This document shows positions 1 through 38,233 of a stretch of 38,233 bases of DNA, in pieces (positions within the stretch are counted from its first letter, which is position 1; each line of letters starts with the position of its first letter). The stretch lies in IMG/VR virus record IMGVR_UViG_3300020042_008980, positions 1 through 38,233 of that record, one strand, 5' to 3'. The notes under the pieces are model-generated. The model had not been told where the DNA came from. It was given only the letters and a program-made list of their open reading frames with translations, and did no database searches. A program made the position numbers and the translations under genes. Source of the stretch: a virus. Lineage: Duplodnaviria > Caudoviricetes.

Positions 1-130
1 CCAAGAGAAATACGCAAAGGCCGTAATTGATGCGATTAAAGAGCAGAAATGGCGAAAGATTGACTATCCGCTAGATAAAATTAGCTGGGAGTCGGTGGCA
101 AAAGATTGGGTAGAGAAGTTTAGTCTATGA
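1..130 (+). CDS. C-terminal fragment of the glycosyltransferase (same as the end of 34940..37141)
   Basis: Encodes QEKYAKAVIDAIKEQKWRKIDYPLDKISWESVAKDWVEKFSL*, identical to the GT C-terminus. ATGA overlap with the MTase. Confidence 0.9.
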   Translation, partial: QEKYAKAVIDAIKEQKWRKIDYPLDKISWESVAKDWVEKFSL

Positions 131-1216
131 AGTTACTTCTAGGTAATTGCCTAGAGGTTTTAAAAACACTTCCAGACAATTCAATTGATTCAGTAGTTAG
201 CGATCCTCCCTATGGGCTAAAATTCATGGGTAAAAAGTGGGATTACGATGTACCAAGCGTTGAAACTTGGCGAGAAGTTATGCGAGTTCTTAAGCCCGGT
301 GGCCACGCACTTATAGCGTGTGGCACTCGCACTCAGCATCGCATGGCCTTGAACATTGAAGATGCTGGCTTTGAGATAAGAGATGTTATCACTTGGCTTT
401 ACGGCTCCGGCTTTCCGAAAAGTTTAGATATTTCAAAAGCGATTGATAAGAGCGCTGGCGCTGAGAGAGAAGTGATTGGAAAAAAATCTACTTATCGTGA
501 GCCACAAACTCCTAATGGATGGGACTGTACTAAAAGAGCAGAGTTTGAAACCGCACCCTCAACCGATGCCGCAAAAGAATGGCAAGGATGGGGAACTGCA
601 CTTAAGCCAGCATGTGAGTTTTGGACTCTCGCTCGCAAGCCGTTATCTGAATCTACCGTTGCAAAGAACGTATTGAAGTGGGGAGTTGGCGGTATAAATG
701 TTGATGGGTGTCGAATTGCAAGCGATGAGCTGACTCCAAGAAAGAACAAGGGGGGTAGGCTAGAAACTAATGTGGGTGAGTTTGGAATAAACGACAAAGA
801 CTTCATCGCTACTCCCTCACCACTTGGCCGCTTCCCAGCGAATCTAATCTTAGACGAGCAAGCTGCTTTTGATTTGGATGCGCAGAGTGGAATAAGCAAA
901 AGCGTAAACTCTCAAAGAAATAATGCAGCATCAAAAAACTCTTGTATGAGTGGTGACAACTTGGGTCATGTATCGTTTGGGCATAACGACTCAGGCGGAG
1001 CATCTCGTTTCTTTTACTGCGCGAAAGCAAGTAAGAGCGAGCGCAACGCTGGGCTTGAGGGTATGCCTAATAGGATATTGGCGAGAAGTGGCGGTGCTGC
1101 TGCTGCGGCAGAACGTGGCGAATCTTATGATATAGGCGATGGTGCTTTTAATCGAACTATAGAATGTAAGAATCATCACCCTACAGTTAAGCCAATCAAA
1201 CTCATGGAATATCTAT
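1..1216. repeat. Imperfect terminal repeat, copy 1 (3' end of glycosyltransferase plus most of the MTase gene)
   Basis: ccaagagaaatacgcaaaggccgtaattg... at position 1 recurs at 37012. Homology continues to atggaatatctat (1204-1216 vs 38221-38233). Offset is 37011 at the start and 37017 at the end. Confidence 0.97.
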
Positions 1217-1416
1217 GTCGATTAATTACACCGCCTAGCGGCACCGTTTTAGACCCTTTTATGGGTTCTGGCTCTACAGGCGTAGCTGCTAAATCACTTG
1301 GCTTTAATTTTGTCGGTATTGAGCTAGATAAAGAGTATTTTGACATTGCAAATGCACGTATTAACGGCAAAATACGGCAAAATATTGAACCAGAACAAGT
1401 TAGTTCTATAATATAA
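127..1416 (+). CDS. Beta-class N6-adenine/N4-cytosine DNA methyltransferase, allele A
   Basis: N-terminal catalytic DPPY, C-terminal SAM-binding DPFMGSGSTG, HPTVKP motif; long central insert with four variable segments. Confidence 0.93.
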   Translation: MKLLLGNCLEVLKTLPDNSIDSVVSDPPYGLKFMGKKWDYDVPSVETWREVMRVLKPGGHALIACGTRTQHRMALNIEDAGFEIRDVITWLYGSGFPKSLDISKAIDKSAGAEREVIGKKSTYREPQTPNGWDCTKRAEFETAPSTDAAKEWQGWGTALKPACEFWTLARKPLSESTVAKNVLKWGVGGINVDGCRIASDELTPRKNKGGRLETNVGEFGINDKDFIATPSPLGRFPANLILDEQAAFDLDAQSGISKSVNSQRNNAASKNSCMSGDNLGHVSFGHNDSGGASRFFYCAKASKSERNAGLEGMPNRILARSGGAAAAAERGESYDIGDGAFNRTIECKNHHPTVKPIKLMEYLCRLITPPSGTVLDPFMGSGSTGVAAKSLGFNFVGIELDKEYFDIANARINGKIRQNIEPEQVSSII

Positions 1417-1437
1417 AATATAATATACTCTATAAGT

Positions 1438-1635
1438 GTGGCTTACCCTATAGATGTTATTATCGATCCCCTAGCGGTTATTACCTTCGGACTTGTGGGA
1501 ACACAAGTAGAAGCTACTGAGGGGCTTGGTTTAAATACTTTTGGCTTTTTATGGCCGAGTTCTGGAATATGGATCGAGTGCGCTCAGTGTGCAGATAACA
1601 TAACAACCGTTTGGGTAGACTGTGAGGGGTGTTAA
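1438..1635 (+). CDS. Small hypothetical protein (Cys-rich C-terminus)
   Basis: GTG-start ORF whose stop abuts the next ATG; first gene after an AT-rich intergenic element. Confidence 0.6.
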   Translation: MAYPIDVIIDPLAVITFGLVGTQVEATEGLGLNTFGFLWPSSGIWIECAQCADNITTVWVDCEGC

Positions 1636-2298
1636 ATGAATTTAGCAGAACTAAGAGAGCTAACCGTTACCTACTTAGATGATTTGCAAATGGGCTACTT
1701 CACCGAGGCCCAACTTAATAGCTGGCTAAACAATGCTCAAAGAAAAGTACAGCGTATTCTAATCAATGAAAAGCAAAACTTTTATTTAAAGTGCGTACAA
1801 ACTGAAACAGTAGAAAACCAGTGTAATTTAGTGTTGCCTTCTGATTTTATGATGGCACATAGAATTGTATTGGTGCTTAGTGGAACATTCCCTAACGAAA
1901 ACATTTCTACACTTGCTCCCATTACATTGAATGAGCAGGATTTGATAAACCCCACCCCTTCTACTCCTGCAGCTTATTATTTTAAAAGAAACAACCTTTG
2001 TTTAGCTCCAATACCTAACCAAGCCTATGCGCTTCGCTTAACTTATTCCTACGAAGTCACAGACATGACAAATGATAACTCTGTGCCTGATGTTCCAGAA
2101 AGATACCATGAACTTTTATCAATCTTTGCGGCTCTAGATGGTTTTGTTAAAGACGATAGAGACAACACTTATCTAATGAAGCTAGCAGATAGCTATATCA
2201 AGGATATGAAGTCTGAGGCTCAACAAAGACAAGAGCAAGCAAGTAGAAGTGTAGTTAGAACAGGTTCGGACGATTGGGGCATGGGGGATATGTGGTGA
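1636..2298 (+). CDS. Head-tail adaptor / tail tubular protein A-like
   Basis: N-terminal MNLAELR...LNSWLNNAQRKV helix pattern, size, and position before a nozzle-sized gene. Confidence 0.65.
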   Translation: MNLAELRELTVTYLDDLQMGYFTEAQLNSWLNNAQRKVQRILINEKQNFYLKCVQTETVENQCNLVLPSDFMMAHRIVLVLSGTFPNENISTLAPITLNEQDLINPTPSTPAAYYFKRNNLCLAPIPNQAYALRLTYSYEVTDMTNDNSVPDVPERYHELLSIFAALDGFVKDDRDNTYLMKLADSYIKDMKSEAQQRQEQASRSVVRTGSDDWGMGDMW

Positions 2299-2299
2299 T

Positions 2300-4033
2300 A
2301 TGAGCCCTAACCCTAAGTTTCCTAGAGAAAGCTATGAAAATTTTGGTGGAATAAACGAGAAGGCATCGCTTTACCTAACAGGAGACAATGAGTGCTTATC
2401 TCTATTGAATTTGGATTTTAATAAACCGGGTTCTTTGAGTTCCATGCCTGGGAGTGCTCTTTTTATTGGCGCCACTGTTGCCGGACGCATCAGTGGCCTT
2501 TATGAATATACAAAGCTAAGCGGAGCTAGTCACATAATTTTTACCGCTGGCAACATTGCTTATTCTAATTCTGGTAACACGACTATTCCTTTTAGAATTG
2601 GGATAAACCCCGATGCTCTTTTTGATTTTGTAACTTTTGTAGATACGCTCTTTATGAGCAATGGCTACCAGTTTTTAAAATATAACGACATAACGGCTAC
2701 CAAATTTAGCTGTCCTGCCGGAACTACTCTCACTACAGGGCTTGGTGTAGCTGCCGTTGGATTAAGTGGAACCTATCAATATAGCTACGGCTATTTAACT
2801 ACAAGTGGATATTTAAGCGGAACAGGTGATGCGGCTACATTAGCTGTTGCCGGAACCCAAGCTATTTTAAGTGGGTTTACTTCACCTAGCGACTACGGAG
2901 TCACTGCAATTGTGATTTATAGAAGTAGTGCAGGAGGGGCAGACCTATTCCTATATGATTACATGACACCAACAGGGGCTACCTATGTAGATTCGGGAAG
3001 CTTGTCTTTGCAGACATTCCCAGAACCCGATAGTGTGTTTTTTACACTAGCCCCAAGATACCTAGACCTTTATCAAAACACTTTCTTTATGCTTGGATCC
3101 ACACAATATCCTTCTGCCTATTATTGGTCTGAAGTAGGGCAACCTGAGACTATTCTACCCGATAGTAATGCTGAAGTTAGAACTAATGATGGCGATAGGA
3201 TTACCGGAAGCAAGGCCTATGGGAATGGAATATACATTTTCAAGGTAAATTCATTTGTGAAAGTTGTAGGAAGTGATTCAAGTAATTTTCAGCAATTGGA
3301 TGTCAGTGCGGAATACGGAAGCCTTAGCAATAGGGCGGTTGTTATCTATAACGACATTATGCTTTTCTTAGATAAGAAGGGAATTTGTAGATACAATGGG
3401 GCTACTCCTGAGATTATATCTACAAAAATTGAAAGCACTTTTTTAGAGATGAACATAGATGCAGCGATAGATAATGCTGTAGGTGTTCATTATAAATATC
3501 GGAACCAAATATGGTGGGGTATTCCTACAAATGGGAGCACCGTAAACAACACTATTGTTATTTATGATTATTTAGCGGAAAGCTGGACGGTGAGAGAAGG
3601 TTTTCTACCTAGCTCTATGGCATTTTTAGCGGGGCCGTATGACAGAGAAACGATATTTTATGGTGGTTATTCTGGCACTATTCACTATGTCAGTGCTTCT
3701 TTATGCTCTGATAACCTTTCTGGGATGACTTATGCCATGCAAAGTAAGTTTTATACAATGGGTGGCAGGTCAGAAACTATGCAATATCGTAGGTTGTTTA
3801 TCGACACCGATCCTATTCAGGGAGCGACTATTCCACTCACTATCAATTTTAGAAAAGATGAACAGGACGCAATTGTCTTAACAAGGCAGATATATTTTGA
3901 TCAATTTCAAACAAGAATAGATTTTGGAATACCAGCTAAGAGTTTAAGCGTGGAACTTGTAACAAGTGGTGCAAGTTATCCGATAAGAATAAATGGCTTT
4001 ACTTTAGAAGCTAGATTGCAGAGAAAAGTATGA
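2300..4033 (+). CDS. Tail nozzle / DNA stabilisation protein (P22 gp10 or T7 tubular B-like)
   Basis: 577 aa, beta-rich; begins NFGGIN; propeller-like segments (GSLSNRAVV, FLDKKGI, IVIYDY); podovirus synteny. Confidence 0.65.
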   Translation: MSPNPKFPRESYENFGGINEKASLYLTGDNECLSLLNLDFNKPGSLSSMPGSALFIGATVAGRISGLYEYTKLSGASHIIFTAGNIAYSNSGNTTIPFRIGINPDALFDFVTFVDTLFMSNGYQFLKYNDITATKFSCPAGTTLTTGLGVAAVGLSGTYQYSYGYLTTSGYLSGTGDAATLAVAGTQAILSGFTSPSDYGVTAIVIYRSSAGGADLFLYDYMTPTGATYVDSGSLSLQTFPEPDSVFFTLAPRYLDLYQNTFFMLGSTQYPSAYYWSEVGQPETILPDSNAEVRTNDGDRITGSKAYGNGIYIFKVNSFVKVVGSDSSNFQQLDVSAEYGSLSNRAVVIYNDIMLFLDKKGICRYNGATPEIISTKIESTFLEMNIDAAIDNAVGVHYKYRNQIWWGIPTNGSTVNNTIVIYDYLAESWTVREGFLPSSMAFLAGPYDRETIFYGGYSGTIHYVSASLCSDNLSGMTYAMQSKFYTMGGRSETMQYRRLFIDTDPIQGATIPLTINFRKDEQDAIVLTRQIYFDQFQTRIDFGIPAKSLSVELVTSGASYPIRINGFTLEARLQRKV

Positions 4034-4365
4034 AGCTACCATCAACTCAAGGCATTGGTAATCAAAGTGATGATGAAGGGCTTAAAAGGCAGCTTCAGAT
4101 TTTTGCTAGCAATATAGAATCTATTTTAAACAGTGGGATTACTTTTAAAGATAATATCCGTTGTCAGATAATTGAGGTTTTGTTTGATGTTTCAAACACA
4201 GACAAGCAAATAAACCACCAACTCAACTATGTGCCAACAGGGTATTATGTGGTGAGAAAATCTGCCGTTATAGATATTTATGATGGTGCATCAAACGTGT
4301 TTCAAAAGACGTATGTGACGCTAAGATCAAGTGCCACTGGCACAGTGAGTGTATTAATTTTTTAG
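4030..4365 (+). CDS. Hypothetical virion protein
   Basis: ATGA-coupled to the nozzle gene; beta-rich C-terminus. Confidence 0.6.
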   Translation: MKLPSTQGIGNQSDDEGLKRQLQIFASNIESILNSGITFKDNIRCQIIEVLFDVSNTDKQINHQLNYVPTGYYVVRKSAVIDIYDGASNVFQKTYVTLRSSATGTVSVLIF

Positions 4366-4374
4366 GGGGATATT

Positions 4375-4986
4375 ATGGGTTTTAATATAAGTAAGACGCT
4401 AGGCATAGATAAGAATTTTTTTAACCAAGCAAATAGTTCGGTTGGTTTTGGGCCTACAACAAAAATGGGGACTAATCCTCAACCTATGGATCCTCGCTAT
4501 ACAAGCCTTGTGTCGAATCTTGGTAAATCGGCAAAAGATTACAGAACTAGAATGCCAGCGATGGTTAATGACCAAGTGAACATTGCAAAAGATACATCAC
4601 GCATGGATTTAGCTAAGGCTTATGTGGATGCGGATAGAGGGGCCAATAGGCGTGGAATGCTTTACGGTGGTGTAAGGGCCGGAATGAGAGCAAATGCTGA
4701 GAGTGACGCATCAAGTGGATTAGCTTCTAAAATTCGCGGTATTAATATCGGTCAAGAAAACTCAGCGCAAGGCCAAGAAAATACGGCTATTGAAGCTGCT
4801 CAAGGAATGCAATCTGAGCAACAGCAATTATACCAAAATGCTTACAATGAAGCGTTGTCTAAGAGAGAGCAGGAGCAAAAGAAAAAGTCTGGCATCTTTA
4901 ACCAAATCGGTGGCGGTGTTGGGGGAATGCTCGGTGGAATGCTCGGTGGTGGCGGAGGCGGTGGTGGCTTTGGTGGCTTATTTTAA
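4375..4986 (+). CDS. Putative internal virion/ejection protein
   Basis: Ala/Gln-rich helical body, Gly-rich hydrophobic C-terminus, AGGGGG SD; position after the nozzle. Confidence 0.55.
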   Translation: MGFNISKTLGIDKNFFNQANSSVGFGPTTKMGTNPQPMDPRYTSLVSNLGKSAKDYRTRMPAMVNDQVNIAKDTSRMDLAKAYVDADRGANRRGMLYGGVRAGMRANAESDASSGLASKIRGINIGQENSAQGQENTAIEAAQGMQSEQQQLYQNAYNEALSKREQEQKKKSGIFNQIGGGVGGMLGGMLGGGGGGGGFGGLF

Positions 4987-5001
4987 TTTTGGAGGGACGT
5001 T

Positions 5002-5664
5002 ATGGGATTTAATTTAGGTAAAGCATTAGGCGGTGGACAAGGTGCTATGAGCATCTTCATGCCCGGTACTCAAGAGGCCGCTGGCCTTTTGGGATTAGGT
5101 GCGAAGATAGCCCCACCCGATCTACAGAAAGCAGAGTTAGATCCAAATGCTGCCTCTATTTTAGAACAAAGAAATAAAGATTTTAGCCTACCTCCTACAG
5201 AATATGAACAAAGAATATCTGCAGAACAAAATACAGGTATTGAGCGTGGTGGTGATTTTCTAGCTGGTGGAAATGTTGATTCACCTATGCGTGATGCAAT
5301 TTTAAAACGTCAACAAAAAGAATTTGGCTCACAAACAAGTAAGATGCGAAGAAGCGATAAAGCTGAGGCTCCAAATATAAGAGCGCAAAGAATGGCATCT
5401 ACTTTGGGTGCTATGAGAAACCAAAACGCGAATGCGATAAACTTTGCAGAAAAGCAAAAGATAGCAAATGAAAACAAGAAATTTGCACGTGCCAATGCCG
5501 TGAATGCTGTATTTAAGAATGTTGGCACAGGTATCGGTATGGTTTTAGGTGGATATTTCGGTGGCCCTCAGGGAGCTAAAGCAGGGGCACAATTCGGACA
5601 GACTACAGGCAATGCAGCAAGCATGGGTGTAGGTGGCCAAACAGGGGATGAGAGGTACATTTAA
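5002..5664 (+). CDS. Putative internal virion/ejection protein
   Basis: GGAGG SD; Gly-rich hydrophobic segment GTGIGMVLGGYFGGPQGA. Confidence 0.55.
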   Translation: MGFNLGKALGGGQGAMSIFMPGTQEAAGLLGLGAKIAPPDLQKAELDPNAASILEQRNKDFSLPPTEYEQRISAEQNTGIERGGDFLAGGNVDSPMRDAILKRQQKEFGSQTSKMRRSDKAEAPNIRAQRMASTLGAMRNQNANAINFAEKQKIANENKKFARANAVNAVFKNVGTGIGMVLGGYFGGPQGAKAGAQFGQTTGNAASMGVGGQTGDERYI

Positions 5665-5665
5665 T

Positions 5666-6634
5666 ATGCCAATTAATTCAAACAGGGGATATTTAGGGCC
5701 AATAAACACAGATAGAGGTCGCTTGGGTGGAATAGAACAAGCCGCAAATGCTTACATTGAGGCTTCTCAAGAGGCAATGGAAAGAAAGCGTCAAGAGGAT
5801 AAAGAGCAGAAAGAGCGAAGTCGTCAAGATGATTTATTGCAATATGAGAGAGATAGGCAGTCTCAACAGGACGAAGTTGGTCTTTTAAAAGAAGGCTTAA
5901 TAAGAACGCCTGAGGGTGGACTTTCATATTCACCTGAGAAGCAAGCGCAAATGGACAGAGAATCCAAATACAAAGAAGCGCAAACGAAGGCGCTTAATAA
6001 GCGTGCATCTAGAAACTACGGTGGCGTTGAAGATACAGTTTTAGAAGATGGTACTGTTTTAGAGCCATTGGGAGTTAAACGTAAAATTGTTCCGGCAGCA
6101 CAGGCCCAAGAGTTTGGTGGTGCAAATTCATCTATAAAGCAATTACAAGATTACGATGCTCTTTTAAATAAAAACTCTGATGTAACAGGCAAGGGATTTG
6201 AAAAAGGTGCCTTGAGAGCCAAGGAAAAAGTAAAATCATTTTTTTCTGGTGGTAATGATGTTGCTAACAGAGTGGAAGCTTTAACTGCCGCACAACAAAA
6301 AGTAGCTCAGGTTATTGGTAAATACTTAGAGGGTGGAAAACTCACTGATGCCGACATTATGCGATATAGAGAAATGTTACCTACTGTTAGCGATAATCCA
6401 CAAGTAGCTGCAGCTAAATCTGCACAACTTCAAAAGTTAATTGCTGAAAAACAAGCTCAAGAAAAATCATCAATGTCACAAGCTGGCTATCAAAGTGGAC
6501 GTATGCAGCAAGCTGAGCCAAACGTGCAAGGTCTAGGATTATTAGATTCAAAACCACAAGGACTTGTAAACGACATCAAAGAAATTGGTGGTAAAAAATA
6601 CAAACGCGTGAATGGTGGATGGGAAGAAATTTAA
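5666..6634 (+). CDS. Putative ejection (DNA transfer) protein
   Basis: Charged coiled-coil-like protein; start placed at ATG 5666, just after the upstream stop. Confidence 0.55.
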   Translation: MPINSNRGYLGPINTDRGRLGGIEQAANAYIEASQEAMERKRQEDKEQKERSRQDDLLQYERDRQSQQDEVGLLKEGLIRTPEGGLSYSPEKQAQMDRESKYKEAQTKALNKRASRNYGGVEDTVLEDGTVLEPLGVKRKIVPAAQAQEFGGANSSIKQLQDYDALLNKNSDVTGKGFEKGALRAKEKVKSFFSGGNDVANRVEALTAAQQKVAQVIGKYLEGGKLTDADIMRYREMLPTVSDNPQVAAAKSAQLQKLIAEKQAQEKSSMSQAGYQSGRMQQAEPNVQGLGLLDSKPQGLVNDIKEIGGKKYKRVNGGWEEI

Positions 6635-8340
6635 TGGCTAAAAAATTCATATCAGATTCAGAAATGGAGGCATTGGAAAAGCAACACGCTCCTAAGGCGT
6701 TTATTTCTGATGCTGATATGGCCAAACTAGAGTCGAACCAACCTAAAAAGGGAGGTTCTTTATCTAACTTTCTCTTTGGTAGGAGCGGCACTCAAGAAAC
6801 GCCAAGACTTCCAACCTTAGAAGAAACTACTACGGCATTTGAAAATGCTGGTAACGCTATAACCTTTGGCCACCTTCCACAATTACAAGCTGGCCTAATA
6901 AAAGCAAAAGACATGATCGTCCCTGAATCTATGGAGTCAGGTAAAGATTATGTGCAGTTGAGGGATGAAAACATTCGTAGACAGCAAAAAATGACGGATG
7001 AAAACCCTAAGTCAGCACTTGCTGGTACAGCTACAGGGCTAATTAGCTCTATGGCAGTGCCTGTTGGTGGGCTTGGAAAGATAAAAGCACTTCAGTCCGT
7101 AAAGGGCGCCCCATTCCTTGCAAATTTAGGTAAAGGATTAATACGTGGTGGTGGATCGGGTGCAATTGTTGGATCATTACAAAACCCCGGTGATGTAGAA
7201 GGTGAAGTTAATTTCACTCAGATTCCAGAGCGAATTGAGGGCGCTGGACAGGGCGCTAAAATGGGGGCACTTACTGTTGGTGGTATTGAGTCACTTGCTG
7301 GTTTAGGTAGGGGCATTGTAAAAGCTGGTAAAAAAGCAAAAGAAATGGCTAATGATAGAGCTTACAAATCTCTAGGGCCTGATTTAAGAACAATCACTCG
7401 ACATGGTAAAGATAAGGCTCAACAAATAGGTGCAGAAGTTTTAGATTCTAAATTATTAAAAGTTATTCCAAATAGCTATGAAGAAATAAGTACATTAGCA
7501 AACAAAAAACTAAATGAAAAAGGCAAAATCATTGGTGAAATTATTGATGACATAGAAACTGCTACAAATGGTAAAGTTAATATAAGCAAAAAAGCTTTAG
7601 CTAAAAAGCTAACAGATGAAATGGCAGACTTAACAAATGCCCCCGGTAGCAAGCAACAAAACAAAAAATTAGACAAATTCGTAAAAGAGTTAATATCTGA
7701 AGGCGAAGATTCAATTGGGATAAAAGAATCCCAAAAGTTTAAAGGTGCTGTAGCTGAGCGCGCTGGCTTTAAAAAATTACCCGGAACAGCTACCTTCAAA
7801 GACAAGTTAAACAAAAAGCTTTATACGCTCGTAAAAGAAGCGCAAGAGGAAGCTGGTGATGAGGCTTCAAAATTATTAGGAGACGACGTTTCTTCTAAGT
7901 TTAAGGGTGCAAAAAAAGCTTATCGTAATCTATCTGAAGCTTCTGATATGGCAGATAAAAAGTTTAACCGTGAACGTGCAAATAATACTTTCGGTTTGAC
8001 TGACACCATTATGGGAACAGGTGGTGGATTGCTTTCGGGCGGTTATTCACTCTATCAGGGTGATGATGTTGGTACTGCGGCCATGAAAATGATTGGTGGC
8101 GCGCTTGCTGTTGGTGGTGGATCTAAACTAACTAAACTTGGTGGAAATCAACCTTTGGCTATTGCACTTGATAAATTATCAAAGGGCATGGACAGTAAGG
8201 CGTTTCAAAGTGAAATCGGTAAATTAGTTAAAACATACGGTGATAAAAACCCTGAAAAATTAGTGAATGCTGTAATTAGATTATCTAAGCAAAACGAAAA
8301 TAAGGGCTTGCTAAGTTCTGGCTTAATTGAGGGAAAATGA
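6634..8340 (+). CDS. Large putative ejection (DNA transfer) protein
   Basis: TAATG coupling; Gly/Ala-rich hydrophobic stretches; N-terminal duplicated FISD(S/A)(E/D)M motif; last of the internal-protein block. Confidence 0.55.
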   Translation: MAKKFISDSEMEALEKQHAPKAFISDADMAKLESNQPKKGGSLSNFLFGRSGTQETPRLPTLEETTTAFENAGNAITFGHLPQLQAGLIKAKDMIVPESMESGKDYVQLRDENIRRQQKMTDENPKSALAGTATGLISSMAVPVGGLGKIKALQSVKGAPFLANLGKGLIRGGGSGAIVGSLQNPGDVEGEVNFTQIPERIEGAGQGAKMGALTVGGIESLAGLGRGIVKAGKKAKEMANDRAYKSLGPDLRTITRHGKDKAQQIGAEVLDSKLLKVIPNSYEEISTLANKKLNEKGKIIGEIIDDIETATNGKVNISKKALAKKLTDEMADLTNAPGSKQQNKKLDKFVKELISEGEDSIGIKESQKFKGAVAERAGFKKLPGTATFKDKLNKKLYTLVKEAQEEAGDEASKLLGDDVSSKFKGAKKAYRNLSEASDMADKKFNRERANNTFGLTDTIMGTGGGLLSGGYSLYQGDDVGTAAMKMIGGALAVGGGSKLTKLGGNQPLAIALDKLSKGMDSKAFQSEIGKLVKTYGDKNPEKLVNAVIRLSKQNENKGLLSSGLIEGK

Positions 8341-8347
8341 TGAGATA

Positions 8348-8632
8348 TCAAACATCAACAGAATTGGCTTTTGAGCTACTTATGTCGTTACCGTCAAGTA
8401 TGCGAACCGTTAGTTCAAAGGCTCCTAATCCAATAAGGGCCTTGAAAAAACTCAAAATCAAGTCGTCTGAGGTTATTTCATTAATTGCGAGACTGACAAA
8501 AGTAAATGCTCCGGCAATTAATGAATATACAAAAAACTTAACCCAAGGACGTCCACGCATTGACAAGCTAATTACATACGCAATACCAAAACCAACCAGT
8601 AATCCAATTGCTTTTACTGCTAAAATAAACAT
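8348..8632 (-). CDS. Small multi-pass membrane protein (moron-like, possible superinfection exclusion)
   Basis: About three hydrophobic segments; opposite strand to its neighbours; own extended -10 box (TGgTATAAT, TATAAT at 8643-8638). Confidence 0.65.
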   Translation of the reverse strand: MFILAVKAIGLLVGFGIAYVISLSMRGRPWVKFFVYSLIAGAFTFVSLAINEITSDDLILSFFKALIGLGAFELTVRILDGNDISSSKANSVDV

Positions 8633-8716
8633 ACCTAATTATACCATTTCTACCCATGTAGATTCAGTTAAAAGCGACATAGCTAAATATGCGAATTGTA
8701 TAGGACTGTCTAAACT

Positions 8717-8923
8717 ATGAACAGTTTAACCGAAAACTGGTCAGTCTTTGTAACAGTAGGAAGCATCCTTTTGTTCATACTTTCTGAGGTGGTGAAGTAT
8801 TCAAAGCTAAAAGACCAAATAGACGGTGTAGGTAGAAAAGTAAATTCAGTGATTAACACTCAATATAGCCAAGGTGAAAGACTAGCGAAAATTGAGGGCT
8901 TCCTTGAGGGGAAGGGTAAATAA
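8717..8923 (+). CDS. Holin/antiholin-like membrane protein
   Basis: One N-terminal TM segment followed by a coiled-coil ending ERLAKIEG; start of the lysis cassette. Confidence 0.5.
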   Translation: MNSLTENWSVFVTVGSILLFILSEVVKYSKLKDQIDGVGRKVNSVINTQYSQGERLAKIEGFLEGKGK

Positions 8924-8933
8924 AGGGGTAAAT

Positions 8934-9131
8934 ATGGAAAAAATATTAGAGTTTTTAAACAATCATTTGGTGCAAGCAATCTTAATGAGCCTGTGGATTC
9001 TGTTGGAATACTGGCTTGGAAAAACTACTTTGATAAAACCCGGAAGCACGCTAGAGATAGTTCTTTCTTCAGCTAAAAAGCTTTTGGAGATGCTAGGCAT
9101 AGTTAAGCCTAAAGCTAATCTACTTAAATGA
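8934..9131 (+). CDS. Holin-like membrane protein
   Basis: AGGGG SD; TM segment then EYWLGKT..KPGS, basic C-terminus. Confidence 0.5.
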   Translation: MEKILEFLNNHLVQAILMSLWILLEYWLGKTTLIKPGSTLEIVLSSAKKLLEMLGIVKPKANLLK

Positions 9132-9322
9132 CCGCATTTCTGTCGGGGCTTTTAGCCTTGCTACGTAACATGCCTGAATTGATTAAACTCATACAGGTAT
9201 TACAAAAGCAGATAGCTGAGGCCTCAACAGATAGAAAAGTAAAAGAAGATTTAGAAAAAATTAGGGGGGCATTTGAAAAACGTGACGCGAAAATTCTTAA
9301 TGACCTTTTTGCTGGCAAGTAG
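9128..9322 (+). CDS. Putative i-spanin (Rz-like)
   Basis: Hydrophobic N-terminus plus coiled coil; overlapped at its 3' end by a lipoprotein ORF. Confidence 0.5.
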   Translation: MTAFLSGLLALLRNMPELIKLIQVLQKQIAEASTDRKVKEDLEKIRGAFEKRDAKILNDLFAGK

Positions 9323-9449
9323 TTCATGTGCCTCCCTTAAACACACTAAGCCTTTAGATATTGAGTGGCAGTTTATTGGCGATAAGGCATGTCTAAGCCA
9401 AGATGACGTTCAAAAGCTATGGGAATACATCATAAGGATAAACCCATGA
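9273..9449 (+). CDS. Putative o-spanin lipoprotein (Rz1-like), absent from the ORF track
   Basis: TTG start after AGGGGGG; MKNVTRKFLMTFLLASSS-C signal with lipobox-like Cys; 58 aa; stop overlaps the next ATG. Confidence 0.6.
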   Translation: MKNVTRKFLMTFLLASSSCASLKHTKPLDIEWQFIGDKACLSQDDVQKLWEYIIRINP

Positions 9450-9634
9450 CAAGGCGCAAGGACGATCCGGTAGATCAACTAGCTTTGTATAAATACGCTC
9501 TAAATTACGTCTGGGATCACTTATGTCACAAGAGCGGTGACTGTGACTCGTGTGACGATATTTTCCGCATTAAAATGGCCCTAGCAAAACTTTGTAACGA
9601 GTTAAGCATCAAGATCAAACTTGATAAGGATTAG
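9446..9634 (+). CDS. Hypothetical protein with HLC-x4-CDSC possible metal site
   Basis: ATGA-coupled to the upstream ORF. Confidence 0.5.
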   Translation: MTRRKDDPVDQLALYKYALNYVWDHLCHKSGDCDSCDDIFRIKMALAKLCNELSIKIKLDKD

Positions 9635-9867
9635 CCAGCTTGTGCCATGCCATAGTGGTACATTAGCTCCCTATTAACGGCCATCTTTTCTACAGGGGGC
9701 TCAGGGAGTTTAATTAAGCGAAAAGAAAGGCCCCTAGCCGCTCTTTCAAGGGCAATAAGCATAAGTTCATTCTGATAGATTAGGGATGCCGTAGAGGGGC
9801 TTGTAGGAAGCGTACTTAGGTATTCTAAGCGCTTCATGACTAAATCGATATACTCTAGTATCTCCAT
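9631..9867 (-). CDS. Hypothetical protein
   Basis: 78 aa ORF with TATAAT boxes immediately upstream; divergent from the resolvase. Confidence 0.55.
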   Translation of the reverse strand: MEILEYIDLVMKRLEYLSTLPTSPSTASLIYQNELMLIALERAARGLSFRLIKLPEPPVEKMAVNRELMYHYGMAQAG

Positions 9868-9905
9868 ATTATAGATTATATTATGAATGATATTATAGTG
9901 GATTA

Positions 9906-10409
9906 ATGGTGAACTTTAATAAAGTGCGCGGTGGGTTATATGCTAAAAAAGTCGGTGCTGGCTTTGAGGATAGATTTGAGAAGTATTGCTATCACGCTGA
10001 AAATGTTAGCTGCATTCGCTTGCCAGACGGTTGTAAACGTGTCGGTGCGAATCAATTTATACCAGTTAGAACCGCTTTTGATTGGATCGTCTTTCACAGA
10101 GATACCGTAATATTCTGTGACACAAAAACCACTAATACTAATAGCTATTCTATAAATGAGGGTAAAGTAGCCTTCCAGCTAGAAAACTTCCGTATTTGCG
10201 ACTCACATAACCACATTGCAGGGTTTTTAGTTGAGTATAGAGACATAAATGAATTGCGTTGGTTCGGGCACAAGCGAATAACAGAGATACTTAAAGAGAA
10301 GAAAAGCCTACGTAGCGATGAAGGCTTGTTAGTTGGTTCATCAGTGCTACCTATGTCGATTGATTTTGAGAAGATAGTGAATGAGGCAGCTAGTCACACT
10401 CCTGTATAG
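9906..10409 (+). CDS. RecU-like / PD-(D/E)XK Holliday junction resolvase
   Basis: G.GFE N-terminal motif, FDW...FCDTK catalytic pattern, later Q..F and AGFLV segments. Confidence 0.65.
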   Translation: MVNFNKVRGGLYAKKVGAGFEDRFEKYCYHAENVSCIRLPDGCKRVGANQFIPVRTAFDWIVFHRDTVIFCDTKTTNTNSYSINEGKVAFQLENFRICDSHNHIAGFLVEYRDINELRWFGHKRITEILKEKKSLRSDEGLLVGSSVLPMSIDFEKIVNEAASHTPV

Positions 10410-10566
10410 CCATGTCTACTGCTTTATTGTCTGCTTTTATCCGCATAAGTTCTTTAGCGGCATCTAGGCTATCTAAGGTGAGTTCAAAGGTGGCTCTAAA
10501 ACCGCCATCAGGCGTTGTGCTTACTGTTTTGATAATAGCAGAATGGACTTTAATGATTTTGCTCAT
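10390..10566 (-). CDS. Small hypothetical protein, absent from the ORF track
   Basis: MSKIIKVHSAIIKTVSTTPDGGFRATFEL..., 58 aa, ATGA-coupled to the endolysin stop. Confidence 0.55.
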   Translation of the reverse strand: MSKIIKVHSAIIKTVSTTPDGGFRATFELTLDSLDAAKELMRIKADNKAVDMAIQECD

Positions 10567-11264
10567 GAGCGGTCATACCATTCAAAATGCATCCCATCTT
10601 TTCTGCTAACGTAGTCCCCACCCCAGAAAAATCCATGTTTCTTAAAAATTGCCACAACATTTCTATCCATAGCTGGTGTGCTATCGCCTAGCTCATTACC
10701 TTCATAGTTTAAATCTATTGCGATTGCGTATGAGTGAAGGCTACGACTTGATGACCCTGCTATTTGCCTCCAATTAAATACTCCCTCATAAGAGTAAAGT
10801 TTAGAGGTTAAATCATTGGCTACAATTTCATTAAAAACCTTCTGAAACTGTGGCACTAAAAGCCTATGACATGTGAAGCCGCGCTTTCCGTTTTTAAGTC
10901 CGAAGCATTTTAACACTTCTGGTACTTCGCAAAACGCTAGTTGAGAAGAAACAGCGGATTCAGAGTTTCCAAATATTTTAGCTGCTTCTGCATTAGTCTT
11001 AGGTTTTGGAGGTATTGCCCCACCTTGTACAGGGGGTAGCTCTACAGGTATAGATCCGGTAAATAGAGCATTCCACGTTATAGTGCCAACCTTTCCGTCC
11101 ACCACAAGACCATTAGTTTTTTGAAAATTAACTACAGCGGAATGTGTTAGGGGGCCGAAGAAACCATCCGCTGTGCCCTTGACCCATCCTTTTTCGATTA
11201 GTTTATTTTGAAGCTGTTTTACGTCTGCCCCATCCATTCCAAGTTTTAATGTTCTATTGGCCAT
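10563..11264 (-). CDS. Endolysin: PG_binding_1 domain plus M15-family metallopeptidase
   Basis: LKLGMDGADVKQLQ..L, DGFFGPLT, FQKTNGLVVDGKVG (peptidoglycan binding); SLHSYAIAID and DGMHFE zinc motifs. Confidence 0.9.
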   Translation of the reverse strand: MANRTLKLGMDGADVKQLQNKLIEKGWVKGTADGFFGPLTHSAVVNFQKTNGLVVDGKVGTITWNALFTGSIPVELPPVQGGAIPPKPKTNAEAAKIFGNSESAVSSQLAFCEVPEVLKCFGLKNGKRGFTCHRLLVPQFQKVFNEIVANDLTSKLYSYEGVFNWRQIAGSSSRSLHSYAIAIDLNYEGNELGDSTPAMDRNVVAIFKKHGFFWGGDYVSRKDGMHFEWYDRS

Positions 11265-11671
11265 TTTTCTTATCCAATCTTTCTTTACGAATAGCATTAA
11301 AGTATACGTCACAATCAATGTTAAATGTCCTATTTAGTTTAGGTTTAGGTTTTTTCTGTTTCTTTTTGTTTCCGGTGAATGCTTTAAGTTTGCTCATTTA
11401 TCCCCTCGTCTCCCTCATCCTCTTTTTCAATTTCATCATTCGGTTCATCTTCGTTTTCCTGCAAAAGCTTTCTTTCTAAAGACTTCTGCAGAAGCGAAGG
11501 TTTTTTATAAATAGTTACAACAGAGCTATAATCTGGCTTAGGTTTTTTTGGTTTCATCTAACATCTTTCTATATATAAATAAAAGCTTGGTTAAATCCCA
11601 CACGACCCATTTTACAGTTCCGTTATTGTATGACTCAAGTCGAGTTAGATCGGCTTTGATTTGTTCGGATG

Positions 11672-11968
11672 TCACGACTCACCCTTAATCTTGTCTTTAT
11701 CGAACTCTGATATGTAGGGGGTGTGTTGAGGTTCATATTCACCCGCCAATCTTTTCTTGATGTTAGAGCTAATCCATTTTACAAGTTCGGCAAGTTCGTC
11801 TGGATAGTACCTATATAGAAAAGATGCTTGTTTGTTAATCTCTTCATCGCTAGGCAAAACCACTCGACTGCCAAGCGCTGCTTTTGTTGCTGCTTGCCAT
11901 ACCTCTAATGTCGTTGGCACATACCCTTTTGTTTTTAGGTAGTTGTTATACCATTCTTCAAACGTCAT
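11672..11968 (-). CDS. Hypothetical protein
   Basis: MTFEEWY...EVWQAA phage-type motif; coupled to neighbouring genes. Confidence 0.6.
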   Translation of the reverse strand: MTFEEWYNNYLKTKGYVPTTLEVWQAATKAALGSRVVLPSDEEINKQASFLYRYYPDELAELVKWISSNIKKRLAGEYEPQHTPYISEFDKDKIKGES

Positions 11969-12168
11969 TCACGCTCCTTTGATAGCTCGGCTTCGCGTGA
12001 TTTTAAAGCTAACTTAAAAGCCTCGTTTGCTTCGTCTAAATGTATATTTGCTTTCTTAAAGGCATCACACCAACCGCTTGTATATCCCCAATCGTGGACT
12101 GATTTTAAAAGTACATAAACGAAAAAAGATGAGGTTATAAATAAAAATATAATTTCAAAGTTACTCAT
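11965..12168 (-). CDS. Small membrane protein
   Basis: N-terminal TM segment; ATGA overlaps on both sides. Confidence 0.55.
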   Translation of the reverse strand: MSNFEIIFLFITSSFFVYVLLKSVHDWGYTSGWCDAFKKANIHLDEANEAFKLALKSREAELSKERE

Positions 12169-12323
12169 TTCCCATTTACCTCTTTACTAAAATCATCAGC
12201 GAATCGCTCAACAGCCTTCCTTATCCTTCGCATATCTCTGCACTCACTTATCAATTGCGCTACACAAAAGCCTAGTGTGAAGAATAGGGTGTAGATTAAA
12301 TATTCCGTTTGTTGAATGCTCAT
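12165..12323 (-). CDS. Small membrane protein (52 aa), absent from the ORF track
   Basis: MSIQQTEYLIYTLFFTLGFCVAQL...; 4-nt overlaps on both sides. Confidence 0.5.
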   Translation of the reverse strand: MSIQQTEYLIYTLFFTLGFCVAQLISECRDMRRIRKAVERFADDFSKEVNGK

Positions 12324-12415
12324 TTGTCGCTCCCTAATCCTTCAAAGAACAAAAACCAAAGCACCAGGATAGCTAAAACGCAGTAAAGGTAAATTTCTGA
12401 CCAATATGCAATCAC
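12320..12415 (-). CDS. Very small membrane protein (31 aa), absent from the ORF track
   Basis: GTG start after GGAGG; MIAYWSEIYLYCVLAILVLWFLFFEGLGSDK; 4-nt overlaps. Confidence 0.45.
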   Translation of the reverse strand: MIAYWSEIYLYCVLAILVLWFLFFEGLGSDK

Positions 12416-12666
12416 GACATACCTCCCTTTTTACAGAAGTCTTCTAGCTTGGTTATTAAGGATATAAGAGAAGCATCCGGCAGACGCCTAACCGTATAGG
12501 CTTCATATTGCCAATCTTTAATAACTTTGCGGATGCTTTCTCTAAGGCCGCTCATGGCTTCAGTAGATTTTGCACTAAAGCCTTTTTGTTTATAGTTATC
12601 TTTCTCTTTGGTGTAGGTGGATGTAATAGCTCTACCATCCTTCCAATTTGATTTATCTTTGTTCAT
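12412..12666 (-). CDS. Hypothetical protein
   Basis: Start MNKDK overlaps the MTase stop (ATGA). Confidence 0.55.
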   Translation of the reverse strand: MNKDKSNWKDGRAITSTYTKEKDNYKQKGFSAKSTEAMSGLRESIRKVIKDWQYEAYTVRRLPDASLISLITKLEDFCKKGGMS

Positions 12667-13499
12667 TTTAATCCTGCCAATCTCATAAAGGCTTCTTTTG
12701 CTTGCATTGGAACCACTGCATTCCCAAGGCATTTAAGTCTGTCCATTCTATTGGAAATCCCATTAGCCACTCGACCCATAGAGGGTTCAATGTCCCACAT
12801 TCCTTCGTTTCCTTGACCGCTGTTGATAATCCAACTTGTTTTCCTATTCTGATGCGTCTTTGCACCGCTGGGTCGCTCATATTCCCTCGATCCCTGTTGT
12901 CGCTCGCACAAGGAGTCGGCCAAAGATTCTTTCTCGCCATCATTGGCAGAGACATTCGTATTTTGGATCCTTCGCTCATAGATTGATTTGTTCCGTATTC
13001 CGTAGCTGTAGGAGTGGGCAAGTAGGAACCATCGTTGTCTGAGGTGTGGGGCTCCCATCTCAGCGGCAGATACAATCGTCCACCTACAATCATACCGAAG
13101 CGAAGTGAATTCTGTGCAAACGGACTCAAGGCCTCGAACAGTGATAGCTGGGACGTTTTCCAAGAACACGAATCGGGGTCGTAATTCCCTACATAGTCGG
13201 ATGATTTCATAAAACAATCCGCTTCGCTCTCCTGCCAAGCCCGCGCGAGCTCCCGCAGCACTAATGTCTTGGCATGGAAAACCTCCATAAATAATTTCTG
13301 TTCGTGGGAGTACATGTCCCTTAAGAGTTCTGATGTCGTCCCATAATGGAGCTCGCGGTAACTCATTCTCAACCATTCTGGATAACAAAACAGATTGAGC
13401 GAATCGGTCGTTTTCACAGTAAGCGATTGGTCTAACCCATTCTGAGAGTGCGATGCTGAGGCCGCCAATTCCACTAAACAAATCCAAGCCATTTAACAT
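12663..13499 (-). CDS. C5-cytosine DNA methyltransferase, alpha-type subunit (motifs I-VIII and X, no IX)
   Basis: DLFSGIGG (I), GFPCQ (IV), ENV (VI), HLRQRWF (VIII), LGNAV (X). Confidence 0.92.
   Translation of the reverse strand: MLNGLDLFSGIGGLSIALSEWVRPIAYCENDRFAQSVLLSRMVENELPRAPLWDDIRTLKGHVLPRTEIIYGGFPCQDISAAGARAGLAGERSGLFYEIIRLCRELRPRFVFLENVPAITVRGLESVCTEFTSLRYDCRWTIVSAAEMGAPHLRQRWFLLAHSYSYGIRNKSIYERRIQNTNVSANDGEKESLADSLCERQQGSREYERPSGAKTHQNRKTSWIINSGQGNEGMWDIEPSMGRVANGISNRMDRLKCLGNAVVPMQAKEAFMRLAGLK
12683..13210 (-). CDS. Overprinted beta-type subunit of the C5 MTase (target-recognition region plus motif IX); start uncertain, frame open to 13492
   Basis: Same strand, different frame; two PTPxA modules and LNPLWVEWLMGFP (motif IX-like). 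Confidence 0.75.
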   Translation of the reverse strand: MKSSDYVGNYDPDSCSWKTSQLSLFEALSPFAQNSLRFGMIVGGRLYLPLRWEPHTSDNDGSYLPTPTATEYGTNQSMSEGSKIRMSLPMMARKNLWPTPCASDNRDRGNMSDPAVQRRIRIGKQVGLSTAVKETKECGTLNPLWVEWLMGFPIEWTDLNALGMQWFQCKQKKPL

Positions 13500-13648
13500 G
13501 TAACCTCGCACCAAAAATCGAATAGCTTCCAATCCTCAGATTGCAACACAATCCAATAAACCATTTGTGGGTGCTTAAGACTAAAACACACCCCATCCCA
13601 TTTACACTCGTATAATTCATTTGTTAGTTGATGTTTGAATAGCGTCAT
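13493..13648 (-). CDS. Small hypothetical protein (51 aa), absent from the ORF track
   Basis: AAGGA SD; MTLFKHQLTNELYECKWDG...; fills the gap between neighbouring genes. Confidence 0.5.
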   Translation of the reverse strand: MTLFKHQLTNELYECKWDGVCFSLKHPQMVYWIVLQSEDWKLFDFWCEVTC

Positions 13649-13658
13649 TCTTAATCCT

Positions 13659-14222
13659 TCAAAAATCTCTTGAGTTTTTCCCTGCTAAATATCTTTCGGC
13701 TTTTTTTCTAATAGGCACCCACCCATAGGGTTTCATTTGCTTAAATGGTGGACATGTTTGACGTGCATGTTCCCTGCCATGTTTTTTGACGGAATAATCC
13801 CAATTAACTTTATTCCAATACTCCTGCTTTTTTCCATTTTCACACTCAGGACACGATGACCAAATATCCCCACCCTCAAGTAAATGCGTTAGTTCAATGA
13901 GCCCATAATTATCACAAAAATCGCACATGATTTGCTCTATGGGATTTGGCCTATTTCCCAAATCAACTTTCGCAATATCATTGGCTTGCGCTATCTCTTC
14001 AACTTCCGCTATTGACGGCATATTCGGCTTCGTCATCACGGATACATTCAAAATCTTCTTCGCCTGATCTAGACTGAAGTACCGAGCTAGATACTCCGTT
14101 AGTGAGTCGAGAAAGTCTGGGTTTTGGCGGCTCCGGAACTTCTTCGATGCTTCTAGTACCAGTGAGAGCATTAACTTGATTTTTTCGTTGTTGGTATTTC
14201 CGAAACTGTTGTTCTGGATCAT
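13659..14222 (-). CDS. Replication accessory protein (helicase loader/inhibitor-like) with Zn finger
   Basis: MPSIAEV motif, CDFC...CPEC; directly follows the initiator-like gene. Confidence 0.5.
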   Translation of the reverse strand: MIQNNSFGNTNNEKIKLMLSLVLEASKKFRSRQNPDFLDSLTEYLARYFSLDQAKKILNVSVMTKPNMPSIAEVEEIAQANDIAKVDLGNRPNPIEQIMCDFCDNYGLIELTHLLEGGDIWSSCPECENGKKQEYWNKVNWDYSVKKHGREHARQTCPPFKQMKPYGWVPIRKKAERYLAGKNSRDF

Positions 14223-15039
14223 TTTCGTAACCTTTCTGAATTTCACGCGATAGATCGGCCTGTTTTGCAATTACATCCCCCCGATGAAAGCTTGCCTCCA
14301 TGGCAGGTATCTTGTTCATAAAAAGCCCCAAGCTATGCCCTTCTTTGAGCGCGTAGGGGTCACGCCACGCAAAGTACCTATCGATCAACTCCGTAGCTCG
14401 CTGAGTGCCAAAACGCTCGTGTATGATTTTAAACTGGGAATGGATTTTTTTGTTTAAAGGCTCCCCATAGGCATGGCCAAACACCTCCCCATAGCGTCTG
14501 TACCAAAACTCCCTAATTTCCCTTCGCTCGTCTTTTTCAGGCTCAATAATTTTCGGCTTTGAATTTACCTTGGGATTTTCAATAGGTTTTAAAACTTGAA
14601 CTTGCGGCAATTTTTTAGCCGCAGGTAATATATTCTTTTTCTTTTCTATATCTACTTCTTCTTCTAACTCTTTATTCTTATTCTTATTCTGTAGGTTCGA
14701 ATTTAATAATTCTACATAGTTAGGATACCGGACGAATGCCACTCGGTTGCTGTTGCCTAGTCGTAGCTCACGCTTTGACATACCTTTGAGGTGCTGTACG
14801 TCTGTCGTTAGCCAACCAGTCCGGCTTAATTTTTCGAGAGAAGTTACTACAGTGGATAGCTTTAGGTGCATAAAATGAGCTAATCCAACCACGTCTAATT
14901 CAATCGAATCGGATTCTTTTCCACACATTCGGCTAAGAATCTCTAGGCCAATAATAGGAGTTACAAAGTCCCCCTCTTGATAAAAGGGTATTAACGACTC
15001 TCTTAATTGTTGTGTGTGCTTAAACCATGTCTTAGCCAC
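13999..15039 (-). CDS. Putative replication initiator (replisome organiser-like)
   Basis: MAKTWFK N-terminus, HTH-like region, low-complexity KNKNKELEEEVDIEKKK linker, helical C-terminal domain. Confidence 0.6.
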   Translation of the reverse strand: MAKTWFKHTQQLRESLIPFYQEGDFVTPIIGLEILSRMCGKESDSIELDVVGLAHFMHLKLSTVVTSLEKLSRTGWLTTDVQHLKGMSKRELRLGNSNRVAFVRYPNYVELLNSNLQNKNKNKELEEEVDIEKKKNILPAAKKLPQVQVLKPIENPKVNSKPKIIEPEKDERREIREFWYRRYGEVFGHAYGEPLNKKIHSQFKIIHERFGTQRATELIDRYFAWRDPYALKEGHSLGLFMNKIPAMEASFHRGDVIAKQADLSREIQKGYENDPEQQFRKYQQRKNQVNALTGTRSIEEVPEPPKPRLSRLTNGVSSSVLQSRSGEEDFECIRDDEAEYAVNSGS

Positions 15040-15137
15040 GGCTCACCCCATTAAATTGCGGCACTTCACTCGGTTTATGTTGAAATTGAAAGGACTGGGA
15101 TTTTCCGCGTGCCGCTACGGAAATTGAAATAAATAGG

Positions 15138-15172
15138 TGCCCCCTGATGTTGTTATGGACACTTCGGGGGCA
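15138..15172 (-). terminator. GC-rich hairpin in the initiator leader (possible terminator/attenuator)
   Basis: TGCCCCC...GGGGGCA arms, followed on the minus strand by cctatttatttc. Confidence 0.4.
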
Positions 15173-15246
15173 TTGATAAATAGGGGTCATTTTAACCCCC
15201 ATCTAGCTTTAACTTTGATTAGAACTGTTTTAAGCTTCTGCCGAAG

Positions 15247-15284
<38 letters not shown>

Positions 15285-15445
15285 TATGCGTCATAATCAC
15301 TAACTTCTTACCTTCCAACTTGAGTATTTCTAAGGGTTGCTTTAGGTTTTGCATATATATTGTTTAGTCAACAATAGGGTTACTTATTAGCGGCTGGTAC
15401 GTCAATAAGTAGCCCACTCTTAAAATTACGCAGCACAACTAAACA

Positions 15446-16333
15446 TTAAAATCTTGGATTGATAGAATTTTTATAACGCGAATCTTTATTGTAAGTGTCA
15501 TTCATCGCTGCAATTGAATCTTTTTCCGGAACATGCGAGTACCTTTTGATAGTCTCGCTACACATAGCCAGCATCTTTTTTACAAAAGTCTCTGCTATTC
15601 CTTTTGAAAGCATATAACTGCACGCTGTATGCCTTAGGTCATGAAAACGTCCCTTTACCTTAGCCACCCTCTTTAATCTTCGCCACGGCTCATTATTGCT
15701 TACTAAGTGCATGTCCTTATCATCATGCTTCGGAAATAAATAAGGGCCTGTAGACCTAGCGAATCTAGCCTTTAAAATACGTAGCACTGTCCTGTTACAA
15801 CAAAAGCTTCTATCTGTTGTGCTCTTAACCTTTTGTGCGTATGGAGGCAGGTAAATCCACCCTGTTGTGAAGTTTATGTATTCCCACTTAAACCCCAAAA
15901 TCTCAGCTTTTCGCATTCCCATCGTTAAAGCCATATAGATTTGTAGCCTTAAGTTCCAACTATTGTGAAAATTATTCGACCTGTTACGTGAAAACCACAA
16001 AAGCCTTATTATTTCTTCACGTGAATAGATTTTGCCCCTGCCAAGGGTGGCGTCATAAACCTCTAGCTCAAAGACTGGTATTGGCTCCCCATGCTTTCTA
16101 GCTAGCTTCAAAATCGCTTTAATGTGTTTCTTGTGGTCTGCAATCTTAAACCCTGCCTGTTTCTTAGCATGTAGATAATCCTCAAAATGTAGCTCTTTGA
16201 TTTTGGCTATCTGCTTCTTACCGAAATGCGGATTTAGATGTTTGTTGAGTAGATAATAGGCTTGGAGATAAGACGCTTGGGAGCATGTCTTTTTATAGGC
16301 CAAATAGAGGTCAGCATAGTGTGAAAACTTCAT
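15446..16333 (-). CDS. int: Tyrosine recombinase / integrase
   Basis: TMGMRKAEI (catalytic R), FHDLRHT (HxxR), TIKRYSH (catalytic Y); GGAGG SD before ATG 16333. Confidence 0.9.
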   Translation of the reverse strand: MKFSHYADLYLAYKKTCSQASYLQAYYLLNKHLNPHFGKKQIAKIKELHFEDYLHAKKQAGFKIADHKKHIKAILKLARKHGEPIPVFELEVYDATLGRGKIYSREEIIRLLWFSRNRSNNFHNSWNLRLQIYMALTMGMRKAEILGFKWEYINFTTGWIYLPPYAQKVKSTTDRSFCCNRTVLRILKARFARSTGPYLFPKHDDKDMHLVSNNEPWRRLKRVAKVKGRFHDLRHTACSYMLSKGIAETFVKKMLAMCSETIKRYSHVPEKDSIAAMNDTYNKDSRYKNSINPRF

Positions 16334-16434
16334 AGCCGAGCCTCCAATTAGCTCGTTTAGAGTTTTGCGCACTGTCGCAATCACTCAATTTTGATAGGTA
16401 CCTTAACGTAAGGCGTCAACTTAAAGCATCTTAA

Positions 16435-17067
16435 CTAGGCTTCAACACCCCTTCTAGCGACCTCTAGGCCGTATTCATGCGCTAACTTGTATTTACCTAA
16501 ATTAGCCGATGTCCACTTCGTAGCCTTTTGTGTCTTTTGCCAGCTTATTAGCTTATCTAACCAAGTTAAGAACATTTCCGTATGGTTATTTGCAGCTTGC
16601 TTCCACGTTAAGCCATCAAATGTAGGTACGCTCTTAGTGAGTGCTTCATGTATCTTTTCGTCTAAAAAAGCATCCTCATTATTTGAGCTAGTAGCCGCTT
16701 TTCTTACTACAGGACTATCAGCTAACCTCCCCCCCTCATCCAATTCACTGGCAGCGAATGCGGTTCCGTAACCACACATTAAAAGCGCTCGACCGATAGC
16801 CCCTGTTTCGCTTTTTTCTATATAATCCCCAAATCCCTTTATGTTTTCTTGTTTATGGGCAGTAGCTACTATTTTCCCACTAGGATCTTTAATAGTAGCC
16901 TTGGCCACGGCCAAATCATTGGTCATGGTCACAAACTCAGTCTCGATTGACCAGTCGGGCTTTTCTTCACGAAACCACACCATGCGCTGTTGAACTCCCA
17001 TATAGTCCTTACCTTTAAGGTTCATTATAGGGAGTATTGTGCCTTTAGACGTTTTGAATTGATTCAT
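16435..17067 (-). CDS. Putative single-strand annealing protein (Rad52/Sak-like)
   Basis: KGKDY...R...F, AVAKATI, EKSETGAIGRAL..CGYG pattern. Confidence 0.6.
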   Translation of the reverse strand: MNQFKTSKGTILPIMNLKGKDYMGVQQRMVWFREEKPDWSIETEFVTMTNDLAVAKATIKDPSGKIVATAHKQENIKGFGDYIEKSETGAIGRALLMCGYGTAFAASELDEGGRLADSPVVRKAATSSNNEDAFLDEKIHEALTKSVPTFDGLTWKQAANNHTEMFLTWLDKLISWQKTQKATKWTSANLGKYKLAHEYGLEVARRGVEA

Positions 17068-17471
17068 TATCTATCCTCTAAATCTGGGTCTACGTTTCTA
17101 ACCTCATGGTAGGGAGCGCCACAGTCTAAGCACCCTTCCATTGCATCTACTTCATCGTGCGAACATTCTTCTTCAGGGGTACTCTCACCCTTTGCTTTTT
17201 TTATCACTTCACAAATCTCGCAAAAGCAATCCTTATGGCTTGCTCCAATTTTATTGCCATGTTTGTCTCGCTGATTTTCATCAAACAAAACTATCTTTTC
17301 AAGGACTTCCAGCATTTTAGGTGCGGCAGCTATGAGTTGTGCATTTGCTTCTACTTCTTTGTCAGTATTTCCCTGCACCCATCCACAAGTGAAGCTTGCA
17401 AGAGAGCTAATGTCTGATTCTATTCGTTTTTGAAGTTTATATTCCCAGGGCCCTTTAGTGTGCTTGCTCAT
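17067..17471 (-). CDS. Hypothetical phage protein
   Basis: Common phage motifs HTKGPW and ANAQLIAAAPKMLE; Cys pairs. Confidence 0.7.
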   Translation of the reverse strand: MSKHTKGPWEYKLQKRIESDISSLASFTCGWVQGNTDKEVEANAQLIAAAPKMLEVLEKIVLFDENQRDKHGNKIGASHKDCFCEICEVIKKAKGESTPEEECSHDEVDAMEGCLDCGAPYHEVRNVDPDLEDR

Positions 17472-17740
17472 TTCTTCTTACTCCTTAGTATCCACATGGC
17501 TAAGTCATACGCCCTTTTTTTCTCAGTTAGCTTAGAATGTGCCGCAACGTAGGATTTTAGTATCTGTTGGGCTTCTACCGTTAGGGATTCTCTCTCGTGT
17601 TTAGTTTCGCTACCAAATTCACTCATTATCTTATCCGCTTCAGCGTCTAGCTCGGCTTGTACTTCATCAAAGCTATCTACTCTGTTGTAGTGCTCCTGCT
17701 CCCTTTGGTTTTCTAAGCTTCTATCGTCTCTTGTTTTCAT
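17468..17740 (-). CDS. Hypothetical protein, first gene of the leftward operon
   Basis: Directly behind a consensus promoter; ATGA-coupled downstream. Confidence 0.65.
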   Translation of the reverse strand: MKTRDDRSLENQREQEHYNRVDSFDEVQAELDAEADKIMSEFGSETKHERESLTVEAQQILKSYVAAHSKLTEKKRAYDLAMWILRSKKK

Positions 17741-17745
17741 ACCTT

Positions 17746-17774
17746 ATTATAGCATCCTGTATTACGTTTTGCAA
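17746..17774 (-). promoter_or_regulatory. Leftward sigma70 promoter
   Basis: TTGCAA-17bp-TATAAT with extended TG; overlapped by the inverted repeat TGTATT-N9-AATACA (17758-17778). Confidence 0.75.
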
Positions 17775-17784
17775 TACAAATAGC

Positions 17785-17813
17785 TTGCATTTGGGCTATA
17801 AGTCAATTAAAAT
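17785..17813 (+). promoter_or_regulatory. Rightward sigma70 promoter
   Basis: TTGCAT-17bp-TAAAAT, ending 6 nt before ATG 17820. Confidence 0.7.
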
Positions 17814-17819
17814 AGAGTC

Positions 17820-18035
17820 ATGGCCCTTAACAAAATCAATCATTTGGTGAAGAATGTCCCTGTGGACGCTAAGAAAATACTAGAAGGCCTTAAAACTGTG
17901 CGTATTCCAATCTCTCTTAGAATTGATGCAAGCCTTTGGGAGCGCTTTAAAAAGGCCATAGGCCAAGCCCCACAAAACAAGGTTATTGAACGCTTGCTAG
18001 AAGAATTTCTAAAAAGTCATGAGGCTAAGAAATGA
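17820..18035 (+). CDS. Ribbon-helix-helix (Arc/CopG-like) regulator
   Basis: RIPISLRIDASLWERFK...NKVIERLLEEFL; sits at the divergent promoter pair. Confidence 0.7.
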   Translation: MALNKINHLVKNVPVDAKKILEGLKTVRIPISLRIDASLWERFKKAIGQAPQNKVIERLLEEFLKSHEAKK

Positions 18036-18226
18036 AAATTTTACCGCTAACTAAAAAAGACATAACGCTTTTAAAGGTAATTCTTCAATCGCGAATTGAA
18101 TACATTGCCGATCTTTTGCCGTACTGTAAATTTTCAAAAAAAGGCGCTATTGAGCGAATACGGTATATAAAAGAACAAAAAGAGCTAAAAGCTTTGAAGG
18201 CTAAAATTGAAAAGGAGATAATGTGA
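18032..18226 (+). CDS. Hypothetical basic protein
   Basis: ATGA-coupled ORF. Confidence 0.55.
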   Translation: MKILPLTKKDITLLKVILQSRIEYIADLLPYCKFSKKGAIERIRYIKEQKELKALKAKIEKEIM

Positions 18227-18399
18227 TTTTCCTAATCTTAATCGTAGCCATTATCTATCTAGGTGTGGGCATCCTGTTCTACGACATCCTTGCCCCAAAC
18301 ATCTCCCTAGCTAAACACCCACTCACCAGAATTGCCCTTATCATTCTGCTTTGGCCAATCCTCTACGCCTACGCTGTCTATATAGCCAACAAATCTTAG
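18223..18399 (+). CDS. Small two-TM membrane protein (58 aa), absent from the ORF track
   Basis: AAGGAG SD, GTGA overlap; MIFLILIVAIIYLGVGILFY...IALIILLWPILYAY. Confidence 0.6.
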   Translation: MIFLILIVAIIYLGVGILFYDILAPNISLAKHPLTRIALIILLWPILYAYAVYIANKS

Positions 18400-18415
18400 T
18401 TATAGACGCACCGCA

Positions 18416-18432
18416 TAATATAGTTTATATTA
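18416..18432. promoter_or_regulatory. TAATATA-N3-TATATTA palindrome (perfect copies also at 26092 and 28168)
   Basis: Read directly from the sequence; the copies I found lie in or at the edge of intergenic gaps. Confidence 0.65.
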
Positions 18433-18440
18433 GTATTCAC

Positions 18441-18689
18441 ATGGCCAAATACTTAAGCCAAACTAAAGCCGTTATGGACACAAAACTAAATGCCAATGCC
18501 ATCTTCAAAACTCTACACGCTAAAGAACGTAAACAAATCCTTAGCATCACTATATCCCCCGATATTGCCGAGCAAATAAAAGCCATCATTGAACTAGAAA
18601 ACAAACGCTCTCACAAAAAGCACAACCTATCTAACGTCACTGAAGAACTCTACAAGGCCTTCATCAACTCCTATAAAGCCAAAAAATAG
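18441..18689 (+). CDS. Second ribbon-helix-helix-like regulator
   Basis: ILSITISPDIAEQIK...NLSNVTEELYKAF; preceded by a perfect TAATATA-N3-TATATTA palindrome. Confidence 0.55.
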   Translation: MAKYLSQTKAVMDTKLNANAIFKTLHAKERKQILSITISPDIAEQIKAIIELENKRSHKKHNLSNVTEELYKAFINSYKAKK

Positions 18690-18786
18690 CCACCCACCCC
18701 ATTGCGTATATTATCTTTTATATTATACATTCTAATATAGAGCCGAACAATCATCAGACGCGATTGCATGAACTCGGGAGGTACTA

Positions 18787-19212
18787 TTGTCTAAAGAGAA
18801 GAAGCCTCACGGTAGGCCATCCAAATATAAACCTGAATATGATGAAATGCTCATTCAACACCTAGCTGATGGCTATACCTTTGAATCGTTTTTAAGCAAA
18901 CTCCCAGACGTTAGCAGTGACGATACTCTCTATGAATGGCTTAAAGTTCATCCAACTTTTTCCGACGCCAAAAAGAAAGGCGTGGCTCTTGGCCGTTACT
19001 TTTGGGAACAAGTAGGTAAAGAAGGCATCACTGGTAAAAATACTAGAGTGAATTTCACAGGGTGGATTTTCATGATGAAAAATAGATACAAATGGCACGA
19101 TAACGTGCAAATCCAAAACATTGCCGATCCCACAGACAAATCCAAAGATACCCAAATCCAAAAACTCACCGAACAGCTAACAGCTATTAAATCCATGTCC
19201 GATGTCGAATGA
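18787..19212 (+). CDS. terS: Terminase small subunit
   Basis: GRPSKYKPEY, TLYEWLKVHPTFSDA, WIFMMKNRYKW motifs; GGGAGG SD with TTG start. Confidence 0.85.
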   Translation: MSKEKKPHGRPSKYKPEYDEMLIQHLADGYTFESFLSKLPDVSSDDTLYEWLKVHPTFSDAKKKGVALGRYFWEQVGKEGITGKNTRVNFTGWIFMMKNRYKWHDNVQIQNIADPTDKSKDTQIQKLTEQLTAIKSMSDVE

Positions 19213-19939
19213 ACTTAGCAAAGATGACGTCATTACTGCCTACAAAAGAGCTATTCAGAATCTCTATAAAGATTCGCTCTATCGTACATGCAAAGGCCTG
19301 CTAGGTTACAAAGACGTCAACACCACCACACATGCTGGCACTATTAAAGCCCTGCAATCTGATAGCCCTCGTAAGCTAATCATCCTGCCACGTGGATGCT
19401 TAAAGTCCTCTATCTGCACTGTCGCCTATCCTATTTGGAAGCTTTTGGTTAATCCTAACCTACGTATACTCATCGACTCTGAGCTCTACACCAACTCAAC
19501 TACCTACCTCCGTGAGATTAAAGCCCACTTAGAGAGCCCCACGTTTACTGATGTATTTGGGGAGTTTAAAACTAAGACTGATTGGACACAGGGGACTATC
19601 ACTATCGCTCAGCGTTCACACCCTTATAAGGAAAGTTCCATAACTTGTGGGGGTGTTGGAACCGTAAAGGTAGGCCAGCACTACGACATAATAATAGGCG
19701 ATGACTACAACTCTAATAAAAACTCAGACACCCCCGAAGGGCTAGAGAAGGTGCTTCGGCACTTCAAATATAACCAATCAATCCTAGAACCCAATGGAAC
19801 CTACATCATCGTATGTACGCGCTATGCATCACGTGACTGTGCCGGATATGTTCTTGATGAAATGCTCGGCCTTAAAGAAGAAAAGCTACAAGTTTCAGGC
19901 GTCTACGACACCGACACCAACACCACAGGCCTATTATAA
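19202..19939 (+). CDS. terL: Terminase large subunit, ATPase domain only
   Basis: Walker A LPRGCLKSS, Walker B IIIGDD, coupling motif IVCTRY; stops at 245 aa. Confidence 0.85.
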   Translation: MSNELSKDDVITAYKRAIQNLYKDSLYRTCKGLLGYKDVNTTTHAGTIKALQSDSPRKLIILPRGCLKSSICTVAYPIWKLLVNPNLRILIDSELYTNSTTYLREIKAHLESPTFTDVFGEFKTKTDWTQGTITIAQRSHPYKESSITCGGVGTVKVGQHYDIIIGDDYNSNKNSDTPEGLEKVLRHFKYNQSILEPNGTYIIVCTRYASRDCAGYVLDEMLGLKEEKLQVSGVYDTDTNTTGLL

Positions 19940-19979
19940 TATAAAGCATATTGCACTTTATCCGCATAAATCATAATAT
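19937..19979 (+). promoter_or_regulatory. Putative late promoter, near-duplicate of 34873-34915
   Basis: TAATATAAA...TTGCAC-tttatccgcataaatca-TAATAT. Confidence 0.55.
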
Positions 19980-19997
19980 CCTTTTAAGGGGTATCTT

Positions 19998-20306
19998 ATG
20001 GCTCGTGATGACGTATTTAATCCTGTTGGCGGTCAATTCTATGTAGGTTTATCCTCAGTGATAGGCCTTACTTGTTTGCCAGGGCAAAACTTCCTTTTAA
20101 TCAAAGCTACTGCCGCTGGTAACTCAGGGCTATATGTCGGGGGTGCTTCACTAAGCGTTGGCTTAGCTGGCATTACCTACGGAATGCAAATGGCCACAGG
20201 TGAACAACTCTCGTGGTCGTATTGTGACACACTAAACTTTTCTGCCGCTGGTAGCACCGCTACCGTTTCTTATCTCATCGGTAGATCATCTCCTGTGAGT
20301 ACATAA
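19998..20306 (+). CDS. Small virion protein, paralog of 21141..21431
   Basis: MARDDV..PV...FYVGLS..I, GQN, VGGASLS shared with the paralog. Confidence 0.7.
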   Translation: MARDDVFNPVGGQFYVGLSSVIGLTCLPGQNFLLIKATAAGNSGLYVGGASLSVGLAGITYGMQMATGEQLSWSYCDTLNFSAAGSTATVSYLIGRSSPVST

Positions 20307-20308
20307 CC

Positions 20309-21139
20309 ATGAGCGCTTTTAGAGGCATAGGACTTCCGGCACCTGCCGCAGATACCGATACTGGTATTACACAATTAACAGGCGATGTAACCGCTGGGCC
20401 CGGTAACGGAAGCCAAGCTGCTACCATCGCTGCCGATGCGGTAACAAATGCAAAGCTTGCTAACATGGACGCCAATAGCATTAAAGGTAACAACACTGGC
20501 GGTTCGGCTAACCCAGTGGATCTGACCGCAGCACAAGCGACCGCTATGCTTAGTGCTGTAGTAGGTGACTCCGGAAGCGGTGGAACAAAGGGCTTAGTGC
20601 CAGCGCCAGCATCGGGTGATGCGGCAGCGGCAAAGTTTTTAAAAGCAGACGGTACATGGGCGGCTCCTGCAGGATCGGCTTCTAGGCTTGTTCAAGTTGT
20701 AAATCATCAGACAGGTGCGGTTCTTACTGGCTCTACAACAATCCCGATCGACGATACAATTCCTCAGCAGTCTAACGAAGGCAATCAGCTATTTACTCTT
20801 TCAATCACACCTACAAACGCAAGTAATTTATTAAAGATTACTGTAAATGTAGTGTTAGCGCACACTGCGGCGACTTCAGTTATTACTACAGCACTTTTTC
20901 AAGGCACAACGGAAAACGCCATAGCTGCCGTTTCGCAAAACATGCCTACCGCTAGTAACTTGTTTATTGCAACACTTATTCACTATATGACAGCCGGAAC
21001 TACCTCCTCAATAAACTTTAGAGTTAGGTCGGGATCAAATTCCGCAGGAACTCTCGCGATGAATGGATCTACTGCTGGAACACGTCTCATGGGTGGCGTT
21101 ATGTCCTCATCAATAACAATAGAAGAAATATTGGCATAA
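20309..21139 (+). CDS. Fibre-like virion protein
   Basis: LTGDVTA...DAVTNAKL and GLVPAPASGD..KFLKADGTW fibre motifs; C-terminal knob-like domain. Confidence 0.7.
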   Translation: MSAFRGIGLPAPAADTDTGITQLTGDVTAGPGNGSQAATIAADAVTNAKLANMDANSIKGNNTGGSANPVDLTAAQATAMLSAVVGDSGSGGTKGLVPAPASGDAAAAKFLKADGTWAAPAGSASRLVQVVNHQTGAVLTGSTTIPIDDTIPQQSNEGNQLFTLSITPTNASNLLKITVNVVLAHTAATSVITTALFQGTTENAIAAVSQNMPTASNLFIATLIHYMTAGTTSSINFRVRSGSNSAGTLAMNGSTAGTRLMGGVMSSSITIEEILA

Positions 21140-21140
21140 A

Positions 21141-21431
21141 ATGAGCCGCGATGATGTATCAACACCAGTCACACAGAGATACTACGTAGGACTATCTGCT
21201 ATTTTGCAAATAGACCCTGTCGAAGGTCAAAACTGTTTATCAATCAAAGGTATTTCATTCACAACTCTAGAAGTTGGGGGTGCAACACTCTCATGGGGTA
21301 TTGGATGGCCGATGGCTCAAGGTGAAGTCCTTAGCTATAACGGTATGGCCCCATTTTATTTATGCGCAACAGGTTCCACAGCTTACGTTGCTATCTTCAG
21401 GGGTAGATCAACTGGCTTCGAGGAAACATGA
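21141..21431 (+). CDS. Small virion protein, paralog of 19998..20306
   Basis: MSRDDV..PV...YYVGLS, GQN, VGGATLS, FRGRS. Confidence 0.7.
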   Translation: MSRDDVSTPVTQRYYVGLSAILQIDPVEGQNCLSIKGISFTTLEVGGATLSWGIGWPMAQGEVLSYNGMAPFYLCATGSTAYVAIFRGRSTGFEET

Positions 21432-22600
21432 GAACAAGGGTGTTTTCTACAAGTAGCGGTGGCGGTGGCGCTACAGAATTTGCCGAATTAACAGACCTAA
21501 CAACCGCAGTAGTGCCAGAAATTAACATTGAGGCTACTGATAGTATAAATTGGACGAACACAGATATTCCTACTGGTATAAACTCCGGCCTGACTTTAAA
21601 TACAAATAGCTCTGAATTTTACACTCAAGGGCCGACTCTTTATGCAGCTTTTGGGGTAGACGTTAATGAAGTGGCCGGAACAGCGTATACATTCCAAGCT
21701 GGTGCTCAGACATTAGAGAAAGCCAACTACGGAGTGGGCGACACTACCCTTTTGGCGTATGTGTGTGTGCATAATTTCACTGGCGCTCCTGGGGCCAATG
21801 TCGTTGTAAATTACACGAAGAATTTAACCTTATTTTATGTAGCTAATGCTTCAGGCTCAACTGTTACGTTTGAAGGAGCTGGTGCGGAAACCTTTAACGG
21901 AAGCGCTACCATAGCTCTAGCAAACAATACCGCTTATATGTTTGTAGATGCCGCTAACACTGGGGCTTATCGAGTTTTTACTAATGATGCTTCGGGAATG
22001 ACAGCGCTTACCGGAGACGTTACGGCTTCTGGCACTGGGAGTGTGGCTACAACAATAGCTAACGATGCAGTGACGTATGCCAAAATGCAAAACGTATCTG
22101 CAACGGATAAGCTTTTAGGTAGATCAACAGCTGGTTCCGGTGACGTTGAAGAAATAGCATGCACAGCGGCAGGTAGAGCGTTGCTTGATGATGCCAATGC
22201 CGCTGCACAAGTAACCACTCTTGGATTAGATAATACAAAAATTACACCAATCACTCTTACAATAGATGGGGGTGGCTCTGCTATCACTACCGGAGTTAAG
22301 GCTTATTGGAGTTGTCCTTATGCTTGCACGATTCAATCTGTGACAATGCTTGCTGATATTTCAGGAGCTATTGTAATTGATATTTGGAAGGATACTTATG
22401 CTAACTATCCTCCCACGGATGCAGATTCAATAACAGCAAGCGCACCTCCAACAATTGCAGCTTCAGGAGTAAAATCTCAAGATTCTACTTTAACTGGTTG
22501 GACTTCTAGCATCACAGCTGGAGACACCTTGGCTTTTAATGTTGATAGCTGCGCGACTATTACAAAACTAACTTTAGTTCTAAAGGTGGTAAAAACCTAA
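21428..22600 (+). CDS. Fibre-like virion protein
   Basis: LTGDVTA...DAVTYAKMQNV and TAAGRALLDDA...LGL fibre motifs; IDGGGSAITTG C-terminal domain. Confidence 0.7.
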   Translation: MRTRVFSTSSGGGGATEFAELTDLTTAVVPEINIEATDSINWTNTDIPTGINSGLTLNTNSSEFYTQGPTLYAAFGVDVNEVAGTAYTFQAGAQTLEKANYGVGDTTLLAYVCVHNFTGAPGANVVVNYTKNLTLFYVANASGSTVTFEGAGAETFNGSATIALANNTAYMFVDAANTGAYRVFTNDASGMTALTGDVTASGTGSVATTIANDAVTYAKMQNVSATDKLLGRSTAGSGDVEEIACTAAGRALLDDANAAAQVTTLGLDNTKITPITLTIDGGGSAITTGVKAYWSCPYACTIQSVTMLADISGAIVIDIWKDTYANYPPTDADSITASAPPTIAASGVKSQDSTLTGWTSSITAGDTLAFNVDSCATITKLTLVLKVVKT

Positions 22601-24246
22601 TGGCTATTGGCTCAGCAATGTGTTGGGAAGTTCGCACAACAGGATCAAACACAGCATGTTCTGGTGGGTTTAATCCTGCCAATGGCATCATGATAAACGA
22701 TGGCGCTGCTACAAGTGCAACCACAGCTTCGCCTGTATTCACTTCTGCATCTTATACTTTTGTTGCTGGTGATGTTGGAGCTAAGTTATTTATACGCTCA
22801 GGAACCAATTGGATCCCCGGGTGGTATGACATAGCGAGTGTATCGGCAGGTGCCGCAACATTAACCGCTACAGCTGGCACTGCAACTTTGTACAATGGGG
22901 CTAACGGAACAACAAACACTTCGGCTAGTTTTATTCCAAGCACAGCAACAGGTTGTGCAACAACAGGTAGCCCAACAACGGCAACGTGGTCTGTAGATTA
23001 TTCACAACAAACTACTGCGAGATTCGCTTTTACTGATTTAGTTTCTGTGACATCTACAACAATAACCTCCGCAGCAAACCCTTTTGGAAAAAACTGTGTT
23101 GGAAATACAATACACATTACGTCTGGAACCTCTTGGACGGTACAAATCGTAGAAATAACACAAGTTAATACTGTTACGGCTACTGTAGAGAAATCTGTTG
23201 GTGGCGCTGGATTAACGGGTGGTAATGGTTACATGGGCGGAGCGCTTGCAGGGCCGCAATTAGGATTAGCTATTGCGACCAATGGCAATAAGTTTTGGAT
23301 AAAAAACGGAACGTATTCCGTGACGAGCACAAGCGCAAATGCAGTAGGAGGCAGACTAAACCTTGCTACTACAAATGTTATGCAAGGTTATGCCACTCAA
23401 AGAATGGACATGGGTACTCCCCCTATGTTTCAGGCAAGTGGGATTACAAACAACACGCTAGTTTCACTTACAAGCAATAGCTCAGTAATTAACGTCAAAG
23501 CAGATGGTGCCAGTCTTACAAACATCAGGGGCTTTGCATTGGCAAGTAACGTCAATTACGCTGATTCTTGTGTAGCTGTAAACTGCACCAATGGCGGTTT
23601 TAGTGATGGGAAACTTTATAAATGTTCTACTGATTCTTGTTCGATTGGGTACACTTATTCAACGGCAGCAAGCGCTCAGTATATGTACTGCGTTGCTAAG
23701 TCTAGTACAACCGTGGGTTTTCAAGTAACTCGAAGTGAATTGATCGGATGTATTGCGTCTCTATGTGCAAAAGGATTCGAAAATACTGCTGGCACAAGTA
23801 ACGAAGGAAATGTTTATGTAAATTGCACGGCATACGACAGCACAACGCTCGGCTTTGCATCAGTAAACGGAAACTGTTTATTTATTAAGTGCGTTGCCAC
23901 TTCTGGAACGTATGGGTTTTCTATTAACACTGGCAACAGTGGGGGTAGGTTAATTAGCTGTGCCGGATACAACAACTCTACTGCCGATGTTCTATATAGT
24001 GGAGCGGCTTCCGGCATGGGAATATATAACCAAGATTTTATAACTCTTTCTGCCGATCCATTTACGGATGCCTCAACTGGGGATTTTTCTTTAAATGATA
24101 CCGCAGGTGGTGGCGCGGAGTTGAAAGCTATAGCAGTTACCTTTCCAGCAATAATAGATACCATAACATATAACGATGTTGGCGCTGCTCAATCACAAGG
24201 TAGTGGCGGTGGCGGTGTAGCTGGTGGCTCTTGGGTTAGTGGGTAG
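22600..24246 (+). CDS. Tailspike-like protein with probable right-handed beta-helix
   Basis: WIKNGTY followed by ~21-23-residue repeats with Cys/Asn ladders (CxA...GF); DFSL...DVGA C-terminus. Confidence 0.65.
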   Translation: MAIGSAMCWEVRTTGSNTACSGGFNPANGIMINDGAATSATTASPVFTSASYTFVAGDVGAKLFIRSGTNWIPGWYDIASVSAGAATLTATAGTATLYNGANGTTNTSASFIPSTATGCATTGSPTTATWSVDYSQQTTARFAFTDLVSVTSTTITSAANPFGKNCVGNTIHITSGTSWTVQIVEITQVNTVTATVEKSVGGAGLTGGNGYMGGALAGPQLGLAIATNGNKFWIKNGTYSVTSTSANAVGGRLNLATTNVMQGYATQRMDMGTPPMFQASGITNNTLVSLTSNSSVINVKADGASLTNIRGFALASNVNYADSCVAVNCTNGGFSDGKLYKCSTDSCSIGYTYSTAASAQYMYCVAKSSTTVGFQVTRSELIGCIASLCAKGFENTAGTSNEGNVYVNCTAYDSTTLGFASVNGNCLFIKCVATSGTYGFSINTGNSGGRLISCAGYNNSTADVLYSGAASGMGIYNQDFITLSADPFTDASTGDFSLNDTAGGGAELKAIAVTFPAIIDTITYNDVGAAQSQGSGGGGVAGGSWVSG

Positions 24247-24269
24247 CACTATAAAGGTATTGAATTAAT

Positions 24270-24329
24270 TTCTGGGGGGTGTCGTAAAGTGGCGGCACTC
24301 TACTCCTAACACCCCCCAGAATCTTTTTT
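24270..24329 (+). terminator. Long hairpin, probable intrinsic terminator
   Basis: 13-bp perfect arms TTCTGGGGGGTGT/ACACCCCCCAGAA, inner stem GTAAAGTG-GCGG-CACTCTAC, then TCTTTTTT. Confidence 0.7.
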
Positions 24330-24342
24330 AAGTGAGGTTATT

Positions 24343-24774
24343 ATGACGCAAAATAAAACTCAGGTGGTGTTTACTAAGACCCACGCTATTGTCCTAGAAA
24401 ACAACTCTAGAAAGCTTAAGCATGGCTACGCTGTTTTAACTAATCCTAATTTTTTAGTAGGTGAAACTCCTAATAAATATTGGAAAATAGGTAAAAACAA
24501 TTCAGTTACTCCAATGAATCCCTTTGAGATGATTGAGCGTGATAAAGCAATCGATGCTTTAGGAATAGATACCGATTGCGACATTCTACAACCAGTCACA
24601 GAAAAAGGCGCTCCTGCTACTAAGCCTGTAATCCTACGATTAACTAATCCTTATTTTGCTCCTATTAAAGCTGATAAGGTTCCAGAAAAAACACAAAACA
24701 AGCTAGATTTAATCAATTTTATACAATTGCTTGTATTAGTTGGGGTGCTACTAGCTTTGGTATTTAAGCGATGA
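24343..24774 (+). CDS. Hypothetical protein with C-terminal TM anchor
   Basis: GAGG SD; FIQLLVLVGVLLALVF; ATGA-coupled to the nuclease gene. Confidence 0.65.
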   Translation: MTQNKTQVVFTKTHAIVLENNSRKLKHGYAVLTNPNFLVGETPNKYWKIGKNNSVTPMNPFEMIERDKAIDALGIDTDCDILQPVTEKGAPATKPVILRLTNPYFAPIKADKVPEKTQNKLDLINFIQLLVLVGVLLALVFKR

Positions 24775-25565
24775 AATGGGATGTAATCATAGAGAAAGCC
24801 ATACGCGATGATGGCTCGCTATTCTTTCCCGAAAAGCTAACCAAAGAGTTTCTACTTAACGTAAGAAAGTCTCAAGGTAGCTACATCTTTGCCAACCAGT
24901 ATATGAATCAAATCATCCCCGAGGATGAGAAGAAATTCAGAAAAGAATGGTTCCGCTACTACACCACCGCACCCGAAGGATGCTTTAACTTTGGCTTTAT
25001 TGACCCTGCTATATCTCAAAGAAAAGAGAGCGATTGGACGGCCCTTGTAATTGTCTCAGTAGACGAAGAGGGCCATTGGTGGGTGCGCATGGCATCACGT
25101 GGCAAACTCACCCCTACCGAAATTGTTAGCTTGGCTTTTAACGCAACAGAGAAATGGAACCTAAAGGCTATAGGCATTGAAAACATAGCCTACCAAGAAA
25201 GCTTACTGTATATGATAAAAGATGAGGGTAAACGTAGGGGACACTACTTACCTGCAGTAGGCATAGGAAAAGAGGATAACAGGTCAAAAGACACTCGCAT
25301 ACTTGGTCTAGTCCCTAGATTTGAATGGGGTAGAATAAGTCTAAGAGAAGGTTTATTTGATCTAGAAACTGAATTAAACTTTTTCCCAAGGGGTACAAAA
25401 GATATTATAGATGCCCTAGCACGCATAGAGCAGATAGCTTATGCACCACAAAGAAAGAGAGCGACGCATGAAATTCCCGACCCGCAATCCTCAGAATACG
25501 AATCCTACATCATCAAACAACTCATTAAACGAAATGGCAGAGCTAGTGACTCCGACGAAGAATAA
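24771..25565 (+). CDS. terL: Terminase large subunit, nuclease (RNase H-like) domain only
   Basis: DGSLFFPE...FANQYMN linker, FIDPA...SDWTA, IGIENIAYQ, FPRGTKDIIDAL. Confidence 0.85.
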   Translation: MKWDVIIEKAIRDDGSLFFPEKLTKEFLLNVRKSQGSYIFANQYMNQIIPEDEKKFRKEWFRYYTTAPEGCFNFGFIDPAISQRKESDWTALVIVSVDEEGHWWVRMASRGKLTPTEIVSLAFNATEKWNLKAIGIENIAYQESLLYMIKDEGKRRGHYLPAVGIGKEDNRSKDTRILGLVPRFEWGRISLREGLFDLETELNFFPRGTKDIIDALARIEQIAYAPQRKRATHEIPDPQSSEYESYIIKQLIKRNGRASDSDEE

Positions 25566-25857
25566 TACCGATGGTAATATGAAGCTTCGCGCTATCACTG
25601 ACCACTTCGGCCAAGAGATTAGGGACTTCCAAAGTGATATTGCACGTTGTCAGCATGAAGGGGTGCCTGAGCTAGAAGCTAGCCCTGAGATTATCAAGTA
25701 TTACAACCAAAAGGGTATGAATGGAACGGAGCATTTCATCTATCAAGGCATTACTGTCTATCCTGTTGGTAGAACCCAAGAGATTAAAGATAAAGAACAA
25801 GAGCAAATGAACAAGCGCAATCATGGCGTTAAAGAAGGCACACTTAAGGGCCTATGA
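25534..25857 (+). CDS. Hypothetical protein (start uncertain)
   Basis: ORF between the nuclease and portal genes; ATGA-coupled downstream. Confidence 0.55.
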   Translation: MAELVTPTKNNTDGNMKLRAITDHFGQEIRDFQSDIARCQHEGVPELEASPEIIKYYNQKGMNGTEHFIYQGITVYPVGRTQEIKDKEQEQMNKRNHGVKEGTLKGL

Positions 25858-26057
25858 TCGAGTACGCATCTATCGGGGTGTTGCTGGCTATCGTATTGAT
25901 ACAGCAATACTCCATTCAAAAACTCGTCAATAAATTGATGTGCCGGAACCTACATGAGTATGTAACGGCCAATGGGCTTAAAACACGTCCTATGTCTAAC
26001 GGCAAAACCGATCATGGGGCCGTTGAGGATATGGGTGTGTTAGGTGAGTTTAGCTAA
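25854..26057 (+). CDS. Small membrane protein
   Basis: N-terminal hydrophobic segment; immediately before the portal gene. Confidence 0.55.
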   Translation: MIEYASIGVLLAIVLIQQYSIQKLVNKLMCRNLHEYVTANGLKTRPMSNGKTDHGAVEDMGVLGEFS

Positions 26058-26112
26058 TAAACATTATTCCCATTGCGTATAATATGAATAGTAATATAAA
26101 TTATATTATTGA

Positions 26113-28152
26113 ATGGGCTTTTTACAAAATCTTCTAGGCCAAGGTGAATCTGAGGGTGAGTGGTCTGAGCAGGACATGACTCCTGATGAAAAGAAACTCG
26201 CTGGCTACATTAAAAACAAAGTTGAAGAAGTAAGAAGCACCGGAGCGCGTATTTCTTCTGAGGGTATTTGGATGACTAACATCGCTTACCTTCTAGGCTA
26301 CGACTCTGTCTATTACGACAAAAAGGCCAACATGTATCGGCCCATTAACAATGCTCGCAATCTTAAGCGCAATAGAGTGCATGTTAATAAGATTCTACCT
26401 ACGGCACAGAATAGACTAGCTCGTCTGTGCAAAAACCCACCTAAATTCGACATTCGGCCTGAGAGTGGTACTCAAGAGGACAAAGACAAAGCACGAGAAA
26501 ACCTAGAGATACTACGTCAATTGTGGGATCAAGCTGGTGTTCAACTAAACAAAAAGCGTATTCCCTTGATTCAATGGACGCAGCAATGTGGCCATGCCTT
26601 TATTAAAGTATCTTGGGATGAAAACGAAGGCCAACCAATGAAAGACCCCATGACAGGCGAATTTCTTGGTTATGAAGGTGATATACGCGCTGACATTTGT
26701 AGCGCATTTGAAGTGTTTGTAGATCCACTAGCTAAATCAATCGAAGATGCTCAGTGGGTGGTGCAAGCCAAGGTTAGAAAACTAGATTACTTCTGCACTC
26801 ATTACCCCGAACGTGGGGGTGCGGTTAAAGAAGAGGGAGCATGGCTCCTATCTGTTCAATATGAACAAAGAATAAATAGCTTAAATAAGGCTCAAAGTGG
26901 TGGCACCGGAAGCAATGAGCAAATGAAGAATGCTGCTATCGAACTATCTTATTATGAAAAGAGAAGTCGAAAGCACCCCAATGGACGCCACGTAGTTGTA
27001 GCGAATGGGGTGCTACTTAAAGATGATGAATTAACCATCGGTGAGATACCATTTACTAAATTTGACGATATTATCATTGCAGGTAAATTCTACTCTGAAG
27101 CGGTTATTACTCACCTACGTCCTTTGCAGGATCAATTTAACCGCAACCTAACCCTACGCAGTGCGTGGGTTAATAGAATGCTACGAGGGAAGTATATCGC
27201 TGCCAAAGGGCATGGCATCTCTCAAGAGAGCATTAATGATGATGATACCGAAGTGGTGCAATACGATCCTGTGCCGGGGGCTCCTGAGCCTCGTGCAATG
27301 GATATTCCCACCATCCCTCAATACACTTACAAAGAAGAAGAAAGCCTTGATCTTTCTTTTGATAAAATCTCAGGTATTGGTGAAGTCTCTCAAGGACAAA
27401 TGCCAAGCGCATCTATTCCAGCTATCGGAATGCAGATACTTCAGGAACAAGATGAAACACGCATCGGTATTATGACCGAGTGGTCTGAGGATGGTTTCGC
27501 ACGTGTTGGTAAACAACTCCTGATGTTCGCACGTGCCATGTATAAGACACCACGCAAGCGAAAGATGGCCGGAAAGAATGGCGAGTATAACATCAAGGAC
27601 TTTATCGGGGATGATATTGGTGAAACGATAGACGTAACAGTTATTCGCGGTTCCACTAACCCAACATCTAAAGTTCTTCGTAGACAAGAGCTATTAAATC
27701 TCTATCAACAGGGCTTACTCGGGGATCCAAATGATTCTAAAGTACGTGACTCTTTGTTACAAAAACTTGAATACGGTGACATTGGTGAAGTCTGGTTAGA
27801 TCAAAGTCTAGACATGGCTCAAATCAAGAAAACCCTAGAAGAAATAGAACAGGGCATACCTCCTGAAGTAAGCGAATTTGATAACCACGAGTTACATTGC
27901 CAAGAAAAGAACCGTTATAGAAAATCAGATAAATTTGAATCACTTGGGCCTGAGCGCCAAGCTTTGTTGATTGCGGATATAGAGATGCACCTAGAATACA
28001 TCGTGCAAATATCCACCCCCCCTGGGGCCATTACTGCACCAAGTCCTGAGGAGGCCGTAGCAACAGACAACGCGATGGCCGAGCAAGCCGAAGATGGCAT
28101 GAACGCTATGAATTTGGCAGATGGCCCTATTGAACAAGTTCCCGAAGCATGA
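26113..28152 (+). CDS. Portal protein
   Basis: 679 aa; VNKILP, CGHAFIKVSWD, FEVFVDP, LRPLQDQFN, ISGIGEVSQG motifs typical of P22-like portals; synteny. Confidence 0.85.
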   Translation: MGFLQNLLGQGESEGEWSEQDMTPDEKKLAGYIKNKVEEVRSTGARISSEGIWMTNIAYLLGYDSVYYDKKANMYRPINNARNLKRNRVHVNKILPTAQNRLARLCKNPPKFDIRPESGTQEDKDKARENLEILRQLWDQAGVQLNKKRIPLIQWTQQCGHAFIKVSWDENEGQPMKDPMTGEFLGYEGDIRADICSAFEVFVDPLAKSIEDAQWVVQAKVRKLDYFCTHYPERGGAVKEEGAWLLSVQYEQRINSLNKAQSGGTGSNEQMKNAAIELSYYEKRSRKHPNGRHVVVANGVLLKDDELTIGEIPFTKFDDIIIAGKFYSEAVITHLRPLQDQFNRNLTLRSAWVNRMLRGKYIAAKGHGISQESINDDDTEVVQYDPVPGAPEPRAMDIPTIPQYTYKEEESLDLSFDKISGIGEVSQGQMPSASIPAIGMQILQEQDETRIGIMTEWSEDGFARVGKQLLMFARAMYKTPRKRKMAGKNGEYNIKDFIGDDIGETIDVTVIRGSTNPTSKVLRRQELLNLYQQGLLGDPNDSKVRDSLLQKLEYGDIGEVWLDQSLDMAQIKKTLEEIEQGIPPEVSEFDNHELHCQEKNRYRKSDKFESLGPERQALLIADIEMHLEYIVQISTPPGAITAPSPEEAVATDNAMAEQAEDGMNAMNLADGPIEQVPEA

Positions 28153-28210
28153 AAATATTAGTTAAGATAATATAGTTTATATTATTTACTATGAGGGGTT
28201 TTGTATTAAC

Positions 28211-28546
28211 ATGGATTCGATGAAGGACGCTTTTTCAGAAGCACTTAAACGACGCAAATCAAAAGGCTTATCCGAGCCTGGGTATAAAGAAGATGAAGAA
28301 AAAGCTAAAAAGCAGGACTTAGCTCCTGAAGTTAGAGACGCTAGACCGCCTGACGCAAAGATTGAACTTAATCTAAATCTGATGCCACCTGAAATGGGTG
28401 ACGCTGCAATGGGTATGGGAAGTGAAGAACCCGAAGATATGTCTAGCTTTGTAGATGAAAAGGAAGCTGCAGCATTACAGAGACAAGGGAAGCCTAAAAG
28501 CCTTCTTCAAAGAGCCCAAATGGCATTCATGGATAAGAAAAAATAA
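28211..28546 (+). CDS. Hypothetical head-module protein
   Basis: Charged, disordered-looking protein between portal and scaffold. Confidence 0.65.
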   Translation: MDSMKDAFSEALKRRKSKGLSEPGYKEDEEKAKKQDLAPEVRDARPPDAKIELNLNLMPPEMGDAAMGMGSEEPEDMSSFVDEKEAAALQRQGKPKSLLQRAQMAFMDKKK

Positions 28547-28565
28547 ATAACTAAAGGACGCGCAA

Positions 28566-29417
28566 ATGAATTTAGAAAATACAGAACATGACCCACAAGA
28601 AAACACTGAAAATACCGAAGATGTAAATATACGTGATGACGATAATCAGGAGCAAGCAACCGATAACGACTCAATGGAAGCCGTTGCGGACTTATCCAAG
28701 TTTTCACGTTTTAAATTAGGTGAAGAAGAATTAACACCAGACCAACTCCGCAAGGAGCGTATGTTGCATTCCGACTACACCAAAAAAACTCAAGAGATTG
28801 CCCAAGAGCGACGTTATGTCTCTAACTTGCAAGCAGACCTTGAAAAAATATCAAGAAACCCTGCACTAGCTGAAGAATTTCGTAGAGTTTATCCAAGGCA
28901 GTTTCACAACTACTTGAATTTTGTTCTACGTGAAACAAATGCTAGCCAGCAAACTAACCGTAGTATGGTTCCTAATAGCCAAGCTAATATACTTGACCCT
29001 AGAGTCGAAAAGGCTCTCTCAACAATCGAAAGACTTGAGAAAGAGCGTGAAGAAGATTTAGTAAACCAGCGAGTGACTGAGATTGACTCAGCATTTTCTA
29101 AGTTTAGTTCCAAGTATCCCCTCGCAACTCCTAACGGCTACGAAGGCTTAGTGCTTTCTAAGGCTCAAAGAGTAATTGAGAGCGGTGATAAAATGGATGA
29201 CTCCAAATGGGAAAAAATCTTTAAAGAATCTGAGCAACATTTTAGCAAAGCTTACGAATCCCACTACAAAACTAGAATTAATAACCAAAAAGCTGCGCAC
29301 ATTAAAGGCAAGGACATTGGAAGTGGTGGAGGTGTACCCGGAGGTGCTCCTCAAATGCCACGTACAATTAAAGAAGCTGCTAGAATAGCTGAAGAAGAAC
29401 TAACTCGCAGACCCTAG
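28566..29417 (+). CDS. Capsid scaffolding protein
   Basis: Acidic N-terminus, DYTKKTQEIA motif, coiled coil; directly before the capsid gene. Confidence 0.75.
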   Translation: MNLENTEHDPQENTENTEDVNIRDDDNQEQATDNDSMEAVADLSKFSRFKLGEEELTPDQLRKERMLHSDYTKKTQEIAQERRYVSNLQADLEKISRNPALAEEFRRVYPRQFHNYLNFVLRETNASQQTNRSMVPNSQANILDPRVEKALSTIERLEKEREEDLVNQRVTEIDSAFSKFSSKYPLATPNGYEGLVLSKAQRVIESGDKMDDSKWEKIFKESEQHFSKAYESHYKTRINNQKAAHIKGKDIGSGGGVPGGAPQMPRTIKEAARIAEEELTRRP

Positions 29418-29455
29418 CCCTATGCGTAGCCTTAATATGAAAGGTGTGCATTTTT

Positions 29456-30664
29456 ATGGCAAACAGTTTTCAAAGTATTAGCTCAGGCTTAGCCGAGTTA
29501 AAAAATTACTATCAAGGCCCTATCATTTCTCAATTTAACGATGAAGTTCCTATTTACCGAGCATCAGAAAAGATCAAAAAAGGCTGGTCTGGAGCACAAG
29601 TAAATAGACCCCTCAAAGTTAGACGTAACCAAGGTATTGGAGCTACCAGCGATGGTGGAGCATTACCTTCAATTGGTACTCAAACTACCATCCAAGCGGT
29701 TATCCAAGCTAAGTACAACTATCTTCGCTTCGGTATCACTGGCCCTATGATCAAAGCGTCACAATCTGACGTTGGATCATTTGTTCGCAGTGGTGCTTAT
29801 GAGCTCGAAGAAGGTTACAAAGACTTAAAGTCCGACGTAAACCGTCAACTTTCTTGGAACGGCAGTGGATTTCTAGCTACAGTTAGTGCGAACGCTGTTG
29901 CTTCTAACGTCATTACTGTTACAGGTCGCGAATCTACAGAAAACGGCAGCAAGTTTCTTGATGTTGGTATGATGATCGACATTGTTACTAGCTCTAGCGT
30001 TTTGGTAGCAAGCCAAGTTCAAATCACTGCAATGAGTGGAACTACTACTGCTACTTTGACTTTGAGCGCACCTGTTACCGTTAGTTCTACTAACAAAGTT
30101 ATCCGCTCAGGATCAAACGGCTACGAAATTCAAGGCCTTTTGACTCAATTGGATGGCCTTACCACTACAGTTTTTAGCATTGACCGAGCTACATATCAGT
30201 CAACTCGCGGAAACGTAGTCGATAACGGTGGAAACCAACTCACCCTCGATGTAATGCAACAAGCATTCAACGCAGGTATTGAGCGTGGCGGTGCTAAGTA
30301 TTCTGCATGTTGGAGTGATTTCACATCACTTCGTTACTACCAGAAGCTTCTTACTCCCGATAAGCGTTTCAATAACACTGTAAAAGGTGATGGCGGTTTC
30401 GCGAACAAAGATCAATTCTATTTGGATTTTAACGGCTTGCCTATGGTAGCTGATAAAGACTGTCCTACTAGAATTTTCTTCCTTCCCGAAGATGCGTTGA
30501 AGTCTTACGTATTAAGTGAGATGGAATTTGCGGACGAAACAGGCTCTATGTACATCGTACAAAGCGGTGTAGATGCGTTTGAATCTCGTTTGCGTTTCTT
30601 CACTAACCTTTTCAATGAGAAGGCTTCTGCCTCTGCAGTAATCGAAGATTACATCAGTCCTTAA
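29456..30664 (+). CDS. Major capsid protein
   Basis: About 400 aa after the scaffold; LKNYYQGPI, W.G.G.LA, IQGL, IDRATY patterns consistent with an HK97-fold coat protein. Confidence 0.8.
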   Translation: MANSFQSISSGLAELKNYYQGPIISQFNDEVPIYRASEKIKKGWSGAQVNRPLKVRRNQGIGATSDGGALPSIGTQTTIQAVIQAKYNYLRFGITGPMIKASQSDVGSFVRSGAYELEEGYKDLKSDVNRQLSWNGSGFLATVSANAVASNVITVTGRESTENGSKFLDVGMMIDIVTSSSVLVASQVQITAMSGTTTATLTLSAPVTVSSTNKVIRSGSNGYEIQGLLTQLDGLTTTVFSIDRATYQSTRGNVVDNGGNQLTLDVMQQAFNAGIERGGAKYSACWSDFTSLRYYQKLLTPDKRFNNTVKGDGGFANKDQFYLDFNGLPMVADKDCPTRIFFLPEDALKSYVLSEMEFADETGSMYIVQSGVDAFESRLRFFTNLFNEKASASAVIEDYISP

Positions 30665-30674
30665 GGTAAAGAAC

Positions 30675-31139
30675 ATGGGTGAAGATTCAAGAACCAAACT
30701 TTTAACTCAGTATTTAAAGGAGCTAGATCCTAAGCTATTCGCTAAACGCGAAGGTGAAATGATCGTGGTTTATCGTGACTCCAACCGTATGGAGCATTTT
30801 GAATATGAAGGTCAGAAGTATGGATATGTGAAAACTTCACCCATTTATATCTTAGCACTGACAGATAACTGGACATCAAAAGGCCGTCCTGTGGAATGGG
30901 GCATAGAGCCCCTAATGCGTAAGATGCGAGCAATCGATAGTTGGAACCAAGGGTTTACAGCGGACGATTTGATTCAGTCTTACGAAGCACGAGACGCATC
31001 CAACGCTAGAGATAGAATAAATGGTCACGAGGCATGGCTTCGGGATAATCGTTCTATGTTTAAGAAAGCCTTTAACGATATAAATACATCTAATTTAGAT
31101 GTTAAACAAAGAGAGAGAGATTTATATGGCAATTTGTAA
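30675..31139 (+). CDS. Hypothetical protein
   Basis: AAGG SD; follows the capsid gene. Confidence 0.65.
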   Translation: MGEDSRTKLLTQYLKELDPKLFAKREGEMIVVYRDSNRMEHFEYEGQKYGYVKTSPIYILALTDNWTSKGRPVEWGIEPLMRKMRAIDSWNQGFTADDLIQSYEARDASNARDRINGHEAWLRDNRSMFKKAFNDINTSNLDVKQRERDLYGNL

Positions 31140-31566
31140 CAGAGACCAAGACGTATCAGAACAGCTAAAAGTATATAGCGCAGTAATCCCAACTACCGCA
31201 GTAGGATCAAGTTCACTTGTACCTATGGCATACATGCCCTACCAAGGAACTATCCGTGGATTTAACATCGCAGCACAAGGTGTGTCTGGTGCGGTTGTTG
31301 GATCGCTTGCGATTCATAGATTTGTAGCCGGAGCCGGAATGACAGCGATTATCGTAGCAGGTGCTTCACTAGCACTTGTAAACGTAGGAACCAGTGGGCC
31401 ACAAGCTTTCACTATTCCTGCCGCTAGTTCCACACTTGCACAAGTTCTACAAGGTGACGTAGTTTCCTTGGTTCTTGTAGGTGGTAACAACATGCTTCAA
31501 TCACAAGCTTGCTTGGTGGTTAAAGCGTTGCAGGACATCGTGTCCCCACTTGGCCTAACATCATAA
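31126..31566 (+). CDS. Putative capsid decoration / small structural protein
   Basis: Beta-rich, Ala/Val/Gly-rich, 146 aa. Confidence 0.5.
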   Translation: MAICNRDQDVSEQLKVYSAVIPTTAVGSSSLVPMAYMPYQGTIRGFNIAAQGVSGAVVGSLAIHRFVAGAGMTAIIVAGASLALVNVGTSGPQAFTIPAASSTLAQVLQGDVVSLVLVGGNNMLQSQACLVVKALQDIVSPLGLTS

Positions 31567-31575
31567 TCACGCTTT

Positions 31576-31634
31576 GAACTAGGAGCGTCCCTAGTTCCTT
31601 CTAGGGGGGGTTACATTAAAGTAGCTCTCTCTAG
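31576..31634 (+). other. Tandem RNA hairpins
   Basis: GAACTAGG/CCTAGTTC (8 bp), then CTAGGGGGGGTTAC/GTAGCTCTCTCTAG (14 bp with four G-U pairs). Confidence 0.65.
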
Positions 31635-31657
31635 TCGTATATATGGAGGTTAGTTAA

Positions 31658-34378
31658 ATGTCAGAAGGTTTATTTTTTCCACAACAGGTGGGTGGGGATT
31701 CAGATGGTAATTCAGATTATGTAGAAGATACATTTGATGATTATACGTTACCTGCCACCAATAATTCTGGCTTAACTTCCACTTCAGCTACTAATCCAAT
31801 GTCTAATTTTTACGGAAATGATTTGTCCGTAAAGTATTCTTTTAAAACACTTTGGATTAAAGACATTGAATTATTACCTCAAGATAAATGGATTAAAAGA
31901 GCACCTACATACAAAGTTATTTTTACTGAAAATTTCCCAGGCGTAGACTGTTATGTTTCAGGCGAGGTTAATATTTCCACTGAAATAAATGGAAAATATC
32001 TTAATTTAAAAGAAGGAGGTTACTTTGGGGTGAGTGGAAACCTACGAAAAGCTTCTTTTCTTGTACGTCCCCTAACGGACGAAGTTACCATATCCACCCT
32101 ATTTTACAGTATAGACGGTGCTGCTCCCACAAGCATAAATTATGGCGGCATTGCTAACGAAACAACCACTTTTGGATCTGCCGTTCAAAATAGAACTACA
32201 TTACAACATAAATTTTATCCTATAGATGATGGCGCTGCCGTTCAAACAGATAATATTCACGACTTTAGAATCACAAATAACGACAATTATGTCGATATAT
32301 ACGGCATAGTTGTTTGTGTTGGCGTAAGCCCTCAGGGGGTGGGAGTAAAGGCAGGGAGTTTATTTGTCGATAAGTCTCTTGTTTCTATTGCTTCAGGTGC
32401 TTCAATTGCGCTTCCAGCTCAAAATGCTTCTTTATTTCATCTAGGAGCTAAAACTACTCTTTTTGAAAATGCTTCAGGTGTATTAGGTGCGACTACATTT
32501 GCCGTTCAAATGCTTCAGACACAAGCTACAGGATTAAGTGGTACAAATTCTATTGCCGTTAGTGCTGGCTCAGGTGCAAGTTTTCCAATCGGTACAGGGT
32601 TTAATATTCAAGTAGGTGCCACAAACTACTTAGGTTTAGTACAGGCACAATCTACCGATGCACTAACTGTTTCACCTACTTTAACTTTTGAATTATCAGG
32701 CGCTACAATGACAAAGGCATTCTTTGTGCCTCAACCTGCTACAAGTGACCCTAGATTATTCGCAGGATTTAGCGCTGCTCTTTATGAGTTAGCTTATTCT
32801 TGGGATCCGGTTTCTACTTATGGAGCATCTAATTTTAATGGTGCAAGTACTAGGTGGGCTCAAAATGGGCCAACTATACCACTTGGAATATCTATCACAC
32901 CCTATAGAGCGTACTATGATCCAGAAAATAGGTTTGCAATATTACCTATTTCCGGCCTTTCTAGCGCTCAAGGTAGAATACTGCCTGTAAGGGACGAGTG
33001 GAACACTGTCGGATGGGCAGGGCCATTGGCCATTAAAGGAGATTTCCAAGCCCTTTCTATTGAGTTTTTAACTTATGCTTCTGGTGTTCCAATATGGTCT
33101 ACCCGAAGCACTATTGATGGTGTTACCACTTACATGAATGCTTCTTTAAATGTTTCAAATACTGAGAGTGGAACACTAGGAATTAAATTTGCACTAAACG
33201 CAGTACAGGATTTAGGTATAGGTAGTCACACATATAAATTTATTCCTAGCTTGTGGGCAGGTTATACAACTTGCCCGATTATTACTAAAATTAATTTCTA
33301 TAAATACAAAGGTGTTTCAATTGCAGGTCAGTTAAGTTCTATTGAACAGTATCAGACGCAATACAACTTAGGTTCTATCACTGATACCCCACTTGGATCA
33401 TACAGGTTTTATGGCGCTGACAAGATTGGTTATTCTGGAACTTGGTCACAGAGAACCGATGTTTTATCTGAGACATTATCCGCATACCCCGGCTTTGCTA
33501 GCTGTCAGACAGCATCAGGCAGTGCAAATTTTAAATTTTGGGGCAAGGATTTTGTGTTGTTTACCGAAAGTAGCGGTGGCTCTTATTCTGTTACTTTAGA
33601 TGGTGGTGCAGTTACACCCACTAGCGGTCAAATTTACTCCGTTGCTACAGAAATGATTCATAACATTATTCTAACAAGAGAATCGGGGTCATTTGCAATT
33701 CAAGGGATTGCCGTTTTAAAGCAATATAGCGAGCCCAAAAACTTACAAGGATTTACAGGCACTAACTTTGATTACTCAGGAGCTAAACTAGAAGATAAAT
33801 CAGTTAGTGTAATGAAGTCTAAAGCTAGACCATTAAAGCACTATGCAAATATTGGGGAGATAGCCACAAGCGTAGCTTTTATAGATACCTCTATATCTGC
33901 GACTATACTTTGGTCGCAAATAACAACCGCTACAGATGACACATTCACTAGACCTACAAGCGTTAAAATTAAAACTTCAGGCAATCCTGTACGTGTTGGA
34001 TTTAATTCTTTTGGGTGCGGTGAGAGTGGCTTTTTAGGAACTACCCTACCAATGATTGAACTATCAGGCAGTGCTACTCAAGGCATTTATGGTAATTTGG
34101 TTTTAGCTAGAGTTCCAAGGGGTGACGGTAACTACACGGTTCCTTATGATAATGGTGTGGGGACTTCTACATGGATACCTGTAGGAGCTCAAACTTACGG
34201 TGCAAAAGTACAAACAACCGTATTCCTACAAACATTTAGATACCCTTCAGAATCCTTTAGCTTTATAGATTTTCCACCTGCCGGAGATTGGCAGTATAGG
34301 GTTTATGGGCAGGTCAGTGGATTAAGCACACTTTTAACAGTTACAAATACTAAATTATTCGCAATGGAGATGTTCTAA
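31658..34378 (+). CDS. Large beta-rich virion protein (fibre/spike/adhesin-like)
   Basis: 906 aa, Ser/Thr/Gly-rich; GGAGG SD; segments such as IGYSGTW...ANFKFWGK...YSVTLDG resemble jelly-roll carbohydrate-binding modules. Confidence 0.6.
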   Translation: MSEGLFFPQQVGGDSDGNSDYVEDTFDDYTLPATNNSGLTSTSATNPMSNFYGNDLSVKYSFKTLWIKDIELLPQDKWIKRAPTYKVIFTENFPGVDCYVSGEVNISTEINGKYLNLKEGGYFGVSGNLRKASFLVRPLTDEVTISTLFYSIDGAAPTSINYGGIANETTTFGSAVQNRTTLQHKFYPIDDGAAVQTDNIHDFRITNNDNYVDIYGIVVCVGVSPQGVGVKAGSLFVDKSLVSIASGASIALPAQNASLFHLGAKTTLFENASGVLGATTFAVQMLQTQATGLSGTNSIAVSAGSGASFPIGTGFNIQVGATNYLGLVQAQSTDALTVSPTLTFELSGATMTKAFFVPQPATSDPRLFAGFSAALYELAYSWDPVSTYGASNFNGASTRWAQNGPTIPLGISITPYRAYYDPENRFAILPISGLSSAQGRILPVRDEWNTVGWAGPLAIKGDFQALSIEFLTYASGVPIWSTRSTIDGVTTYMNASLNVSNTESGTLGIKFALNAVQDLGIGSHTYKFIPSLWAGYTTCPIITKINFYKYKGVSIAGQLSSIEQYQTQYNLGSITDTPLGSYRFYGADKIGYSGTWSQRTDVLSETLSAYPGFASCQTASGSANFKFWGKDFVLFTESSGGSYSVTLDGGAVTPTSGQIYSVATEMIHNIILTRESGSFAIQGIAVLKQYSEPKNLQGFTGTNFDYSGAKLEDKSVSVMKSKARPLKHYANIGEIATSVAFIDTSISATILWSQITTATDDTFTRPTSVKIKTSGNPVRVGFNSFGCGESGFLGTTLPMIELSGSATQGIYGNLVLARVPRGDGNYTVPYDNGVGTSTWIPVGAQTYGAKVQTTVFLQTFRYPSESFSFIDFPPAGDWQYRVYGQVSGLSTLLTVTNTKLFAMEMF

Positions 34379-34379
34379 A

Positions 34380-34871
34380 ATGGCAAAAACATATTGGTTA
34401 AAAGTAGGTGACTCTTCAATACCTCCCTCTACATATACAGGACTTAGCCCCACTATGTCTGTTTTTGTGAACGTAGGTGGAAGCACTGTCACTGGTGTTA
34501 CTATCTCAGAACTTCCTAGTGGAAGTGGGGTGTATCAGTTTAGCTATGGCCCCACTGTAGGGATGTTTTTTAGCGTTGATTGGGGTGGAAGTGTACCAGC
34601 TTCTTATCGGTATACGGTGGGTAATTTAGATCCTATTCAGGCCGTTGACGAAAGAGTCGGTGGCATACTTGCTAACAATGATTCTTTTGGAACTACGGCA
34701 ATCGACCCTAGCACTGTCATTGGCTTTGTTAAGAGATTACAGGAGCTATTAGAGGGTAATGCAATCTATACGAAAGCTACTGGCACATGGCAGATACTTT
34801 CTCGTGGATCTAGTACGTTATTACGTGAAAAGACATTAACGAATGATGTCACAGAAGCTACAAAAGACTAA
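34380..34871 (+). CDS. Hypothetical virion protein
   Basis: TGLSPT...ISEL..GSGVYQF motif; GGAG SD. Confidence 0.6.
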   Translation: MAKTYWLKVGDSSIPPSTYTGLSPTMSVFVNVGGSTVTGVTISELPSGSGVYQFSYGPTVGMFFSVDWGGSVPASYRYTVGNLDPIQAVDERVGGILANNDSFGTTAIDPSTVIGFVKRLQELLEGNAIYTKATGTWQILSRGSSTLLREKTLTNDVTEATKD

Positions 34872-34872
34872 A

Positions 34873-34915
34873 TAATATAAATCGTAATTGATTTTATACG
34901 CATAAAACATAATAT
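34873..34915 (+). promoter_or_regulatory. Putative late promoter, near-duplicate of 19937-19979
   Basis: TAATATAAA...TTGATT-ttatacgcataaaaca-TAATAT. Confidence 0.55.
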
Positions 34916-34939
34916 TGTTCTTTGAGGAGACGCGACTCA

Positions 34940-37141
34940 ATGCAAAGACCAAGTCTAGGGCTTATGCTTATCTGTAAGGATGAGCTACACAATTTTCCAC
35001 AGTTATTAGAATCAGTAGAGGGGTGTGTTGACGAAGTTTTCGTAGCTGACACTGGCTCAACTGATGGCACCTTAGAATATCTACAAAAATTAGCAGTAGA
35101 GGGTTACAAAGGAATGAAGGTGCATCTACATCAATTTGTTTGGTGTGATGATTTTGGTGCCGCTCGTAACTTCATCTTTGAAAAAGTCACTACAGACTAC
35201 GTGCTTTGGTTAGACTTAGATGACGTTCTACAAAACAAAGAAGCATTCATACAATGGCGTAACGTAGCTATGGAACTTTCTGATTACTGGCTCGCTACTT
35301 ATCACTACGGAAGTGATGGCGCTGGTAAGCCTGTTTGCTCATTCGCTCGTGAAAGAGTGCTCAAAGTAGATAAAGGCTTTAAGTGGGGCTACCCCATTCA
35401 TGAGGGTATTTTACCTAAAAGCCCACACACCAAAGACATTAGAATTAACTACATAGGCACTTGGTCAGTTAAACACAAGCGCACTATGGATGAATTGCAA
35501 GGCGATAGAGGTAGAAACCTTAGGATACTTGAGGGGCTTAAAAATAAAGACGCTCGCATGAAGTATTATTACGGTAAAGAATTGTTTGATGCTGGTAAAC
35601 CAGTAGATGCTATTCGCTGGCTTATGGAGGCAGTGAGTGACCCTAAGTGTGAAAACCATGACAGACTTCTAGGCCTTCAATATGCAACCTATGCGTACAT
35701 GGCCTGTAATCAATTTGAACAAGCCATACAGATAGCCCACCAAGGTTTACAGCTAGACGTAAATAGAGCGGAGTTTTGGGTGGCTATTGGAGATTCCTAC
35801 ATAAAGATGAATCAACCAATGAAAGCTATACCTGCTTTTTCAGCGGCTAAAAACTGCAGCTATCAGACACCACAAAGTAACGGTGGAATGGCCGGAATGG
35901 TGTTCTTATCTGAGGCTTGTTATACGAGCTACCCTCGCGAACAAATGGCTAGAATATTCGCAAACTATGGTGTCATGGACAAGGCACTATCTGAGGCCAC
36001 AGAAGCCACCAACATGGGAAGTGTTGAGGCAGCTAAGCTACTAGAAGAAATTACAAGAATATCTAATGTGAGTGCGGTTAAAGCTGCAGATACCCTAGAG
36101 CAAACTGAGGACATTGTAATCTCCGCACCCCCGGGCGCGCAAATGTATGAGTGGGATTGGGATATTGCTAAAGAGCGTGGAATAGGCGGAAGCGAGACTG
36201 CAGCGGTGCAGATGGCTTATCACTTGCATAAGCTAACAGGCCGCAAGGTTAAAGTGTTCAATGGCCGCTCAGTGGATAAGGTATGCGAAGGTGTTGAGTA
36301 CATCTCAAATACTAAGATAAATGAGTATTGCAGTAAGTATTTACCTAAAGTTCACATAGCGTGGCGGCACACTATTCAAGTCACTCCTGCCCCCACTAAA
36401 GTATGGTCACATGATCTTATAACCCCCGGCATAGACCGTCTGTCTCCCAATCAAGAACTAATGTGTCTTTCCTCATTTCACAAAGACTATGCGATGGCTA
36501 TGCAGGGGGTAACTGCAGATAAAATATGGGTGACTAGAAACGGTATAGACCCCAAGAGATTTGAAGGTAAAAAGCTAGATAAAGTCTATGGGAAAGTCAT
36601 GTTTCCTAGCTCGCCTGATAGGGGCCTAGACCAAGCCCTACTCATAATGGATATGGTGGTGAAAGAGATACCTGAAGCCACGCTAGATGTCTTTTACGGC
36701 ACAGATAACATGCGAAAAATGGGCATGACCGCACAAGCAGAGAAAATAGAAGCTGAATTGAGGGCTCGTCCCTACGTTAAGTATCACGGCAATGTGCAAC
36801 AGGATGTTTTGGCCGATCACTTTATGCAATCTGAAGTGTGGTTATACCCTGCTCACTTTATAGAAACTTTCTGCATCACTGCGTTAGAATCTATGGCGAG
36901 TAAGTGCTATCCGGTAGCTACGGCTATTGGAGCCTTAAAGAATACTATCGGGCAGTTTTCAGAACTTGGAATGGCCGATTTGTTCCATGAAAGAGCCGAT
37001 AACGTAGCTAACCAAGAGAAATACGCAAAGGCCGTAATTGATGCCATCAAAGAGCAGAAATGGCGAAAGATTGACTATCCGCTAGATAAAATTAGCTGGG
37101 AGTCGGTGGCAAAAGATTGGGTAGAGAAGTTTAGTCTATGA
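34940..37141 (+). CDS. Fused glycosyltransferase: GT2 (GT-A) + TPR + GT4-like (GT-B)
   Basis: LICKDE, DTGSTDGT, WCDDFGAARN, WLDLDD, IHE (GT2); TPR-like helices; GIGGSET, RNGID, SSPDRGL, ETFCITALESMA (GT-B). Confidence 0.9.
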   Translation: MQRPSLGLMLICKDELHNFPQLLESVEGCVDEVFVADTGSTDGTLEYLQKLAVEGYKGMKVHLHQFVWCDDFGAARNFIFEKVTTDYVLWLDLDDVLQNKEAFIQWRNVAMELSDYWLATYHYGSDGAGKPVCSFARERVLKVDKGFKWGYPIHEGILPKSPHTKDIRINYIGTWSVKHKRTMDELQGDRGRNLRILEGLKNKDARMKYYYGKELFDAGKPVDAIRWLMEAVSDPKCENHDRLLGLQYATYAYMACNQFEQAIQIAHQGLQLDVNRAEFWVAIGDSYIKMNQPMKAIPAFSAAKNCSYQTPQSNGGMAGMVFLSEACYTSYPREQMARIFANYGVMDKALSEATEATNMGSVEAAKLLEEITRISNVSAVKAADTLEQTEDIVISAPPGAQMYEWDWDIAKERGIGGSETAAVQMAYHLHKLTGRKVKVFNGRSVDKVCEGVEYISNTKINEYCSKYLPKVHIAWRHTIQVTPAPTKVWSHDLITPGIDRLSPNQELMCLSSFHKDYAMAMQGVTADKIWVTRNGIDPKRFEGKKLDKVYGKVMFPSSPDRGLDQALLIMDMVVKEIPEATLDVFYGTDNMRKMGMTAQAEKIEAELRARPYVKYHGNVQQDVLADHFMQSEVWLYPAHFIETFCITALESMASKCYPVATAIGALKNTIGQFSELGMADLFHERADNVANQEKYAKAVIDAIKEQKWRKIDYPLDKISWESVAKDWVEKFSL

Positions 37142-38233
37142 AATTACTTCTAGGTAATTGCCTAGAGGTTTTAAAAACACTTCCAGACAATTCAATAGAT
37201 GCGGTTGTAACAGATCCACCTTATGGATTAAAATTCATGGGCAAGAAGTGGGATTATGATGTTCCAAGCGTTGAAACTTGGCGAGAAGTCATGCGTGTTC
37301 TTAAGCATGGCGGCCACGCACTCATCGCGTGTGGCACTCGCACTCAGCATAGAATGGCTGTGAATATAGAAGACGCAGGCTTTGAGATACGTGATGTTAT
37401 CACTTGGTTATATGGGAGTGGGTTTCCAAAAAGCTTAGATATTTCAAAAGCGATTGATAAGAGTGCTGGCGCTGAGAGAGAAGTTATTGGCATAGGTAAT
37501 CGGCATAATTCTAAAGAGTTTGGTGGAGAAAAATACGGAGAATTTGCAGGCGGTATTCCACCTATCACAGCACCCTCAACCGATGAAGCAAAAGAATGGC
37601 AAGGATGGGGCACGGCCCTTAAGCCAGCGTGTGAGTTCTGGACGTTAGCCCGCAAGCCATTATCTGAATCTACCGTTGCAAAGAACGTATTGAAGTGGGG
37701 AGTTGGTGGAATAAACGTTGATGGTTGTAGGGTGAAGACAACTAGCAAAGATATAGAGGGTATGCTTAGAACAAAAGGTACCAATATAAAATCAGGAAAA
37801 CTTGTAGGCGGCATAGGTGATTATACGCCGCCAGCGCCTAGTAATTTAGGCCGCTTTCCAGCGAATCTAATCTTAGACGAGCAAGCTGCTTTTGATTTGG
37901 ATGCGCAGAGTGGGATTAGTAAGGGCGGAAAACTATCCTTAAATAGCGAGAGTGGACGAACGGCAATCTCGACACGAGCGCACAATGAAAGACAGCCAAA
38001 CTTATCCGATAGTGTATGTAACTATGGCGACTCAGGCGGCGCATCTCGTTTCTTCTACTGCGCGAAAGCAAGTAAAAGCGAGCGCAACGCTGGGCTTGAG
38101 GGTATGCCGGAAAAAGAATCTGGGGTTAAAAATGATAGCGGTCGGGGGTTTTCCGAAAGTGACCCTTATAAGAAAATCACTAACCAAAATTTCCACCCTA
38201 CAGTTAAACCCATCAAACTTATGGAATATCTAT
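37012..38233. repeat. Imperfect terminal repeat, copy 2
   Basis: Homologous to 1-1216, with many synonymous differences and four non-homologous segments. Confidence 0.97.
37138..38233 (+). CDS. Beta-class N6A/N4C DNA methyltransferase, allele B (runs off the window end; absent from the ORF track)
   Basis: Manual translation is open throughout: MKLLLGNC...TDPPYG...GFPKS...GWGTALKPA...GRFPAN...DSGGASRFFY...HPTVKPIKLMEYL. Confidence 0.92.
   Translation, partial: MKLLLGNCLEVLKTLPDNSIDAVVTDPPYGLKFMGKKWDYDVPSVETWREVMRVLKHGGHALIACGTRTQHRMAVNIEDAGFEIRDVITWLYGSGFPKSLDISKAIDKSAGAEREVIGIGNRHNSKEFGGEKYGEFAGGIPPITAPSTDEAKEWQGWGTALKPACEFWTLARKPLSESTVAKNVLKWGVGGINVDGCRVKTTSKDIEGMLRTKGTNIKSGKLVGGIGDYTPPAPSNLGRFPANLILDEQAAFDLDAQSGISKGGKLSLNSESGRTAISTRAHNERQPNLSDSVCNYGDSGGASRFFYCAKASKSERNAGLEGMPEKESGVKNDSGRGFSESDPYKKITNQNFHPTVKPIKLMEYL

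Follow-up and report, generated by a model that had tools for sequence, protein, structure and literature searches.

Four-slot cassette mosaicism in a family of phage beta-class amino-methyltransferases and its likely bearing on DNA recognition

The C5 methyltransferases of Bacillus phages (SPR, phi3T, H2, phiBssHII) combine several short variable modules in one phage enzyme, as does the family considered here, and parts of two reports describe their protection against several restriction-modification systems (PMC12707154, PMC8936443). In Helicobacter pylori, the TRDs of Type I S and Type IIG proteins are swapped by recombination at conserved flanks, a process named DoMo (PMC3077401). Methylases are the genes found most often in the variable islands of wild phage populations, and the relevant passages of that work treat their variability as gene-level turnover (PMC7468147). 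Within the beta class, CcrM and M.BceJIV recognise DNA via loop-45, loop-6E/6F and the TRD, according to sections of PMC6787082 and PMC11380664. The closest described relatives of our locus are the proteins of the Dorothy_75/PopTart_63/Taj_79 family, which is the same protein family: Taj, Mantra and others are 42-50% identical to the allele that we call A (about 45% for Taj gp79 and Mantra gp64) and carry the same constant blocks in the same order. Parts of Gosselin et al. 2023 (PMC9957025) and Arsenault et al. 2025 (PMC11855218) report that its genes are transferred horizontally and recombine internally, and that it probably serves in anti-restriction; the role is proposed there without an activity assay, and the evidence for recombination comes from an intein and the ShiLan inserts, not from slots. 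In the available text of PMC9957025 the terms 'variable', 'loop' and 'target recognition' are absent, and no slots or allele pools are described. Both the family and recombination within its gene are already published; in the openly available literature searched, we came across neither an account of the slot architecture nor activity data for the family. At least 8000 scored candidates belong to it, 459 cultured-phage records cover at least 80% of A, and PhagesDB has 271 members.

The window, that is, the whole stretch of 38,233 nucleotides of viral DNA that was analysed, carries this gene at both ends, as a complete allele A and a truncated allele B (Table 1). The original prediction described a methyltransferase in which four hypervariable cassettes lie swapped between constant blocks, and the comparison bears this out: A and B differ at exactly six residues over the five constant blocks (4+1+0+0+1), the boundaries between blocks and slots are sharp, the four intervening segments are unrelated, and all eight translate as it had quoted them, with A/B lengths of 69/75, 108/114, 87/105 and 102/78 nt, each a multiple of 3. 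Identity between A and B is 0.12-0.26 in the slots versus 0.98 in the backbone, beyond chance. At the nucleotide level, 82 of the 723 constant-block positions are substituted between A and B (pS 0.415, pN 0.027), and because 41% of silent sites have changed, A and B are old alleles and not the product of a fresh four-way swap; this divergence rules out a B that is simply A with four recent replacements.

Table 1. Positions of the two methylase alleles, their slots and the neighbouring genes in the window. Allele mates are given with the total for the slot concerned.
Feature	Position	Strand	Remarks
Second copy of glycosyltransferase 3' end	1..126	+	matches 37012-37137; marks contig-end overlap
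Allele A, complete 429-aa beta-class amino-methyltransferase	127..1416	+	PF01555 E 1e-33; phrog_67
A slot 1, aa 119-141	481..549	+	in loop-45-equivalent arm, predicted two-strand stem; allele mates 12/228
A slot 2, aa 197-232	715..822	+	TRD region; low model confidence; allele mates 0/253
A slot 3, aa 259-287	901..987	+	TRD region, predicted stem; allele mates 15/224
A slot 4, aa 315-348	1069..1170	+	directly before HPTVKP; loop-6E/6F equivalent; allele mates 4/207
Head-tail adaptor gene, downstream neighbour of methylase locus	1636..2298	+	PF24175
GT2-TPR-GT1 glycosyltransferase, upstream neighbour of methylase locus	34922..37141	+	
Allele B, first 365 codons of same gene	37138..38233	+	cut by contig end
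B slot 1, 25 aa	37492..37566	+	allele mates 2/228
B slot 2, 38 aa	37732..37845	+	allele mates 2/253
B slot 3, 35 aa	37924..38028	+	allele mates 0/224
B slot 4, 26 aa	38110..38187	+	widespread conserved allele; allele mates 46/207

The presence of both alleles in one contig is probably explained by its ends. Self-BLAST finds the 3' end of the glycosyltransferase gene twice, with 2 differences in 126 nt, so the A/B homology starts upstream of the methylase gene and the contig ends overlap; A and B are thus probably the alleles of one accessory locus from two strains, joined in a circular phage contig whose ends overlap, and it is improbable that a single genome carries them as two genes. Such an assembly merger has unlikely alternatives in a true two-copy phage or in tandem related prophages, even though the contig ends lack an exact overlap, the phage carries an integrase-like gene, and one relative (L111) has two tandem full methylase genes that differ in all four slots. 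Against two copies stand the DNA between A and B, which appears to be one phage gene set, the duplication of the upstream gene end together with the methylase, and a relative (L190) that shows a single insertion site, with the glycosyltransferase directly followed by the head-tail adaptor gene and no methylase between them. In addition, 325 phage records correspond to 328 places, two methylase copies occur at 1 of 200 loci, and B, which stops at residue 365 before the SAM-binding motif and without FxGxG, would also terminate without that motif if the contig end were joined to its start. The glycosyltransferase as query returned a single relative, represented in both collections by the same contig, whose site is devoid of the methylase, and searches for close strains with the exact constant-block pattern (0 viral stretches matched) or the head-tail adaptor gene found none. 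An assembler k-mer signature was considered and rejected, since beyond the 33 identical bases at the contig start come even longer stretches of identity (94 and 53 bases), and at the opposite contig end only 13 bases are shared.

Allele A is a beta-class amino-methyltransferase. Its motifs run DPPY (26-29), HPTVKP (351-356) and DPFMGSG (376-382), the beta-class order of IV, TRD region and X/I, and both A and B match PF01555, not PF00145. The predicted model of A (pLDDT 81.8) has CcrM (6PBD; Z 24.4, rmsd 3.4, 230 aligned) and M.BceJIV (8URK; Z 24.1, rmsd 3.4, 227 aligned) as its top structural matches, which fit an m6A or an m4C enzyme alike. We aligned the family to these two enzymes with an HMM, and the slots correspond to their DNA-contacting regions, in keeping with the recognition role that the original prediction had given them: slots 1 and 4 fall on loops that contact DNA bases there, and slots 2-3 fall in the canonical recognition (TRD) region. 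By this correspondence, slots 1 and 4 would lie in the minor-groove loops (loop-45 and loop-6E/6F) and slots 2-3 would occupy the major-groove TRD arm. The cassettes themselves are modelled with medium to low confidence, lower in B. In phage Bench, the slot-1 arm carries an HTH domain; HTH-like inserts seen by eye in three homologs (P0060, P0155, P0186) had no Pfam HTH match, and that of DrDrey was below the cut-off. Such a domain could be autoregulatory, as in M.SsoII-type enzymes.

To follow the slots across the family, we collected 356 homologous proteins, of which 289 were parsed and 260 were unique, 149 of these with all four cores at 15-60 aa. As opposed to the continuum of drifting loops that had been named as the refuting case, the slots hold discrete alleles: 891 of 1040 cores are 20-44 aa long, 99 are shorter than 5 aa and only 10 fall at 5-19 aa, and within-slot scores have a tail far above the shuffle null (null maximum 48). 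One or two slots are empty in 97 of the 260 proteins, so that each protein has 2-4 filled slots, and a second slot module is present in 18 of 218. Some allele groups do grade into one another, for example a slot-3 cluster of 30. No universal cassette motif was found; only in slots 2 and 3 is aromatic-Gly modestly enriched.

Shared alleles are conserved at the protein level despite saturated silent sites. Slot 1 of A is identical to that of one relative (L003) at 22 of 22 residues with a pS of 0.81, and B slot 4 has a pS of 0.87 and a pN of 0.20. This bears on the possibility that the slots are near-neutral, tolerated loops whose mosaic arises incidentally from frequent recombination, to which inteins and homing endonucleases would contribute. 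The gene family is indeed invaded by intein, LAGLIDADG and hidden HNH elements and recombines within the gene (parts of PMC9957025 and PMC11855218), some homologs carry long S/T-rich inserts at slots 2 and 4, and the majority of alleles are singletons (143/254 in slot 2). We nonetheless regard neutrality as very improbable, because pN lies far below pS and the protein is kept where silent sites are saturated, intermediate slot lengths are nearly absent, and the B slot-4 allele persists in 46 mates on backbones that are only 62-84% identical. All 18 viral matches to the pattern of this allele fall in slot 4.

The alleles reassort between backbones, as comparison across the aligned homologs shows. 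Alleles are shared by 595 of 11,026 pairs, and in 582 of these exactly one slot is common; because the ranking of homologs rested on their similarity to A or B, sharing of the A/B alleles is inflated, and with the A/B allele clusters removed one-slot-only sharing holds in 150 of 156 pairs. Where backbone identity reaches 95% or more (44 pairs), 33 pairs have no slot allele in common. Two-slot sharing exceeds the expectation under independence (for slots 1-2, 5 versus 0.2), so linkage between slots is weak, not absent. We found 14 allele cycles, every one of which involves slot 4; in the metagenomic set slots 1-3 yielded no cycle, the 15 cluster-E-type phages taken by themselves yielded none either, and for slots 2-3 there was likewise no cycle. 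Across 21 finished mycobacteriophage genomes there are two four-gamete sets, and 21 of 24 cassettes shared between genera differ by 0-2 nt.

What moves the cassettes is likely homologous recombination in the constant blocks, which would take place between co-infecting or resident phages and would require no dedicated recombinase. In line with the original note, no reverse transcriptase was found among the 46 of 68 ORFs scanned, and with slots that are non-homologous and differ in length we rejected a diversity-generating retroelement. Shufflon-like or invertible cassettes were rejected for want of inverted sites around the slots: of the 23 inverted pairs, not one encloses a slot, and self-BLAST finds no repeats that flank slots, only A-B matches. 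As to the accompanying statement that no dedicated invertase is visible, the window does carry a tyrosine recombinase gene (15446-16384), 14 kb away and with nothing that ties it to the slots. The ORF at 16435, proposed as an SSAP, could not be upheld as one; it has no Pfam or NCBIfam match, its PHROGs families are of unknown function, and its Atlas look-alikes are PF27148. A search near the gene for partial copies that could act as silent cassette donors found none that stood apart, and two GRFPAN-type matches occur at 3 of 191 loci. One of these three is the tandem pair L111.

Taken as a whole, these observations make it somewhat probable that the family is an orphan phage beta-class amino-methyltransferase whose constant scaffold holds four slots, filled by discrete cassettes of about 30 residues in many combinations across phages and exchanged by homologous recombination, and whose cassettes likely set which DNA sequences are methylated. 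By analogy to known phage orphan methylases, the cassettes would likely decide which sequences escape host cutting enzymes, and the outcome would be a retunable anti-restriction cover. Slot 2, which is not net positive, counts against this reading. A less probable reading is a low-specificity enzyme like M.EcoGII or M.CsaIII, in which the cassettes are functional, but as modulators of general affinity for DNA or as variable surface that evades host sensors or inhibitors. This reading, which we consider rather unlikely, likewise predicts discrete, conserved, reassorting alleles; promiscuity is reported for prophage orphan m6A methylases (passages of PMC3526280 and PMC7544214), the cassettes are rich in G/S/N/K and poorly structured in models, and every slot is found empty in some proteins. 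It is countered by the correspondence of all four slots to base-reading segments of CcrM or M.BceJIV, by the tightly held cassette lengths, and by the preferential retention of aromatic residues, R and N (the best kept within alleles are G, W, R, Y, P and N; Q, V, I and E the least); moreover, no host sensor for the family was found in the literature search. If the cassettes do set specificity, additive use, with one motif per cassette, is modestly favoured over composite use, in which several cassettes would define one motif, because no slot is always filled and duplications of slot modules or of the entire gene carry different cassettes. The strongest form, a programmable multispecific m6A or N4-cytosine methyltransferase in which each cassette of about 30 residues has its own motif and is drawn from a shared pool of hundreds, we put forward tentatively, as possible though not the likelier outcome. 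With specificity-setting cassettes, the sequences would directly link short peptides to DNA motifs and supply research with a modular methylase, and the question is testable now in M. smegmatis or E. coli, since cultured near-isogenic mycobacteriophages exist whose methylases differ in single slots. Trees built from the whole gene combine non-homologous segments in this family and should be read with that warning.

How the family relates to described systems follows from these features. CcrM and M.BceJIV have a single fixed motif and short loops, whereas in this family an expansion of about 180 residues enlarges loop-45 and the TRD region; the loop after DPPY, which reads bases in CcrM, is short and constant in this family. 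M.EcoGII, M.CsaIII and M.BceSVII are, like the A family, orphan and prophage-borne with a proposed anti-restriction role, but the consulted parts of PMC3526280 and PMC7544214 describe no cassette architecture for them. DoMo resembles the A family in segment swapping at conserved flanks, in copy-number change and perhaps in sequences that occur at two positions; here 23 of 312,904 cross-slot pairs score at least 55, in about five motif families and in short cores only (null of 40,000 draws). It differs in that x/y repeats flank whole TRDs of a restriction system, whereas the A family is a phage orphan with cassettes of about 30 aa and no within-gene repeats. The Bacillus phage enzymes are C5 class and A/B the DPPY amino class, and, in the portions of that literature consulted, the C5 TRDs are mostly tandem arrays proven to be additive, in contrast to putative recognition slots separated by long constant blocks. 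Should the multispecific reading be true, phages from mycobacteria to those of uncultured aquatic hosts would assemble their anti-restriction cover from a common cassette pool, and the family would parallel, among amino-methyltransferases and at a far greater scale, the multispecific C5 enzymes of Bacillus phages.

The methyltransferase encoded by allele A and, in truncated form, by allele B carries four variable segments, or slots, between five constant blocks. The original prediction gave the lengths and boundaries of the eight variable segments correctly, and a recount of the constant blocks returned exactly the six residue differences claimed. From 218 homologous proteins and 138 ORFs (159 loci), parsing on the constant motifs succeeded for 289 homologs, 260 of them unique. 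Most of their 1040 slot cores (891) measure 20-44 aa; another 99 have fewer than 5 aa, and a length of 5-19 aa is seen in 10. Four slots are filled in 163 proteins, three in 88 and two in 9. Within-slot similarity scores have a tail far past shuffled controls (maximum 48 in 40,000). The four-slot feature is real and family-wide. The 149 proteins that have a core in every slot form 11,026 pairs; an allele is common to both members (score of at least 60) in 595, and in 582 of these the match is confined to exactly one slot. The search favours the A and B allele clusters; with both removed, 150 of 156 sharing pairs have one slot in common. No slot is common to 33 of the 44 pairs whose backbones are at least 95% identical. 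Six of the eight A and B cassettes recur in other proteins, and only one protein has two cassettes in common with A or B. This one-slot sharing bears out the predicted reassortment, but not its full independence, against which count the excess of two-slot sharing over expectation (slots 1-2 jointly in 5 pairs versus 0.2 expected), the 14 allele cycles, every one involving slot 4, and one slot-3 cluster of 30 that grades between allele types.

The family matches 1620 records from cultured phages, 459 of them with at least 80% coverage. We hand-picked 21 mycobacteriophage genes, 15 cluster-E-type (14 labelled Kostyavirus) and 6 Cheoctovirus. The cluster-E-type genes have flanks 97-100% identical and nearly identical scaffolds, yet alternative alleles in slots 1-3; their slot 4 is short and hardly varies. 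Of 24 comparisons between cassettes that both genera carry, 21 show differences of 0-2 nt. For two alleles of slot 1 and two of slot 3, every one of the four combinations exists (TeardropMSU, Buck, Girafales and Batiatus), and slots 1-2 give one further such set; among the 21 genes there was none for slots 2-3 or within the cluster-E-type group alone. Contagion is without slot 2 and Lilpickle without slot 1. Because finished genomes carry both cross-genus cassettes and these combinations, cassette reassortment is evidently not an assembly artefact.

The genome is one 38,233-nt contig encoding portal, major head, terminase, endolysin and integrase-like genes, and self-comparison finds a sole repeat, 1-1216 versus 37012-38233. 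Only 365 codons of allele B precede the contig edge, which cuts it off ahead of the SAM-binding motif. Within the overlap of the contig ends, the final 126 nt of the glycosyltransferase gene upstream show 2 differences, whereas 82 of the 723 nt in the methylase's constant blocks differ (pS 0.415, pN 0.027). On the evidence of the sequence, this silent divergence shows A and B to be old alleles in a near-identical context, and excludes a single gene freshly swapped at four slots. The contig looks like one full circle with another version of the methylase site added, and A and B are very probably two strains' versions merged by assembly. A second copy is seldom seen in relatives: one locus in 200 has it, and 325 phage records give 328 places. 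A single related phage was found; there the adaptor gene comes straight after the glycosyltransferase gene and no methylase separates them, so by gene order the methylase is an accessory gene at a single site.

That the slots are neutral loops is improbable, since A slot 1 and B slot 4 keep their protein sequence at high pS and residue retention is uneven across 87 allele clusters. A slot 1 equals that of locus L003 at 22 of 22 residues (pS 0.81; 8 of the 22 in the search pattern). Viral contigs yielded 18 instances of the B slot-4 core, each immediately upstream of HPTVKP, with pS 0.87 and pN 0.20 overall and 0.90 and 0.30 beyond the searched motif. The residues best kept across the clusters are G, W, R, Y, P and N; those least kept are Q, V, I and E. 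Such conservation and residue preferences argue against neutrality and for selection on the slot alleles. One protein with B's slot-4 allele, P0135, has a source named Pseudobdellovibrionaceae MAG, a weak hint at the phage's host.

Slot content also varies in kind. The module of slots 2 and 3 is doubled in 16 of 218 proteins, with partial repeats in 2 more, and locus L111 (556-1830 and 1839-3230) holds tandem full-length genes with near-identical scaffolds and all four slots different. Likeness across slots is limited to 23 pairs and about five short motif families. The slot-1 arm of phage Bench (L200 301-1725) holds an HTH domain above the Pfam cut-off; further HTH or HTH-like inserts, none of them passing that cut-off, occur in the same arm of DrDrey (L192 301-1782), P0060, P0155 and P0186. 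Cys-rich, zinc-ribbon-like cassettes (11 cores) occupy slots 1 and 4 in P0042, P0071, P0099, P0193, L020, L021, L107, L111, L129, L137 and L154. Long S/T/I-rich in-frame inserts, resembling ShiLan-type hidden-frame elements, lie at slot 2, at slot 4 or downstream of GWGTALKP (P0017, P0020, P0043, P0057, P0058, P0081, P0102, P0122, L012, L090, L098).

Scaffold, slots, allele pools, reassortment and selection are matters of observation. Cassette exchange would proceed by homologous recombination within the internal constant blocks (45-165 nt), where identical A/B runs measure 20-56 nt. Self-comparison, gene annotation and an inverted-repeat scan of the window found no reverse transcriptase, flanking repeats or inverted sites around the slots; the predicted absence of a reverse transcriptase thus holds among the annotated genes. 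The proposed SSAP is unconfirmed; its Atlas look-alikes carry PF27148 (see table). The cassettes probably set methylase specificity and serve a putative anti-restriction role. Within that reading their use might be additive or, somewhat less likely, composite. An unlikely alternative is a promiscuous enzyme whose cassettes tune affinity or evade host sensing.

The predicted A structure (pLDDT 81.8, pTM 0.80) puts a two-strand stem under each of slots 1, 3 and 4 but predicts slot 2 poorly; in the B model the slot-1 stem alone is clear and the cassettes have lower confidence than in A. CcrM and M.BceJIV are the best structural matches. Slot 1, between strands 83-91 and 163-170, takes the position of loop-45, which wedges into DNA in CcrM (PMC6787082) and M.BceJIV (PMC11380664); the wedge tip corresponds to the constant GFPKS block, not the cassette. 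The base-reading residues of M.BceJIV, R203, H205 and Q207 (PMC11380664), lie 11, 9 and 7 residues upstream of HPT, and in the register of an HMM alignment their counterpart in A would fall inside slot 4. The TRD region is taken up by slots 2-3. CcrM uses the loop following DPPY to read three bases (PMC6787082); in the phage methylase this loop is short and constant. Slot placement near DNA-reading segments is a predicted position.

Elsewhere in the window, the terminase halves lie ~4.8 kb apart with fibre-like genes between, and one AT-rich element, of a set that are possibly promoters, stands directly 3' of allele A. A 269-aa ORF in another frame, matching phrog_1008 (DNA methyltransferase), overlaps the C5 methyltransferase almost end to end. 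Two-subunit, dual-frame C5 enzymes exist, M.EcoHK31I being an example, and the overlapping pair is reminiscent of them. Among 4-mer palindromes in window 1-37011, GATC and GTAC fall furthest below expectation (observed/expected 0.58 and 0.62), a hint of host restriction pressure.

Further features of the window, with coordinates
Feature	Coordinates	Strand	Remarks
Terminase large subunit, ATPase half	19202-19939		phrog_38 positions 294-465
Terminase large subunit, nuclease half	24771-25565		phrog_38 positions 466-711
C5 methyltransferase ORF	12663-13532	minus	PF00145
Overlapping ORF	12683-13492	minus	
ORF first called SSAP	16435-17067	minus	look-alikes PF27148 Slr1353_N, dsRNA-binding-domain-like family, mostly viral
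Related AT-rich intergenic elements	1407-1433, 18415-18432, 18698-18741, 19935-19961, 26069-26112, 28167-28184		gene-block boundaries

The methylase belongs to the family studied by Gosselin et al. 2023 (PMC9957025) and by Arsenault et al. 2025 (PMC11855218). The available sections report that the family is transferred, diverges surprisingly and recombines within the gene by way of selfish inserts; they make no mention of slots (term search included for PMC9957025). A literature search, with REBASE, supplements and subscription journals outside its scope, found no account of slots or of any member's activity, and the slot architecture is apparently undescribed in its present form. Further related papers are PMC6787082, PMC11380664, PMC7544214, PMC7468147 and PMC3526280. 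The phage methylase works like the multispecific C5 enzymes of Bacillus phages and like domain movement in H. pylori, yet is a member of neither group.
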